DNA of 64,000 bases, taken from positions 62,001-126,000 of the forward strand of contig CBFFSA010000013.1 in assembly GCA_965644495.1 (NCBI GenBank). Reading direction: 5' to 3'. Of this stretch, positions 1 through 64,000 are shown in pieces. Both the position numbers and the translations under genes were made by a program. This DNA is from Perkinsela sp. CCAP 1560/9 (lineage: Eukaryota > Protista > Euglenozoa: Kinetoplastea). Within the stretch, counting starts at the first letter, position 1. Every line of letters starts with the position of its first letter. Under the pieces are notes generated by a model, which searched no databases, had not been told where the DNA came from, and saw only the letters and a program-made list of their open reading frames with translations.

Positions 1-68
1 TGGGATAATAAATTATACTATTTCAAAATTAATATTTGGAATAAAATACGCATGCTTTCATGCTCATA

Positions 69-779
69 CTAAAAATTAGCATGATAGGGATTTACGTCGT
101 TATAAATCTCAACGCATTTAGGCCTACTACTGTAGAATAGAGTATTTCTACTCAAGCTCAAGACACTAAGGCTCCGTGGAAGCATAGAAAAGTTGACTCT
201 ACCAGAAAAGAAATTGTATGCTAGCCAAGCGTACTCAATATTTGGAGGAAGTTGCGTAAGATCAATGATCCCATCAAACCGATTGTGTTCTATGTTGAGA
301 CCGTACAGTTTTGGGGGCAGCCGAGTAAAATCCAGTGCTCCAAAGAAATCCCCTCTAAGATCAGACTCAACAGAAAACTCTTTTAACTCATGCGGGAGTA
401 CAGAAAAATCAATCATGTCCTGGAGTCGATTGTCTCGCAATTTTCCTCGACGGATACCTTTGCCAATATATAGTTTGACGGTTGAGAGCGGAAGATGGGA
501 CCAATCAACCCGACCCCTTAGTTCGAAGCCACCCCAAAGTATTTCAAATCCTGCGTCTGTAGTCTGCACTCCGACCCATTCCTTAATAGATTTGTTTGCC
601 TTCCACGTAGGATGAGGGTTTTGAACGAAGCGGACGAAACGTGAAAGTTCAACCTCAGGAGGAAGATATTGCCCTCGTACCTTCCCCGCTCTGGAAGTAG
701 AAGTGTCGGCTGCACCTAACATCGTACGGAAGCCAATTATATTCGAGTCACCAGAAAAAGCCATTACGGATAACGTCAT
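69..779 (-). CDS. Leucine-rich repeat protein (expanded family)
   Basis: N-cap RAGKVRG..LPPEVELSRF..NPHPTW..W.GV followed by LPxxLxxLxLxxNxFxGxLD repeats. Confidence 0.85.
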   Translation of the reverse strand: MTLSVMAFSGDSNIIGFRTMLGAADTSTSRAGKVRGQYLPPEVELSRFVRFVQNPHPTWKANKSIKEWVGVQTTDAGFEILWGGFELRGRVDWSHLPLSTVKLYIGKGIRRGKLRDNRLQDMIDFSVLPHELKEFSVESDLRGDFFGALDFTRLPPKLYGLNIEHNRFDGIIDLTQLPPNIEYAWLAYNFFSGRVNFSMLPRSLSVLSLSRNTLFYSSRPKCVEIYNDVNPYHANF

Positions 780-831
780 TAGGGACTGAAAAGTATAATA
801 TAATATAAAATATAATATAATTTCTTTAATA

Positions 832-1163
832 TTTTTTTTATGAAAAAATCCGAACTTGGCGGACCCGTCCTGCGGATATGCGGGGGGGTCACCCCCGGGT
901 AGGGGAGTGAAAAATGCGCGCCAAGACCCCGGCTACCGCTTCTGCGGTTTTTTTTCGAAAAATATTTTTTTCAAAAAACATTTCGTGCGGTATGCCCCCC
1001 CTTAGACCCCCCCCATGGACCCCCCATTTTTTTCAATTCTTTTTTTCAATTTTGGACCACCGGAGCCCCCTTTTATATTTTTTTCTTCTATCATATTACT
1101 GTGTTTCTCTTATTTTTTTGTCAAAAATCGAGGGTAGAGCGGTAGTTATACAACCACCGCAAT
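832..1163 (+). mobile_element. Helentron/HINE-like non-autonomous element, partial copy
   Basis: Matches the copies at 31140-31500 and 55524-55920; ends in GAGGGTAGAGCGGTAGTTATACAACCACCGCAAT. Confidence 0.7.
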
Positions 1164-1694
1164 ACCATTGTTAGTAATAGGTGATTGTTAATAATAGATG
1201 AACCCCCTCTTTATGTACATGTACTTTTATATCGTTTTTTAAAAGTTATCATCAAAAGTCCCCAACATGTATCTTATTGATATAAGCCCTCTTTTGTATG
1301 TAACGCGTACATTACTATAAGCAGTCCAAACGAGATATCTCGTATGGGGCACACTTGCTCTCCCCAGGAGAGGCAAACAAATCACCTCCGCCTAGGCATC
1401 GGAGTGCGTGAACTCCGAGCGGTACTCGCTACCGGTAAACGAGCAGAGGGACTTTCCTCGGAGTGCGTGTGAAACTTAAAAATAAGCTTCAGAGACATCA
1501 ACACCTGAAGAAAGTTGTTTCGTCTCGTTGCCTCACTCCGTGCACGTACAAGATAACTTTGACGGGTAACTTTAAGTCGAGCGCACGGAAACAAATTCCG
1601 AGCTCAACTGATGTAATCATGTAGATAAGAATGTGACAAGAATATGACACACGTATTAAATAATATTTAATCACCCTCTATTTACTATTTAGTA

Positions 1695-1821
1695 CCTTGT
1701 CTCCCTATTTAGTGTTTTTTCTGCTTCGTAGACATTGACGAAACTGCGCCAATTTTTTTCCCTCCCCTACTTAGTGTTGGATTTTGCCCAATTCTACCAA
1801 ACACTAAATAGGGGGGGACGG
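1695..1821. mobile_element. Small MITE (TA-flanked, CC(G/T)T...ACGG ends)
   Basis: ta|ccttgtctccctatttagtg ... cactaaatagggggggacgg|ta imperfect TIR. Confidence 0.5.
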
Positions 1822-2325
1822 TATATAAAAATTTTTCTCTCGACCGAATATTGCGTTGCTGGCTAAAGCCATCTATTACGATGTAAAGAATTTAAGATAC
1901 TGGCGAGGTAGGAGAGAAATAAAGCAAGAAACTCATTGCTTTTTACCGTTAGTTTTTATCATTAGTTTTTTTAGGAATAAATTTCAGTCGTTTTTTGATT
2001 TGATTTGATTTTCACACCTGTCATTCAAATTCGAATGACAACTATTAAGTTCGGACTTTTGGAAGGGGTCAGTATTTAGGTTCAAAATTACTGAGAAAAA
2101 GTTCAAAAATCATTTTTTTGATATTATTTTGTGTGCTAAAATGGGCTAAAAAGCGGGAACGTACAGATATCAAAATTTTAAACGAAAAAGTGGCAGCCTG
2201 CCATATAAAGTGATAACCTGTCATGTTCTCTCGTGTAAAAAATAAGGGAGGGGTCGCTTATTTGTGAGCGGGTTTTTTACTTATTCCTCTTATTTTTTCA
2301 GTAATCGAGGGTAGAGCGGTAGTTA

Positions 2326-2737
2326 TTGCGGGGGTTGTTTCCGACCTCTGCCTCTCCCTTTTTTATGGTGTCCGGGGTAGGATGTCTCCAGAAGGGTGAG
2401 AAAAGGGGTTCAGCCCCCCTATCCTCGATTTGGGCACAAATCTCGGCGCTTAAAAACATAGGTCGCGGGACTCGAACCCGGGTAGTCCAGCTGGTATGGT
2501 ATGCCGTTCATAATCTGGTGGTCACAGGTTTAACTCCCGGCGGTCACATTTTCGGCCATGCGCGACGTCGTTAGTGGGAAGCAATTTGCAAAGCTGGAGG
2601 GAGGGATTGGGGGAATGGCGCGGGCCCGCGTGAGCGGTCCTGAGCCTTACGCGGTGTCGTTAGTAGGAAGCAATTTGCGAAGCCCCGTTTATCAACAACC
2701 ACCGCTTTTTAGCTACCACACCGACACTACCGCAATA
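2326..2737. repeat. Dispersed repeat with TTGCGG...CCGCAA ends and a tRNA-Met-like core
   Basis: Abuts a truncated HINE end at 2303-2326. Contains TAGTCCAGCTGGT...TTCATAA...GGTTTAACTCC (2476-2546) and two CGTTAGT(G/A)GGAAGCAATTTGC motifs shared with the 100-bp array at 59577. Confidence 0.45.
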
Positions 2738-2751
2738 AAGGTGTGTATTAT

Positions 2752-3468
2752 TTTTTAGGCTCTTCGTTAGACGCGGTGGTTGTTTTCAAATTAGAAGTCA
2801 CTCATGCTGCGCGCTTCGCGAAGAAAACTACCTCCGCGTTTAACGAAGAGCCTAAAAAAGAAAAATCGCCAAAAGATCATGAATAATCTATTTTTTTGGG
2901 TAAAAAAGCTCGATTTTTCGGCGAAAATTGCGAAACTTTAACTCGATTTTGGGCCATTTTTGCTGCCTTACAAGTAGGGGCAGGAGTCGAATCTGACGAA
3001 AAAACGCCGTGGAATGGTAGCTGTGGTCTCAAACTCTTAAAATACGTTTTAGGAGTCGATTTTGGAAAAATAATATTTTTACTTTTTTTTGAGTCAAATT
3101 TTTTTTTGTGTCACCCCCAAAAATTCAGAATTTTTGACCTTGTCGGACCCCTCCCGCGCGTACCAGGGGGGTACCCCCAGGTGTGGGGGGGTGGAAAATT
3201 ATCGCCGCGGCCTACTCTACCCCTTCCCTGCGCTCGATTTTGAAAAGCAAAAAATTATTGAAAAATTTCTTGACGTATGCCCCCCCTGGACCCCTCCCTA
3301 GACCCCCCATTTTTTTCATTTATTTTTTTCAGTTTTGGACCACCGGAGCCCCCTTTTATATTTTTTTCTTCTATTATATTACTGTGTTCCTCTTTATATT
3401 TTCCCTGTTTTCGTTCACTTTTTTTTCAATAATCGAGGGTAGAGCGGTAGTTATACAACCACCGCAAT
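2752..3468 (+). mobile_element. Helentron/HINE-like element, apparently full length
   Basis: Left ~105-bp palindrome (TAGGCTCTTCGTTA...TAACGAAGAGCCTA), right short hairpin; the two ends share the sub-terminal IR GCGGTGGTTGT/ACAACCACCGC. Confidence 0.7.
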
Positions 3469-3604
3469 ATAGTTTATACCTGTTGTAGTGTAAACTTTGT
3501 ACCGTGACGATGTAATCATTCAGTTCCATATCAGATGCAACAATGTTATTCTATTTGTCCCATCGGACGCACTGTCGCACGTGGCGTAAAATAGAACGGA
3601 ACTT

Positions 3605-4807
3605 CTAGACAGCGTCGTCAGATGGCTTAGGGTCAGCAAAATGTGATAAACGCGCGATCCAGCGTTGATATTCCTCGTTTTCATAAAAATAACTAGCTTG
3701 TGCAATGTATTCACCCAGACTCTCCGTAATGCCAAGCTCTCCAAAGTAGTCTGTAAACTGCTTCAAAAACTCAGAGTTCAGACTGTTGTCGGCGAATCGG
3801 GGGCCAGGGTAGAACTCCTCCACAGTTTCTTTCAGACGTACAAAACTTTGCAACAGGTTCTCTCGAGGGGGGTGACTTAACACGTGCTTCGTGATCGCGC
3901 GCAACCTTTCCTCAAACGATGGCATCCGAGTTTGAGTCTGTTTCTTTCTTCCCGAGGCACTGGAGGAAGCACTTTCACACGTCGGATGCAGAATATTTTC
4001 AAAAACATGCTCCGGGGCTATTTCAGGCGCCATTCCTCCCCGAAATTGCGTGCGTGGAACGATCGCAACTTTGTTAATCACCACTTTACAGTTCGCATAG
4101 GCCAGCGAGCACCACAGCTCACGGTGTTTATCCTCTCGAAACACACGCAACGTGAAGGGAAGGTACTCACACGTGTTGAGGTGAGGTGCCGACAGCGAGG
4201 GGTCCTTCATTTCAAAATGAGCTAAAATTGTGAGTTGGACCGTAACATCCCCTGCGGTCTCATCGGAGACTCCCGTCTTTGATGAGTTCGTACCCTTCTT
4301 CTCCTTATCCATAGGTTTAATCCCAAACGGGTGAAGCACACGCTCCCCGATCTTCGTCTCCGAGCGTCGAAGGTGACGAACCGGCATTTCGTTGCTATCG
4401 ACGAATGGGGATGCCGGACTCAGGTCTCGTGGACGTACGGCCGCACCCAGGGGCTGGGCCCGGGGTACTTGCCGACTCGATCGCAGCAGGAGAGCGTTAC
4501 GCGTGGGGGCGTGAGTGACGACCCACCCCGCGGGGACCAGCGGGGGGACACCCGCTGCCTCCTCCGCCTCCTCCCCGCGTAACTCCTGTCGGAGCTCCTC
4601 ACGCAGTCCCTGGGCGAGTACGCGGTGGGCGAGGGTGCGGCGGGAGAGGGAGTAGACGGGGGCAGGATAGGGCGGGAAGGTATGACGTCCGGAGAAGCCG
4701 TGGGAGGGGAGTAGAAGGAAAGCATTGCCCACAACCCGTGGGGTAGTAAGGGGGGACATGGAGGGAGATGTGCTTGGGAGTACTGCGCGACCTTGATACA
4801 GTCTCAT
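3605..4807 (-). CDS. Mitochondrial glycoprotein MAM33/p32/p22 family protein
   Basis: C-terminal signature ELGITESLGEYIAQASYFYENEEYQRWIARLSHF; N-part LREELRQE...P.GW; start codon uncertain. Confidence 0.75.
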   Translation of the reverse strand: MRLYQGRAVLPSTSPSMSPLTTPRVVGNAFLLLPSHGFSGRHTFPPYPAPVYSLSRRTLAHRVLAQGLREELRQELRGEEAEEAAGVPPLVPAGWVVTHAPTRNALLLRSSRQVPRAQPLGAAVRPRDLSPASPFVDSNEMPVRHLRRSETKIGERVLHPFGIKPMDKEKKGTNSSKTGVSDETAGDVTVQLTILAHFEMKDPSLSAPHLNTCEYLPFTLRVFREDKHRELWCSLAYANCKVVINKVAIVPRTQFRGGMAPEIAPEHVFENILHPTCESASSSASGRKKQTQTRMPSFEERLRAITKHVLSHPPRENLLQSFVRLKETVEEFYPGPRFADNSLNSEFLKQFTDYFGELGITESLGEYIAQASYFYENEEYQRWIARLSHFADPKPSDDAV

Positions 4808-5629
4808 GGGGGTGCAGGTCTGAATTGAGGTGTACAAGTAAATACGTAGGATACAAGCCTGAAAAATAAGTAAGTAAAGTACTACGCCCCCTCTCATGAA
4901 TTTTTATGAATGTGAATTGTAGAAAAAAGCAACCCATGGCCCTTGCCGAAGTGGGGACTGAGCTTTTTAAAGGCATTCAGGGAAAAAGTGCTTCAATATT
5001 TAAAAGGGCATGGATCAGAAGAAAAATGTAAAATTCAGCAAAAATATACATCTCTGAAAGAAAAATGCGAGGGGGCATTCATAAAAATTAAAGGGGGGAG
5101 TAGTTGATTTGACATGTCAAACTCTTGGATCATCAAGTCTCCGGAGCAATTAGCAATACCCCAAAGAATCAGAATACAAAGAAATTGATTCACTAGCACT
5201 TGAAATGCCAGTGCTTTCTCTTTCCTCTTTTTGGTTGTTCCCTTGTCTTTGTTTTTAACACTCTGTTTCCTGTCTGGTATGCTTCTGTGATTTCGCAAAT
5301 CTGTTTGTTCCGGACTCATCCTTTCATATTCCGAATTGTTTTCCTAATGTCTTTTTTAGTGCTACTTCGAGAAGAGCAACAAACGCCTGACGTATATCTT
5401 CCAAACAAATGGAACTTGTTTGCTCGAGAAGCAAACGATCTCTGGTCAGTCCCGATTCAATACGTTTCTCGAGCCGATTCTTCGCTTTAAAAGTGTCAGT
5501 AATAGACGTTCGAATCACTCTTTGAGTAAGTTTTATTTCTTGTATGAATACAGAAACCGGAGACCTTGGCGGAAAATCCGGCTCTCGGACAGCGCTACTC
5601 GAGGCGTGCCTTGACCGTTTAGAAAGTGA

Positions 5630-7261
5630 TTACCAGCATTCTTCTTTTTCAACCTCCTCTGCCAAGATGGAAGTGGACGCTTCCTGGGCATGTACTATTC
5701 CCGCATCTCGAAGTACGACATTCCAATCTATTGCACCCTCTTTCAGACGCGCAACAGCAATGTACAACTGATCACGAATTTTACAAACCTGCTCCCCTAA
5801 CCCTTTATCCTCTACAAAATCATCCACCCCCACGTGGCTACCACAAAACGGACACGCAAGCCGTGCACCCTCCATACACCTGTGCTCCAAACAACCCGTA
5901 CAACACATTTCCCGGACACAACAACCCGTCGCTAACGGTTCCCGCAACAAACCACCACAAAGTCGACAACCCAACGGCTCCGGGACCTTCTCGTCACCCA
6001 CGCTATCTTCGTGAGGGTTCGCCTCGCCTTGCTTATATTTTGCATTGATCACCTCCCCGACCAACGCCCCCGTCTCCACCCTTCGCCGCGCCAGGCGACC
6101 TGTGGTGGTACGAAACAATCTCTCCCCCCCCACCGCAGCCTCCCCCTCCGGAACCACCTCCAGTGCTGAGGAGGAGATCCCGATGGGAGGCAGTAAACGA
6201 CGAGCCACAACAGGAGAAACGACAGCAGCAGCAGCAGCAGAAGGGGAAGAACCAACAGGAGAAGAAGCAGGAAAGGGCATCCCCCTCCCCCTCCCCCTCC
6301 AAGCTGGAGACAACCCCCCATGTTGTGCTCCCCCCCCTTCTGCTGCTGCTGCTGTCCTCCCCGTCGTAGGCCCCCCCCGTTGCTGTGATCCCTGATCCTG
6401 GGAAGGGGTCGTTGTGCCTTTTGTTGGATTCAGCATGGTCCGCATGGGACAATGCTGAATCCAGTGACCTGGACGACCGCATTGGTCACAGAGGTACCCC
6501 TTAGGGGGAGGGAGGGGAAGAGGAGCAGAGGGTAGGGAAGAAGATAATGAAGAAGAAGAAGAAGAAGAAGAGCCCATCAATGGACCCACCGCTCCACGAG
6601 ATCCCCGGGAGGCTACTGTGGAAGGCAGGGGGGGTCGTTTTCGTGGGCCTTGGAATGTCAAAGGATCTCTGCTTTTGTTTAATGATAAAAGAGAGCCCTT
6701 TTCTTCTCGATGGGTAGAAGAGGAAGAGAAAGAAGAAGAGATCGAGGGAAAAGAGGTCTCGTTGGCAATGTGTTGCCGTAACGCGGAGAGTCTCTCCTGT
6801 TCTGTGGAGTGGGGGAGGGAGAGGGTTTGGTGGAAGATATCACCGTGGGAGGGGGCGGGGCGGGGGTCTGTGGTTGTGGGCTCTGCGGAGGTGACATAGG
6901 AAAGTGTGGAGGGGTCGGGGACGGAGGACCCGGTGGGATGAGGGGGTAGACCAATAGGGTGGGATCCGGGGGGTGGGTGACCCATGGGGTGGGAGAAGAA
7001 AGAGGAAGAGGAGGGGACTGCGGAGGTCCAATTTCGTGGGGGACGACGGCCGTGGCGTGGGGTACGGGTAGCTGTGACGGCGGTACCGGGGAGGAGGCGT
7101 TGTCTCTCTCGCACGGGGGTGTCGCCGAGGACCAGGTCGACGAAGTCGGTGGTACCGACGGCGGAGGCAATGAGGTATTGTGCTTTTTCCGCACTCACGG
7201 AGGTGCCTTCAAATTCGACCCTCCCGGCCTTCGATTGAAATTGGTAGAAGAGATAGGGCAT
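5630..7261 (-). CDS. RBBP6/Mpe1-like protein (DWNN, zinc knuckle, RING)
   Basis: N-terminal YLFYQFQS..RVEFEGTSVS (DWNN-like); PPPKGYLCDQCGRPGHWIQHCP knuckle; CRLC..CC..CC..C..CPFC RING. Start assumed at MPYLFY. Confidence 0.8.
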   Translation of the reverse strand: MPYLFYQFQSKAGRVEFEGTSVSAEKAQYLIASAVGTTDFVDLVLGDTPVRERQRLLPGTAVTATRTPRHGRRPPRNWTSAVPSSSSFFSHPMGHPPPGSHPIGLPPHPTGSSVPDPSTLSYVTSAEPTTTDPRPAPSHGDIFHQTLSLPHSTEQERLSALRQHIANETSFPSISSSFSSSSTHREEKGSLLSLNKSRDPLTFQGPRKRPPLPSTVASRGSRGAVGPLMGSSSSSSSSLSSSLPSAPLPLPPPKGYLCDQCGRPGHWIQHCPMRTMLNPTKGTTTPSQDQGSQQRGGPTTGRTAAAAEGGGAQHGGLSPAWRGRGRGMPFPASSPVGSSPSAAAAAVVSPVVARRLLPPIGISSSALEVVPEGEAAVGGERLFRTTTGRLARRRVETGALVGEVINAKYKQGEANPHEDSVGDEKVPEPLGCRLCGGLLREPLATGCCVREMCCTGCLEHRCMEGARLACPFCGSHVGVDDFVEDKGLGEQVCKIRDQLYIAVARLKEGAIDWNVVLRDAGIVHAQEASTSILAEEVEKEECW

Positions 7262-7520
7262 GTAAATTGGGGTGAAGAAAAACGAAGTGTGGAAAAATAG
7301 ATTTTCTTCAAGAGTGAAAGTAAAAGTGGGAGATGACGTCTTGACTGATTTGATGATAATAGACGTAAGAGGAGAGCCAGTAATATTTGAAATACAAATT
7401 TCAATACATGATCCTTTACACAAATCTACATTACTTCTTGATGGCGTTAGAGAAACGCAATCTATGACTATTTTTACAATAATCAAAAAGGAATCCAATT
7501 TTTATAAGGGGCTCCGTGCC

Positions 7521-10500
7521 CTACGCATTTACCTTACGCATAACCTCACTGAAGCCCTGTGCGTTTCGAATTTCAAAAATGACGTTCGCGTTCGCAAACA
7601 TCCCATCCTTAAGCGAAACCAGAAGAAACTGAGCGTCACGGAAATGGCGTTGAAGCATCTTGCCAATATTCTGCGTGTGACTCGGGTCCAGTGCCGCATC
7701 TACTTCATCCAGAATATACACAGGAGCGGGACGAAACCGGAGAATCGCTAAAATTAAACACAGCGCCAGCAGACTTCGCTGACCCCCAGAGAGCTCTGTG
7801 AGGGTTTCCTTCTCCTTTCCCTGAAACGCGACCCGAACCTCCAATCCCGTGAGACGACCTTGTATTCCCCCTTCTTTGGGCTCTGTCGCATCTCCATCTC
7901 CTGCAGTAGAGACACCTGGCTCCGAGTTTGACCCCTTGTCTGTCCGAGCCCTCGTCGAAACCTTTGCCCCCTCACTTGCTTCCCGTTGCTGCACCAGGCG
8001 ACACGAGGCCCCGGGGAGACACGCCGCAAACAACTTACTAAACCCCGAGCTGACCTTGTCCACCATCACATCTAAACTCCTCCATTTTTTAGCCTCGACC
8101 GCACGGATCGTGCGTAGTATAATGCGCTTATCTGCGACCAGCGCATCCCGGCGCCGGACTAAGTCGTTGTACTCTTTTCGAGACTGCTCTAACACAGCGG
8201 TGACTTTTTTGTTTACTCGGCGACTCATGTGTTCCAGTTTGTGCTCCTCCTCCGCGAGCGTCTCAAGGGTCTTTGCGGTGCGATTTTCGTCGATAAAGTA
8301 GAACGGGGTCGTGGTGTCACCGAAATGGACTTTCTCAGACTCTATCCAGGGATGGTGAGTGCGTAGCTCTGTGTTTTGTGATTTAGCGGACTCCACGGTC
8401 TTTGCCATGGTCTTCATTTCGTGCTCCAACGTCGTCATGGCACGACGGGCGGTGTGCTCCTCTTCCTGGGTTTGCTGTAGGGTTTGAGTGATTTCTTGGT
8501 GTTTCGTTTCCACGAGCCGCAGTCGCTCCTCCTCGGCCTGTAGCTGACTCTCGGTCTGAGCAATCTGGGTGCGGAGTGTGTCGTGTTCCCTTTGTTTGGT
8601 CGTGGTTTCATCCTCCAACGCGGTGGCCTCCTGGGACAGCTCATTTCGCTGACGGCTCACCTCCTCCTGCCGCGCGTCCTGTGCGGCTTTCTGGGCTTGC
8701 AACGTCTCATACCCGGTTTGTCCCTTCTCCAGCTCTCGCTGCACCTCCTTACGCCGGTCTTGGGCGGCCGCAAGCTTCTCCGCATACTCTCGCTCCGCGC
8801 GTTTGGTGTCAATCCCACGCTGTAACTTCTCCTTCACCCCCACCAACGCGGATTTCACCTCCCCCAGCTTCTCCGTGTTCTCCTGCACCCCCCTCCCCGC
8901 CTCCTCCTGCTGTTTGCGTATCTCCACCCCTCTCGAGCTCTCCCCTTTCGCGGACCCCGCCAACCCGCTCACCTGTGCCTCCAGCGCCCTATGCTGCCCC
9001 ACCGCCTCCTCCCACCGCATTCGACTCCCCTCTGCCTTTCCCATCCTCTGCTCCACCCCTTTTCGGGTCTCCGCAATGCGCCGCAGCTCATTTTCCACAT
9101 TCGCATATTTCTGCAGCTCTGGGATAGCCGCGGCGAATTCCCCCATCACATCCCGCAGCCCCGCGGCGCTCCCCCCACTGAGAATCCCACTGGGCTCCGC
9201 CACATCCCCATGGAGGGTCACCGCGCGTGCCTTTGCGGGACCAAACGCAATCGCACGCGCCACCTCCATCGAGGAACACACAAAGAACCGACCAAACACA
9301 AAGGAGGCGACGCGAGAGAGTTCACAGGCGAACGCACTTTGGGAAGTAAAGCTTTGAGAATTTGAGCCCAGAACGCTTTCCGGACTTTGCTGCAGCAAAT
9401 CACTCGCGAGTTTCGCCCACCCCTTGGCCTCCACGGCGGCGTCATAGGCGAGTTGCTGCCGGGTGACATCGATGGAAGGGGTTTGGAGTTTGTCAAGGAC
9501 GAGATAGGTGGTACGCTCCGGGGTGGCTTTTGTGGAGATTAGCAGTTGTGCGATCTCGCCGGTGCGGACGACCACTTTACGGAGATGGTCTTTGGCCCCG
9601 GCGGAGAGGGCGAGACTGTGCTGTTTGGGGTTACGGGGGCGGAAAAGGGTACCGACACGACCGTAGATGTGGTGGCGCACCCCGGCAGCGTTGTCCGTGT
9701 CTGGGGGGAGGTCGTAGGGGAAGGCAAACCCCCGGATTCCGTGGGCGAGTTTCTCGCGCGCGGTGCGGAGTTGTTGGAGCTCGTTGTCGAGTGTGGTGAG
9801 GGCGGAGGGATCCGCACCACCGCTTTGTTTTTTGTAGGCGAATTCGGCATCGGCGACGGCTTGTTTGGAGGTTTCGAGCTGTCGGGTGAGGGAGAGGTGC
9901 TCGTCATGGCTTGCATTTTGGCGGGTTTCAAAGGTTTTGAGTTCTTCCGCGAGACGTTGCTGTGTGTGTCGGAGTCGAGAGAGAGTGGAATTGAGTTGTA
10001 GAATTTCTTTCTCAAGAAAATCACTTTCTTCCAAAAGAGTCATGCCCCGTTCCCCGACCTGAATGCCACTGCGTGCCATTTGAAGTGAGGCCCGCAGGTC
10101 TTCGCATCTTTTTTCAAGTTCTGCTTTCTCAGCACGCAGCTTTTCGAACGATGATAAGACTCGATCGTTTTCCTGAGCAGAAAGAGCAGCAGACGCCTCC
10201 AATTTTCCCAGTTCCGTCTCCAGTTTTCGCACCGCGTCGTGAAGCTTGTTCCGTTGTTTATTTAGAAGAGATATTTCACCTTTCACTTTATGTTGCTGGT
10301 GAGAGGCCTGTCGCAACGTTTCTTTATACTCAGACCAGACAGTATTAGATTGGCGTTGAATCTCGCTCTCTTGAAGTTCATGCTGCAGTTTTGCAAGTCG
10401 GGCAGGGACGGTAGAAAGAAGCGATCTTTGATCTTCTACCTCATTCCGACACTGTATTAACCTGGCTGCACTGTTCTCAATTGTGTGGGCATTTTTCCAA

Positions 10501-11222
10501 TACATGTACCCCGCTTTGAACTTGCGCTTTACCTCCAGACTGGCGCTAATTTGCAGGTAAGAATCATACAAACTCTGTTCATTTCCCATGTTCTCCAGCA
10601 ACGTGGCAATGTCCCCCTCAAGAGTTTGATTGATTTCTTGAAGTTTTCTTTCTTTGCTCTGAATTAGATGTTCCGCAACACGCCGCCGGGCATCGAACAT
10701 TCTTGTTCCTGCGGCTTCTTCTATCCAACTTAGCACTTCACTTGGTTTCATGTTGAGCAGTTTATGCACTGTCCCCTGCATGACTAAGAAATGGGGATTA
10801 TCTACGTTCATTGAAACGCTGTGAAAAAATGCCTTGATCGTGCTTTGCTGCGCAACACGGCCATTGAGAAAAAACTTTTGCTTTCCTCCCGTCATGACTT
10901 GTCGAGCGACAGATATTTGAGGGAATTCGGTGGGTGGGTAAGCTGGAGGTGCTGTCTCTTGATCATCATTGGTAAATTCCAGCGTCACACTCGCGCGCTG
11001 TATTCCCGCGTTACCGTTTTTGTAAATCAAATCACGTGTGTCTTCTGCACGCACCTTTTTAAGATTCGTAATTCCCATGACAAAACATATCGCATCAAAC
11101 ACATTACTCTTTCCGCTGCCGTTCAAGCCGGTGATCGCGTTAAAATGAGGATCTAGATTGCTTAGTTCCTGGCGGTGCGCATAACTTTTGAAACCGTCAA
11201 GTACGATCGTTTTGAGTTTCAT
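7521..11222 (-). CDS. SMC2: Structural maintenance of chromosomes 2 (condensin)
   Basis: FNAITGLNGSGKSN Walker A, NPHFLVMQG, hinge, LSGGQRSL and YILDEVDAALDPSHTQNIG typical of SMC2. Confidence 0.97.
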   Translation of the reverse strand: MKLKTIVLDGFKSYAHRQELSNLDPHFNAITGLNGSGKSNVFDAICFVMGITNLKKVRAEDTRDLIYKNGNAGIQRASVTLEFTNDDQETAPPAYPPTEFPQISVARQVMTGGKQKFFLNGRVAQQSTIKAFFHSVSMNVDNPHFLVMQGTVHKLLNMKPSEVLSWIEEAAGTRMFDARRRVAEHLIQSKERKLQEINQTLEGDIATLLENMGNEQSLYDSYLQISASLEVKRKFKAGYMYWKNAHTIENSAARLIQCRNEVEDQRSLLSTVPARLAKLQHELQESEIQRQSNTVWSEYKETLRQASHQQHKVKGEISLLNKQRNKLHDAVRKLETELGKLEASAALSAQENDRVLSSFEKLRAEKAELEKRCEDLRASLQMARSGIQVGERGMTLLEESDFLEKEILQLNSTLSRLRHTQQRLAEELKTFETRQNASHDEHLSLTRQLETSKQAVADAEFAYKKQSGGADPSALTTLDNELQQLRTAREKLAHGIRGFAFPYDLPPDTDNAAGVRHHIYGRVGTLFRPRNPKQHSLALSAGAKDHLRKVVVRTGEIAQLLISTKATPERTTYLVLDKLQTPSIDVTRQQLAYDAAVEAKGWAKLASDLLQQSPESVLGSNSQSFTSQSAFACELSRVASFVFGRFFVCSSMEVARAIAFGPAKARAVTLHGDVAEPSGILSGGSAAGLRDVMGEFAAAIPELQKYANVENELRRIAETRKGVEQRMGKAEGSRMRWEEAVGQHRALEAQVSGLAGSAKGESSRGVEIRKQQEEAGRGVQENTEKLGEVKSALVGVKEKLQRGIDTKRAEREYAEKLAAAQDRRKEVQRELEKGQTGYETLQAQKAAQDARQEEVSRQRNELSQEATALEDETTTKQREHDTLRTQIAQTESQLQAEEERLRLVETKHQEITQTLQQTQEEEHTARRAMTTLEHEMKTMAKTVESAKSQNTELRTHHPWIESEKVHFGDTTTPFYFIDENRTAKTLETLAEEEHKLEHMSRRVNKKVTAVLEQSRKEYNDLVRRRDALVADKRIILRTIRAVEAKKWRSLDVMVDKVSSGFSKLFAACLPGASCRLVQQREASEGAKVSTRARTDKGSNSEPGVSTAGDGDATEPKEGGIQGRLTGLEVRVAFQGKEKETLTELSGGQRSLLALCLILAILRFRPAPVYILDEVDAALDPSHTQNIGKMLQRHFRDAQFLLVSLKDGMFANANVIFEIRNAQGFSEVMRKVNA

Positions 11223-11370
11223 AAACTAAACAAAAGGACAAAAATATTGAAAAGCGGAAAAGCATTCGGAAGGTGTTTTCAAATTAGTATTTCGAAATAG
11301 AGAATTCGAAATAGTACATGGCATCTTAATGCCGGATATGGATAAAAATAGCTATAAAAATTCATAATAG

Positions 11371-12042
11371 CTAATTTCCTTCATAATTTGGATGGAAACC
11401 ACTAATTTGAAACCGGTTTGTCCCCTGGAGCTCAATGACCCGTAAACCATTGGATAATTCGCAGAGATTAATTGTCCCTTCTAATTTATTATAAGAGATC
11501 CGAATGTCCTGTAGTGTTGGCGGAAGGTTTCGCAATGAGACTGTACCACTGAAGGAATTTGTGTGTAACCAAAGCATTCTTAATCCCACCGGTAGGTTTT
11601 CGAGGTGTAATTCCCCAGACAACATGTTTCGATGCAGAAACAACACAGTCAGTCTCATGGGCAATGAGGTAAAATCGACGTTCCGAATAAATGTGTTTCC
11701 TTCCAAGGATATAACTTGCAAGCAGTCCGCAAGAACATTTACTTCGACACTACCTCCAAGGAAATTCTCACTCATGTTTAGATGTCGAACACTCTCAGGA
11801 AGAAAAGACCAGGTAACGTTTCCGTGTAGTTGGAGATGATTCCATTCCAAATCAATTTGCTCTTCACGGCAGCTTACTCGATGCCAATTTCTTATTGGGT
11901 TAATTGTCTTCCAACTCGGGTGAGGATTTTCTATGTGTTGAATAAAAAAGAATAATTTTTCTTCCGGACTCTTACACACTGAACGCACTCTTCCAGGCCG
12001 AGACACCTTTGGATTCGTATCCACACTCTGGATGAAAAACAT
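11371..12042 (-). CDS. Leucine-rich repeat protein
   Basis: RPGRVRS..ENPHPSW cap plus LRRs. Confidence 0.85.
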   Translation of the reverse strand: MFFIQSVDTNPKVSRPGRVRSVCKSPEEKLFFFIQHIENPHPSWKTINPIRNWHRVSCREEQIDLEWNHLQLHGNVTWSFLPESVRHLNMSENFLGGSVEVNVLADCLQVISLEGNTFIRNVDFTSLPMRLTVLFLHRNMLSGELHLENLPVGLRMLWLHTNSFSGTVSLRNLPPTLQDIRISYNKLEGTINLCELSNGLRVIELQGTNRFQISGFHPNYEGN

Positions 12043-12481
12043 TTTGGTTCCTAAAGAGAAAGTTTATATGTCACGATAGAGAGATACTATGCACAAAATT
12101 TCTATTATTCGTTTTTTAAAATATTGTCAGTCCGTGGACGAAAGCGCCAACGTTCGTTCCCCACGAAAGGGTAGCAGATGAACATGAAATGTAACAAGTG
12201 TATGTTCAATACATAAGCATTGTAACCGTTAAAAAACAAAAAAAAATTTCTTGCGAGAGAATGATTTATGCCCATTATAGTTGCAAAAGCTGCACTGCGC
12301 GGAAATATGTACCAGTTATCGTCCTAGTGAGTATTTAAACTATTGTTCTCAATCCGCAATTCAGACGTAGAACCTTTTTCTACTCATAGAAACAGAAAAA
12401 TGGTTTTGCGTGCACAGCTACTTCTGCCGCCCATTCGTTGAGAAAACACAAGCCTCATGCAATCCCAACGTTTCTATCCAC

Positions 12482-13231
12482 TCACACCGTAAGTGCCGCA
12501 ATAGCCTGCTGCGCTGCAGTAACATCTGGACTTTCGTCTAACAGCAAACGGCGTACAAAAGGGAGCTGATCGGTTAACGTAGTTTGCAGTCGGCGACGCA
12601 GTGTGTTATTACACACAACATGACCATTTTCAGCCCGTACCTGCACCCCTCCCCATTCTTCCTCTAAGAGCCTCCCAGCTCCTAGAACAAGCCCGTTTTC
12701 GGAGGATGAACCCACCCCATCTGATGAGGAAAGCATATCGCGATTTACGACCTCAATTGCTTGCTGCACTACACTACGATCAGCTTCTCTGCATACCACC
12801 TCCCCGGCTTTCACTTCTAACTTTTGAAGTGACTCATGGATTAGGTGGACCAAAAGCTGGAGATGTTCATTGGACGAGGATGAGGTGAGAGCGTCAACAC
12901 GTTGTCGTACCTTTTCCTGAATCCGACGTAGTAAGTGGTCTCGAGACCATAACTCCGCCAGGGCGGCATCTCTGCGCTTTTGTGAGTGTGCTACTTGTTG
13001 TTCAATAGTAAAATGCCGGGTCTTCTTTTCAAACTCTGCGCGAATCCGGGTCTTTGCTTTCTCAACAAGTTCTTGCTTTTCCATTTCATATTCTTCCTCA
13101 GCCTGGTGAGCGATTTCGGCCTCTTTCTCGCGCGCCTCAGCGTCAATAAAGGCAACCATGTTACGAATCGATTTATCCTCGTCTTGATGTTTTATGTCCT
13201 CTTTTGAAGAGGAAGAACGCAGCAAAGGCAT
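12482..13231 (-). CDS. ATP6V1E: V-type ATPase subunit E
   Basis: MVAFIDAEAREKEAEI..AEEEYEMEK; CREAD; GGV...G.VVCNNTL..RL. Confidence 0.93.
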   Translation of the reverse strand: MPLLRSSSSKEDIKHQDEDKSIRNMVAFIDAEAREKEAEIAHQAEEEYEMEKQELVEKAKTRIRAEFEKKTRHFTIEQQVAHSQKRRDAALAELWSRDHLLRRIQEKVRQRVDALTSSSSNEHLQLLVHLIHESLQKLEVKAGEVVCREADRSVVQQAIEVVNRDMLSSSDGVGSSSENGLVLGAGRLLEEEWGGVQVRAENGHVVCNNTLRRRLQTTLTDQLPFVRRLLLDESPDVTAAQQAIAALTV

Positions 13232-13729
13232 ATCGTACAACGACGAAAAGATAAAAGAATTCTGATATTATACTCGTATTCATTATTATTACTAGATTGT
13301 TTTAGAGTTGAGCAACTGGTATTGTAACAAAGTCTTCAAATCTGACTCAATTAGCTAGAAATCACCCAATTCGTAAACAAGTTTGCTTAATGATAGCCCA
13401 TAGCACTATGACATTGTTGCAAAAACCGAAATAGAATTGTTAAACGAGTAAAAAGTCTCTAATCCGAACACTTTACATAAAAGAGAATAATTAAATGAAT
13501 GCGCGCTTATTCTTTTGTTGCCAAATTATTGAACACACAATAGAATTGAAAAACTACAATAGCAAACGAAACATTATCAAAGAAATCTTAGTTTTTTCGC
13601 ATATCGCGTGAATCAAAGCAATAACCATTGAAAACACATCAATAGATTCTTAAACCCAATGTCAAAAACATTTTTACGCCCGCTTTTTTCTATCCCTTAC
13701 CCTTACTTCCTCACCGCACTCCCCTTCGC

Positions 13730-15415
13730 CTACTCACTCCCCTCTTTCCCACTCTTTTCCTGGATCTCCGACGACCCTGCTGTCCCCTCCACTCCTCTCT
13801 CCCCCTGTCCCCCACGGGAACCTCCCCACGTCCCACCACGGCCCATCCCCCCACCTCGGCGAGGGGCTCCTCCGAACCCTCGGAACCCCCCACCCCCGCC
13901 CCGAAACCCCCCACTCGCTCCAGGAGCGAACTTGTCCACGGCCTTTTCAATATCCACCCGCTTCCCCCGGAGGACCAGCCCGGTGGCCTGAATCTCGCTA
14001 ATACGACTAATCGGGTCGTCGAAATTCACAAACGCAAAAGTGCGGTTCATGGTGGCGGTGTTGTTCCGCAGCGCGGTGACCACCACATGGGGACGGAGCA
14101 GCTCCCGTAGCTCCTCGTCGGTACACTGCACCGGGAGGTTTTTAAGAATCGCACAAAAGTGCTGCTCCCCACCCCGAGGGCCCACAGAGGGGCGAGCTGA
14201 GCCACTCCCCACGCCCTGCTCATTGGAGGACCCTACAGCCCCACTGGGTGCCGTAGCCGCCCCAGGGGTTCCTTGCATCCCCTTCTTACCCCCCTCCTTG
14301 GTCTTTTCTTTACTACTCATCTCCTCTGGGGGAGTGCTCGTTTTACGACTCACCCCCACGGGAGGCTGTTGTTGTTGTTGTTGTTGTGGTTCCTGCAGTT
14401 GCTGCTGTACTCGAGCAGCACCCCCGGCAGCCCCACTCCCCCCCTTCCCCCCTCCCCCCACCCCTCTCCCCTCGGGCTGTCCTTTTCGTACCGCCGCGGC
14501 GTACGAGGAGACCGCAGCGGAGGACACGGCAGAGCCCGTGGAGGTCTCCCCCTCTCGCGGACTCGCACGAAAATCACGAGACGACTCGGGGGCTCGTGTG
14601 GAGGAGACCGAGGCCGAGGCCGAGCCCCTCACGCCCTCCACCCCCCCCTCCCCCCCTCCCTCCATCTCACTCCACCGCACACCAGCGGAGGGTGCAGAAG
14701 CCGTCTCCTCCTTTGTGGAGATCACGGATGGGAGAGGGGACAGCCCGGGCGCTCCCTCCCCTTTCGGGGACTCCCCTTTGCGGGGCTCCGAGGCGGGGCT
14801 CTCGGGGCGCGAGGCCGGGGAGAGCCCCGGGGGGGGAGTCCCCCCCCCCACCCCCCCCGTCGGGGGAAACTCCCGCATGGGCTCCGGGTTGTCCTCCCGT
14901 CCCCCCCGAGCGGGCAGCCCGGTCACCGCGTGGCTTGTGGGAACCATCACGACATGGGAGCTGTCGTGTTTGCTGTAGAGCCGTAGGCAGTCGTTGGCGA
15001 TAAGGAAGTTGTTCCTCGAGGTCGTGGGCTGCAGCAGGAAGGTCTGGACGAACCGGCAGGTGGAGCTGGGGAGCAGGAAGTAGCCCCCGACCTGGATCAG
15101 GACGGTGTGGGAGAGGGAGGGCATGACGTCGAGATGGGCCACCATGAGCTTCGCCCGGAGCTGCTGCTCCGCAATGGAACGGAGCTGCTGGGCAATTTGG
15201 CCGACCCCGCTGGCATCGGGGCCTTGCTCCGCACCGGCAAGTTTGTTGAGGACTTCTCCGTGGGAGAACACCGCGTGGGGGGCGTATAGACTAAGGAGGG
15301 AGTTCGGGTCGGAAAGGTAGCGTTGATAGTAGACTTTGACGAAAGAGGGACCGATGGATTTGTCAATGGCGGCAACGGGGGCGACGGCGGCCGCAGGGGG
15401 TGTGTTCGTAGACAT
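13730..15415 (-). CDS. G3BP/Rasputin-like NTF2-RRM-RGG protein
   Basis: NTF2 (FVKVYY..RFVQTFLL..NDCLR), RRM (LKNLP, FAFVNF), C-terminal RGG box; start assumed at MSTNTPP. Confidence 0.85.
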   Translation of the reverse strand: MSTNTPPAAAVAPVAAIDKSIGPSFVKVYYQRYLSDPNSLLSLYAPHAVFSHGEVLNKLAGAEQGPDASGVGQIAQQLRSIAEQQLRAKLMVAHLDVMPSLSHTVLIQVGGYFLLPSSTCRFVQTFLLQPTTSRNNFLIANDCLRLYSKHDSSHVVMVPTSHAVTGLPARGGREDNPEPMREFPPTGGVGGGTPPPGLSPASRPESPASEPRKGESPKGEGAPGLSPLPSVISTKEETASAPSAGVRWSEMEGGGEGGVEGVRGSASASVSSTRAPESSRDFRASPREGETSTGSAVSSAAVSSYAAAVRKGQPEGRGVGGGGKGGSGAAGGAARVQQQLQEPQQQQQQQPPVGVSRKTSTPPEEMSSKEKTKEGGKKGMQGTPGAATAPSGAVGSSNEQGVGSGSARPSVGPRGGEQHFCAILKNLPVQCTDEELRELLRPHVVVTALRNNTATMNRTFAFVNFDDPISRISEIQATGLVLRGKRVDIEKAVDKFAPGASGGFRGGGGGFRGFGGAPRRGGGMGRGGTWGGSRGGQGERGVEGTAGSSEIQEKSGKEGSE

Positions 15416-15767
15416 CGTAGGAAGATCAGGAAGAGTGGAAGGAATAAAGCGGAAATATAGATTTCGTATGAATGTAATCAAAAAATAAGAAATACTGATG
15501 TTGCCGTTTTGCACGAGAAAGGAGTACAAAAACAGTAGAAAACAAGTGGCATAATGCAACGTGATATTCTGTTATGTAGGAATTCCTACATAACAGAAGA
15601 TTTTGTTGTAGACACAGCACGAATGATATTCTGAGAGCTATGAGTCTCAGTTTTGTTAAGTAACTTGACACGTACAACCTACTCACATTGATACGAAAAA
15701 ATTGCGTGCGTATGATTGTGGACAGTGATCGCTGTGGTGAAAGCGTGAAGTAGAGTCCCTGAGGCTA

Positions 15768-16550
15768 TTATTCCTTTACTAATACTCGTGTCCCCATAAC
15801 GCTAAGAACTTGCAAATTGTGTGGAAAACTGGACTTTTGCAGGACGCCATAAAGTTCGGCGTTCCCTTCCAGCCATAGCGATTCTAAACCCAGAGAATAT
15901 CCATCCAATGGAACTAATGCATCAAAGCTGTTGTTGCTTAAATTCAAATGCACTAACGACGCGGGTATATGTCGTAGATCGATAAGCCCCGTGAATCGGT
16001 TATTTCCTAAGCGGAGATACTCTATACGCTCTGGTAAGCTATCAAGTACGATGCTCCCCGAAAATCTGTTATTGCCCAGAGCTAGAAATACCATCTTCGG
16101 GGGAAGACAACTTAAATCTGCGTTTCCTTCAAGTCTATTGCATGCAACTGAAATTTTTTCTATTGACTGCGGTAAGTGTTGTAAAATAAACTCCCCGGTG
16201 AAGGAGTTCCCTACAAGATTCATATGCATCAATTGTGCCGGTAGTACATGGAGGCACACCGATCCCGTAAGTTTGTTCCGTGGAATGACAAGCCCAGTTA
16301 CTGTTCTTGGTAACGAGTTCCACCGTAATGCTCCTGAAAGCATTCTTTTTTTCCAATCAATGTCCGTCACATGCCTTCCATCTTCACAAATAACACCGTC
16401 CCACTCACATGCCGCGATAGATGTGTTCCATGATGGATGTGGATTCTTGATGTCTGAAATTAATCGTGCAAGTTCGTATTCTTGTGGCAGGCTTGCTCCT
16501 CTAACTTTTGCAGCTCGTTGATATTGTAGGTTTGCATCTGTAATATTCAT
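15768..16550 (-). CDS. Leucine-rich repeat protein
   Basis: RAAKVRGASLPQEYELARL..NPHPSW..ACEWDGVIC cap plus LRRs. Confidence 0.88.
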   Translation of the reverse strand: MNITDANLQYQRAAKVRGASLPQEYELARLISDIKNPHPSWNTSIAACEWDGVICEDGRHVTDIDWKKRMLSGALRWNSLPRTVTGLVIPRNKLTGSVCLHVLPAQLMHMNLVGNSFTGEFILQHLPQSIEKISVACNRLEGNADLSCLPPKMVFLALGNNRFSGSIVLDSLPERIEYLRLGNNRFTGLIDLRHIPASLVHLNLSNNSFDALVPLDGYSLGLESLWLEGNAELYGVLQKSSFPHNLQVLSVMGTRVLVKE

Positions 16551-16779
16551 TATGGAAGAAACAATGAAGAAACAACACTGTCCATTACATTGTAATGACC
16601 GTCTAACGATACACTACCAAATATGATATTGTATGAAAAAGTAGTCTTTGTTATTAACTCTAGAAACCAGTTAGTTTCTTTTTACGATACGTCATTGAGC
16701 GTGTTTCTTTGAACTTACCAAATCTAGAGTTACTCAGCCTTGCTGCAATAGGAACTCTTACACATTGCAGAAGTATAGT

Positions 16780-17382
16780 TTAGCTTGGCTCACACTGTAT
16801 TATAGTCTGTGAAACGCAAAATTTACCTCGTTTCAACAGCTGTGGAGGAAGGAGCTCCTTGCGAAACACACCGCACAGCTCTGCATTTCGTGATAAGCTG
16901 AAAAATTTCAATGTCACGGGAAGCGCATTTAGCGCCACCTCACCAGACAGGTTATTGCTGCATAGGTTGAGCCATTCTATTGTATGTGGTAAATCAGTAA
17001 GGTTCAGGGTCCCGGAAAATTCATTGTAGCTGCCGTTCAATCGCTCGAGTTTGCGCGAGAGGTGCTCAATTGTTACTTGACCATTAAATATGTTGTCATA
17101 GAGATGTAGCTGCACTACCGACGTGGGAAGATAAATCCAACTCAGCTCACCACGCAGCATATTTGCAATCAAATTAATGGATATTGCCTCCTGGGCTTCA
17201 TTGCATTTAATACCATCCCATAGGCAAGCCGTTATATTCGTATTCCATGAAGGAAAAGGATTTTCAATCCCTTGTAAAAAACGTGCAAGTGCGTATTCCA
17301 CTGGCAAGTCAGCCCTTGTCTTCCCTAAACGGGTACTACAATCAGCAGAGTGAAAAGCAGCAGAGTGAAAATTAACTATCAT
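16780..17382 (-). CDS. Leucine-rich repeat protein
   Basis: RLGKTRADLPVEYALARF..NPFPSW..ACLWDGIKC cap plus LRRs; start uncertain. Confidence 0.85.
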   Translation of the reverse strand: MIVNFHSAAFHSADCSTRLGKTRADLPVEYALARFLQGIENPFPSWNTNITACLWDGIKCNEAQEAISINLIANMLRGELSWIYLPTSVVQLHLYDNIFNGQVTIEHLSRKLERLNGSYNEFSGTLNLTDLPHTIEWLNLCSNNLSGEVALNALPVTLKFFSLSRNAELCGVFRKELLPPQLLKRGKFCVSQTIIQCEPS

Positions 17383-17657
17383 GATTGTTAAGTTACAATG
17401 ATTATTATAAGATCTGATAGATAGTGTTACAAATGCTACTTTACATTGCTCGAGAAAGTAATCAACATTAACGGAAGGGCAAGTAGAAATTACTCGCTTT
17501 ATCATTGTCAGAGGTAAAAAAATAGAGATAGAAATTATGCGACACAATAGAAACATTCCTTCCCGAGAAACTTGAACAATATTTCCAATTAATAAGCGAA
17601 TCGAATAGAAAACAAAAAAGTTATTATGTCACCATGCACGATAAAAGGCAAAAAACG

Positions 17658-18332
17658 TTATTTCCTACTGTGCTTTCGCTTTTTGTTTGTAAATTTCTTT
17701 TTTCTTTTGGACGTTTTAGTTTTATCCTTTCGTTGCCTGCCTTTTTTCTTTGCATCATCAAAATATCGATCCATATTGAACTCACTCTCGTCTCCCCCCA
17801 TTGCTTTCCATTTTTTCGCATCCTTTTTCGCCGCATGAAGGGAAACAGTTAAATTTCGTTTGCCTTGCTGGGCCTGTTTAGCTTGAGTGTCTTTGGTTTG
17901 CTTGTGGAACTTCTTTTGCTTTCTTCGCTCACGACGTTGGGCTCGCAGTAAAATCTCCTGCTTGTTTTTCTGAATATGGTCTTTGATTCTCGACATGTGT
18001 GCATCACCTTTCACCATTTCGGCGTAGAAATCCTTCGGGCGCTGCCATTTGATTCCCAAAGCATCGAGTTTGCGAATGCCCTCTTGAACACTTGCAGCAG
18101 CATGAGCTTGAAAAGCACGTTCACGAACCGGATCATCGTCTCTTGCGGTCAATGGTAAAGATAATGATTGAGAAGCAAATACTGTCATTCGTTCCAACCA
18201 AGCGGAAGGCTCCTTCGTTGCAATGCAGTGGGGTGTATGTGACGGGGATACATCCTTTGAGGGGGTGGACTCTGCGGCATCCACAGTTGTGTCTTTCGAT
18301 TTCACAGACTCGTACCTGGATATCAAAGGCAT
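17658..18332 (-). CDS. EBP2: rRNA processing protein EBP2
   Basis: DDPVRERAF..A; RPKDFYAEMVKGDAHMSRIK. Confidence 0.92.
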   Translation of the reverse strand: MPLISRYESVKSKDTTVDAAESTPSKDVSPSHTPHCIATKEPSAWLERMTVFASQSLSLPLTARDDDPVRERAFQAHAAASVQEGIRKLDALGIKWQRPKDFYAEMVKGDAHMSRIKDHIQKNKQEILLRAQRRERRKQKKFHKQTKDTQAKQAQQGKRNLTVSLHAAKKDAKKWKAMGGDESEFNMDRYFDDAKKKGRQRKDKTKTSKRKKKFTNKKRKHSRK

Positions 18333-18979
18333 TGAGAAAGATGTACAAAATTTTTCGTAGTATAGAAAATGATGGCTGCAACAACTGTCCCGCAATATCC
18401 ATGTCAATACTTTGCATAATATCGAGACTACAGGGAACAAATATTTCAACAACCCAGAAGACCACTTTTACAATAACAATTAAAGGATTTCTTTCACCGG
18501 TATTAGTGATCTAAATCTACTGTAGTGTCTTCGTTTGGCGATAAATGGGAGCAATTCAAGCTCATGTCAGGTGTGAATTTTTTTATAGTCTACGTCGAAT
18601 TGGCGTGCCGTGAGAACAACAATATCGTTTTTGTAATTGGCCCGTTTACGGAAAGCAACATTCAATGTTGTTTTCCTCCGAAAAAGTGACAGTTTTTAGG
18701 AGTACTCGCTTATTTCATTTCGGTAACGCATGGTACTACTACAACAGTTTCATGGCTGCACAACAAAGTACGTCATGCAAGATCATCGATCGATATATTT
18801 CCGCTTTGATAGGGCAACCTTTCGAGCCAATAAAAACACTGACTCATAAGGATTACAAGATCCCGCATTCTTTCCTTCCCCATCTCACAAAAACTGTGCC
18901 TAGAACGGGCACCCCAGAAACAGACATCCTGACCCGATTCTCCGATCCCATCGCGGCTACCTCACTCCCCCGCACCCTC

Positions 18980-20371
18980 CTAGCACATCTCCTGCGTACT
19001 CGCGCCGTCCCCAAAATGGGCCGAGGACCGCGGAGGGCTCTCCCCCGGGGTGTTCCAGAACCGCTGCACCCCCGTCGCCTCCTTCATCTTCCGAAGCGTG
19101 AACGTGTCCCCGCCCCCTGCCTGGTACGCCAGATGGTGCAACGTGGACTCCCGCTCCGGGGTCTCCCCCTCATCATGAATATCACTCACCCGCATCTTGC
19201 CCCGTTTCGAGAGCACCGCAATCCCGCGCTCCGCTTGGGTCGTGTTCCGCTCCGGGGGGTACAGCCACTTCTCCAGTACCGTCGGGGCGCGTGATTTATG
19301 GGGCGGGGGGACATCAATATCCGAGCGTCTCGCAAAGTACTTAAACCCCTTCGGGAGCCACCCGCCGTAGAGTTTCATTTTACGCTCCTTGGAGAGGGTA
19401 GCGCCTTTGTCTTGAAACGTCCACGCGGTGCCGTTCTCCAGCGCGTCGAGGTAATCCACAGCGGCCCGGGCATGGAGACCGTGGGCGGTGGGATCGTTAA
19501 GGGGATCGGAGAGCTCATGGTAGGCTTCCGTGACCCGGGCGCGTTGGGCAGAGGCCAGGGTAGAGGGCGTGGGGTGCACCACCTCATGACGGACGTCACA
19601 GGAACGCGCGTTAAACGGGTAAAGATGCATTTTAATCTCATCGTAGTCCGCGGAGAGGGGCCCGGAGCGGTGTCCGGCGTTTTGGATACGGTCACACTCC
19701 CGGCGAAGGAAGCCGAGAAAGCGTGAAAAGACGGGAAAGCCTTCGTCTGCCGTTCCAAATTTCGACATGGTGAGGAGTACGGGGCGTTTGCGAAAAAGAA
19801 GTCGCGCGGCTTGTTTGGCTTTGCATTGCATGTGGAAGTCCAGGGTGCTTCCTTTGAAGGAAATGACAAACGCCTCGCGGAACGCGCGGGGACTCTCGTT
19901 GGTTTCTTCCTGATTTACCGCAATCAAGGCATCACTCACACCGTCCCGGATTTCACAAATGTGGGTGTGATCGGACACATTCTTGCCCATCGGCTTAGAC
20001 ATCTTACTTACGAGATCCATCCCAGCATCCCGAGCAAGCTGAATACCCTCTCGTAGAGAACACTCGATCGGGGGCAAGAGCGGCAACATGCCGCCTGTCT
20101 CATTCTTCTGCAGTCCCACTATTTGAACTTTGTTGGAACGAATGTGATGGTTGTGAGGTTGCAGCCCCGTGCATCTCATATACGACATAGTGTCCTTTGC
20201 GGTGCTATCACGGTGACGAGGGGGGCAATAATCCAGCGGGTTAATGCGTAAGCACTCAACGGCATTTTTTTCTGCGGTTGAAAGCAGCGATTGAGATTCC
20301 GCCTCAACGGCATCTAACGCTTCAGCACCAAGAAAAGTGGAAGTGAGACAACGAGTAGAGTAGCGAATCAT
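18980..20371 (-). CDS. Mitochondrial translation initiation factor IF3-like protein with long C-terminal extension
   Basis: IF3-N-like NHHIRSNKVQIV...SLREGIQLARDAGMDLV and IF3-C-like ISFKGSTLDFHMQCKAKQAARLL; transit-like MIRYSTRCL. Confidence 0.7.
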   Translation of the reverse strand: MIRYSTRCLTSTFLGAEALDAVEAESQSLLSTAEKNAVECLRINPLDYCPPRHRDSTAKDTMSYMRCTGLQPHNHHIRSNKVQIVGLQKNETGGMLPLLPPIECSLREGIQLARDAGMDLVSKMSKPMGKNVSDHTHICEIRDGVSDALIAVNQEETNESPRAFREAFVISFKGSTLDFHMQCKAKQAARLLFRKRPVLLTMSKFGTADEGFPVFSRFLGFLRRECDRIQNAGHRSGPLSADYDEIKMHLYPFNARSCDVRHEVVHPTPSTLASAQRARVTEAYHELSDPLNDPTAHGLHARAAVDYLDALENGTAWTFQDKGATLSKERKMKLYGGWLPKGFKYFARRSDIDVPPPHKSRAPTVLEKWLYPPERNTTQAERGIAVLSKRGKMRVSDIHDEGETPERESTLHHLAYQAGGGDTFTLRKMKEATGVQRFWNTPGESPPRSSAHFGDGASTQEMC

Positions 20372-20689
20372 CGACGACGAAAAATAAAGCTAATAAAAAA
20401 ATATGCAGCCACTGTACCAAGATGAAATACTAAGATGAATAAATTGTAACTGTTAGCAACGAAGAACAGATATCGGTTTTGTAACCATATTTCGTGCAAA
20501 CAATTTTCAACTGTGTTTTTATACTGCATCTTGGGTGTTTATCGTTTTACGTAACTAAGAGGGTTGAAACCTATGAAAGGCAAAACCTGGCAAAATCAGC
20601 ATATTCCTCATTGAGGTGGCGAAGAAAAGTACCTTGTCAAAATTAGTGAAGAACATACTTGGTCTCCATCGTGCGCTGCAAAACATTTT

Positions 20690-20925
20690 TTGCGCCACAA
20701 AAAATGAAAATTGTGAAAAAATTATTTTTCGAAATAAACCCCCAGAAGGGGTAGCCGAGGTCTTGGCGCACATTTTCCACCCCTGTACTCGGGGACGACG
20801 CCCCCTGGTATCAACAGGACGGGGCCGCCGAGTTCGGTTTTTTCTGAAAAGAAAATTGAAAAAGTCAACTTGGCGAAAAATATGGCTTAAAAAATAGTTT
20901 TTCAAAATCGTTTCACCTATCATAG
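20690..20925 (-). mobile_element. HINE-like element internal fragment
   Basis: GGGTAGCCGAGGTCTTGGCGCACATTTTCCACCCC and TCAACTTGGCGAAAAA as in the 31380-31560 copy. Confidence 0.55.
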
Positions 20926-21539
20926 CTTGGACTAGTAAACTAGCAATTACTAAAAGTAGTAAACAGGATAGTAATTACTAAAGTTACTACTTTTTTGGTC
21001 ACTTACTTTTGTTCAGATTTAGGTCACATGTTAAGCTTTGGAAGAGCCCTACTTTTCAGAAACGGTATCCTTATCGTTGTGGAGACTGGATGTCACCATC
21101 CTCCATTTCCAATATTGCTTCTTCCTCTACGAGGGCGAGGAGAATCCTGGTCAACGCATTTTCCGCGTTAACCGCTATTGGTGTCGGAGTGGTTTCCAGT
21201 CTCTCCATTACGGCGGCCGACTACTACTACTACCGATATGCAGAACATGACTCTCCCTTTGACGGACGAAGGAATAATCCGATATATTTCCCAACTCAAG
21301 GCTTCCATCCAAACGAAACTGACGTAGATGAAATATTCTATAGCAGTATTGCGCAGACTGGATATCCCCACGCGGCAATCCCGGATGTACGTCAAAACAT
21401 TGATACGGAATTTCCGCCACGTTTCGCCGCCTTCTTTCGTCCCCGCTTCCCCAGCCCTTCTTCGTCCCCACAGTCGCCGTCCTCTTCCCCGTCCCCTTGT
21501 GTGGAGCTGCCCGGTGTCAGCAAAACAAGACGCCAAGAA

Positions 21540-21600
21540 ACTAGGGTAAGCTAGGGTAAACTAACTAAGGGTAAACTAGGGTAACTAAGAAACTAGGAAG
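21540..21600 (+). repeat. Degenerate CTAGGGTAA telomere-like repeats
   Basis: ctagggtaag ctagggtaaa ctaactaagg gtaaactagg gtaactaag. Confidence 0.55.
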
Positions 21601-21780
21601 GGCACTGGTCGAGCTCCATTGTGAGCCCCGCTGGTGAGAGGGCCTCGCAAGCTCCACACACCGTAGCGTGAGTCATCCCTGGTGGTGGAACAGAATATAA
21701 CGACTGTTCCACTACTTCTTTGCCCTATTATGCGAATTGAAGTCACGAATGACGGGTCAGGCCACGTAACCTGACAGGTA

Positions 21781-22434
21781 TTGCTCGTCTATCTGCGAGT
21801 GCGGCATCCCTCTGGGAAAGTCTGCGCGCGACTGACAGCCAGTCATGGCCTCGCCCCATCCACGACGTTCGGGCATGCACGCAATCTGCAGATTGTGTTT
21901 CAATTCAGCCAAAAAGATGCAGTATCAATTCGTCTGTATGCCAAAGCACTTCAAGCGAAAGGCGCATTGAAGCCAACGCGGCAGATGATTCCCGTTACCC
22001 CAGTACAAGTCAAGGAACTCCGCCAACGGGTAACCCTATGCGAATCAATCACAATTCTTCTGTGTTGGAAGGCAGCGGCCAGATGGACGGAAACAGCTCA
22101 GCTCACCAAAGATCGCTTCGTAAAGGTCTCATCCACCGCGGTGATAGTGTATTGGGGAAGGAATACAAAGTCCATGAGACTAAATCCGTACCGCTTGTCG
22201 ACGTGCATGACAATAACAGGAACAGGAACGGAAGAGATAGCACAGTATATTCTAACGATGCGAAGTGGCCAAGTCTTGACAAATACAACCGTCAGGGAAA
22301 TGGATCAGGTCATAGGGGAAATTTTGGGTCCGGGTTACGGAACTCACTCCATCAAGAGGGGAGCGGTGACGTACCTGTTTCGACGTACCTATTTCTTTCG
22401 TAGCAAAAAAAGATATAATACTCATATCCCTTAA
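21781..22434 (+). pseudogene. Tyrosine recombinase of a YR retroelement (VIPER/TATE/DIRS-like), C-terminus disrupted
   Basis: W.AAARWTE (catalytic R), TK, YGTHSIKRGAV (HxxR-like); antisense to the host cluster. Confidence 0.75.
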
Positions 22435-22659
22435 TGGCGAAACAATCGAACAAGTAGAATCCCTCACATACTTGGGATCAATAATCAACGAGAATATCAC
22501 CCTCCAAAGTGAAATATCAAACAGAATACGGTGCGCGATGGGGAAACTGACGTCTTTGCAACCTATATGGAAAAACGAATCTTTACCAAATCTGATATCC
22601 TGAAACTGAACACGACATACATGCAAATGATTAGGCGGGCACTCAAACTCCCTTGGATT

Positions 22660-22661
<2 letters not shown>

Positions 22662-22746
<85 letters not shown>
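22662..22746 (+). repeat. (AGAT)n microsatellite, about 21 units
   Basis: Direct reading. Confidence 0.97.
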
Positions 22747-23049
22747 CACCAAAAAAAATCCAAATCATTCCGGATTGCTCCGGATGGTCACTGGCAAGCC
22801 AGACCCATCACAGACAGATTTGGAAGTTCCGAGGCCGACGTCCTCTACCAGTTTCCGCTTGTCCAAGGCGGCACCAACGTGCTGTTGCCAACACGCTGCG
22901 CCGACGAACTGTACGTCACACGGCTTACCCAAGAGGTGTAAGCCGGGTAAGGGAGCTGGTTCCCTGAGGGGAGGGTCCGGGACGGTCCTCCGAGTACTGG
23001 GCCTAGTCGGTTATCAGCCCAGCCTCTTAGAGTGAGGCCGCCAGGAATA

Positions 23050-23131
23050 TTGCGATGAGCGGGTTTGAACTCGCCGTCTGAGCACCATGTGCTTCAAACT
23101 TTGAATTCTTGCCACTCCGCCACCTCCGCCC
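23050..23131 (-). other. Degenerate tRNA-like sequence (A and B boxes, Ser-like with long variable arm)
   Basis: Minus strand TGGCGGAGTGG...TTTGAAG...GAGTTCAAACCCGC; stems do not fold into a full cloverleaf. Confidence 0.3.
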
Positions 23132-23156
23132 TAAAGATAGGGCCCTAAAGATAGAT

Positions 23157-24000
23157 ACACCCCTGTCCAGCTTCATTTACCTCCCCCCTACAGGTCTTGT
23201 ATTTTGTTCGATTTTGGAAATATTTGGTATGGGACTGTTTTTCGACCCAATCGTCTCGAATGCGCTGTCCTTTTCACTCGAGCGACCTTTTTTCTTCCGA
23301 GACCTTAAAAGTTTCGTCGAAAATCCCGTTTTTCTTTTGCCCACCCTAAAAAAATCCAATTTTTTTACATTTTTTCCTTAATGGTCAAGAGATATCGAAA
23401 TTCCTCTCCCAAATCAGCGCATTCCACCGGAAAGGCGAACACTGATCATAGCACGGTACTAGGAACTAAAATCCTTACGTGCTGTAGCTAATGAGCTAAA
23501 AATCTCCAGGAATGGAGTAAGATATTGGGTGCGGCACTTTGAAAAGCACCAACACGGTACCACCCCACCTCGCAAAAAACGTCGTACGGTAGTTACCAAG
23601 CGCTACCGTCGTACGTGTGTCAAGGTGTGCCGCCAATTAAAGAAGCAAAACCCCGAAGGAACGACCATTAGCCACGTTGCACGCGTGGTTACTAGTTCTC
23701 ACGGTGGTTCGCGACAAAGCGTTACCCGAGCCTTAGATTTACAAGGCTACGGGAAAATTCGCAAAGAGCGTGATGTCGGGCTTACCCCTACGCACGTGAA
23801 GAAACGGCTTATTTTTGCGTGTAAACTTCTTAAATGGAGTGATGCGAAGTTAGCACGTATTGTATTCACGGACGAAAAGCTGTTTACTTGTTCCCTCGGT
23901 TCCCGCGAAAACCATTATGTTGATAAAAGGGGGGCGAAAAAATTAAGGCAGTCTCCCAGACAGAAAAAGTTTTTTGGGGGGAAAGGTATCATGGTATTCT
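23157..24000 (+). mobile_element. Truncated Tc1/mariner transposon (left end, HTH, first catalytic D)
   Basis: SLRAVANELKISRNGVRYW HTH, LTPTHVKKRL.FA, IVFTDEKLF; sub-terminal sequence shared with the MITE at 58024-58415. Confidence 0.8.
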
Positions 24001-24228
24001 TTCTCTCCAATTAATGTCCGTCACATGCTTTCCATCTTCACAAATAACACCATCCCACTTACATGCAGCGGTAGATGTGTTCCATGACGGATGTGGATTC
24101 TTGATGCCTGAAATTAATCGTGCAAGTTCGTACTCTTGTGGCAGGCATGCTTCTCTAACTTTTGCAGCTCGTCGAATTTGTGCATTCGAGTCTGTATCAT
24201 CCATTATGTAAAATGTAAACGAAAACAT
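23989..24228 (-). pseudogene. LRR gene 5' fragment, near-copy of the 15768-16550 gene
   Basis: RAAKVREACLPQEYELARLISGIKNPHPSWNTSTAACKWDGVICEDGKHVTDI, then breaks at the Tc1 junction. Confidence 0.85.
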
Positions 24229-24406
24229 CTTTCGATGTATGCATTATGTACTCTACACTGGACCTACCTACATGTTATTTATACCTACGTTATATTTATA
24301 ATTTAAAAAAAAGTCCTTGTAATCAAGGTGAACGCCTGGTTGCAGAATACGTTGGCACTTGAATTATTCACTTTCTTTTTCTTACTCAAGTTAAACCCAA
24401 CATGCA

Positions 24407-25207
24407 CTACCTTGCGGGGTTCATCGTAATATTTGTATTCGTGAGTTCAAGTATCAGTCCTTCTGGCAGAAGCCTTCTATCAAGCACACTACGCAACCCC
24501 ACGTTGTTTTCCAAATCAAGTTGCACCAACGTTCGTGGGAGAACCTCCAACGCGACCTCACCTTCGAAACGGTTATTCCCCAGCATCACCGTACACATCC
24601 CCCTCGGGAGTTTCCCCAAATCCAACGCTCCACGAAAAAAATTATCACTCAGGTCCAGGAATTGCAAACTCTGCGGCAACATCGTAAGATTCACTTCCCC
24701 CTCAAACCGATTCTGGCTGAGCCGCAAGTACGTCATATTCATCGGCAGCGCGTTGAGTTCCGCGGTGCCGTTAAATCGGTTCAGGGCGAGTTTGTACCGT
24801 TGCAACGGTGGTGGCAGTGCGGTGAGATCCACGCCCCCCTCCAGGGCGTTACTCTCCACACAGACGAAATGGAGGCTACAGGGGAGGTGGGCAAAGTGGA
24901 GCGCCCCGGAGAGCCCACGGAAGAACCACACAATCATGGTGAGCGCCCCGCTGGGGTCACAGCGGACCCCGTCCCAGGCACAGGCGGGGGTCGCGGTGTG
25001 CCACGTGGGGTGGGGGTTGTGGAGGTCCGCGGTGAGACGGGCGAGGTGGTACTCCGGAGGGAGGGTGCAGGGGGCGATTTTACCGACCCGGGCCCCGAGG
25101 GTAGGGTGTGGGATCTCGGAGGGTGCGGGAGGGGGGTGGTGGATTTTCCGACGTTTGTAAGGGGGGGAGAGACAGGGGGAGGAGGAGGGGTTGTGGGAGG
25201 AGGACAT
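24407..25207 (-). CDS. Leucine-rich repeat protein with N-terminal NLS-like PPYKRRK
   Basis: RVGKIAPCTLPPEYHLARL..NPHPTW..ACAWDGVRC cap plus LRRs; upstream ORF extension consists of a duplicated fragment and a MITE. Confidence 0.85.
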   Translation of the reverse strand: MSSSHNPSSSPCLSPPYKRRKIHHPPPAPSEIPHPTLGARVGKIAPCTLPPEYHLARLTADLHNPHPTWHTATPACAWDGVRCDPSGALTMIVWFFRGLSGALHFAHLPCSLHFVCVESNALEGGVDLTALPPPLQRYKLALNRFNGTAELNALPMNMTYLRLSQNRFEGEVNLTMLPQSLQFLDLSDNFFRGALDLGKLPRGMCTVMLGNNRFEGEVALEVLPRTLVQLDLENNVGLRSVLDRRLLPEGLILELTNTNITMNPAR

Positions 25208-25269
25208 GTTGTGGGGGGACGAAAGGTGTGGGGAAGAAAAATAGATGGGAGGTGAGAACATGAAGAGGT

Positions 25270-25460
25270 GGGGAGACGGAAAGCCGTTTCCTTCCACGTG
25301 AAATAGAGTAACAGTTGAAGAGCAACAGTTGAGAGTAACAGCCCTAGGAATATTTACCAAATCTAATTTACCGTTTTCTTTCATCTCACCTAAATAATGA
25401 TCCAATACAGCAATATCCCATCGAATTTGAGTTACCTCGCCCTTCGTATTGCATTTGCAA
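25270..25460 (-). pseudogene. Duplicated fragment of the LRR gene at 29243-30958
   Basis: CNTKGEVTQIRWDI..YLGEMKENGKLDLVNIPR nearly identical to 30570-30725. Confidence 0.8.
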
Positions 25461-25543
25461 TATTTGTACATGAACAAGCGAAATGGGAAAATAAAAGCAA
25501 TAATGGCCTTAATTTCGGCCTCTGAAGATGAGCTGACGAAGTA

Positions 25544-25871
25544 CAAGTGCGTGGTGTTATTACGGGACGGTTTAATTACGGGACGGGTATTTAAGGGACG
25601 ATATAGGGATGGGGTCATGCCTTTGTAGTGGGACAAAAGAACTACAACTGTTGCGCCCAAGTCACAGAGCGCCCAAGTTATCAGGCACATATAAAAATGT
25701 ACTTGTCAGATAGGTGAATCAAAAGGAGATATAGAAGGGAAAATACCTAAAAGAAAAAGTACAGTAGGGCCTTGGAAAAAGGAGAATTAAGTGACGGTTA
25801 ATTTCGGGACACTTTGGCCTTGATGGGGGGTGTCCCTTAATTAACCCGTCCCGGAATAAAGCCCCGCACTG
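25544..25871. mobile_element. Tc1/pogo-type MITE
   Basis: ta|CAAGTGCGTGGTGTTATTACGGGACGG ... CCGTCCCGGAATAAAGCCCCGCACTG|ta. Confidence 0.65.
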
Positions 25872-26154
25872 TAAATAATTTTAATATTCAGGCTGCTTTT
25901 CAAAACGATTAAAATTTCGGGGAAAAAAGGAGCGATTGGCCCACGACTGAACACGGGAACACCGTCTAAAATTGACAAGCACAAGCAAAGTTTGGCTTGC
26001 GGACAGTAAACCGTCTATCTGTGTCTAGTATATCTGCGTCTAGTATATAGCTATGTCTAGCTTCGCGGCCCCCATTTTTATCCTTTCACATTATTTTCCA
26101 CGTACCCCCCCTTTAAAAGGGCATTTTGCCCAAAATCGGAGTCCTATTAAACTC

Positions 26155-26965
26155 TATTACTCTCTCACGTGCCGCTGCATCTACACTACGTTCACTGCCT
26201 CACGTGGCAGTGCACTTACTCTCTCACGCGCCACTGCATCTACACTGCGTTCACTGCCTCACGTGGAAGTACACTTACTCTCGCACGTGCCACTGCAGCT
26301 ACAGTGCAGTCACTTACTCTCTCACGCGCCACTGCGTTCACTGCCTCACGTGGCAGTACACTTACTCTTTCACGCCACTGCATCTACACTGCGTTCACTA
26401 CCTCACGTGGCAGTACACTTACTCTCTCAAGTGCCACTGCAGCCACATTGCATTACTGCAGTCAGTTCCTCACGTGGCAGTGCACTTACTCTCGCACGTG
26501 CCACTGCAGCTACACTGCAGTCACTTACTCTCTCACGCGCCACTGCATCTACACTGCGTTCACTGCCTCGCGTGGCAGTACACTTACTCTCTCACGCGCC
26601 ACTGCATCTACACTGCGTTCACTGCCTCACGTGGCAGTACACTTACTCTCGCACGTGCCACTGCAGCTACAGTGCAGTCACTTACTCTCTCACGCGCCAC
26701 TGCGTTCACTGCCTCACGTGGCAGTACACTTACTCTTTCACGCCACTGCATCTACACTGCGTTCACTACCTCACGTGGCAGTACACTTACTCTCTCAAGT
26801 GCCACTGCAGCCACATTGCATTACTGCAGTCAGTTCCTCACGTGGCAGTGCACTTACTCTCGCACGTGCCACTGCAGCTACACTGCAGTCACTTACTCTC
26901 TCACGCGCCACTGTATCTACACTGCGTTCACTGCCTCGCGTGGCAGTACACTTACTCTTTCACGT
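26155..26965 (+). repeat. Complex minisatellite with a 368-bp higher-order period
   Basis: Units CACTTACTCT / GCCACTGCA / ACTGCCTCACGTGGCAGT; 26213 recurs at 26581 and 26441 at 26809. Confidence 0.92.
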
Positions 26966-27184
26966 ACCAATTTTTTTCATAGAGACCCGCTGAGAAAAAT
27001 TGAAATTTCCCAGGAGGGGGCAAGATCAACAACCGCCCCTGTATATACAAAATGCAAACCGCGTTTTTGGTGGCCAGCTGGCCACTTTTTCGAGAAAAAG
27101 TATCTGAAAAAAAAATTTGTTCCGAATTTGATTTTTTGGCGATCTTGAGCAAATATTTTTTTTTTCGATTTTTTTAGTAAAATA

Positions 27185-27257
27185 TCGATGTCGGGAATCG
27201 AACCGCGGACGTTCAGCGTCAAAATGGAGCCCCTTTTGCCAACTGGACTACTCAAAT
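27185..27257 (-). other. tRNA-derived Pol III promoter-like segment (left arm)
   Basis: Minus strand TAGTCCAGTTGG...TTTTGAC...GGTTCGATTCC; acceptor stem not paired. Confidence 0.5.
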
Positions 27258-27758
27258 GACGCTCCTTAGTCAACCAGTTTGTCGTATCGCAGACCTTTGC
27301 ACACGCACTTTGTTCTACGAAAAATGTTCTAAAATTTGGGAAATAAGGTTGTTTTAGTTGATTTTTAGAGTATTTAAGAGTTCATCTAATGACCTACTGC
27401 TACGTTTTGGAATTTTGAAAAATCCCGATCTTATGATTCTTTGGTGATTTTTTTCACTTTTTGGAATTAACCTTAGTAAGCGAGTTAGATACTCCGTATC
27501 TCCCTCAATGACTTTAGAACACAAAGTCTACAATACTGAGTATAAATCTGCTTTACCATTTTTATTTCTGTCAAAAAAACCGAAAAACGAAAACCAAAAG
27601 TCACAAAGGAATAGCAAAAACTTTGAGTACCTGTAGGTTTCTGTGAATCGCTGTGAGTCACTGTAAGTATTTTTTTGCGACGAAAAAGTTTTTTTTCTTA
27701 AAAAAAAGTGCGTGTGCAAAGGTCTGTGATACGACAAACTGGTTGACTAAGGAGCGTC

Positions 27759-27831
27759 ATTTGAGTAGTCCAGTTGGTAAAGGGGTTCCGTTTTGACGCT
27801 GGACGTCCGCGGTTCGATTCCGGACATCGAC
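27759..27831 (+). other. tRNA-derived Pol III promoter-like segment (right arm)
   Basis: TAGTCCAGTTGGT A box, TTTTGAC loop, GGTTCGATTCC B box. Confidence 0.5.
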
Positions 27832-28383
27832 ATTTTACTAACAAAATCGAAAAAAAAAATATTTGCTCAAGATCGCCAAAAAAACAAATTCGGAACAATT
27901 TTTTCAGATTTTTTCTCTCTCGAAAAAGTGGCCAGCTGGCCACCAAAAACACGGTTTGCATTTTGTATATACATAAAGAGAAAAATAATGAGCAGGTCCG
28001 AGTGGTAGTGTGCAGCTACAGTACCCGTGAGAGAGTAAGTGCACTGCCACGTGAGGCAGTGGTTGAACAGTGATGCAGTGCAGCTGCAGTGGCACGTTCG
28101 AGAGTAAGTGCACTGCGGCGTGAGGAAGTGACTGTAGTGATGCAGTGCAGCTGCATCACGTACGTGAAAGAGTAAATGTACTGCCACGTGAGGCAGTGAA
28201 CGCAGTGTAGATACAGTGGCGCGTGAGAGTCAGTGACTGCACTGTAGCTGCAGTGGCACGTGCGAGAGTAGGTGCGGCGTGAGGAAGTGACTGCAGTAAT
28301 GCAATGTAGCCGCAATGGCGCTTGATAGAGTAAGTGTACTGCCACGTGAGACAGTGACTGTATTCCAAATCCAAAAAAAAATC

Positions 28384-28586
28384 CATGTTGTGGATGTGAA
28401 ATGCCATGTTGTGGAAAGGTGGTCAGCTGGCCATCTCGTGGAAGAGTGGCCAGCTGGCCATGTTGTGGAAGGTTGACCAGCTGGCCATGTTGTGGAAGGT
28501 TGACCAGCTGGCCATGTTGTGAAAGAGTGGCCAGCTGGCCATGTTGTTGAAGGGTGGCCAGCTGGCCATGTTGTGAAAGAGTGGCC
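28384..28586 (+). repeat. 27-bp tandem repeat containing the palindrome TGGCCAGCTGGCCA
   Basis: About 7 imperfect units of CAGCTGGCCATGTTGTGGAAGGTTGAC; the same palindrome occurs at 27071 and 27929. Confidence 0.9.
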
Positions 28587-28690
28587 GCCGGGCGGGCCCT
28601 TCAAAAAAAAGATTTCAGAAGCTTGCTTCCTTCAAAATTACCGCCCCCGCGACAGCGGGTCTGCACCGCCTCGAAGGGCCCGCCGTATAT

Positions 28691-28868
28691 CCCAGATTGA
28701 AAGGGGCGAGGGAGATATGAAGCAACAGGCGTGGCAGATTCCCTGCACGAGTTTGTCTCCGAGGTAGCAAGCGCAAAGACGTTTCTCACGCGGGGAGATA
28801 TCATTTCTTTTGAGTGGGAATCTGCCACGTCTGTTGCTTCGTATCTCCCTCGCCCCTTTCAATCTGGG
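28691..28868. mobile_element. MITE/hairpin with ~53-bp TIR (CCC...GGG ends)
   Basis: CCCAGATTGAAAGGGGCGAGGGAGAT... mirrored by ...ATCTCCCTCGCCCCTTTCAATCTGGG. Confidence 0.75.
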
Positions 28869-29242
28869 TTATAACGAAAAAGAAAACTTGTATTAATATT
28901 TATAGAAATTAATGAGAATGTTTAGGCAAAAAGTCCTGATAAATAATCCTGCCTGATGGAAAAGCGTGATTTTTCTGCGATAAGCTATCGCGGAACGTGA
29001 GATCCAATGCCCTCTATCCGAGCTTTTCCTGTTTTTTTCTTCAAAAACATAATTATTTGAAAAACTATAATTTTTTTCGAAAAATTAGGAATGGCATTTA
29101 TAGAAATTAATGAGAAGAGGAGTATTCATTTCAAAGAAAAACTATTTACAAGAGGTGAATTAGATCACGGTGGAGGCAGGATACTTGTTCGAAATAAATA
29201 AATAAAAATCCTCAGACATTCGTTTCCCTATACAAGCTATGT

Positions 29243-30958
29243 TCAGCGATTTCGTACGATTTGAGTTCCGTTAGTATCCAAGTTAATGCTTTCGGGAAGT
29301 AACTTTTCATTCACACATCCTCGGAGTCCGGGGTTGTTATTCAAAAACAAATCATTTATGGACTCTGGCAAAAAACCAAGTTGTACAACCCCTTCGAAAA
29401 AGTTGTTGTTCAGCAGAAGAAACAGTAATCCATCGGGTAAGCTCGTTAGATCCAGGATTCCGGTAAAAGAATTGTAACTTAGATCAAAATGTTCTATATC
29501 TTTTTGTGACAAATTTCGTAGATCTATCGGACCGGAAAAATTATTGTGACCGGCATCAAATTCCGCCAAACGGTCAGGGAGAGCATCGAGATCAAGAGTC
29601 CCGTGGAACTGATTGTGAGCAATTCGAAATTTGAATAGTTGTGTATCTGATATCAGATCTAAGTCCAAAGAACAGGAAAAAGCATTACCACTGAGATCAA
29701 GCTCGTTCATTTCATCTGGAACGTCAAAGAGGTCTATGATCCCAGAAAGTTTATTGTGATCCAACTCAAGCCTAAATAAAGTATCTGGCAAAGTAGAAAA
29801 ATCAACGCTCCCAATAGAGTTGTGAGAGAGAGAAATATAGGTCAAGTTCTCTGGCAGATGCCCAACATCTAATGCTCCGGTAAAATTATTTTGACGGAGT
29901 TCCAACTCGTCAAGCGCGACTGGTAACTGATCTAAATTGAGGACTCCAGTGAATGAATTAATGTTTGCTTTTAATGAAGTCATTGAACCTGGAAGCTCGC
30001 TTAGATTGATTGCGCCCTCAAAACAATTGTTGGATAGATCAAACTCAAACAGTAGAGCAGGCAATGCACTAAAATCTATCTTTCCTGACAGTTTGTTGTC
30101 CGATACCTCGAGAGTACGTAGGCTGTCTGGCAAAGTACTAAGCTCCAATTTTCCTGAAAAGTAGTTACTTGATGCGTCAAAATATTTCAGAGTTTTTGGG
30201 AGCGAACGCAAGTCTAGATAGTTTTCGAATACATTTTCCGATAGTGACACGAGCTGTAATACACTGGGCAGATGAGAGATATCTACGGTACCCGTAAAAG
30301 CATTATTTCCGATATTCAAAAATTTCAGAGACTTTGGCAGTTCGCATAAATTCACAGTCCCTTCGAAGTCATTTTCTTCCAAATTAAGATCGGCTAGATT
30401 GACGGGCAAGTCACTTAAATCTGTGCTGCCGGTAAATGAGTTTTTCATTAGATCGATGGTTGTTAACGTAGAAGGCAAACACGTGAAATCAATTATACCT
30501 ATGAACCTGTTAAGAGTGAGGACTAGCTCAGTGAGATTGGGTGGCAGATATCGTAGATCGGCGGGCGACGAAAAGCCGTTTCCTCTCACGTGAAATATAG
30601 TAACAGTCCTAGGAATATTTACCAAATCCAATTTACCGTTTTCTTTCATCTCACCTAAGTAAAGAACCAACACATCAATATCCCATCGAATTTCAGTTAC
30701 CTCGCCCTTCGTATTGCATTGTATGCCTTTCCACTCGCATGCAGGTGTAGATATTTTCCATGACGAGTGAGGTTCGATTATTTCTGATACTAGTCGTTCA
30801 AGCGCATATTCTTGTGGTAGAATAGAGCCTTGAATCTTCCCGATCCGGGTATTACTGATTTCGCCATGAAATGCCTCAGTACTTGTAGTGCCAGTGTACA
30901 TCTTCCGACGCTTTGTGGGAGGTTGTCGATCATCACATAAATACGAAGCAAGTGTCAT
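29243..30958 (-). CDS. Long leucine-rich repeat protein (about 20 LRRs) with NLS-like PPTKRRK
   Basis: RIGKIQGSILPQEYALERL..PACEWKGIQC cap plus many LPxxLxxLDLSxNxFxGxLD repeats. Confidence 0.92.
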   Translation of the reverse strand: MTLASYLCDDRQPPTKRRKMYTGTTSTEAFHGEISNTRIGKIQGSILPQEYALERLVSEIIEPHSSWKISTPACEWKGIQCNTKGEVTEIRWDIDVLVLYLGEMKENGKLDLVNIPRTVTIFHVRGNGFSSPADLRYLPPNLTELVLTLNRFIGIIDFTCLPSTLTTIDLMKNSFTGSTDLSDLPVNLADLNLEENDFEGTVNLCELPKSLKFLNIGNNAFTGTVDISHLPSVLQLVSLSENVFENYLDLRSLPKTLKYFDASSNYFSGKLELSTLPDSLRTLEVSDNKLSGKIDFSALPALLFEFDLSNNCFEGAINLSELPGSMTSLKANINSFTGVLNLDQLPVALDELELRQNNFTGALDVGHLPENLTYISLSHNSIGSVDFSTLPDTLFRLELDHNKLSGIIDLFDVPDEMNELDLSGNAFSCSLDLDLISDTQLFKFRIAHNQFHGTLDLDALPDRLAEFDAGHNNFSGPIDLRNLSQKDIEHFDLSYNSFTGILDLTSLPDGLLFLLLNNNFFEGVVQLGFLPESINDLFLNNNPGLRGCVNEKLLPESINLDTNGTQIVRNR

Positions 30959-31036
30959 GTGTAGCTGAGTAACAAACTCCCTCTCTCTCTTTATGAAGAT
31001 GAATCCAAAAACGCCGTCGGATCAACGATTAAGGAA

Positions 31037-32025
31037 ATTGCGGTGGTTGTATAACTACCGCTCTACCCTCGAGTATTAAAAACAAAGTGAACAAAAACAG
31101 TGAAAATACAAAGAGGAATACAGTAATTTATTATAATTTATTGCGGTGGTTGTAAAACTACCGCTCTACACTCGATTATTGAAAAAAAAGTGAACAAAAA
31201 CAGTGAAAATATAAAGGGGAACACAGTAATATAATAAAAGAAAAAAATATAAAAGGGGGCTCCGGTGGACCAAAACTGAAAAAAAAAATTGAAAAAAATG
31301 GGGGGTCCATGGGGGGGGTCCAGGGGGGGGGTCATGGTCGAGCAAATTTTTTCGAAAAAATTAGCTTTCGAAAAAAAACCGCAGAAAGGGTAGCCGGGGT
31401 CTTGGCGCGCATTTTCCACCCCCCTACCCGGGGGTGACCCCCCCGCGTATCCGCAGGACGGGTCCGCCAAGTTCGGATTTTTTCCGAAAAATTTTTTTGA
31501 AAAAAATTTCAACTTGGCGAAAAAAATGACAAAAAAAATATTTTTCCGAAATCGTTTCCCCTATTGTATTTTGATAGTTTGGGACCTACACTAGCTTTCT
31601 CCGCAGTTGTTTTCGCAAGGTATCACTTCTTCGAACTGTGGTGCGCCCCTCAAAATGACCCATTTTTGACTAAAAAAGGTGAAAAAGTATTTTTCGGACC
31701 TAAAGGGGCATTTTTGTGTCGAAAGAATGGTATGGTTGGAGTCGTATTCTCTACCCAATACGTTCGGTAGGCTTTCATTCATGCCTACGAGTGATTTCCC
31801 ACGCGCAAATGTCGGATTTAGTGCTCTGAGAGCGAAAATACGCGAAAACCACCCCATTTTTACCCGAAATTCGGCTATTTTTGGCTATAATCTTTCCGTT
31901 TTCCAGGACAAATTTTCTTTTTTAGGCTCTTCGTTAAACGCGGTGGTAGTTTTCAACGCGAAGCGCGCAGCATGAGTGAGTCTAAGTTGAAAACAACCAC
32001 CGCGTTTAACGAAGAGCCTAAAAAA
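31037..32025 (-). mobile_element. HINE-like element, full length, with a duplicated terminal segment
   Basis: Hairpin ends at 31037 and 31140; palindrome at 31920-32025. Confidence 0.75.
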
Positions 32026-32099
32026 GAAATAATAGAAGAAAAAAATATAAAAGGGGGCTCCGGTGGACCAAAAACTGAAAAAAATTAAAATGTCCATGG

Positions 32100-33879
32100 T
32101 GGATTGTCAATGTCAGTGCACCAAATTGTCATACTCAGAGCACCACAATTTATAGAATTATCATACTCAGTGCACCGAGAGGTACATTTTATCATAATTG
32201 AAATGATGAATATAACAAAAACATCAATGTCAGGTACCACCCCTGAATAAAAGGGGGATGTTTTCATAGGCTAGTGATCTTTTGGGTAGCGAGCTGACAG
32301 GAAGGCTAGCAAATGAGAACGGTTTCACTTATACCTAATAGGTTCTACTTGATAGGTAGCTGCCCACTACAGTAACCTTCATTTGCGGGTAACGGGATGG
32401 TCTTCTTGATGGGAACTGTTGACAAAATGTTGTTACAAAGGAGATGAAGTACGTTTATTTAAAACTATGAGATTGAAGAAAAGGCACATAAACAAAATTC
32501 GCACGTTTAAATTAACGAATCGTTTTTTGTTTTTGTTTTGCGATAGATTAAGTTCGGAACTGCACGTGCAACTGTGCTTGTTTCATGACATTAACCAATA
32601 ACGCGTGATCCGTGCACAATCCTTTCTGTTGACGTGTAAGAGAATCTGCCGGATTGTGCAGCATCCTACCGAGAGTTGTGCCCAACGCTCACCGTTGGAT
32701 ACGCAATGTTTCCAATGCAATGTTTCCTCCACCCGCCAATACGTGATCCCTAGGAACGTGCCGGAAGATTGAGGTGGTTCCAGGCATTTCCACACAACAC
32801 ATCCTTTAGGTGGGGGCTTGGAGCAAGATTGCAATTTACGAAAGAGCTCCGTGAGAAATCCACCTCTATTAGAAACCACAAAAATATTATCATACCATAC
32901 AAACACAACGCCGATATTTTCCTCTTTGCTAATTTTTTGGAACCACGCATAAGAAGGAACTGTGCTCTTCCCTCCACCCACAAGCATCGGTTCGTACCCC
33001 TGCGGTAGGATGGTTCACACTATTGCCAAAATTAAGCACTGAGAGAAATATGGGCCCCAAGAAAACCCCATAGGTAGTACTTTAAGTGTGAAAACCGTAC
33101 CAGCGCATCGAACTGATACATAATTTTCTATTCTTGCGGGCAGGGGAATTTGGTGGAAGCCATGCCGCATATCTGCAGATAACATTTGTGCTTGTGATTT
33201 AGATTCGTTGAACCATTTCTAATTCAGAACGGTTTTCTTCCATGTCAGTTTCATCATCGCTTTGATCATAAAGTTGTGCCACAGCGTCTTGTAGTTCTAA
33301 AATTTAAATTGGTGTTCAATAGGTTCAATACTCTGCGACATCATTTAAATTTTACGATGTAAGAAGATTTCATGGGGTAAAGTTAAAAACGCATGGGACA
33401 ACGTGGACAAGCTAAAAGTAACATAAAATATAGAATGTGCAACACGAGGTATTCCAAAACTCAAGAAAAGGAAATTATGCTCAATGTCGATAGCATAGTG
33501 TACTTCAATAGTTTGAGGATTTCCGAGAGAACTATAAATTCGAATTTATAACTTTGAATCACTTATTCACCCCCCTTACTTCACCACCCCCCTTACTTCA
33601 CCACAAAGTACGAGTTTTGGACCGAAAAGTGGGGGCTAAGTAAGGGGGGGATAACGGTATTATTAACACATTTATACTTTTAAGTATTCTTTTTTATATT
33701 TTTACACTCTCAGGTGTTATGCAGCAGTAGCACACACGTTCGTACGCGGTGACATGTCCACTGCTTTTTCTTGGTGCACTGAGTATGACGAAATGTCGAC
33801 ATTTCAGAAGGGTGATTTTTTGGGTATCTTTGGTGCACTGAGTATGACAAAAAGGTGGTGCACTGAGTATGACAATCCA
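32100..33879. mobile_element. Non-autonomous TG...CA element with iterated TIR motifs and GG TSD (IS30-like ends)
   Basis: gg|TGGATTGTCA ... TGACAATCCA|gg; three (TGT)CATACTCAGTGCACC-like repeats at each end; it splits a HINE copy (32026-32099 and 33880-34117). Confidence 0.75.
32583..33200 (-). pseudogene. Reverse transcriptase fragment of a YR retroelement
   Basis: ADMRHGFHQIPL, LPMGFSWGP, VWYDNIF, GTFLGI in one frame with one internal TGA. Confidence 0.8.
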
Positions 33880-34119
33880 GGAGTCCACGGGGGAGGTCCC
33901 GGGGGGCATACGTCGCGATTTGTTTTTCAATTTTTTTGCTTTCCAAAATCGAGGACAGGAAAGTGCTAGAGTATGCCGCGGCGATGTTTTTCTACCCTCC
34001 CCCCCCCACCTGGGGGTGACCCCCCTGGTACGCGCAGGAGGGGTCCGACAAGTTCGAAAATTCCGAAATTTTTGGGATGACCCCAAAAAAAATATTTTTG
34101 ACCAAAACAAAAGGATGTA

Positions 34120-36487
34120 CAGTGCTCGCAAAAATTAGTAAAACTTTTATTGTAAGATAGCAAAAAAGTTTTACTAATTAAAAATTCACTAATTTTTGCG
34201 CTGCCCCCAAAAAATTTGCCAACTTGATAAAATGTCTTAAATACAAGAGAGCGATGTTTCGCGTTCGAGGAGCGAAGAAAGCCTTTTAAAAATAGGAATA
34301 TAACGAACAAGAAAGTCAGAGATTCAGAAAAAAATCAGGAGCGGGGAAAGTAATATGTGTCTGTAGCACAGAGTAAAAAACACCCAGAAAAAATAATATT
34401 AATAAAAATCTTGCTCATAGAAATATTGCTCACAGAAATCTTGCTCGCTTTCCGTTTCACTTTCCCCTTCAAATTCCGAACTGTCTTCATAATCGCTGCT
34501 ATAGTCAATGTGATTACTGTGCATGCATTTGTATTTATCTGACTGGACCTTTCGAGGAGTTAAACGAATAGGCGTGCATATAGACGTAGCTTCAGAGAAA
34601 AATGTATTTTCTGCACTGGCGGATGTCTCAATTTCAGAAGAAGTCTTCCCGAAACCCCATAGATCTAGTTTTGCACACTTCTTTTGAGAAAAGAATAACT
34701 TCTTCTGAGCTCGACTCATGCCTTTTGTCTGTTCTTTCAGTTTGTATCCTTCCTCACGAGCTTGATTCTTTTTTTCCTTCTCAATTCTATTTGACTCAAG
34801 CCGTTCAGAAAGGCTGGGGTTGGGAGGACGACCTCGTTTCTTGCTTTGAAGAGAGACAATATGCTGAATATTTTCCTGTCGAATATCTTGGTCTTCGGGG
34901 GGTTCGATTTCATCAACGTTAACATTTACGTGCATTTCTTGTAGCTCATCTCCATGTCTGCTGACTGTTTCACGTTCGTTGTCGGTGAGCAAGGATGCGT
35001 ACGCGTCGGCTCGTGTCGGAGTACACCTCTCAGTTTCATCAAAAAGAGCGGCAGTTATACCCGTAACTTTCCAAGAAGCAATGACTTGAGCACGAGTAAT
35101 TTCTCGCATAGCTTTGGTAATTAGCGTGACTTTTTGCGTTCGGAGATGTGAAGCGGAAGACATAACCATTTCATGGACGGCATCTTCGACATTTTGACGG
35201 GCAAAAATGCGAGCAACATAACCATTGAAAAGTGCTCGAGCCTTGACTTTCAACCCAGATATCACAAACTGATCCGCCGGCTGAAAAACGTGAGTCATTT
35301 TAGGCGGAATTTCTACACACTGGCAGCTTTTGGAGGAAAGCGCCGTGGCAGAGTCTTTGTGTTGTGTTGCACCATCTATGATAAAGAGAGCCGGAGTGTT
35401 AACGTCTGAAAGTTTGCTCCTCTCCACACCAACAATATCAAGAAATCTTTCTAGAAATTCGGCCCAAGTGCTTGAATCCTGAAAGTGAGATCCTGTCCGA
35501 GCGCACTGTAGAACTCGATCATTGTGTTCAACGTCGACAAACATGCGGGAGGTACCCTGAAAAATGAATTGTAGAAGATTCAAATCACCAGCAGCATTCG
35601 CTAGCACCGTACAAGTGAAACCCCCTTTGCGATTCTGGATTGCAACACTTCTACTTTCTCCGACGTCAATCCACTTCATTTTCATTCAATCCACTTCATG
35701 TTTGAGCCTTCTGGAGAAAGACCAACGAAAAACTCGTCCGCGTTAAAAACAAGCTCTTTTCGAACACCGAAAGATTTTAGGCCACGTAGATGAGAAAAAA
35801 ATACATTAGCTGCCTGTGCAACTTCAATAGGTGTCACAGTTCGAGTTGTAGTTGCCCGTCGCACCTTAATGCCATTGCGGTGCATCCAAGAATTTGCCCA
35901 AGAAATCGAAAACTTCAACGTGCCACCGTTCAGCACTGTGGATCCCGTCTGTCGCTGCTCTCCGATACCTTTCGTAATGTTGGCTACGCGAGCTGCGTCG
36001 ACGGCAACGCCACTTCGTCGAATCAGCAAAAAACACTTTTAACAACTGAGCCTCTTCGTCTTCCGTGAGAAGACTCTTTCGACCCCGAGAACCAACGTCA
36101 TCCAAACGCGCAATGCGCTTGTACTTGGTGATAGCGGCTGAACTGAGACTTCGATGAAATTTCAGCTCAAACTTTCGTCGAACATCTTCGCCCCGAAAAA
36201 CACCACGAGTGTGTTCGAATAACCAATTCTTTTGCTCATCTGTTAAGGAAGTTCCGGAGGGCGTGTTGCTAGACGAAGCACTTATCAGATTGCTGAGAAA
36301 TATCATTTCTCCGATGTCGTGCGACATAGTAGTCTGAAAACTTTTCGTAAAAAAAAAAATAAAATTCCGAAAAAAATAAAAAAACATTTAAGGTGTAAAA
36401 CCTGAATTTTGCAAAATGTTTTACTAATTAAAAATTTACTAATTTTTGTTTTACGAATTATTATTACACTAATAATTGTGTACACTG
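34120..36487 (-). mobile_element. pogo-like DNA transposon (CENP-B HTH plus DDE_1), frameshifted
   Basis: ta|CAGTG...CACTG|ta ends. ORFs 35866-36387, 35682-36029 and 34399-35685 give NADE, IIDGATQH and FQPAD (DD33D). One frameshift is a 20-bp tandem duplication at ~35667-35700. Confidence 0.85.
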
Positions 36488-36615
36488 TACTTATTAAAGG
36501 ATTTACTTTATTTTACTATAAAACTTTAATAACCTTTATTTCTCTTTTCTTAAAAAATCGACAGAATACGGCCGCCTAGTAGAACAGACTGTCACCTTCG
36601 CAGTGTACCTGGTGG

Positions 36616-37208
36616 ATTGCGGTGGTTGTATAACTACCGCTCTACCCTCGATTATTGAAAAACAGTGAAAAACAGTGAAAATATAAAGAGGAACACAGTA
36701 TTATAGAAGAAAAAAATATAAAGGGGGGCCCCGGTGGTCCAAAATTGAAAAAAATGGGGGTCCATGGGGGGGGGTCCATGGGAGGGGTCCAGGGGGGGGG
36801 TCCAGGGGGCATACGTCGTTTTTTGAAAATTTCAAAATCTTGATTTTCGAAATCGAGCGCAGGGAAGTGGTAGAGTAGGCCGCGGCGATGACTTTCCACC
36901 CCCCCACCTAGGGGTACCCCCCCTGGTACGCGCGGGAGGGATCCGACAAGGTCAAAGATTGCGAAATTTTTGGGAGGACTAAAACCCAAAAAAAAGCAAA
37001 AATATTATTTTTCCAAAATCGACTCCTAAACCGTATTTCGAGAGTTTTGGACCTCAGCTACCATTCTACGACGTTTTTGTCGACAGATTCGACTCCTGCC
37101 CCTACTGGTAAGGCATCCAAAACAGCCCAAATTCGGTGTAAAATTTCGCAATTTTTACCATAAAATCGAGCTTTTTCACAAGAACCACCGCGTTTAACGA
37201 AGAGCCTA
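36616..37208 (-). mobile_element. HINE-like element (same subtype as 2752-3468)
   Basis: Terminal hairpin at 36616; half palindrome at 37183-37208. Confidence 0.7.
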
Positions 37209-37599
37209 ATTATTATGCTGAAAGAGTATCCACGCGACGAAAAACACACCTGTGCGCCCTCGGATGATCTCTGGGCCCGTGAAGCGCCACATCAAGCTCT
37301 TAGGGCAGCTTGACAGCCCAGAACAGGTTACCAACACCTTAGGGGGGGGGACGCGTCTGTGGTGATATGGTATATGGCAGAATTCGAAGTGAACATTGAT
37401 TCATTTCATGATTGAAAAGCATGAATTCATGAAACATGAAAAGCATGAAAAACATGATTGAAAAGCAAAAGTAAAATGCATTACAACTCTCTGGCTAACG
37501 AAGGAAAGAGTGAATTTTAAGTTTTGTGTCAGAACATCAAAACATCAGCACAGCACATTAGCACGCTGTAACGTGTTGGAATTCAACTCACGAAAAAAA

Positions 37600-37900
37600 C
37601 CATTGCTACAGCACTGCCTGGCGGATTTCGCAGGGAACGATCGGTAGCAAGCCTCGGGGCCAAGCTGGTATCCTTAAAGTTGAAGAGGAGAGAGACCTTC
37701 TGGATGCAATCAGATTCCAAAACAAAGCTTCTAGATGTGTAAACGAACCTTCCGTGGCAGAGATTGCTCGAGGATTAATTGCTCGAACACGCAAAGAGGT
37801 TTTAAGATATCCAAATCTGAGGTTCGAACTGTACGTGGGGGAGCCTGTGATCCTTCTGGACGTCCGTGTTTCTTCCTACGTTGCGAAACATTTTGTAATG
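37600..37900 (+). pseudogene. CENP-B/pogo-like HTH fragment
   Basis: RGQAGILKVEEERDLLDAI...VAEIARGL resembles the 35866-36387 N-terminus (RGRKSLLTEDEEAQLL). Confidence 0.4.
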
Positions 37901-37906
37901 GAACGG

Positions 37907-38570
37907 TGGATTATCTTATCCAGTGCACCAAATTATCATATCCAGTGCACTTTTTTTTAGATTATCATATCCAGTGCACCAAAAGTCTATTTTTGGAAAT
38001 TCGTTGCTAGTTCTATTCTATAACCCCAATATCTATACTGTATACTCTAATTGTTTTTTCTTCATTCCTCATGTCAAAATATCAGAGGCTCGGGCAAAGG
38101 GGCAGAGTCACCATTCAAGAGATGTTGAGGCAGGCGCAACACGGCGTGAGATCGGCACGGCCATCGGTAAATCCCTTAGCACCGTTAGCCATGAGCTGAC
38201 CCGTAACAAGAAACGGGGTCGTCGTTACGAAGCCAGCCGCGCACACAGAGTGTCAAAGCGCCGCCTGGCGATTAAGGCTGTGCGTCCCTGGCTATCCGTG
38301 GGCCTGTGGAACGGGACAGAAATTTCGAAAGATGAAAGAGTGAATAAAAAACTTCGTTGCAATTCATATTTCTGCGCTCCGTACCATTCATGGGAAAAGG
38401 AGGCGGTGGAAAATGTGAATGGTCTAATTCGACAATACCACAAGGCGACCAACTCATTCTCTCAGCCTCACGGAGGTCACCAAGACAGCAAGAAAGTTGA
38501 ACAAGAGGCCGAGAAAGGTTTTATGGTGGGAATGTCTGAAGGCACTATACGTGAAATGCTTTGTGAACGA
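37907..38570 (+). mobile_element. IS30-family element, internally deleted, left end only
   Basis: TGGATTATC..CAGTGCAC x3 end; HTH IGKSLSTVSHELTRN; NGTE..YFCAPYHSWEKEAVENVNGLIRQY. Confidence 0.8.
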
Positions 38571-38594
38571 AAAAAGAATTTCGATACAGTTTTA

Positions 38595-40511
38595 CTAGAC
38601 AACGCAGAGACCACAATTACATACGATGTTGTACCGTTCTAGAAAAGGGCGGCGCAGAACACCCTCGGGTACCCTTTCTTGGTTCCCGATGGACATCGGC
38701 AAGTATGAAATCGTAACCTCCTCGCCCGCTTGTATGTTCCTCAGTGCACGAAAACAAAGAACACGGGAACCCATCTGTTGTATTCCTTTTTTGACGATCC
38801 TCGGATTTTGTGGTAAATTCTCCCAGCTGTAACACGCATTGGGATTGCAGTTGTGGTTTATAAAACTTGCTATACGAGGGAAAAAACCACAACCTTTACC
38901 GTTCCCAAGCCGAAAGAAGTTAGTAAGTAGGACACGGCAAATTTGAAGTAAGATAGAAGCGTCGAGGTGCTGTGCAGAGAATCCGTAGTGCAAACCTATT
39001 TCATAGAGATACGCAAGGTCACTTAGAGGAAACTCCTCAGAGGATAGGACATAGTCCGAAGCCAAGCTACGCATATATTTTTCATAAAACGACTTTAATG
39101 AGGATTTAGTTTTTCGATTACGAGCACTTTGTCCGAGATTCCCAGCGAAAGATTTCCGACATTTCCCGCATTGAAGTTGCGCATAAAGTCTGTGAAGAAG
39201 AGGCGCAAGTATTCTAATGGTGTCTCGAGATTTTGCGTTAACCTGATACGCTCCTAATGGTCCAAATAAGTATCGCAGATTGTACTCGGCGCTACAATGA
39301 CTTCTGTGGTATAGATTACAAGACCTTTTGCGACAGTTTTCACTGCACCATTTTTGCATGCAACCCGATGTGTTTGCTTTGGTACATACGTGGGGCTTAG
39401 AGATTGAAGTCGACTCGCTCAATTCGTTTTCAAAAGATTCGTCGTCAGAGGAATTCAATAAATCGGAAATAGTATTCCTTTCATCTCCAAAAATGGAAGA
39501 ATTTCTAGTTTGTTCTGTCTGGACTTTTGTGACATTTTTTTGCGACGAGGCCATCCTATCGCGTCCTCCAGACTCTGAGCACAATCGTTTGCCACATCCG
39601 TCACAAAGTTGATTAGCACTAGGATGTGCGCCGTAAGATGGACTAAAAATTAATGGGGCCTCGTAAAATATAATTTGCCCTGCAATAAAACCTTTTGCTG
39701 CTACTACACCACGGTAGTCACTTGCCGGTGAATCATTCAAGCGACGGTTGCGCGCAACCTTGGCATTTTTGTGAATCTTATTCAAGGAAAGAGAGGACGT
39801 GATAGAATTCCGTGGATATGCATACGTCTCAGGATAAGGCAAGTGCTGCACAGTCACATGAAAATCGGTATCTAATGTTGCCTTGTAAAAACGATCAACT
39901 GCTGGTTTCGCAAGCGATCTTGAAAAGAAGATATTTTTGTGTCCGCATATTTTTACATGATTATTTCCCGGTACTATGATCGATGGGCAATAAGATTCAC
40001 AGCCCGGATCATTCACGGTGGCCGCATCCATCATGCGTTCTCTTATTCTAGAGATAACATTTATTATACACCCAATATGACCGGTAGTTTTTTCCAGTGA
40101 TGTCCCAATGACATCAAGTTTGCATGGCTCCGCGCTACCCTTTGGCACATTTTCACTTTTTGCCGATTTGAGCTCTCGCTGAAGGAATGACTCCACATAC
40201 CCCAAAAATGTATCCCATTCCTGTGATACGTATTGCACATAGTCATTAAGTAGATAAAGACGCAGAACTCGGATGTCATTAACAAGTGCTGCATTATCTG
40301 AAATCTTCAAGGTATCGATAGAGTTAATACCACAGGCGGGTATCTGAACACTTGTGACACAAGAAAGTATTTTTCGAATAACATTAAAGTCAAGCGGCCC
40401 CCTAAGTGCATTCCCATTTTCTACTTTCACTATCCTCTCACATTTATGAAGGGTTAAGAACAATTTGCGAATGTGTGAAAAAACCTCGCTCCGTAAGCGA
40501 AAGGGCCACAT
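38595..40511 (-). CDS. SET domain (SMYD-like) lysine methyltransferase
   Basis: RGVVAAKGF.AGQII, split Cys-rich MYND-like region, SFINHNCNPN, EEVTISY, post-SET CNCGLC. Confidence 0.9.
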   Translation of the reverse strand: MWPFRLRSEVFSHIRKLFLTLHKCERIVKVENGNALRGPLDFNVIRKILSCVTSVQIPACGINSIDTLKISDNAALVNDIRVLRLYLLNDYVQYVSQEWDTFLGYVESFLQRELKSAKSENVPKGSAEPCKLDVIGTSLEKTTGHIGCIINVISRIRERMMDAATVNDPGCESYCPSIIVPGNNHVKICGHKNIFFSRSLAKPAVDRFYKATLDTDFHVTVQHLPYPETYAYPRNSITSSLSLNKIHKNAKVARNRRLNDSPASDYRGVVAAKGFIAGQIIFYEAPLIFSPSYGAHPSANQLCDGCGKRLCSESGGRDRMASSQKNVTKVQTEQTRNSSIFGDERNTISDLLNSSDDESFENELSESTSISKPHVCTKANTSGCMQKWCSENCRKRSCNLYHRSHCSAEYNLRYLFGPLGAYQVNAKSRDTIRILAPLLHRLYAQLQCGKCRKSFAGNLGQSARNRKTKSSLKSFYEKYMRSLASDYVLSSEEFPLSDLAYLYEIGLHYGFSAQHLDASILLQICRVLLTNFFRLGNGKGCGFFPRIASFINHNCNPNACYSWENLPQNPRIVKKGIQQMGSRVLCFRALRNIQAGEEVTISYLPMSIGNQERVPEGVLRRPFLERYNIVCNCGLCVV

Positions 40512-40914
40512 GTGTTTTACACTTTACCCCTTGAGTGCGCTGTCGCTGACCAGCTCTGAGTGTGTGCGAACAACATGAATTCGAAAAACATAACTTCACA
40601 AAAAAGCTATCATTGGAAGAAATATCGAGTGATGAAATACGTCGCAAAACTTCCAATATTACCAAAACATAGGAAAGAAAGATTTCAAGAAACTGAACTT
40701 GTAAAATCGAAATTCCACGTCATCCAATTCCACGTCTCCGTTAAGAGGTACACAAACCCAAAAACTTAATTCACAATATTGTTCCTATCGACGGATTGAT
40801 GCTTCATTAAAGCACACAATGTCAAACAACTTTGTTAAACTACAGATGGACAGTCAAGATCAATAGGAACTTAGAACTCAACCCAGTCCACCTTTCACCT
40901 CATTTGCCCAGGAA

Positions 40915-42948
40915 TTATGCTAGAGGAAGAACCGCTCCACCGCTGTCGGCCACCGTAATAAAAGGATTGTTATAAAACCGTGACCCCAGAGCGACGGGGT
41001 TGAGACGTAACAGCCCTATCACCATCACCAGATTCCCCTCCCGCAGGGTGGCCTGGGCCCGTTTCGACAGTGTACTGCCGTAGACCCGGATTGTCACACA
41101 CTCCGGAGGGACCCCAGCCTCGGCGACGTCCACCACCAAGGAGAACTGTGTCACCGGGGTCATCCCCTGGTACCCACTCGCGAGCTCACACACCACCCCG
41201 CTGAGTGTGATGTTCGTGTAGCTCCGAGCATGGACCACAACATCCTGCTCGAGTGACACGTTGGCGTTCTTGAGCTCCTCGGCTAACAACGCAGCCCGGG
41301 GGTCACCCTCCGAGGCCCCCTGGCCCGGGACTTTACTCATGTCCACCGGGGTAGGGACATAGGCCGGGATGTTCTCGAGGTTAATCCCAATCGTGGGACG
41401 AGGGGTATCGGCTTTCGACCCCGAGGCTGTGCTCCCCGCCGAGGCCACCGCGCTGGCCTGCCCGGGGTGCTTGGTCTCATAGTGTCCCGTGAGCCCAAGC
41501 TGGGTTTTGAACCCTTTCCCGCAGATGGTGCATTGAAACCGTTTCTCGCTGTCCAGCGAGGGGTCCATCCCCGGGACTACCCCGGCGGGGGAGGCGGCGG
41601 TACTCTCCACCGACCCCGGAGGGGCAGAGAAAGTCGGATCAAACACCCCAGGGGTCGTACCCTGGTCCCCGGCAAGTGGGGAGAACGGGTTGAACGGACC
41701 CGCAGGGGTAGCGCCTCGTGGGGGCTCCGCGGAACCCCCCACAGCCCCGGCACCGCTCGCCGAGGAAGCTCCTCCCCCGGAAGCGGGGGAGGAGGGGATC
41801 GTCACGCTCAACGGGACCGGATCCACCGCCACCCCGCTCTCCCCGGCACTGCGTATGACCGTCCCCCCACGTGCGCGCTCCGCGAACCCTTTGATTTCCT
41901 CCATCGTGTAGACCCGGACACGCTGGAACTTTCGCGTCCCCGCCCCCCAGCGTGTGGTACCAAGCTCATCCCACAGCGAGAGCAGGGAGCTACGAAGCTC
42001 CTCACTAACCGCCGGGTCATACCCCACAATAGAAGCCGTACCATTACCTGTCTTTGTACTCACAGAGGTAAGACTCACCCGCGTCTTACTTCCAGAACTC
42101 GAGCTCATGTTTGTGGCACTACTGCTACTGCTACCACCACTGTTGTTATTGTTACTCCCCCCACCCCCTCCTGTGGGGGCTTGCTGTCGGTTCGTTGCCT
42201 CCACGGGGCGCGCCCCGTCGTGTTTGGTATTCAAATGGTGCTCCAGGGCCATGGAGAGACGGAAGCTTTTGCTGCACAGGTGGCAGGCAAACTTCTTGTC
42301 CTCCCCGAGGCTGGCGGCTTGCTGGATCTCCGCAGCCCGGGTGGGGTTGATGGCGGAGACGGGGGCGCGGGGGGACGGGGGGGCTGCGGGGGTGGGGGGC
42401 CGAGGGGCTGACCCGGGAGTGGAAGGGGTCTCTGAAGCCAGCGGTTGTGAAGGGGTTGAGGCCATTGGGGGCGTTGCCCCTGTCGTGGACGGGGGGGTTG
42501 ATGTGATGGGGTTGTCCTGGGCTGGGGATTTGGTGCAGAGTACCCGGGCGGAGTGCCGACGAGCGGCGTCGGCGGTGAGTTCCGTGCCGGAGGGTACGGG
42601 GAGGGAGGCGTGATCTTCCCCGATGGTCCAGCGTGGGACTTCGTCCGGGGCGGGGTTTAGGGGGTGTTTGCGGTGAGCCTCCTGTAACAGGAGCCGACCA
42701 TAGTCGGTCTCGGCGAGCTCAAATTCGTTGTACAGAGTGTTGGAGACTACATAGGGGTCACCACGACGCAGCAGGAGAGGGGTGCTCCGGAGTAAACCGC
42801 AACGTGGTTGCTGACTGTGAGTGTGCTGAGGGATATCTTCTGAGGAAACCTCTTTTATAGAGGTTCTTGTAGTGAAATAGATCCGGGGTAACACACAAGT
42901 AGGGAGTGTTGGGGAGGATATCCGAGAACGAAAATGGGGTTTCCACAT
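40915..42948 (-). CDS. RNA editing core complex KREPA-type subunit (two C2H2 zinc fingers plus C-terminal OB fold; KREPA1/KREPA2-like)
   Basis: CHLCSKSF..LEHHLNTKH and CTICGKGF..LTGHYETKH; TNITLSGVV..VTQFSL..TIRVYG..VMVIGLLRLNP OB fold; mitochondrial transit-like N-terminus. Confidence 0.82.
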   Translation of the reverse strand: MWKPHFRSRISSPTLPTCVLPRIYFTTRTSIKEVSSEDIPQHTHSQQPRCGLLRSTPLLLRRGDPYVVSNTLYNEFELAETDYGRLLLQEAHRKHPLNPAPDEVPRWTIGEDHASLPVPSGTELTADAARRHSARVLCTKSPAQDNPITSTPPSTTGATPPMASTPSQPLASETPSTPGSAPRPPTPAAPPSPRAPVSAINPTRAAEIQQAASLGEDKKFACHLCSKSFRLSMALEHHLNTKHDGARPVEATNRQQAPTGGGGGSNNNNSGGSSSSSATNMSSSSGSKTRVSLTSVSTKTGNGTASIVGYDPAVSEELRSSLLSLWDELGTTRWGAGTRKFQRVRVYTMEEIKGFAERARGGTVIRSAGESGVAVDPVPLSVTIPSSPASGGGASSASGAGAVGGSAEPPRGATPAGPFNPFSPLAGDQGTTPGVFDPTFSAPPGSVESTAASPAGVVPGMDPSLDSEKRFQCTICGKGFKTQLGLTGHYETKHPGQASAVASAGSTASGSKADTPRPTIGINLENIPAYVPTPVDMSKVPGQGASEGDPRAALLAEELKNANVSLEQDVVVHARSYTNITLSGVVCELASGYQGMTPVTQFSLVVDVAEAGVPPECVTIRVYGSTLSKRAQATLREGNLVMVIGLLRLNPVALGSRFYNNPFITVADSGGAVLPLA

Positions 42949-43304
42949 GAATAGACAATAGTTGCGACGCCTAACTTGAAAGTATTTTTGAACAAAAGTG
43001 CATAAAATAAAAGTCACCGATCGTTTTTAAAAGATTGACGAATACCCTGTAATTTTAGTTTCCCGCATTATATTGTTACACTTGAGTTTCTTACTGTGGT
43101 TACTCTTTTAATAACCGAGGGAGAAGCGGTACTTTCCGCTTTAATGAAGCAAGATTTCACGTCGATGACTGAGAAGAAGACAAATCCATGTAAAGCTCCT
43201 TTATAAAGCACTGTTGTTACTATTAGCAGCATCCAAAAGAATGTAAATACGATACATTTTTTCTTTGATAAAGTATTCTTCGTAGGATTGTCTTGCAAGT
43301 AGAG

Positions 43305-43682
43305 CTACGGTGTTCGAAGTTTAAAATCTACAGCTGATACATTGTATTTGTAAATGTAGATGTCTGGTTGAAGGGTGGTGCGATGGGCCTCTACTGCTTG
43401 TTCGTTGTATGGTTCTACGTCGTATGAGAATACTTTTTTGTCTTCAAACTGAGGGAAATTTGATCGGGCGAGTTTTGCAAACACCCCTTGCTTCCTAGAG
43501 GTTGTGTGTGGAGACCAACTTACTCGTCGAGCGTGGCTGACAGCTTCGTCAGTAAAATAATGCTCCCATCTGATTTTAATCCCCCGAGTTTTTACGGTGT
43601 ACAAAGGACCGCGTGTATCCGTGCATTGCACCATCGTTGCGAAGTTTGATGTAAAGTGGAGAAGCCCAGTACGACTTTTCAT
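43305..43682 (-). CDS. Small basic protein, possibly mitochondrial ribosomal
   Basis: In-cluster orientation, transit-like start, basic composition; family not confidently recognised. Confidence 0.5.
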   Translation of the reverse strand: MKSRTGLLHFTSNFATMVQCTDTRGPLYTVKTRGIKIRWEHYFTDEAVSHARRVSWSPHTTSRKQGVFAKLARSNFPQFEDKKVFSYDVEPYNEQAVEAHRTTLQPDIYIYKYNVSAVDFKLRTP

Positions 43683-44070
43683 GGTGATGTACTGCCTAAT
43701 TTGAAGAATGGAAAGAAAACACAAATCCCTTAATAAAACCAATCCTGAATTGAAGGACTTTTATACTTACTAATACTCACATTAATTTGACTGTTGAAGT
43801 GCATTATTACAATTAGCGAAAAGTCGGACCATAGATAGATACCTCGGTACCTAGAAGGGGGGCAACACGTCTGCGATAATTGGCAGAATATGGCGGAATT
43901 CGAAAGTGAACAGCAAAATGATTTCGGCGTCGAGAACCTAACGTCAGAAAAATAGAATAAAGGACAGCGATTTTAAATTGAAATACAGGGGGTGGCAGGA
44001 AAATATGGGGGGGGGTCAAAATTCGTATAAACCACTGTCCGGGTTATTATACCTAGGGGGTATAATTTCC

Positions 44071-44852
44071 TTTTTTAGGCTCTTCGTTAAACGCGGTGGG
44101 CGTTTTCAACTTAGAAGTCACTCATGCTGCGCGCTTCGCGTTGAAAACTACCACCGCATTTAACGAAGAGCCCAAAAAAAGGAAAATTGGCCAGGGAAGC
44201 GGAAGAAAACGGAAGGATTTGAGCCAAAAATAGCCGATTTTTAGGTAAAAATGGGGTGATTTTTCTGTATTTTTGCTCTCAGAGCACTAAATTCGACATT
44301 AGCGTGTGGGAAATCACTCGTAGGCATGCATTCGAGGCTACAGAACGTATTGGGTAGAGAATGTGACTCCAACCACACCATTCAAAGACCCCTTGGGGTC
44401 CGAAAATTACTTTTTCGCATTTTTTGGTCAAAAATGGGTAATTTTGGGAGGGGTACCACGGCTTCAAGAAGCGACATCTCGCAAAATCAATGGCGTAGAA
44501 AGCTAGAATAGGTCCCAAGCTATGAAAATAAGATAGGGGAAACAATTTTGGAAAATTCCCTTTTCTCACCGTGGCCCAGTTAGCGCACGCCCCGCCGGTA
44601 CCAATTTTGTACCGCGGCGTGCGCTATCTGGGCGTCTGGAAAAATATTTTTTTCAAAAAAAATTCGCGCGGTATGCCCCCCCCATGGACCCCCCAAGGGT
44701 TCGATTTTTTTTTAAAAATTTTGGACCACCGGAGCCCCTTTTATAAGTTTTTCTTCTATTATATTACTGTGTTCCTCTTTATATTTTCACTGTTTTTGTT
44801 CACTTTTTTTCAATAATCGAGGGTAGAGCGGTAGTTATACAACCACCGCAAT
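44071..44852 (+). mobile_element. HINE-like element, full length
   Basis: Palindrome at 44071-44180; terminal hairpin at 44815-44852. Confidence 0.75.
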
Positions 44853-44981
44853 AAGTATCCCTAGGTATAATAACTTTACTTTGCAAAAAAAAGGGTATGC
44901 TGCGAAGAATTCTTTCTTTCTTTCTTTCCCGTTTTTTGTTGCATAAATAAGTGTGTATTGGAAGCGCTGATCTTCTACTTT

Positions 44982-45785
44982 TCACGTAGGATGTTGGACA
45001 TTTAAAAGATCAGAAATTACCAAGATCCAAAAGAATAGTAGAAAATGAAGACACAAAATCAAGTAATATGCTTGTGCAACGCGTGACGTCAATACACTGT
45101 ACCAGAATTTAGGATTTGACATCTGTTCATACAACCCACCAACAGAAAAACTAGGTAGCCATCCAAGCAAAACATTTGCATAATGCACATGACACCAAAC
45201 AGGAAGTGTTAGAAGGCGGGATCTCATAGGACATACATGTACCGGATGCTCTGCCTCTTCCCCGTCACACGAATGAGACAATTGCATTATGCTTTCCTGT
45301 GGATGAGTTACAATGTCAATACGCGTCGAAAACAGTTTTTTGCGTGGCGTCTCATACACTTTGCGGAACATACGCTCACGTTGATGCTTTCTCAAAGTAG
45401 AAGTAAAGCTGCGAAGCCACCAACGTGGTCCTGGAAACCTACAAGGTGCCAAGCTCTGTGATTCAGCCTCGGTAAGAAAAATATTGGCCTCTGCTCGGGA
45501 TATAGAACGTGATGGCGTGATTGCACTCTCACGAGGAAGATCCGGGATTTCGGCCAAATCCTCGGTTGTATGACTCGGTGCCAGCTGCCTATGGTAAAAA
45601 CAACTTTCATCAAAAACAGGAAACACGCGAAGCGGACCCGGTCGGCGAAACGAGTCTTTGTGCATAGTTGGCATAGACAATGTGTAAATTGCATACACAA
45701 GGTAAAAAACGATATATTTTCGCTGGTCAAAGCTGAAGAAAAGTGGTAGTTTCTTCTCTGCTTTTTTTAAAATACAAAGCAACAT
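44982..45785 (-). CDS. Hypothetical protein with a C-terminal hydrophobic helix
   Basis: 267-aa ORF in cluster orientation; YYLILCLHFLLFFWILVI; start uncertain. Confidence 0.5.
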   Translation of the reverse strand: MLLCILKKAEKKLPLFFSFDQRKYIVFYLVYAIYTLSMPTMHKDSFRRPGPLRVFPVFDESCFYHRQLAPSHTTEDLAEIPDLPRESAITPSRSISRAEANIFLTEAESQSLAPCRFPGPRWWLRSFTSTLRKHQRERMFRKVYETPRKKLFSTRIDIVTHPQESIMQLSHSCDGEEAEHPVHVCPMRSRLLTLPVWCHVHYANVLLGWLPSFSVGGLYEQMSNPKFWYSVLTSRVAQAYYLILCLHFLLFFWILVISDLLNVQHPT

Positions 45786-46162
45786 AATCCCCCTGCCAAA
45801 ATGTAGTGTATTTCACCTTGCAAAAATAAGCGAAAGATACTTTTTGTATTAATTAATTGAGTATTGTATTAAATTAATTGAGTGGCGAAAAATAAGATTA
45901 GCAAGTATAATTTACACATACACTTGTTCAGTTACGTATAATGTAGTTCCACTCTCCAGTTGTTTTATTTATTGGACGATGTTTTTCAGCAGGGTTAACA
46001 TCTCAGTTTTTACTACCCCGCCACACTGTGAGACGTATTGATGTATCAAAAGCTTAATCTCTGTATAATGATTCATTTTGCGTTTCGACCTTAGCACAAC
46101 CGCATAGCACACTGGTTTAACTTTAAAAATTAATCAACACATGATATTCATCCATGGATCAC

Positions 46163-46930
46163 TCACGTCCCATTTCTTCTATAACATTCGCTAGGGGAAA
46201 CATGCCATCCGTGATCTGGGGCCAATACCTCGCATGTGTTACCTTTCACGTTGAAACGTTGCAGCGTATTCGGTACGTGACGAAAATCCAACACACCCGT
46301 AAAATGATTCTGGTACAAAAAAAGGGTTTGAATTCCCTCCCTCATTTTCGTAACGTCGACCAAACCTAAAAGAGAATTTTGGTCCAGCGCAAGAGCACTT
46401 AAGGTAGAGGGCAATGAGGAGAGATCGATGTTTCCAGTAAAAAGGTTTCTACCCAGATCAAGCTCAACCAGACCCTCCGGTAACGCACTGAGGTCGAGTG
46501 TTCCGTTCATTCGGTTGGACCTTATGTCCAAGGACTCCAATTTTGGTGGAATATCGTCAAAATTAAGACTACCAGATAGATGATTCCATTCAACACATAT
46601 TTTCGTAGTCCCACGAGGGAACCAAGACAGATCGAAGGAGCACGATAGAGAACAGTCTGTTATGTGAACATCACGTATTGTTTCGGGCAACTCGAACCAC
46701 TCCACATTTAATAGATCTTCGTATTGATACTCTATAGTGCGGACTACGCCATCCTCATCGCAGCCTATTCCTTTCCAATGACGCAATGGACGGGATTCAG
46801 AAATGTCCAGCGTTTTACAATTTTTAGTTCCCAGAAAACGAGAAAGCTGCACCTCAGGTGGTAAAATATGACGCTTTACTTTTGCGGGAACTAATCTCGT
46901 CTGTTCAGGATCTTCGCAAAGTGTTTTCAT
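46163..46930 (-). CDS. Leucine-rich repeat protein
   Basis: PAKVKRHILPPEVQLSRF..WKGIGC cap plus LRRs. Confidence 0.87.
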   Translation of the reverse strand: MKTLCEDPEQTRLVPAKVKRHILPPEVQLSRFLGTKNCKTLDISESRPLRHWKGIGCDEDGVVRTIEYQYEDLLNVEWFELPETIRDVHITDCSLSCSFDLSWFPRGTTKICVEWNHLSGSLNFDDIPPKLESLDIRSNRMNGTLDLSALPEGLVELDLGRNLFTGNIDLSSLPSTLSALALDQNSLLGLVDVTKMREGIQTLFLYQNHFTGVLDFRHVPNTLQRFNVKGNTCEVLAPDHGWHVSPSECYRRNGT

Positions 46931-47576
46931 TATTTAATATGCAGTTCTAATGTATAGTTTTGTTCATGAAATCTTTGCTGCAAGCATCTGGTAGCTCACT
47001 AAATGCTAAAGATGGAAACGCGTAGACACTACTTATTCCCAAAGTCATATCCACAAAAGAAATAGGGGATACTGGTATTACCTCATATTGTACGATACCT
47101 GATGCAAGAAACAAGGGATTCCTATTCACATTAGATTGCATTTATACATTCATTTTCCAATCGTATGCCACTACACCTTATAATATAACTAATAATAGCT
47201 TATAATACTAATAATAGCTTATAATATAGCTATAGCATACATGCACGGCCTTACATTTACATGAACGGTACATGTTTGTAGGAAAAATACGTTCTATGGT
47301 ACACGCGTCTCACTGCGCATCATCAGTGTGAAAGGTACTAACTCCGAGTGTATGCACAAAAAAATGAAAGCAGCAAGGTTAGTTATTTGTTCTTTAACTC
47401 CTTTTTCGACCCAGAATCAATAAGCAACAGTGTCACTTACTAGCAGTTTGTTAGTATTGTGAGAAGGATGTCCTTCAAGATTTAAACGAGCAAATAAAAG
47501 AACCTCCAATAATACCTTACGTATTAATAAACACATAAGAATAAAAGTCGTGTTTTTTCCATGTTCGCTCACCCGT

Positions 47577-48314
47577 TCATTGACCCCCTGCTCTTAGAAC
47601 CTCCCACTCATTTTCCTTTGAATAAAAGCTCACAAGACTGTTCGGACGGTTGCGCATGTCCGCAATCCCGGTAAACCGGTTTGCATTCATCAACAACACC
47701 CGAATGCCCTCCTGAAGCGCCGTGAGGTCCACCCCCCCCTCCAGCTGGTTGTTCGAGAGATCGAGTTTCAGCAAGGATCCCGGAAGCGTGCGCAAATCCA
47801 CGCCCCCGGAAAACGCATTCCCACTCAGCGATAGGATCTCTAAATGCTGCGGCAGCGCGGTGAGATCGAGGGTCCCGGAAAATGCGTTGTTTCGCAAATC
47901 CCAGTGACGGATCTCTGCGGGAAGGTTTTCCAGTGCCAGCGGACCGCTGAGGTGGTTGTCCCGTCCCGAGACATAACGCAGGGAATTGGGCAACACCTCG
48001 GTCGCGAGTGTGCCATGGAGAGCGTTATCCTTGAAATGGAGCCGGGTAAGCCCCATGGGGGTGTGTTCCCACAACAACGACCCCTCGTAGCTCCCGTCCG
48101 GGATGTACTCCTGGCCACTCCACTTGAGTTCGGTGATGTGGCCGGAGTCGTCGCAGTGGACGCCGAACCACTCACAGCCCGGGGTGGCCTCAGTCCACGT
48201 GGAGTCGGGATTGATAATTTGAGCAGTGAATCGCGCGAGTTGGTGTTCGAGGGGGAGGTTGTGGAAATCCACACGGGCCCGACGGACGTTGGAGTGATCC
48301 GCGGCCCGTATCAT
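47577..48314 (-). CDS. Leucine-rich repeat protein
   Basis: RRARV..LPLEHQLARF..NPDSTW..PGCEWFGVHC cap plus LRRs. Confidence 0.88.
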   Translation of the reverse strand: MIRAADHSNVRRARVDFHNLPLEHQLARFTAQIINPDSTWTEATPGCEWFGVHCDDSGHITELKWSGQEYIPDGSYEGSLLWEHTPMGLTRLHFKDNALHGTLATEVLPNSLRYVSGRDNHLSGPLALENLPAEIRHWDLRNNAFSGTLDLTALPQHLEILSLSGNAFSGGVDLRTLPGSLLKLDLSNNQLEGGVDLTALQEGIRVLLMNANRFTGIADMRNRPNSLVSFYSKENEWEVLRAGGQ

Positions 48315-49243
48315 TGTAGTTTTTGAACGAGGAAAATACGAAATTGATTCAGTGATGTTAGGTGAGCTGGGTACATCTACACTGTCTACTATGTGCTCTA
48401 ATAGGAGTAATTTTGGACAAATAGTCATATAATGTATGAAGAGGGTGTGTGCTTTTCAAAGGCATTCACAAAAGCAGCTTTGTACATGATAAAAAATCGA
48501 CACCACCTTGCGGCTATACTCCCCCCTATCCTAGCGTTGCCCCGGTACGCCCCTATTAGCGTTGCTTTTGAAGATGAATCCTGCCGCGAAGCAGCAGATA
48601 TTTTTTCCCATTCAATTTTCCCCGAAATTATTTTCATCGATTTGCTAATCCCATGTTAATGTCCACATAGCTATAAGTCTAGTAGCTATAAGTCTCATTA
48701 AGTTAAGATCTTCGAATTAGTCACTGTTTTCTTGGCTGCGCTCCTTGAAGTATACCAACACAAGGTTTATCCTCTTCCTCCGATTATCGTATTTTCCTCC
48801 CAGGCTTCATCTCGTGAATCTTCAAGGATTCTATAAGAAGTCAGCAGCACTGTGAATTCCATGGAAAATTTCTGTTACGTCACTATATCTGAATCGGGGT
48901 GGATGAATAAGCAGACTTTTTCTGAACCCTGTGCGACAAAGTCGTGGAAATACATAAAATTTGTGATCAAAAAGGGGTCGAGATAGGCGGACTGCAACTT
49001 TTTAAACCTCCAAAAAGCTACAGCCTTCCTTTCTATTTGTTTTGTCAACATGATTTGACGAAAAAGCACGTTCTTTTGACCCAAAGGATGCGAAGAAATC
49101 TCCATAAAAATGCAATACTCTTCAGCAGGGGAACGAAATCTCTCGTTTGCAACAAAAGTGAGCAAAAACTAAATACAACAAAATACCTAGAAAGGGCAGA
49201 CTACTAAGAAGGAATGTTGAAACATACCACTAGCTTCCTCCGT

Positions 49244-50188
49244 TTACTTTTTTACAAACGGATTATTGCAACGGATTACATGCAAATTTAGAATATCCAA
49301 TTCCGGTTCCTCTAGAAACATTTCAAAGTCCGCGACGTACAAAATCTCATCGTGGTCGCCAATTCCACACTTTTTGCTGTAAACGTACGGCTTCTCGTCT
49401 TTGTCCTGCGTTACGCCATTAGCAGCCGGAGTAAGAGCTCCACGAATGGTACAATTCAGATTACCAGCTTGTGCTCCCTGAAGGATACGCTGAATAAGAT
49501 CTAACCCTGAAACAGATGTTCGTTCGTCTGTTATGTAAGTGTGTTTTTGTGCTGGAAGTAAAAACAGATCATCTGTGTTTTGGGCTAAGCAAGCTGCATT
49601 ATTTTCTAGAGCATTTTGTGGACAAAACTGGTAAGGCTGAATGCCACACGTCGTCGTAGACTGTGAAACCATTTCATTGGGAATTGACCAAAATAAGAAC
49701 CCGGGCGTAGAACACAGTCGATACGCCGATGCATGAATATTGGCTCCTTCTGCTTCTCCACTTGCGGAGTATACGCCAATAATTCGTAGGCCACGTAAGA
49801 GAGAGGCAGATGTGTGATAACTTGCGCTCGGTTGAGAATTCGTCTTTATCTTGCTACTCACCTCCTCACGTATTCCATGTCGTATATTTTGTAGATCGTC
49901 GTCCAAAGCCATGCGGAGTGCTTCGGTCACAACCTCAACCCCCGTGTCAGCAATATGAGTAAATTCAGGATGTGAATGTGTCAAAGGAATCGCGTACGTA
50001 ACCTCTGTGATAGCTTCGTTACCTTCAAAACCGAGTGGCTCTTCACTTTTGTTGGGAGAATCTCGCGGGAGCAGAACATTCGAATTCTTTTCTTTTCCCA
50101 GTAGCAGCCCAACTATGGTTTGAGAAGGATGCTGTATGGCATGTAGCAGTGCGGTCGCGTACGCCTCAGGGTGAACTTCGAAACGCAT
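49244..50188 (-). CDS. ER membrane protein complex subunit 8/9 (UPF0172, MPN-like)
   Basis: AYATALLHAIQHPSQTIVGLLLG, AIPLTH, IIGVY, ADFE.FLE..LDILN. Confidence 0.8.
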   Translation of the reverse strand: MRFEVHPEAYATALLHAIQHPSQTIVGLLLGKEKNSNVLLPRDSPNKSEEPLGFEGNEAITEVTYAIPLTHSHPEFTHIADTGVEVVTEALRMALDDDLQNIRHGIREEVSSKIKTNSQPSASYHTSASLLRGLRIIGVYSASGEAEGANIHASAYRLCSTPGFLFWSIPNEMVSQSTTTCGIQPYQFCPQNALENNAACLAQNTDDLFLLPAQKHTYITDERTSVSGLDLIQRILQGAQAGNLNCTIRGALTPAANGVTQDKDEKPYVYSKKCGIGDHDEILYVADFEMFLEEPELDILNLHVIRCNNPFVKK

Positions 50189-50476
50189 CAGCCAAAGAGT
50201 TCGATTTCAAAGCAGTTCCGAGAATTCATCCGCATATCAAATAATAAATAAAGTTTCACTTAATTTTGGAAGGTGGAAAACGATCAACACTGATGCGGAG
50301 CAAGCGTATTTTTTAAAAAGTAAATTTTACTGACACTTATAACTTAATTAATTAAACACATCGTATATTTGAACATGAGGTAGACTTAGCATAGAAAAAC
50401 CAAAGTCCAAAACATTCCCTACACAACGCGATTCCATACTGTCGAACAAGAAACGTCATCACATGGGCCCTTGGGA

Positions 50477-53400
50477 CTACTTCGCCCTCCTGAAACATTG
50501 AGACTCTACCTCGCGACCCATCTGGTTTTCCGACTCATCCCATATTAACACGTCGCGCATCCTATCTTCCAAGTCGCTGTCACATGAAATCACTTCGACT
50601 GCGCCATCTTTGTATACATCTCCTTGTTTCCGGTTCAGGTAATAAGATTTGAGTCGTAAGGGTAGCCTAGTGAAAGGTACCTCCATGCACATCATCAACT
50701 CATGCCGGGAAATGTTGATCAGTTTCTCAACCATTGGCAGTGTGATTTCATCACTCCGAAAAAATCCTGATCGAAGTAAGTCAAAAAGCAATCGCACAAC
50801 TCTTTTGTCGTAAAAGAACTTGTAATCTCTTGAAAATAAAGTTCCGCGTGATCCAAGATGAGTGGTGACATTCTCACAAAGTTCCTCAACATTTTTTCTA
50901 GACGGACCCATTGTTGCAAGAAGAGAATCTTGGTCTGATGATGCGCTCGAGGAGCCTGCAACGTACGTCATGCAGAAATATAGCGGGTCTTGAATCGCTT
51001 CCAGATCTAAGGTTAATGCGTGACATAGAGTAAACAACCCATCCCCCGATTCATAAATGGAGTGACCTTCATGCGAAAAGCATTGACCTTGAACATGTTG
51101 GAGAACCTGGACAGCCGAAAATTGATTTTCAGGAGATACTTCTTGTGCCTTATTCGCTGTGGAATGGCCAGAGTCCTGGTTTTCATTCAGATGATCGAGA
51201 AATTCCTTAATAAGAGACCCATTCCGTTTTTCTTTAGCACGTCTCCTGGCGACGTTCTTTTTTCTGAATTTTAATGGAACATGCTCGTGTGCTATGGAAA
51301 ACAAATCGGACCCCAAAGTGGACTTTGAGGAATCATCCACGACGCACGACGTGTTGTTTCTAGGGGAAGGACCATCTGTGGAAACAGAAGATCTACTTGG
51401 ATCGACAAGGTTGACTTCCCGTATTAGCTGCTGTTTCCGGTATCCGTTCTTCAATTCATCCTTCTCAGCTTCCCCTCTTCGGGGGAGTGGGACTGGAAAA
51501 GAAATCGCAGCGCGGATGTCGCTCTCGTACTCAGATATACTCCAGAACAGGTGTAGTGGTAGCATTTCATGCATGAGGGATCGTCTACGTTGTCGGAGTC
51601 TAGGGAAAATGTTTGTAAGCCTTGACGCAGCTTTTTCAAGAAACTCTCGATGCAGAGCATCAATACAGTTGTAGACCACATTGCGTGTGGTCCAGTAGTT
51701 TCGTCCCAAAAGAATGCGTAGTAGATTACGATACAATGTAGAAGTAATGCGTACAGCAGGATGGCCCAGTGTACAGTCAGCAAAAGCTGCTACGGAACGC
51801 AAGATAACAGGATTGCCCAAATGATGGTTAAGAAATGCACGGTCACAGCACGTGCCGCTTGACATTCTATTAGCACGACATTCACTTGAAAGAGATGTCA
51901 CGCAGCTGCATGTAGAGGAATGATATACTAAACTTCGCGTACTGTACACCTGGAGAAGTGAAGCTAGCGCAGCAACTCGTTTCCTCCATAGCGCAAAAGA
52001 AAAGATCCAAGTAAAATCATTACCTGGACTTTGGCACGAGAAACTCCTTTCAGTGTCTAGAATACATCTCAACAAAGGATTTGGGAATTTCTCAAAATGC
52101 CCACGAGTGACGCTGTCAGAAATGGCGCTTAAAAAATGGCGCTCATGCGAACGTTCATGTTCAAACATTGCGCTGTGCTCTACGGGGCTGTTTTCACATT
52201 GTAATTCTCGAGCCCTATCCTCCTCTAACGGGCAAATCCGAAACGTAAAATCAACATGCTCCCGTCGCCGCCCCAATACATGAACACTCCTATGATACTC
52301 CCTTCGATCCACCAAACTACACCTTCGATTCTCACCGACGGCATAATACCCCCGGAACACATACAAAATCTCCGGACGTAATCTCTCCACCACCCTCTCC
52401 ATCTCCCCCACCACACCTTCCTCACACCTCCACACCCCTTCCTTCTTCTTCTTCTTCTTCCCCTCCTCCTCCATCGTTACCCCCCCATCTCCCTCCCCGG
52501 TTCCCCCCTCCACTACCGTACACACGGTAGTACCCTCACCACCCCCGTTACACCCCACAGGGGTACTCCCCCCCTTCTCCCCCCCCCTGCACCCCCCCTC
52601 TCCCCTCCCCCGCGCCCCAAACAGCCCCACGTAGTAGCGCACCACGTTCCGGGCGGGGGTACGGCCCCCGGCCGCGAGACGCCGCAGCTCCGGGTCCCCT
52701 CCCCCGACCCGCCGCCACAGCACGGCACACACCAGTGCCCGGCGCAGCGTGGAGGTACGGGGGAGACGCAGCCAGGGGAGGGCGGAGTACGGGGCCGGGA
52801 GCCACCGGGTAACGACAGCCCGTCGTGGAGCCCCGCGGGGAGTCGTAGTCGTAGTACTACTACGGCTACTCCTACTCCTACTACGGGTCGTATTCCGATG
52901 GGGTGGTTTACGACGTGTACTTGTGAGGGGCTGACCCTTTGTACTCGTTTTCGTACTTGGAGTACTTGGAGTACATGTACTTGTGTGGGGCTGACGCTTT
53001 GTACTCGTTTTCGTACTTGGAGTACTTGTACTTGTGTATTGGTTACTCGTGCGAGTACATGTGAGTGGGTTACTCGCACGAGTACGCGTGTGTGATTCGC
53101 GCGTAGGACTCGGATGTTGTTTTCTGTTATTTGTACTCGTGAGTTGTTGAGTAGGCGCACTTGTGCGTTGTTGCGTACGCGTACTTGTGAGTTCTTTACT
53201 AAATTTATTTGGTGGACTATTGTGGGGTTTACTACTACTTGTAGGCGTATGGTGTGGTTTACTCGTAAGGAGGGGAGTAGTGGGAGTGGTAGTAGGAATG
53301 GATGAGGAGCCGTGTGATGGGGGTGGGGAGGGGGAGGGGGTAGGGGAGGAGGGAGGGGAGATGTGGGGGTTTGTTTCTTTTGGATGGGGAGATGTGCTTT

Positions 53401-53917
53401 GTAGTGTGGAGGCAGAGGAGGGGGGAGAAGAGAAACGTTTGTCCGAAGGTTTCGGTGATTCCGTACTATCTTCACATGCGATGTCCGTGGAAGAGCTGTC
53501 GTTGGAGAAGGAGGAGGCAAGAAAATCACGACTGGTGGCGTCGCTGAAGGTTTCGGGATTGGAATTGGTAAAATAGTCCAGTGTGAGTTCGTGGGATTTT
53601 CCGCTGATTAAACTGTCGGTATGGTGAGTGACGACCTCGTGATCATGGGGATCGCTAGGATTTCGTTCGCGTTGGTATGTTGGTGAGGAAAGAGGGGAAG
53701 ATAATTCCTCCGACGTTTGCACAGGATAATGATTAGAACGTAAGGCTTGAGATAACAGAGAGGTTATGTCATGAGACAGTGGTATGATAAACTCGGGAAA
53801 TAGCGTACGCTCACAAACGTCTCGAACAAGTGACATGAATTCCACTCGTAAGGACTCATCTTGTTGTGACGCCGTAGTCTTGGCGCTGAAGAGATGGGTC
53901 AATCGAGAGTTCTGCAT
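50477..53917 (-). CDS. Large hypothetical protein with S/T/P-rich and G/E-rich low-complexity regions
   Basis: 1146-aa ORF in cluster orientation; no recognised domain. Confidence 0.7.
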   Translation of the reverse strand: MQNSRLTHLFSAKTTASQQDESLRVEFMSLVRDVCERTLFPEFIIPLSHDITSLLSQALRSNHYPVQTSEELSSPLSSPTYQRERNPSDPHDHEVVTHHTDSLISGKSHELTLDYFTNSNPETFSDATSRDFLASSFSNDSSSTDIACEDSTESPKPSDKRFSSPPSSASTLQSTSPHPKETNPHISPPSSPTPSPSPPPSHGSSSIPTTTPTTPLLTSKPHHTPTSSSKPHNSPPNKFSKELTSTRTQQRTSAPTQQLTSTNNRKQHPSPTRESHTRTRASNPLTCTRTSNQYTSTSTPSTKTSTKRQPHTSTCTPSTPSTKTSTKGQPLTSTRRKPPHRNTTRSRSRSSRSSTTTTTPRGAPRRAVVTRWLPAPYSALPWLRLPRTSTLRRALVCAVLWRRVGGGDPELRRLAAGGRTPARNVVRYYVGLFGARGRGEGGCRGGEKGGSTPVGCNGGGEGTTVCTVVEGGTGEGDGGVTMEEEGKKKKKKEGVWRCEEGVVGEMERVVERLRPEILYVFRGYYAVGENRRCSLVDRREYHRSVHVLGRRREHVDFTFRICPLEEDRARELQCENSPVEHSAMFEHERSHERHFLSAISDSVTRGHFEKFPNPLLRCILDTERSFSCQSPGNDFTWIFSFALWRKRVAALASLLQVYSTRSLVYHSSTCSCVTSLSSECRANRMSSGTCCDRAFLNHHLGNPVILRSVAAFADCTLGHPAVRITSTLYRNLLRILLGRNYWTTRNVVYNCIDALHREFLEKAASRLTNIFPRLRQRRRSLMHEMLPLHLFWSISEYESDIRAAISFPVPLPRRGEAEKDELKNGYRKQQLIREVNLVDPSRSSVSTDGPSPRNNTSCVVDDSSKSTLGSDLFSIAHEHVPLKFRKKNVARRRAKEKRNGSLIKEFLDHLNENQDSGHSTANKAQEVSPENQFSAVQVLQHVQGQCFSHEGHSIYESGDGLFTLCHALTLDLEAIQDPLYFCMTYVAGSSSASSDQDSLLATMGPSRKNVEELCENVTTHLGSRGTLFSRDYKFFYDKRVVRLLFDLLRSGFFRSDEITLPMVEKLINISRHELMMCMEVPFTRLPLRLKSYYLNRKQGDVYKDGAVEVISCDSDLEDRMRDVLIWDESENQMGREVESQCFRRAK

Positions 53918-54129
53918 TTACGGGTACTTGTACCGCGCGCAACCAAGTATGCTGCAAAATATTACAAAAAACTACACGCCAGAGCATGGAAACAACGCAT
54001 ATCTTGCACAAGCAGCAGACAGGTCAACATGTTAGGTATCGGAGTTACGAAAAATATGATTTTCGTATTTTAATATTACCAATCTTACATTGCAGAGCCC
54101 TTTTCAATTTAGCATAATCAATACCACTC

Positions 54130-54196
54130 GGTGGTTGTATAACTACCGCTCTACCCTCGTTTATTGAAAAAAAAGTGAATAAAAAAAAGAGGAACA
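54130..54196 (-). mobile_element. Solo HINE terminal segment
   Basis: CGGTGGTTGTATAACTACCGCTCTACCCTCG plus A-rich tract. Confidence 0.7.
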
Positions 54197-54427
54197 TGTT
54201 ATTGTGCCTCCACCCCGGGTTAAACAAATCCGGAAAAACAGCCCTATGAGTGGGGGGCATAGTACCCCACATAGTACCCCGCGGTACTATGTGGGGGTCA
54301 CAATAATAATACTAAATGTTGTTTTGTTTATACTGCTGCAATCGACTCTTATTGAATAGCAGGGAAGAAGGGAACAGTAGTAATTTTTGGCCATATTTTT
54401 GGCTTAAACTCTAGGTTTATAACCGTG

Positions 54428-55058
54428 TCATGTCATCTGAATGCGTGTCATTAGAAGGCTAATCGTTATCAATGAAGCAGGCAGATCGTCTGCACGGATC
54501 ATTCCTGATATATCATTACCTTGTAAGTAAAGTCGCTCAATATTGGGAGGCAATACGCCAAATTGTTTGAAATGCGTTACTAGTAAAAACTTGAAATGCG
54601 TTGTATGCGACCGTAAGGTACAACAAAGATTGTGGCAAGTGCCCCAGATCAAGAGAACCAGAAAACTTATTATGGTCAAGATAGGCATATTCTAATACAG
54701 ATGGAAAATAGTTAAATTCAAGCTCCCCAGAAAGCTCGTTGTCCAAGCGAACGTATCTTCCCAAATCAATTATAGTAAGAGATGGCGGAAGAAATCGCCA
54801 TAAAAGGTTCCCTTTCAATCTGAGTCCCGCCCACTGAAGTCTTTCTACTCGATTTTGAAAGCACACTACGCCAAACCACGAACATCCCGGGGTTTGCGTG
54901 CTCCAAGAATATGGGGGATTTGAAATGTTGTCTATAAACTGAGAGAATTCGTATTCTACTGGTAATATGGTTCCACGAATTCGCCTTGCCGAAACGGAGC
55001 TCAAACTTCCCACCTCTGAACAATGACACTCATACATTTTATTGTAGATAAAACCCAT
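54428..55058 (-). pseudogene. LRR gene with a frameshift near 54580
   Basis: LRR register switches from ORF 54537-55058 to ORF 54428-54688 (LPPNIERLYLQGNDISG). Confidence 0.75.
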
Positions 55059-55073
55059 CTTACAAATGAAATA

Positions 55074-56907
55074 CCGTTAGTACCCCCTGACTTTGCATTC
55101 CCCCTGACTTTGCATATTTTTCTGTTTTTGAAAATTTCTTGATGTGCAAAGTCTCGGGGGTATCAAAATTTCGAAAAATGCTGAAAACTTAAATTTCTTT
55201 TTTTTGTAAAGGACATGTAAAAATTTAACCAGTCGTACAAATGTAAATTGCATTGTTTAGTTTCTGTCATTTTCAACAATGTTATGAATGTCTACAATAG
55301 TATGGAAGCGTATGCCCCGATCGCAACTTCTACTATTTTAAATCAACTGAAAGATTGTCTAAGCCGAGCTAACTTTGTTGGTACTGGATACAACAACGAA
55401 TTGGTGATAATGGGTCTGCACTTCATGTCGTCAACAACATGTATCGTACGCTTTTTAAGCGTACCAGTGATATTATTTCTCGTAAGGACGTATCAGAAAC
55501 TTGGACGCCACTGTTATAATAATTTTGCGGTGGTTGTAAAACTACCGCTCTACACTCGATTATTGAAAAAAAAGTGAACAAAAACAGTGAAAATATAAAG
55601 GGGAACACAGTAATATAATAGAAGAAAAAAATATAAAAGGGGGCTCCGGTGGACCAAAACTGAAAAAAAAATTTGAAAAAAATGGGGGGTCCATGGGGGG
55701 AGTCCGGGGGGGGTCCAGGGGGGAGTCCAGGGGGGAGTCCAGGGGGGGGTCCAGGAGGGTTATGGTCGAGCAATTTTTTTCGAAAAAATTAGTTTTCGAA
55801 AAAAAACCGCAGAAAGGGTAGCCGGGGTCTTGGCGCGCATTTTCCACCCCCCTACCCGGGGGTGACCCCCCCGCGTATCCGCAGGACCGGTCCGCCAAGT
55901 TCGGATTTTTTCGGAAATTGTTTTTTGAAAAAAATTTCAACTTGGCGAAAAAAATGACAAAAAAAATATTTTTCTAAAATCGTTTCCCCTATTGTATTGT
56001 GATAGTTTGGGACCTACACTAGCTTTCTCCGCAGTTGTTTTCGCAAGGTATCCCTTCTTCTAACCGTGGTGCGCCCCTCAAAATGACCCATTTTTGACTA
56101 AAAAAGGTGAAAAAGTATTTTTCGGACCTAAAGGGGCATTTTTGTGTCGAAAGAATGGTATGGTTGGAGTCGCATTCTCTACCTAATACGTTCGGTAGGC
56201 TTTCATTCATGCCTACGAGTGATTTCCCACGCGCAAATGTCGGATTTAGTGCTCTGACAGCAAAAGTACGCGAAAATCACCCCATTTTTACCCGAAATTC
56301 GGGTATTTTTGGCTATAATCTTTCCGTTTTCCAGGCCAAATTTTCTTTTTTAGGCTCTTCGTTAAACGCGGCGGTAGTTTTCAACGCGAAGCGCGCAGCA
56401 TGAGTGACTTCTAAGTTGAAAACAATAAATATTGAATGTTTAATTTTTGTAATATTGTTTAATTCTGTAATACTATTTTGATTAACCTTCGATTTTTGTT
56501 CGTTAATATTTCTTTGTTTGTTAATATTCGTACGTCCAGAGCTCCGTCTTGTAGTTTTTCTTTGTATCTGAGATATTTTCCTCTGGTTTTTTTCTCAGTG
56601 TAGAACAATAACAGATTCTTTTTGAGTCCACAGCAACGGTTTACTTCATTATTGCGCATTATGCATTTGTATTTATTCGTATACACGTTCCGTATTTTCG
56701 TATTTTCTTTCCTACTACATCAATGACCGACGAAGAATATGCGAGGAAACATTTATGCGCGGAAGATCTCATCCCTTTTCACCCCTTCCTTTTTACCCCC
56801 TCAACCCACCTTCATGACTTTGCACACCCCCTGACTTTGCACAAAAACCTGATTTTTCGCTGTTTTCGTCGTGCAAAGTCGTTGCGCAAAGTCGGGGGTA
56901 CTAACGG
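55074..56907. mobile_element. CCGT-ended TIR element with GACTTTGCA sub-terminal repeats and a nested HINE
   Basis: ta|CCGTTAGTACCCCC..GACTTTGC ... GCAAAGTCGGGGGTACTAACGG|tg. Confidence 0.75.
55524..56424 (-). mobile_element. HINE-like element, near-identical to 31140-31995
   Basis: Colinear with that copy; palindrome truncated. Confidence 0.8.
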
Positions 56908-57336
56908 TGCCTTAATTCGATTCTCATATCCACCCTTCTCATATCCACCCTTCTCATGTCAAGAAAGGTAAACTAACAAGAGAAAGTGTTCGTTGATCCT
57001 ATTAAATTTATGATGACACATATGAAACGTTATAAAAGAACGCATGAGGAAATTCAGAAGGCCACCGTATTGTATACGAAAGAGCTTTGACATTTGTTTT
57101 AATGTTTTACATGCACACAGATACATGTATTTTCAGGTAGATGAGTACTCACGAGAAGACTAAAATGACATTTTACTTTAAAACGTTTTCTAACTGTGCA
57201 ATAGAAAGCTTTATAGTAAAGAAAGCTCAGGAAAATGATAGTAAAAACAGTATTAGATAATATCTACATCATTGTAACATGGAATAATGTGTCTTGCGGC
57301 GAAATAGCCATATTTGCGAATGATTATTTTAGACTT

Positions 57337-57924
57337 TCAACCTAATGTAATGATTTGAGTATCACTCCAGTCCCAGTTTCTGGGAGTCACTGAGTACGAA
57401 ATCGGAAGGTCACATGGGCGTACTGTCCCACGAAGGTTAAAATTCTGAGTTACGTAAAATTGCAACATACCAGGGGGCATGAACGTAAAGTCTATATTTC
57501 CAGTAAAATTATTCTTCGATAAGGATACAAACTTGAGAGTTTGAGGAAAGTGGTGTAGCTCTATTGGCCCAGTAAACAAGTTTTCAGAAAGACGTAACAC
57601 TTCAAGATTCCGAGGCAAGTGTTGCCATTCCACTGAACCAGAAAATTCATTGGTCCATAGAATTAGTGTTCTTAATGTTCGTGGAAGAAATTCCCACTGT
57701 AATACGCCGCGAAGTTGAAAACCACTCCAATAAATTTCTACAACATTTTCACTGGTAAAATTTGCGCACCTCACTCCATTCCATTTATGCGCAATCGTAT
57801 CAGAACTCCATGAGTTGTGAGGGTTTTCTACATGTCGTACCAGCTGAACTAAATAATACTCCGGGGGTAAGGATGCTCCACGGACTTTTGCTGCTCGGGA
57901 TCGTGGTAATGCCTCGTCGCACAT
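57337..57924 (-). CDS. Leucine-rich repeat protein
   Basis: RAAKVRGASLPPEYYLVQL..NPHNSW..WNGVRC cap plus LRRs. Confidence 0.87.
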   Translation of the reverse strand: MCDEALPRSRAAKVRGASLPPEYYLVQLVRHVENPHNSWSSDTIAHKWNGVRCANFTSENVVEIYWSGFQLRGVLQWEFLPRTLRTLILWTNEFSGSVEWQHLPRNLEVLRLSENLFTGPIELHHFPQTLKFVSLSKNNFTGNIDFTFMPPGMLQFYVTQNFNLRGTVRPCDLPISYSVTPRNWDWSDTQIITLG

Positions 57925-58023
57925 AGTGGTGATGCGAGTTGTAAGGTTGATATGAAGAAAAATAGCACTTCTTATTGATTTACTGGTAAATTTCATTCGT
58001 CAAAAACATTCTATTGGATCATA

Positions 58024-58415
58024 CAGTGGTGGGCAACGATATGTACCCCCCCCTACAGGTCTTGTATTTTGATTGATTTTGGAAATATTTATCGATAATG
58101 ATAGCGCTTCTAATAGGTGACAAAAGCTGTACACATCTCACAACGTACGTGTTGTGCAGTAAGACATGCGGGACGAGATAGATCCGTCGTGTAAAAGCGA
58201 AGAAGCGCGAAAAATGACGCAAGATAGGGGTGTTCTGCAAAAATCATGGTTTTTCGCACATTTTTTTGAGGTTTTAATGTGAACCAGCTTTCAACGAGTG
58301 AAAAGGACCTCGGATTCGGAACGATTGGGTCGAAAAACGGTGGTATGCAAAATATTTCCAAAATCGGCCAAAATACAAGACCTGTAGGGGGGGTACATAT
58401 CGTTGCCCACCACTG
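58024..58415. mobile_element. Tc1-type MITE with ~65-bp TIR and TA TSD
   Basis: ta|CAGTGGTGGGCAACGATATGTACCCCC ... GGGGGTACATATCGTTGCCCACCACTG|ta. Confidence 0.9.
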
Positions 58416-58512
58416 TAGATAACTAAAAGCGGTAACCAAATTAGCGTAATAAAAGCTGTGACCGTACGTAGAGTACGATTTTTACGAATTGAGCGTCACG
58501 TCAACATAGGAT

Positions 58513-59271
58513 CTATGTCGAAACATTACAATCCTGAATAAAAATATCATAATCCCGTGGCCTTTGCTTGTGATCCAGAGCGTACACTTTCTCCAGCCGT
58601 TGTAACACCTCCAACCCCTCCACCACCCTGCCAAAACACACACAGGAGCCATACAGGTGGGCGTAGTCCACCTGCTCCCCGGTGGTAATAAAAAACTGAC
58701 TCCCCACTCTTGTGGGGGCGCTGTTCGCGGAGAGCAGCTGTCCGGGACCCTTTCCCCAGACACTCTCCCGAATCTCCTGCTCCCCATCAAACGTCTCCCC
58801 ATAGAGCGTGCGCTCCCCGGTGCCATCATAGTGCACCACGTCCCCGGTTTGTAGGCCAAACCCGGGCACGATGCGATGGAGTACACAACCCCTATAGTGG
58901 AGCTGGGGCCCCAGGGACTCGGCAAATCGATGAATCGTCTCGACCCGATTCAGATCCGTGTGGGGCTCAATCCCCGGAAGGGCTTCAGAGCCCGTACACA
59001 TGCGTTGAAAGTTTTCAACGGTCCGGGGGCAGCGAGTGCCGTACATTTCAAATTTAATATGGCCTAAAACAGTTGAAGGGGCGTCGACCGTGTTTTGATG
59101 CCGGGAGTGGACATAGCCAACTCGGGGTCGCGCGGCAAGGGTGAGACCGGCGTGCTTGTAACTAGGGAAGAGAGGGCCGGGGGTAGCAAAGGGAGATGCT
59201 CCGGAAGAAGACGTTTTGGGGGTTTGTCGACCAAGACTTCGGATTCGGGAGGTGATGCCGGACCAGGACAT
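58513..59271 (-). CDS. Cyclophilin-type peptidyl-prolyl isomerase, divergent
   Basis: CPRTVENF, HRIVPGF..QTGD, GSQFFIT, FGRVVEG; start assumed at MSWSG. Confidence 0.9.
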   Translation of the reverse strand: MSWSGITSRIRSLGRQTPKTSSSGASPFATPGPLFPSYKHAGLTLAARPRVGYVHSRHQNTVDAPSTVLGHIKFEMYGTRCPRTVENFQRMCTGSEALPGIEPHTDLNRVETIHRFAESLGPQLHYRGCVLHRIVPGFGLQTGDVVHYDGTGERTLYGETFDGEQEIRESVWGKGPGQLLSANSAPTRVGSQFFITTGEQVDYAHLYGSCVCFGRVVEGLEVLQRLEKVYALDHKQRPRDYDIFIQDCNVST

Positions 59272-59576
59272 GGGTGTGTGGAGGGTGCAAAGGTAGAAAG
59301 CAAGGTGTTGGTGATGAAAGAGTCGAGAGATTGTATTTGATGACTTAAGAATAGTGTGAAAGAATGCTCTAATGCTGATAGAAAAGATTCCTTGCCACTC
59401 GCACACTGATAATGCATAAAACTCGCACACTGATAATGCATAAAAACTCGCACACTGATAATGCATATTTTGAGCAAGCCCTTCAAAAAAAACTTGAGCC
59501 CTTTAAAAAAAAATTGAGCCATTCAAAAAAATTGGAGAAAGGCCCTTGGAAAAAAATTCTAGAAAAAAAGGCGGAT

Positions 59577-59999
59577 GCCAAGACCTTGTTTACCCGCCTG
59601 CAAGATAACAACGTCTGACGTTAGTGGGAAGCTATTTGCGAAGCCCAACAATTCCACCATACCCAACCCGTAATAAGCCAAGACCTTGTTTACCCGTCTG
59701 CAAGATAAAAACGTCTGACGTTAGTGGGAAGCTATTTGCGAAGCCCAACAATTCCACCATACCCAACCCGTAATAAGCCAAGACCTTGTTTACCCGTCTG
59801 CAAGATAAAAACGTCTGACGTTAGTGGGAAGCTATTTGCGAAGCCCAACAATTCCACCATACCCAACCCGTAATAAGCCAAGACCTTGTTTACCCGTCTG
59901 CAAGATAAAAACGTCTGACGTTAGTGGGAAGCTATTTGCGAAGCCCAACAATTCCACCATACCCAACCCGTAATAAAGCCAAGGCCTTGTTTACCCGTC
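59577..59999 (+). repeat. 100-bp tandem repeat (4 near-identical units plus a partial unit)
   Basis: GCCAAGACCTTGTTTACCCG starts at 59577, 59677, 59777 and 59877. Confidence 0.95.
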
Positions 60000-60648
60000 C
60001 GGCTAATAATTTCACCTTTGTTCCCGGTGAGGCCCCGGAGTTGCGAGAGGCCTCCATACCCCACAACTACCACCTTCCCCCCCTATTTAGCCGGGGTCGC
60101 GCGAGCGACCCCTGATAAATGGGGGGAAGGTGGTAGTTGTTTTGGGGGAAATGAGAGACCGAACGCACGGAGGGGCCGGCCGGGCCAATGAACCTAGATC
60201 TTGTTTACCCATTTGCGAAGCCCAACAATTCCACCATACCCCACCCTTAATAAAGCCAAGACCTTGTTTACCCGTGTGCAAGACAAAAACGTCTGACGTT
60301 AGTGGAAAGTAATTTGCGAAGCCCAACCGTCTGCAAGGTAAAATAGAAATGGAAAGCCCATTCTAGGAATCGGAAATATGCAGTTGAAGGAAAGTTGGTA
60401 AAACTTATAAAATAAAACTCACTAAAAGTGGCAGAATTTATTATGTAGCCCATGCCGCTTTCTGGAGAGTCACATCTTATGCAGAAGAGAAGAACCCGCC
60501 CAGCTTGGAGTTGAGTAGATGTCCAAACATGTTTAAAAATTGTATGGAAGAGTGAAATACGCACGTAAAGAGTGAAGTACGCACATGGAAGAGTGAAATA
60601 CGCACATAAAAAGCGTTAGAGAAAGGGACTGATGGGTCCTTCGGAGAT

Positions 60649-61655
60649 TCAAGAGGACTCCTGGGAACCGTCGACCAAAAATTGTGGGCGAGTTTTCCGA
60701 AGAATTTCTACGAACTCAAATGGCGATTGTTCTTGGAGCACTTCTTTTGGTCGAGCATTTATATCCCGCGAAACGGAGTCAAGATCCTTCTGCAAGATGT
60801 CACTAAACAAACGTCGTTTCGGGTAGAAATCTCGCACTACGCCGTTGAAAATTTCAGCACCCCTCTTCTCCCAACTTGCATACGGTTTACAAAAATACGA
60901 AGAGCAATTATAATTAAGCGACTAATTTACTTTCTCGTGTTTTGCAAACTCGGTTCCGTTATCATATGTTATGGAGTGAACCAAGAAACCTTGAAGAGCA
61001 CTGGTTATGTTTTCAGCGACCAGTGCCGATTTCTTGCATGTGAGCTTCTTTATATCCCGAACAGACTCTTTCGCTCAACCAAGGTGAGGAAGAATCCGCT
61101 GTGTCTTGTGCCTTCTATAAGGTCACATTCCCAATCACCGTATCGCTCCCGATTGCTAACAATATTCGGTCGCTCCTCAATGTCGGTGCGATTCGGAATA
61201 CCGGTACGGTTGGTTCCCCGACGGCGACGTTGACTACGTCTTCCTCCACGGCGCAGACAACTCTCCAAGTTCCCATGTTGACCATCATCCCGCTTGATAA
61301 ACCCGTATATTGACGTTCGGGATACTTTAATATCATCTTCTTTGCGCAAGACTACTGTAATTTGCTGGGGGCTAAAGCGCCTGCGTAGGAGAGACACGAC
61401 TTTGTCTTTAATCTCTCCTTTAATCATGCATGGGCGCGGCTGGCGTTTCAGCATGGACTGCTTCGCTGCTCGTTCAGCGCGCCTGGCACTGTACGTATCA
61501 TTTCGAAGTCCGCGTGCGAGTTCCCGGCTCAGAGAGGATTGATTCATATTCAATTTCGCGGCAATTTGGACTTGGGTGAAATTCTGTTGATTGTAAAGCA
61601 CCTCAATCATGGTGCGGTCCTCTGAATCTATACGTTGACTTCGTGGTTCACTCAT
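60649..61655 (-). pseudogene. IS30-family transposase (frameshift near 61050, TAG at 60922-60924)
   Basis: HTH QIAAKLNMNQSSLSRELARG; FSPQQI; IEERP..R.RYGDWECDLIEG; LVERKS; ITYDNGTEF; YFCKPYASWEK; INARPKEVL..SP.E. Confidence 0.92.
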
Positions 61656-61710
61656 ACTAAAATGCAACAAAAATTATCAAAAAAAAAGTCTTTGTGTTAA
61701 TATAGGCTTC

Positions 61711-61871
61711 ATGCATTATCAGTGTGCATTATGCGTTATCAGTGTGCATTATGCATTATCAGTGTGCATTATGCATTATCAGTGTGCATTATGCATTATC
61801 AGTGTGCATTATGCATTATCAGTGTGCATTATGCATTATCAGTGTGCGAGTTTTATGCATTATCAGTGTGC
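61711..61871 (+). repeat. 20-bp tandem repeat ATGCATTATCAGTGTGCATT, about 8 units (IS30-like element end)
   Basis: Direct reading. Confidence 0.95.
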
Positions 61872-62157
61872 CTACAGTCAGCAAAAAAACCGTTCGAATG
61901 TTTCGGTTTTTTTTCTTTGGTATAGAGCTATTGATTAAATATCACCGTTGCGCTGGTAATGTGTGCTAGTAGTGTAGGCATGAGTGTCACCTAATAGTAC
62001 CCGTAGATAGTTCGCCTCAGTTCGTTCTACCAAAGAAATAAGAACGAATATAAAAAAGTTTAGCATTCGAAAGGTTTTTTTGCTACCTATTATAGAGAAA
62101 ATCTTGTCCCAAAAAATAGATGAAACGTAATCGCCCAAGAGAGATTATGCCCGTAAA

Positions 62158-62412
62158 ATTAGTATTTAGTATTCCCCCCACGAGCCTTCAGCACTGCCTT
62201 CATATGGGCAGGCATACTGTCCACCTGGGCACGACATACTGAGGGTGGTATGTTCGCCCATTCCATTTTTACCCTCTCCCACAACTCTCGGACCCCGCTT
62301 GGTGGATCATCGTGCGCTGCAAGGCGCCGCTTGAGTTCTCCTCAAACGTTTTCGATTGCGTTTAAGTCAGGGGACTGCGGGGGCCACCGCATGACTTCAA
62401 ACCCGGTACCGC
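62158..62412 (-). pseudogene. Tc1 transposase C-terminal fragment, inverted relative to the adjacent copy
   Basis: WPPQSPDLN..ELWERVKMEWANIP..SMP..AVLKARG..TKY* on the minus strand. Confidence 0.85.
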
Positions 62413-62415
62413 GGT

Positions 62416-63252
62416 GTGTCTATGAGGTCCATCTCTGATACAGTAAATTTAAGTATCTCAACAATTTCTATGATATTAAAAAAAGAAAGGCCTGATACTC
62501 TCAGGATGCAGGGTGGATGCCCTCGAAAGCTTTCCGAGCCGTGCACACGCCGTGTGCGACGACTTGTGTTCTCCGGCAATTCTGCGCAAGAGGTATCATC
62601 TCAGCTGCGCCGCGAGGGCGTTGCTGATGTTGTTCCTCAGTCTATCCGAGTTTCGATGCACCGCTTCGGACACAAAGGTAAAAAGCGTGTCCGCAAGCCC
62701 TACCTGTCCAAGCGCCATCGCAAGCTTCGGATGGACTTTGCCACGGCCCATGAGCACTGGACAGTGCACGACTGGGCTCCAGTTGTATGGTCGGACGAGA
62801 CGAAGATCTCGCGCTTTGAAACGGGGGGAAGTCTTTGGACATGGGGGACCCCGGGGGAGGAACTGGGTGAAAAAGGGGTAATTCCCACGGTAAAGTACGG
62901 AGGGGGGCACATCATGATTTGGGTGTGCATGTCCCGAAGCGGTGTGGGGCATGTGCGTCTAGTTCAAGGGAACCTGAACGCCACACAGTACGTCGAGATT
63001 CTTGAAGAGAATCTTGCCCCCTCCATCGAAACTATGGGTCTAGACCCCCCAATGGTCATCTTCCAACAAGATAATGACCCCAAGCACACAAGCCATTGTG
63101 CGCAACGGCACCTCCGGGGTACCGGGTTTGAAGTCATGCGGTGGCCCCCGCAGTCCCCTGACTTAAATCCAATCGAAAACGTTGGGGGGGAACTCAAGCG
63201 GCGCCTTGCAGCGCACGATGATCTTCTTAGTTCCGAAATATATAAAACGTGA
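62416..63252 (+). pseudogene. Tc1-family DD34E transposase, truncated at both ends
   Basis: VVWSDETK, TVKYGGG, FQQDNDPKH, WPPQSPDLNPIE. Confidence 0.92.
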
Positions 63253-63888
63253 ATGCAACACGTGCAGCTTTACATTTTGTGGCATACAAATACTGCAAAA
63301 AAGAGGGAAAAACTTATTGGAAAGTGGATCCCTCAACGCAAAGTATTTGGTTCTCGATGTCACGACAACTACGTCCCAACACGAGATTCCAAAATGTTTT
63401 CCCAGCCCACGCTACATAAAAGAGTCTACTTCGCAGCAGTAGATGCCACACCCATACGATTGGCGATCTGGCCAATGAAAAATGGGGACGTCTTAAAAGA
63501 TAAAATTGAGCAGTATCCCGGTAAAATGGATATTATACTAGCGGAAGCTACAGCAATAGCAAATGCTATTCGCTGCGCTCATAACAATGGTTTTCAATTT
63601 GTTGTAATAGATAATGATAATACGGCTGCGTGTCACTCTTTTGTGAAAGGATATTCCCCGTGAGATACACTGGATCACATAATAAAAGGGTGTGAGTGTT
63701 TCAAAGGAAAGCTAGTGCTCTGTGACATACCCAGCGAAGAAAACATCGCTGATGTTGGGACGCGACCAGAGAAAGTGTACACTGAATCAGAATACAACTA
63801 TAGAAAGTTACAGTCGTGGAATCGACTTTGCCGCGCGTGGGACAATTACAAAAGGTTTGGTACGACATTCGCCAGCCGTGAAGAATGA
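63253..63888 (+). pseudogene. RNase H domain of a YR retroelement (DIRS/VIPER-like)
   Basis: AVDAT, IILAEATAI, DNDNTAA, then past an in-frame TGA IPSEENIADVGTR. Confidence 0.72.
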
Positions 63889-64000
63889 ATTGACCTATTA
63901 AATTTAGTTTACAAATGCTCGTAGTTCTGCATATTCACTAACCTTATCCCCGCTGTCAACTTACGTACTAAATAATACGCATACAGTATAAAACACAACT

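What the first reader, a model, noticed from the sequence alone, without database searches (positions are those of the whole stretch)
59397..61876. IS30-family transposon resident in a eukaryotic (kinetoplastid-like) chromosome
Seen: a near-complete IS30-type transposase with HTH, FSPQQI, GDWECD, ITYDNGTEF, YFCxPYxSWEK and INxRP motifs. It carries one frameshift and one stop. It lies between inverted arrays of a 17-bp motif (3 copies left, about 8 right), and the intact end begins TGTAG as the E. coli IS30 IR does. Known: IS30 is a prokaryotic DDE family with 2-3 bp TSDs. Eukaryotic counterparts are described for other IS families (IS630/Tc1, IS256/MULE, IS5/PIF, IS1016/Merlin), but I know of none established for IS30. 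Inference: this is a eukaryote-adapted IS30 lineage with multimerised transposase-binding sites, which has decayed in place.
Basis: partly seen in the sequence, partly recalled or inferred. Interest (0 to 1): 0.9.

Follow-up and report, generated by a model that had tools for sequence, protein, structure and literature searches.

The report
Bacterial-type IS30 transposon in a kinetoplastid
This is a dead, split copy of a jumping gene of the bacterial IS30 family, which has settled in the chromosomes of a trypanosome-related protist, multiplied into several families that moved recently and rebuilt its ends into arrays of repeats; I found no paper describing IS30 in any eukaryote.

Summary
Largely confirmed, with one correction. 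Window 59394-61872 is a decayed IS30-family element (frameshift, nonsense codon, 6-bp insertion). The 'TGTAG' end is not a terminus: a 6,676-bp Tc1-like composite split the 5' array there. The true end lies at C13:130663, and the element is flanked by a 3-bp duplication (CTT). The host is a kinetoplastid, probably Perkinsela-like. The genome has 96 IS30 profile matches on 24 contigs, 16 of them full-length without stops, in at least nine subfamilies plus deletion derivatives. 15 of 17 two-ended elements show 3-bp duplications; seven family-B copies are 97-99.8% identical. The transposases nest inside IS30 beside environmental bacterial elements (40-51% identity); one entry versus two is unresolved. 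They keep DD33E and the 26-bp end register, but all eight host elements counted repeat the end core (up to 24 copies) against 0 of 35 bacterial loci, and their leaders are pyrimidine-rich. Precedents exist for other IS families (IS481EU, IS3EU, Merlin); none found for IS30. Expression and pathway are untested. The scan reported this family before in at least nine other places of the same genome.

The parts
59391..59393 (.). 3-bp target-site duplication CTT; its partner follows the true 5' terminus at C13:130664-130666, outside the window
59394..59419 (+). Intact 3' terminal inverted repeat, 26 bp, starting GCCACTC; same end as in intact copy L002 and in derivative L017
59401..59467 (+). Three copies of the 17-18-bp end core (positions 8-25 of the terminal repeat), spaced 24-25 bp
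   Evidence: (D8)
59562..60343 (.). 3' non-coding part with about 4 tandem copies of a 100-bp unit and a 20-bp-arm hairpin (60063-60140); also present in L002; very high depth in short-read contigs, so an abundant repeat carried inside family A
60649..61655 (-). Decayed IS30-family DDE transposase gene (333 aa in intact copy L002; D178, D232, E266, DD33E). Breaks: 1-bp loss near 61053, TAG at 60922-60924, 6-bp insertion at 60911-60916
61656..61705 (-). Pyrimidine-rich leader ending in an AG one base before the ATG; candidate trans-splice acceptor (inferred)
61711..61872 (-). Eight units of the 5' array (20-bp period, one 24-bp); 5 further units and the true terminus lie beyond the insertion, up to C13:130663
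61873..61874 (.). TA target of the Tc1-like insertion, duplicated at C13:130551-130552
61875..64000 (+). First part of a 6,676-bp Tc1-like composite (604-bp inverted repeats, 98.7% alike; ends at C13:130550) that splits the IS30 5' array; holds a DDE_3 transposase ORF at 62416-63252
58513..59271 (-). Host cyclophilin gene; first in-frame ATG is 120 bp from the target site, so the element sits upstream of it and does not interrupt it

Best explanation
A bacterial IS30-family element entered the nuclear genome of a kinetoplastid (probably a Perkinsela-like, non-flagellated endosymbiont) long ago, once or twice, and became a resident DNA transposon lineage. SHOWN: the single-ORF transposase keeps the N-terminal HTH region and DD33E triad; elements are bounded by about 26-bp inverted repeats and insert with a 3-bp duplication at varied sites; the lineage split into at least nine subfamilies under purifying selection; non-autonomous deletion derivatives exist; the inner part of the end repeat is multiplied, mostly at 20-25-bp spacing (about two helical turns); leaders are pyrimidine-rich. 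INFERRED: the gene is expressed by read-through polycistronic transcription plus spliced-leader trans-splicing; the arrays are extra transposase-binding sites that help end pairing in chromatin; movement most likely (about 55%) still follows the IS30 copy-out-paste-in route (one-strand transfer end to end, host-resolved circle, staggered 3-bp integration), because the enzyme has the bacterial length and no added domain. The window copy (family A, 2,592 bp net) inserted at CTT upstream of a cyclophilin gene, was then split by a Tc1-like composite and mutated; it is dead.
For: NF033563 253 bits against cut-off 80. 96 matches on 24 contigs, 16 full-length and stop-free. Family B: 7 copies of 1,424 bp with 7 different 3-bp duplications. 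15 of 17 elements with 3-bp duplications. Paralogous empty site with a single CTT. Contigs of two other samples leave the window sequence exactly at 59393 and run on for 394 and 510 letters, as an empty allele would. Host: one-strand intronless genes, MRP family match, only one dynein heavy-chain match, LRR look-alikes from Euglenozoa and Discosea. Same families beside kinesin, PIG-P and HSP90 genes in assembly ERZ24900291. dN/dS 0.07 for A versus A2, synonymous sites saturated elsewhere. Trees. End multimerisation 8 of 8 against 0 of 35. Leader pyrimidine share 0.52-0.76 against 0.34-0.50 in 62 bacterial relatives.
Against: No RNA evidence: no listed holder is on record as RNA and the one guessed RNA run laid nothing. 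No abutted end-to-end junction in the assembly for families A or B. Monophyly of all host families is 96/85 under a mixture model but 93/75 under LG+G4, and two separate entries are not rejected (p-AU 0.34 and 0.27). All eukaryotic copies come from one organism label. The letters of the supposed empty alleles were not shown. The leader test uses related sequences, so its p value is inflated.
Confidence: 0.85

Rival explanations
1. Same resident lineage, but it now moves by cut-and-paste like most eukaryotic TIR elements, with the arrays acting like subterminal repeats and the second strand cut by the transposase or a host nuclease.
For: Array-ended layout, longer elements and deletion derivatives resemble eukaryotic TIR transposons; no end-to-end junction found; no strong symmetric target consensus in 15 sites.
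Against: The enzyme is collinear with bacterial IS30 transposases, without an added domain; circles and junctions are short-lived and need not show in an assembly; no excision footprint was identified.
Confidence: 0.3
2. Two independent entries from related bacteria: clade I (A, A2, D, E, F, G; long arrays) and clade II (B, C, H; 1-3 repeats per end).
For: The clades are only about 40% identical, less than each is to its best bacterial match; AU tests do not reject either clade joining the bacterial sister group.
Against: The best trees join them; both share extra end copies, pyrimidine-rich leaders and 3-bp duplications.
Confidence: 0.3
3. Bacterial contamination, chimeric assembly, or a recent dead-on-arrival transfer.
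For: Amoeba cultures carry bacteria (PMC5601477 discarded thousands of bacterial scaffolds); the protein passes a bacterial family cut-off; no single read spanning the window locus was available.
Against: Dozens of sites on 24 contigs up to 4 Mb, each with its own target duplication; nesting with Tc1-like and host repeats; same insertions in a second assembly; no bacterial protein above about 51% identity in three searches; saturated synonymous divergence between subfamilies.
Confidence: 0.02

Closest known systems
IS30 family of bacterial insertion sequences (E. coli IS30; IS4351; NCBIfam NF033563)
   Same: Single-ORF transposase with HTH region and DD33E triad; 26-bp inverted repeats in the same register (AACGCA/AATGCA at positions 18-23 in E. 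coli IS30 and family A); short target duplication.
   Different: Eukaryotic host; end core repeated up to 24 times; elements 1.4-2.6 kb instead of 1.1-1.2 kb; duplication 3 bp (E. coli IS30 2 bp, PMC9333248); termini GGC/GCC/CCC rather than TG in most subfamilies; pyrimidine-rich leader; no strong hot-spot consensus seen.
Unnamed environmental bacterial IS30 subclade (P0006-P0221, L093-L172; source names include Verrucomicrobiota and Geobacteraceae MAG proteins)
   Same: Sister group in the trees (97/86 for the joint clade); 40-51% identity; GGC-starting 26-bp ends; 2- or 3-bp duplications where visible.
   Different: Always one repeat per end; purine-richer leaders; bacterial gene neighbours where checked.
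IS481EU of parabasalids, and IS3EU/ISL2EU (PMC10045372)
   Same: Precedent for an integrase-like bacterial IS becoming a eukaryotic family with autonomous and non-autonomous members by horizontal transfer.
   Different: Different IS family (NF033577 IS481 scores 62 bits against cut-off 224); TNT..AYA termini, 4- or 15-bp duplications and short repeats there.
Merlin (IS1595-related) in Perkinsela and Bodo (PMC8101967)
   Same: DNA transposase in early-branching kinetoplastids; a Merlin-like ORF lies inside the composite that splits this copy.
   Different: Other superfamily; the paper found no terminal repeats or target duplications in Perkinsela and judged it inactive, whereas these IS30 elements have both.
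IS607-like sequences in eukaryotes (PMC3673617)
   Same: Prokaryote-to-eukaryote transfer of an IS, with intact copies in an amoeba.
   Different: Serine-recombinase family; that survey of all 24 IS families in about 430 eukaryotic genomes (2012) retained only IS607, no IS30.

Membership tests
IS30 family | Transposase matches the IS30 family profile | tested here: met
   NF033563 253 bits, cut-off 80, positions 1-266 of 267 for intact copy L002
IS30 family | DDE triad with DD33E spacing | tested here: met
   D178, D232, E266 in family A; D237, D293, E327 in E. coli IS30 from L082; all three residues also present in the window copy
IS30 family | N-terminal helix-turn-helix DNA-binding region | tested here: met
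   HTH_38 and HTH_32 matches below gathering cut-offs; helical N-terminal region predicted with pLDDT about 80-90
IS30 family | About 26-bp terminal inverted repeats | tested here: met
   Outer 26 bp in register with E. coli IS30 and bacterial relatives; 26 bp per PMC9333248
IS30 family | One repeat per end in a compact 1.1-1.2-kb element | tested here: not met
   Extra copies at one or both ends in 8 of 8 host elements, 1.4-2.6 kb for autonomous ones; 0 of 35 bacterial loci. This marks a variant, not another family
IS30 family | 2-3-bp target duplication | tested here: met
   3 bp in 15 of 17 elements; the two family-C cases read equally as 4 bp; bacterial relatives 2 or 3 bp
IS30 family | Phylogenetic placement inside the family | tested here: met
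   trees were rooted on IS30-family members only
IS30 family | Copy-out-paste-in transposition through end-to-end junctions | tested here: inconclusive
   No junction in the assembly; transient circles cannot be seen with these tools
IS30 family | Hot-spot and end-targeting insertion preference | tested here: inconclusive
   15 pooled sites give only a weak bias next to the duplication
IS481EU / IS3EU | Transposase of IS481 or IS3 type with TNT..AYA or TG..CA ends and 4-15-bp duplications | tested here: not met
   IS481 profile 62 bits against cut-off 224; ends and 3-bp duplications differ (PMC10045372)
Host is Perkinsela | Kinetoplastid without flagellar genes | tested here: inconclusive
   MRP match, one dynein heavy-chain match, no paraflagellar-rod match but no positive control; no rRNA tree made; 21 Mb against 9.5 Mb reported for Perkinsela sp. 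CCAP1560/4 (PMC5601477)
Catalogued in Repbase, Dfam or ISfinder | An entry for a eukaryotic IS30-like family | not testable with these tools
   Only open-access literature searched: none found

The most novel reading that the evidence does not exclude
An undescribed eukaryotic DNA-transposon superfamily ('IS30EU') that is still active and still moves by the bacterial copy-out-paste-in route in a nucleus, using spliced-leader expression and arrays of end repeats.
Probability: 0.4. Interest if true: 0.88.

Novelty: new variant of a known kind. Interest (0 to 1): 0.72.

Why it matters
It adds IS30 to the short list of bacterial IS families that founded a eukaryotic lineage, and the link is still close (40-51% identity, same end register), so the steps of adaptation can be read: 1-3 end repeats in one clade, up to 24 in the other, and new leaders. 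It shows recently mobile DNA transposons with intact ends in a kinetoplastid, a group where trypanosomatids have none (PMC12278014) and the known Merlin copies lack ends (PMC8101967). Near-identical intact copies make a standing question testable: can copy-out-paste-in transposition, which depends on host replication and repair, run in a eukaryotic nucleus? A compact 315-aa transposase adapted to kinetoplastid expression could also be a genetic tool.

Tried and rejected
TGTAG as an IS30-like terminus: rejected. Contamination or chimera: rejected. In-frame fusion of the array to cyclophilin (the 317-aa ORF at 58513-59466): an artefact of reading through the element end; the inferred empty site has a stop at the target. 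L140, a metagenomic element whose ends resemble clade I ends, is not the closest relative in the tree. End-to-end junction searches were negative; the single hit on C6 is not followed by a repeat. No relative in viral contigs; genome contigs gave one 34% hit; no solved structure. The AlphaFold model from 7 sequences was poor in the catalytic half (pLDDT 56) and was not used further. A homologue search with a host V-ATPase subunit to name the host returned nothing. The mixture-model AU test did not finish and was repeated under LG+G4 with fewer rows. The paper on IS30 end organisation was not held, so the binding role of positions 8-25 rests on my own knowledge.

Full report
Observation. The minus strand of 60649-61655 encodes an IS30-type transposase in two frames. 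Against the intact copy L002 (contig C10, 333 aa) the window copy has 16 substitutions, a 1-bp loss near 61053, a nonsense codon at 60922-60924 and a 6-bp insertion at 60911-60916. The three catalytic residues survive. A 17-18-bp core occurs three times at 59401-59467 and eight times, inverted, at 61711-61871. Between the left array and the gene lie about four tandem copies of a 100-bp unit, which L002 also carries.

Correction of the ends. Comparing copies shows that family A starts GGCACCC and ends with the complement of GCCACTC. The window's left end at 59394 is therefore the intact 3' end. The right 'TGTAG' is not an end. Fetching C13:123700-130900 showed a 6,676-bp insertion with 604-bp inverted repeats (98.7% alike) and a duplicated TA inside one array spacer; after it come five more array units, the true terminus at C13:130663 and CTT, the same triplet that precedes 59394. 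TGTAG is the reverse complement of one spacer base, that TA and the first two bases of the insertion. Net of the insertion the element is 2,592 bp. Short-read contigs of other samples also show GGGTGCC directly after the array.

Host. All long ORFs upstream are intronless and lie on one strand. The genome has a match to the kinetoplastid MRP family and only one dynein heavy-chain match. A neighbouring LRR protein resembles clusters labelled Euglenozoa and Discosea, as expected if amoeba data sets include their endosymbiont. Perkinsela is reported as intron-free, polycistronic and without flagellar genes (PMC5601477, PMC11613528). Kinetoplastid is well supported; Perkinsela-like is likely but untested by a tree, and the assembly (21 Mb) is larger than the 9.5 Mb reported.

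Family in the genome. The NCBIfam IS30 model gives 96 matches on 24 contigs, 16 full-length without stops; L002 scores 253 bits against a cut-off of 80. Clade-I terminus patterns match 75 places with 0 in the control. I sorted the proteins into clade I (A, A2, D, E, F, G and one more from the second assembly; 51-75% identity between subfamilies) and clade II (B, C, H; 54-64%), about 40% between clades. Seven family-B copies are 1,424 bp, differ by 3-45 bases and each has its own 3-bp duplication. Over all families 15 of 17 two-ended elements have one, the two family-C cases being readable as 4 bp; chance is about 1 in 64 each. One B copy sits in a host repeat whose empty paralogue has the triplet once. 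L017 is a 1,239-bp deletion derivative with both ends and a duplication, and short-read contigs show further internal deletions. In two other samples the contig through the cyclophilin gene stops matching exactly at 59393 and continues for 394 and 510 letters; I read this as an empty allele, though those letters were not displayed. Between subfamilies selection was purifying: dN/dS 0.07 for A versus A2 and saturated synonymous sites elsewhere. The lineage is thus old in this host and was mobile recently.

Origin. Three protein searches found close matches only in one long-read assembly, ERZ24900291, for all six hits traced; there the elements flank kinesin, PIG-P and HSP90 genes. It may be the same or a very near sample, so it is not independent for distribution. 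Next come bacterial IS30 proteins at up to about 51%. Trees put both clades (100% each) inside the IS30 family next to an environmental bacterial subclade. They are sisters at 96/85 under a mixture model and 93/75 under LG+G4, and AU tests do not reject two entries.

What changed. The outer 26 bp keep the IS30 register: family A has AACGCA (left) and AATGCA (right) at positions 18-23, exactly as E. coli IS30 in locus L082, and the nearest bacterial relatives also start GGC. Positions 8-25 are what is repeated. All eight host elements counted have extra copies at one or both ends (A 24+2, A2 14+5, D 8+2, F 3+3, B 1+2, C 1+3, H 3+3, derivative 15+7), against none of 35 bacterial loci. The 50 bases before the start codon are 52-76% pyrimidine in nine host subfamilies, 34-50% in 62 bacterial relatives and 50-76% in six host genes (samples are related, so I lean on the non-overlap rather than the p value).

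Mechanism. Shown: DDE enzyme, inverted ends, 3-bp staggered integration, derivatives, recent spread. Inferred: expression by polycistronic read-through and trans-splicing; arrays as extra binding sites on one helix face. E. coli IS30 moves by copy-out-paste-in through a figure-eight and a circle resolved by host replication and repair, and leaves 2-bp duplications (PMC9333248). Since the protein is collinear with the bacterial enzyme I give that route about 55%, cut-and-paste about 30%, the rest to mixed routes. Searches for joined ends in the assembly were negative, which does not decide it. No RNA data were available.

Novelty. Eukaryotic offshoots are published for IS481, IS3, ISL2/IS5, IS630, IS256, IS1380 and IS1016 (PMC10045372, partly own knowledge), and a 2012 survey of all IS families in about 430 eukaryotes kept only IS607 (PMC3673617). 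Five literature searches found no eukaryotic IS30; Repbase, Dfam and ISfinder could not be checked. I class it as a new variant of a known kind: an IS30-family member by protein, ends and duplication, but with a eukaryotic host and rebuilt ends. The scan's earlier notes on other pieces of this genome reach the same reading; I formed mine before reading them and do not count them as support. Interest 0.72: surprising to a transposon specialist and testable, but with conceptual precedent, one host so far, and this copy dead.

Noticed in passing
window 61875-64000, continuing to C13:130550 (L083:176-6851): 6,676-bp Tc1-like composite with 604-bp inverted repeats and TA duplication; carries a DDE_3 transposase ORF, an RVT_3-like fragment, a Merlin/IS1595-like ORF (L083:3338-4186, minus) and a host-type LRR gene (L083:4778-5578, minus). 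Possible gene-carrying DNA transposon with intact ends in a kinetoplastid.
   Followed up: partly
L087:320-601 and L059:820-1024; 528 places in G000: A 20-mer resembling the 3' part of the kinetoplastid spliced leader (resemblance from memory) heads a dispersed repeat of a few hundred bases; candidate leader-headed short retroposon.
   Followed up: partly
G000 C20:103294-107852 (L085, L086): Nine tandem units of about 570 bp, each with a family-G 5' end, its array and the start of the transposase gene: a satellite-like amplification of an IS30 end.
   Followed up: partly
window 59562-60343: 100-bp unit and hairpin inside family A reach far higher depth in short-read contigs than the flanking genes, so they belong to an abundant separate repeat.
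   Followed up: no
L089:218-470 (C11:146617-146866): 250-bp hybrid of a family-A 3' end and a family-G-type 5' end in inverted arrangement, no target duplication; perhaps a deletion across nested copies.
   Followed up: no
L023 and L056 (C20:191627-192406): Subfamily E keeps a full 340-aa open frame but no end repeats were found within about 3 kb; candidate for an end-less or domesticated copy.
   Followed up: partly
L038 versus L002 (C10:603687 and C10:693393): Two family-A 5' ends share the same flank, pointing to a segmental duplication or rearrangement on C10.
   Followed up: no
window 72-57996, minus strand: Many related 170-570-aa LRR genes are interspersed with housekeeping genes; a large lineage-specific family.
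   Followed up: no
L055:3832-4902 and L056:8841-10124: A DDE_Tnp_4 (Harbinger/IS5-like) gene and a long reverse-transcriptase ORF next to IS30 copies: the genome hosts several more mobile-element types.
   Followed up: no
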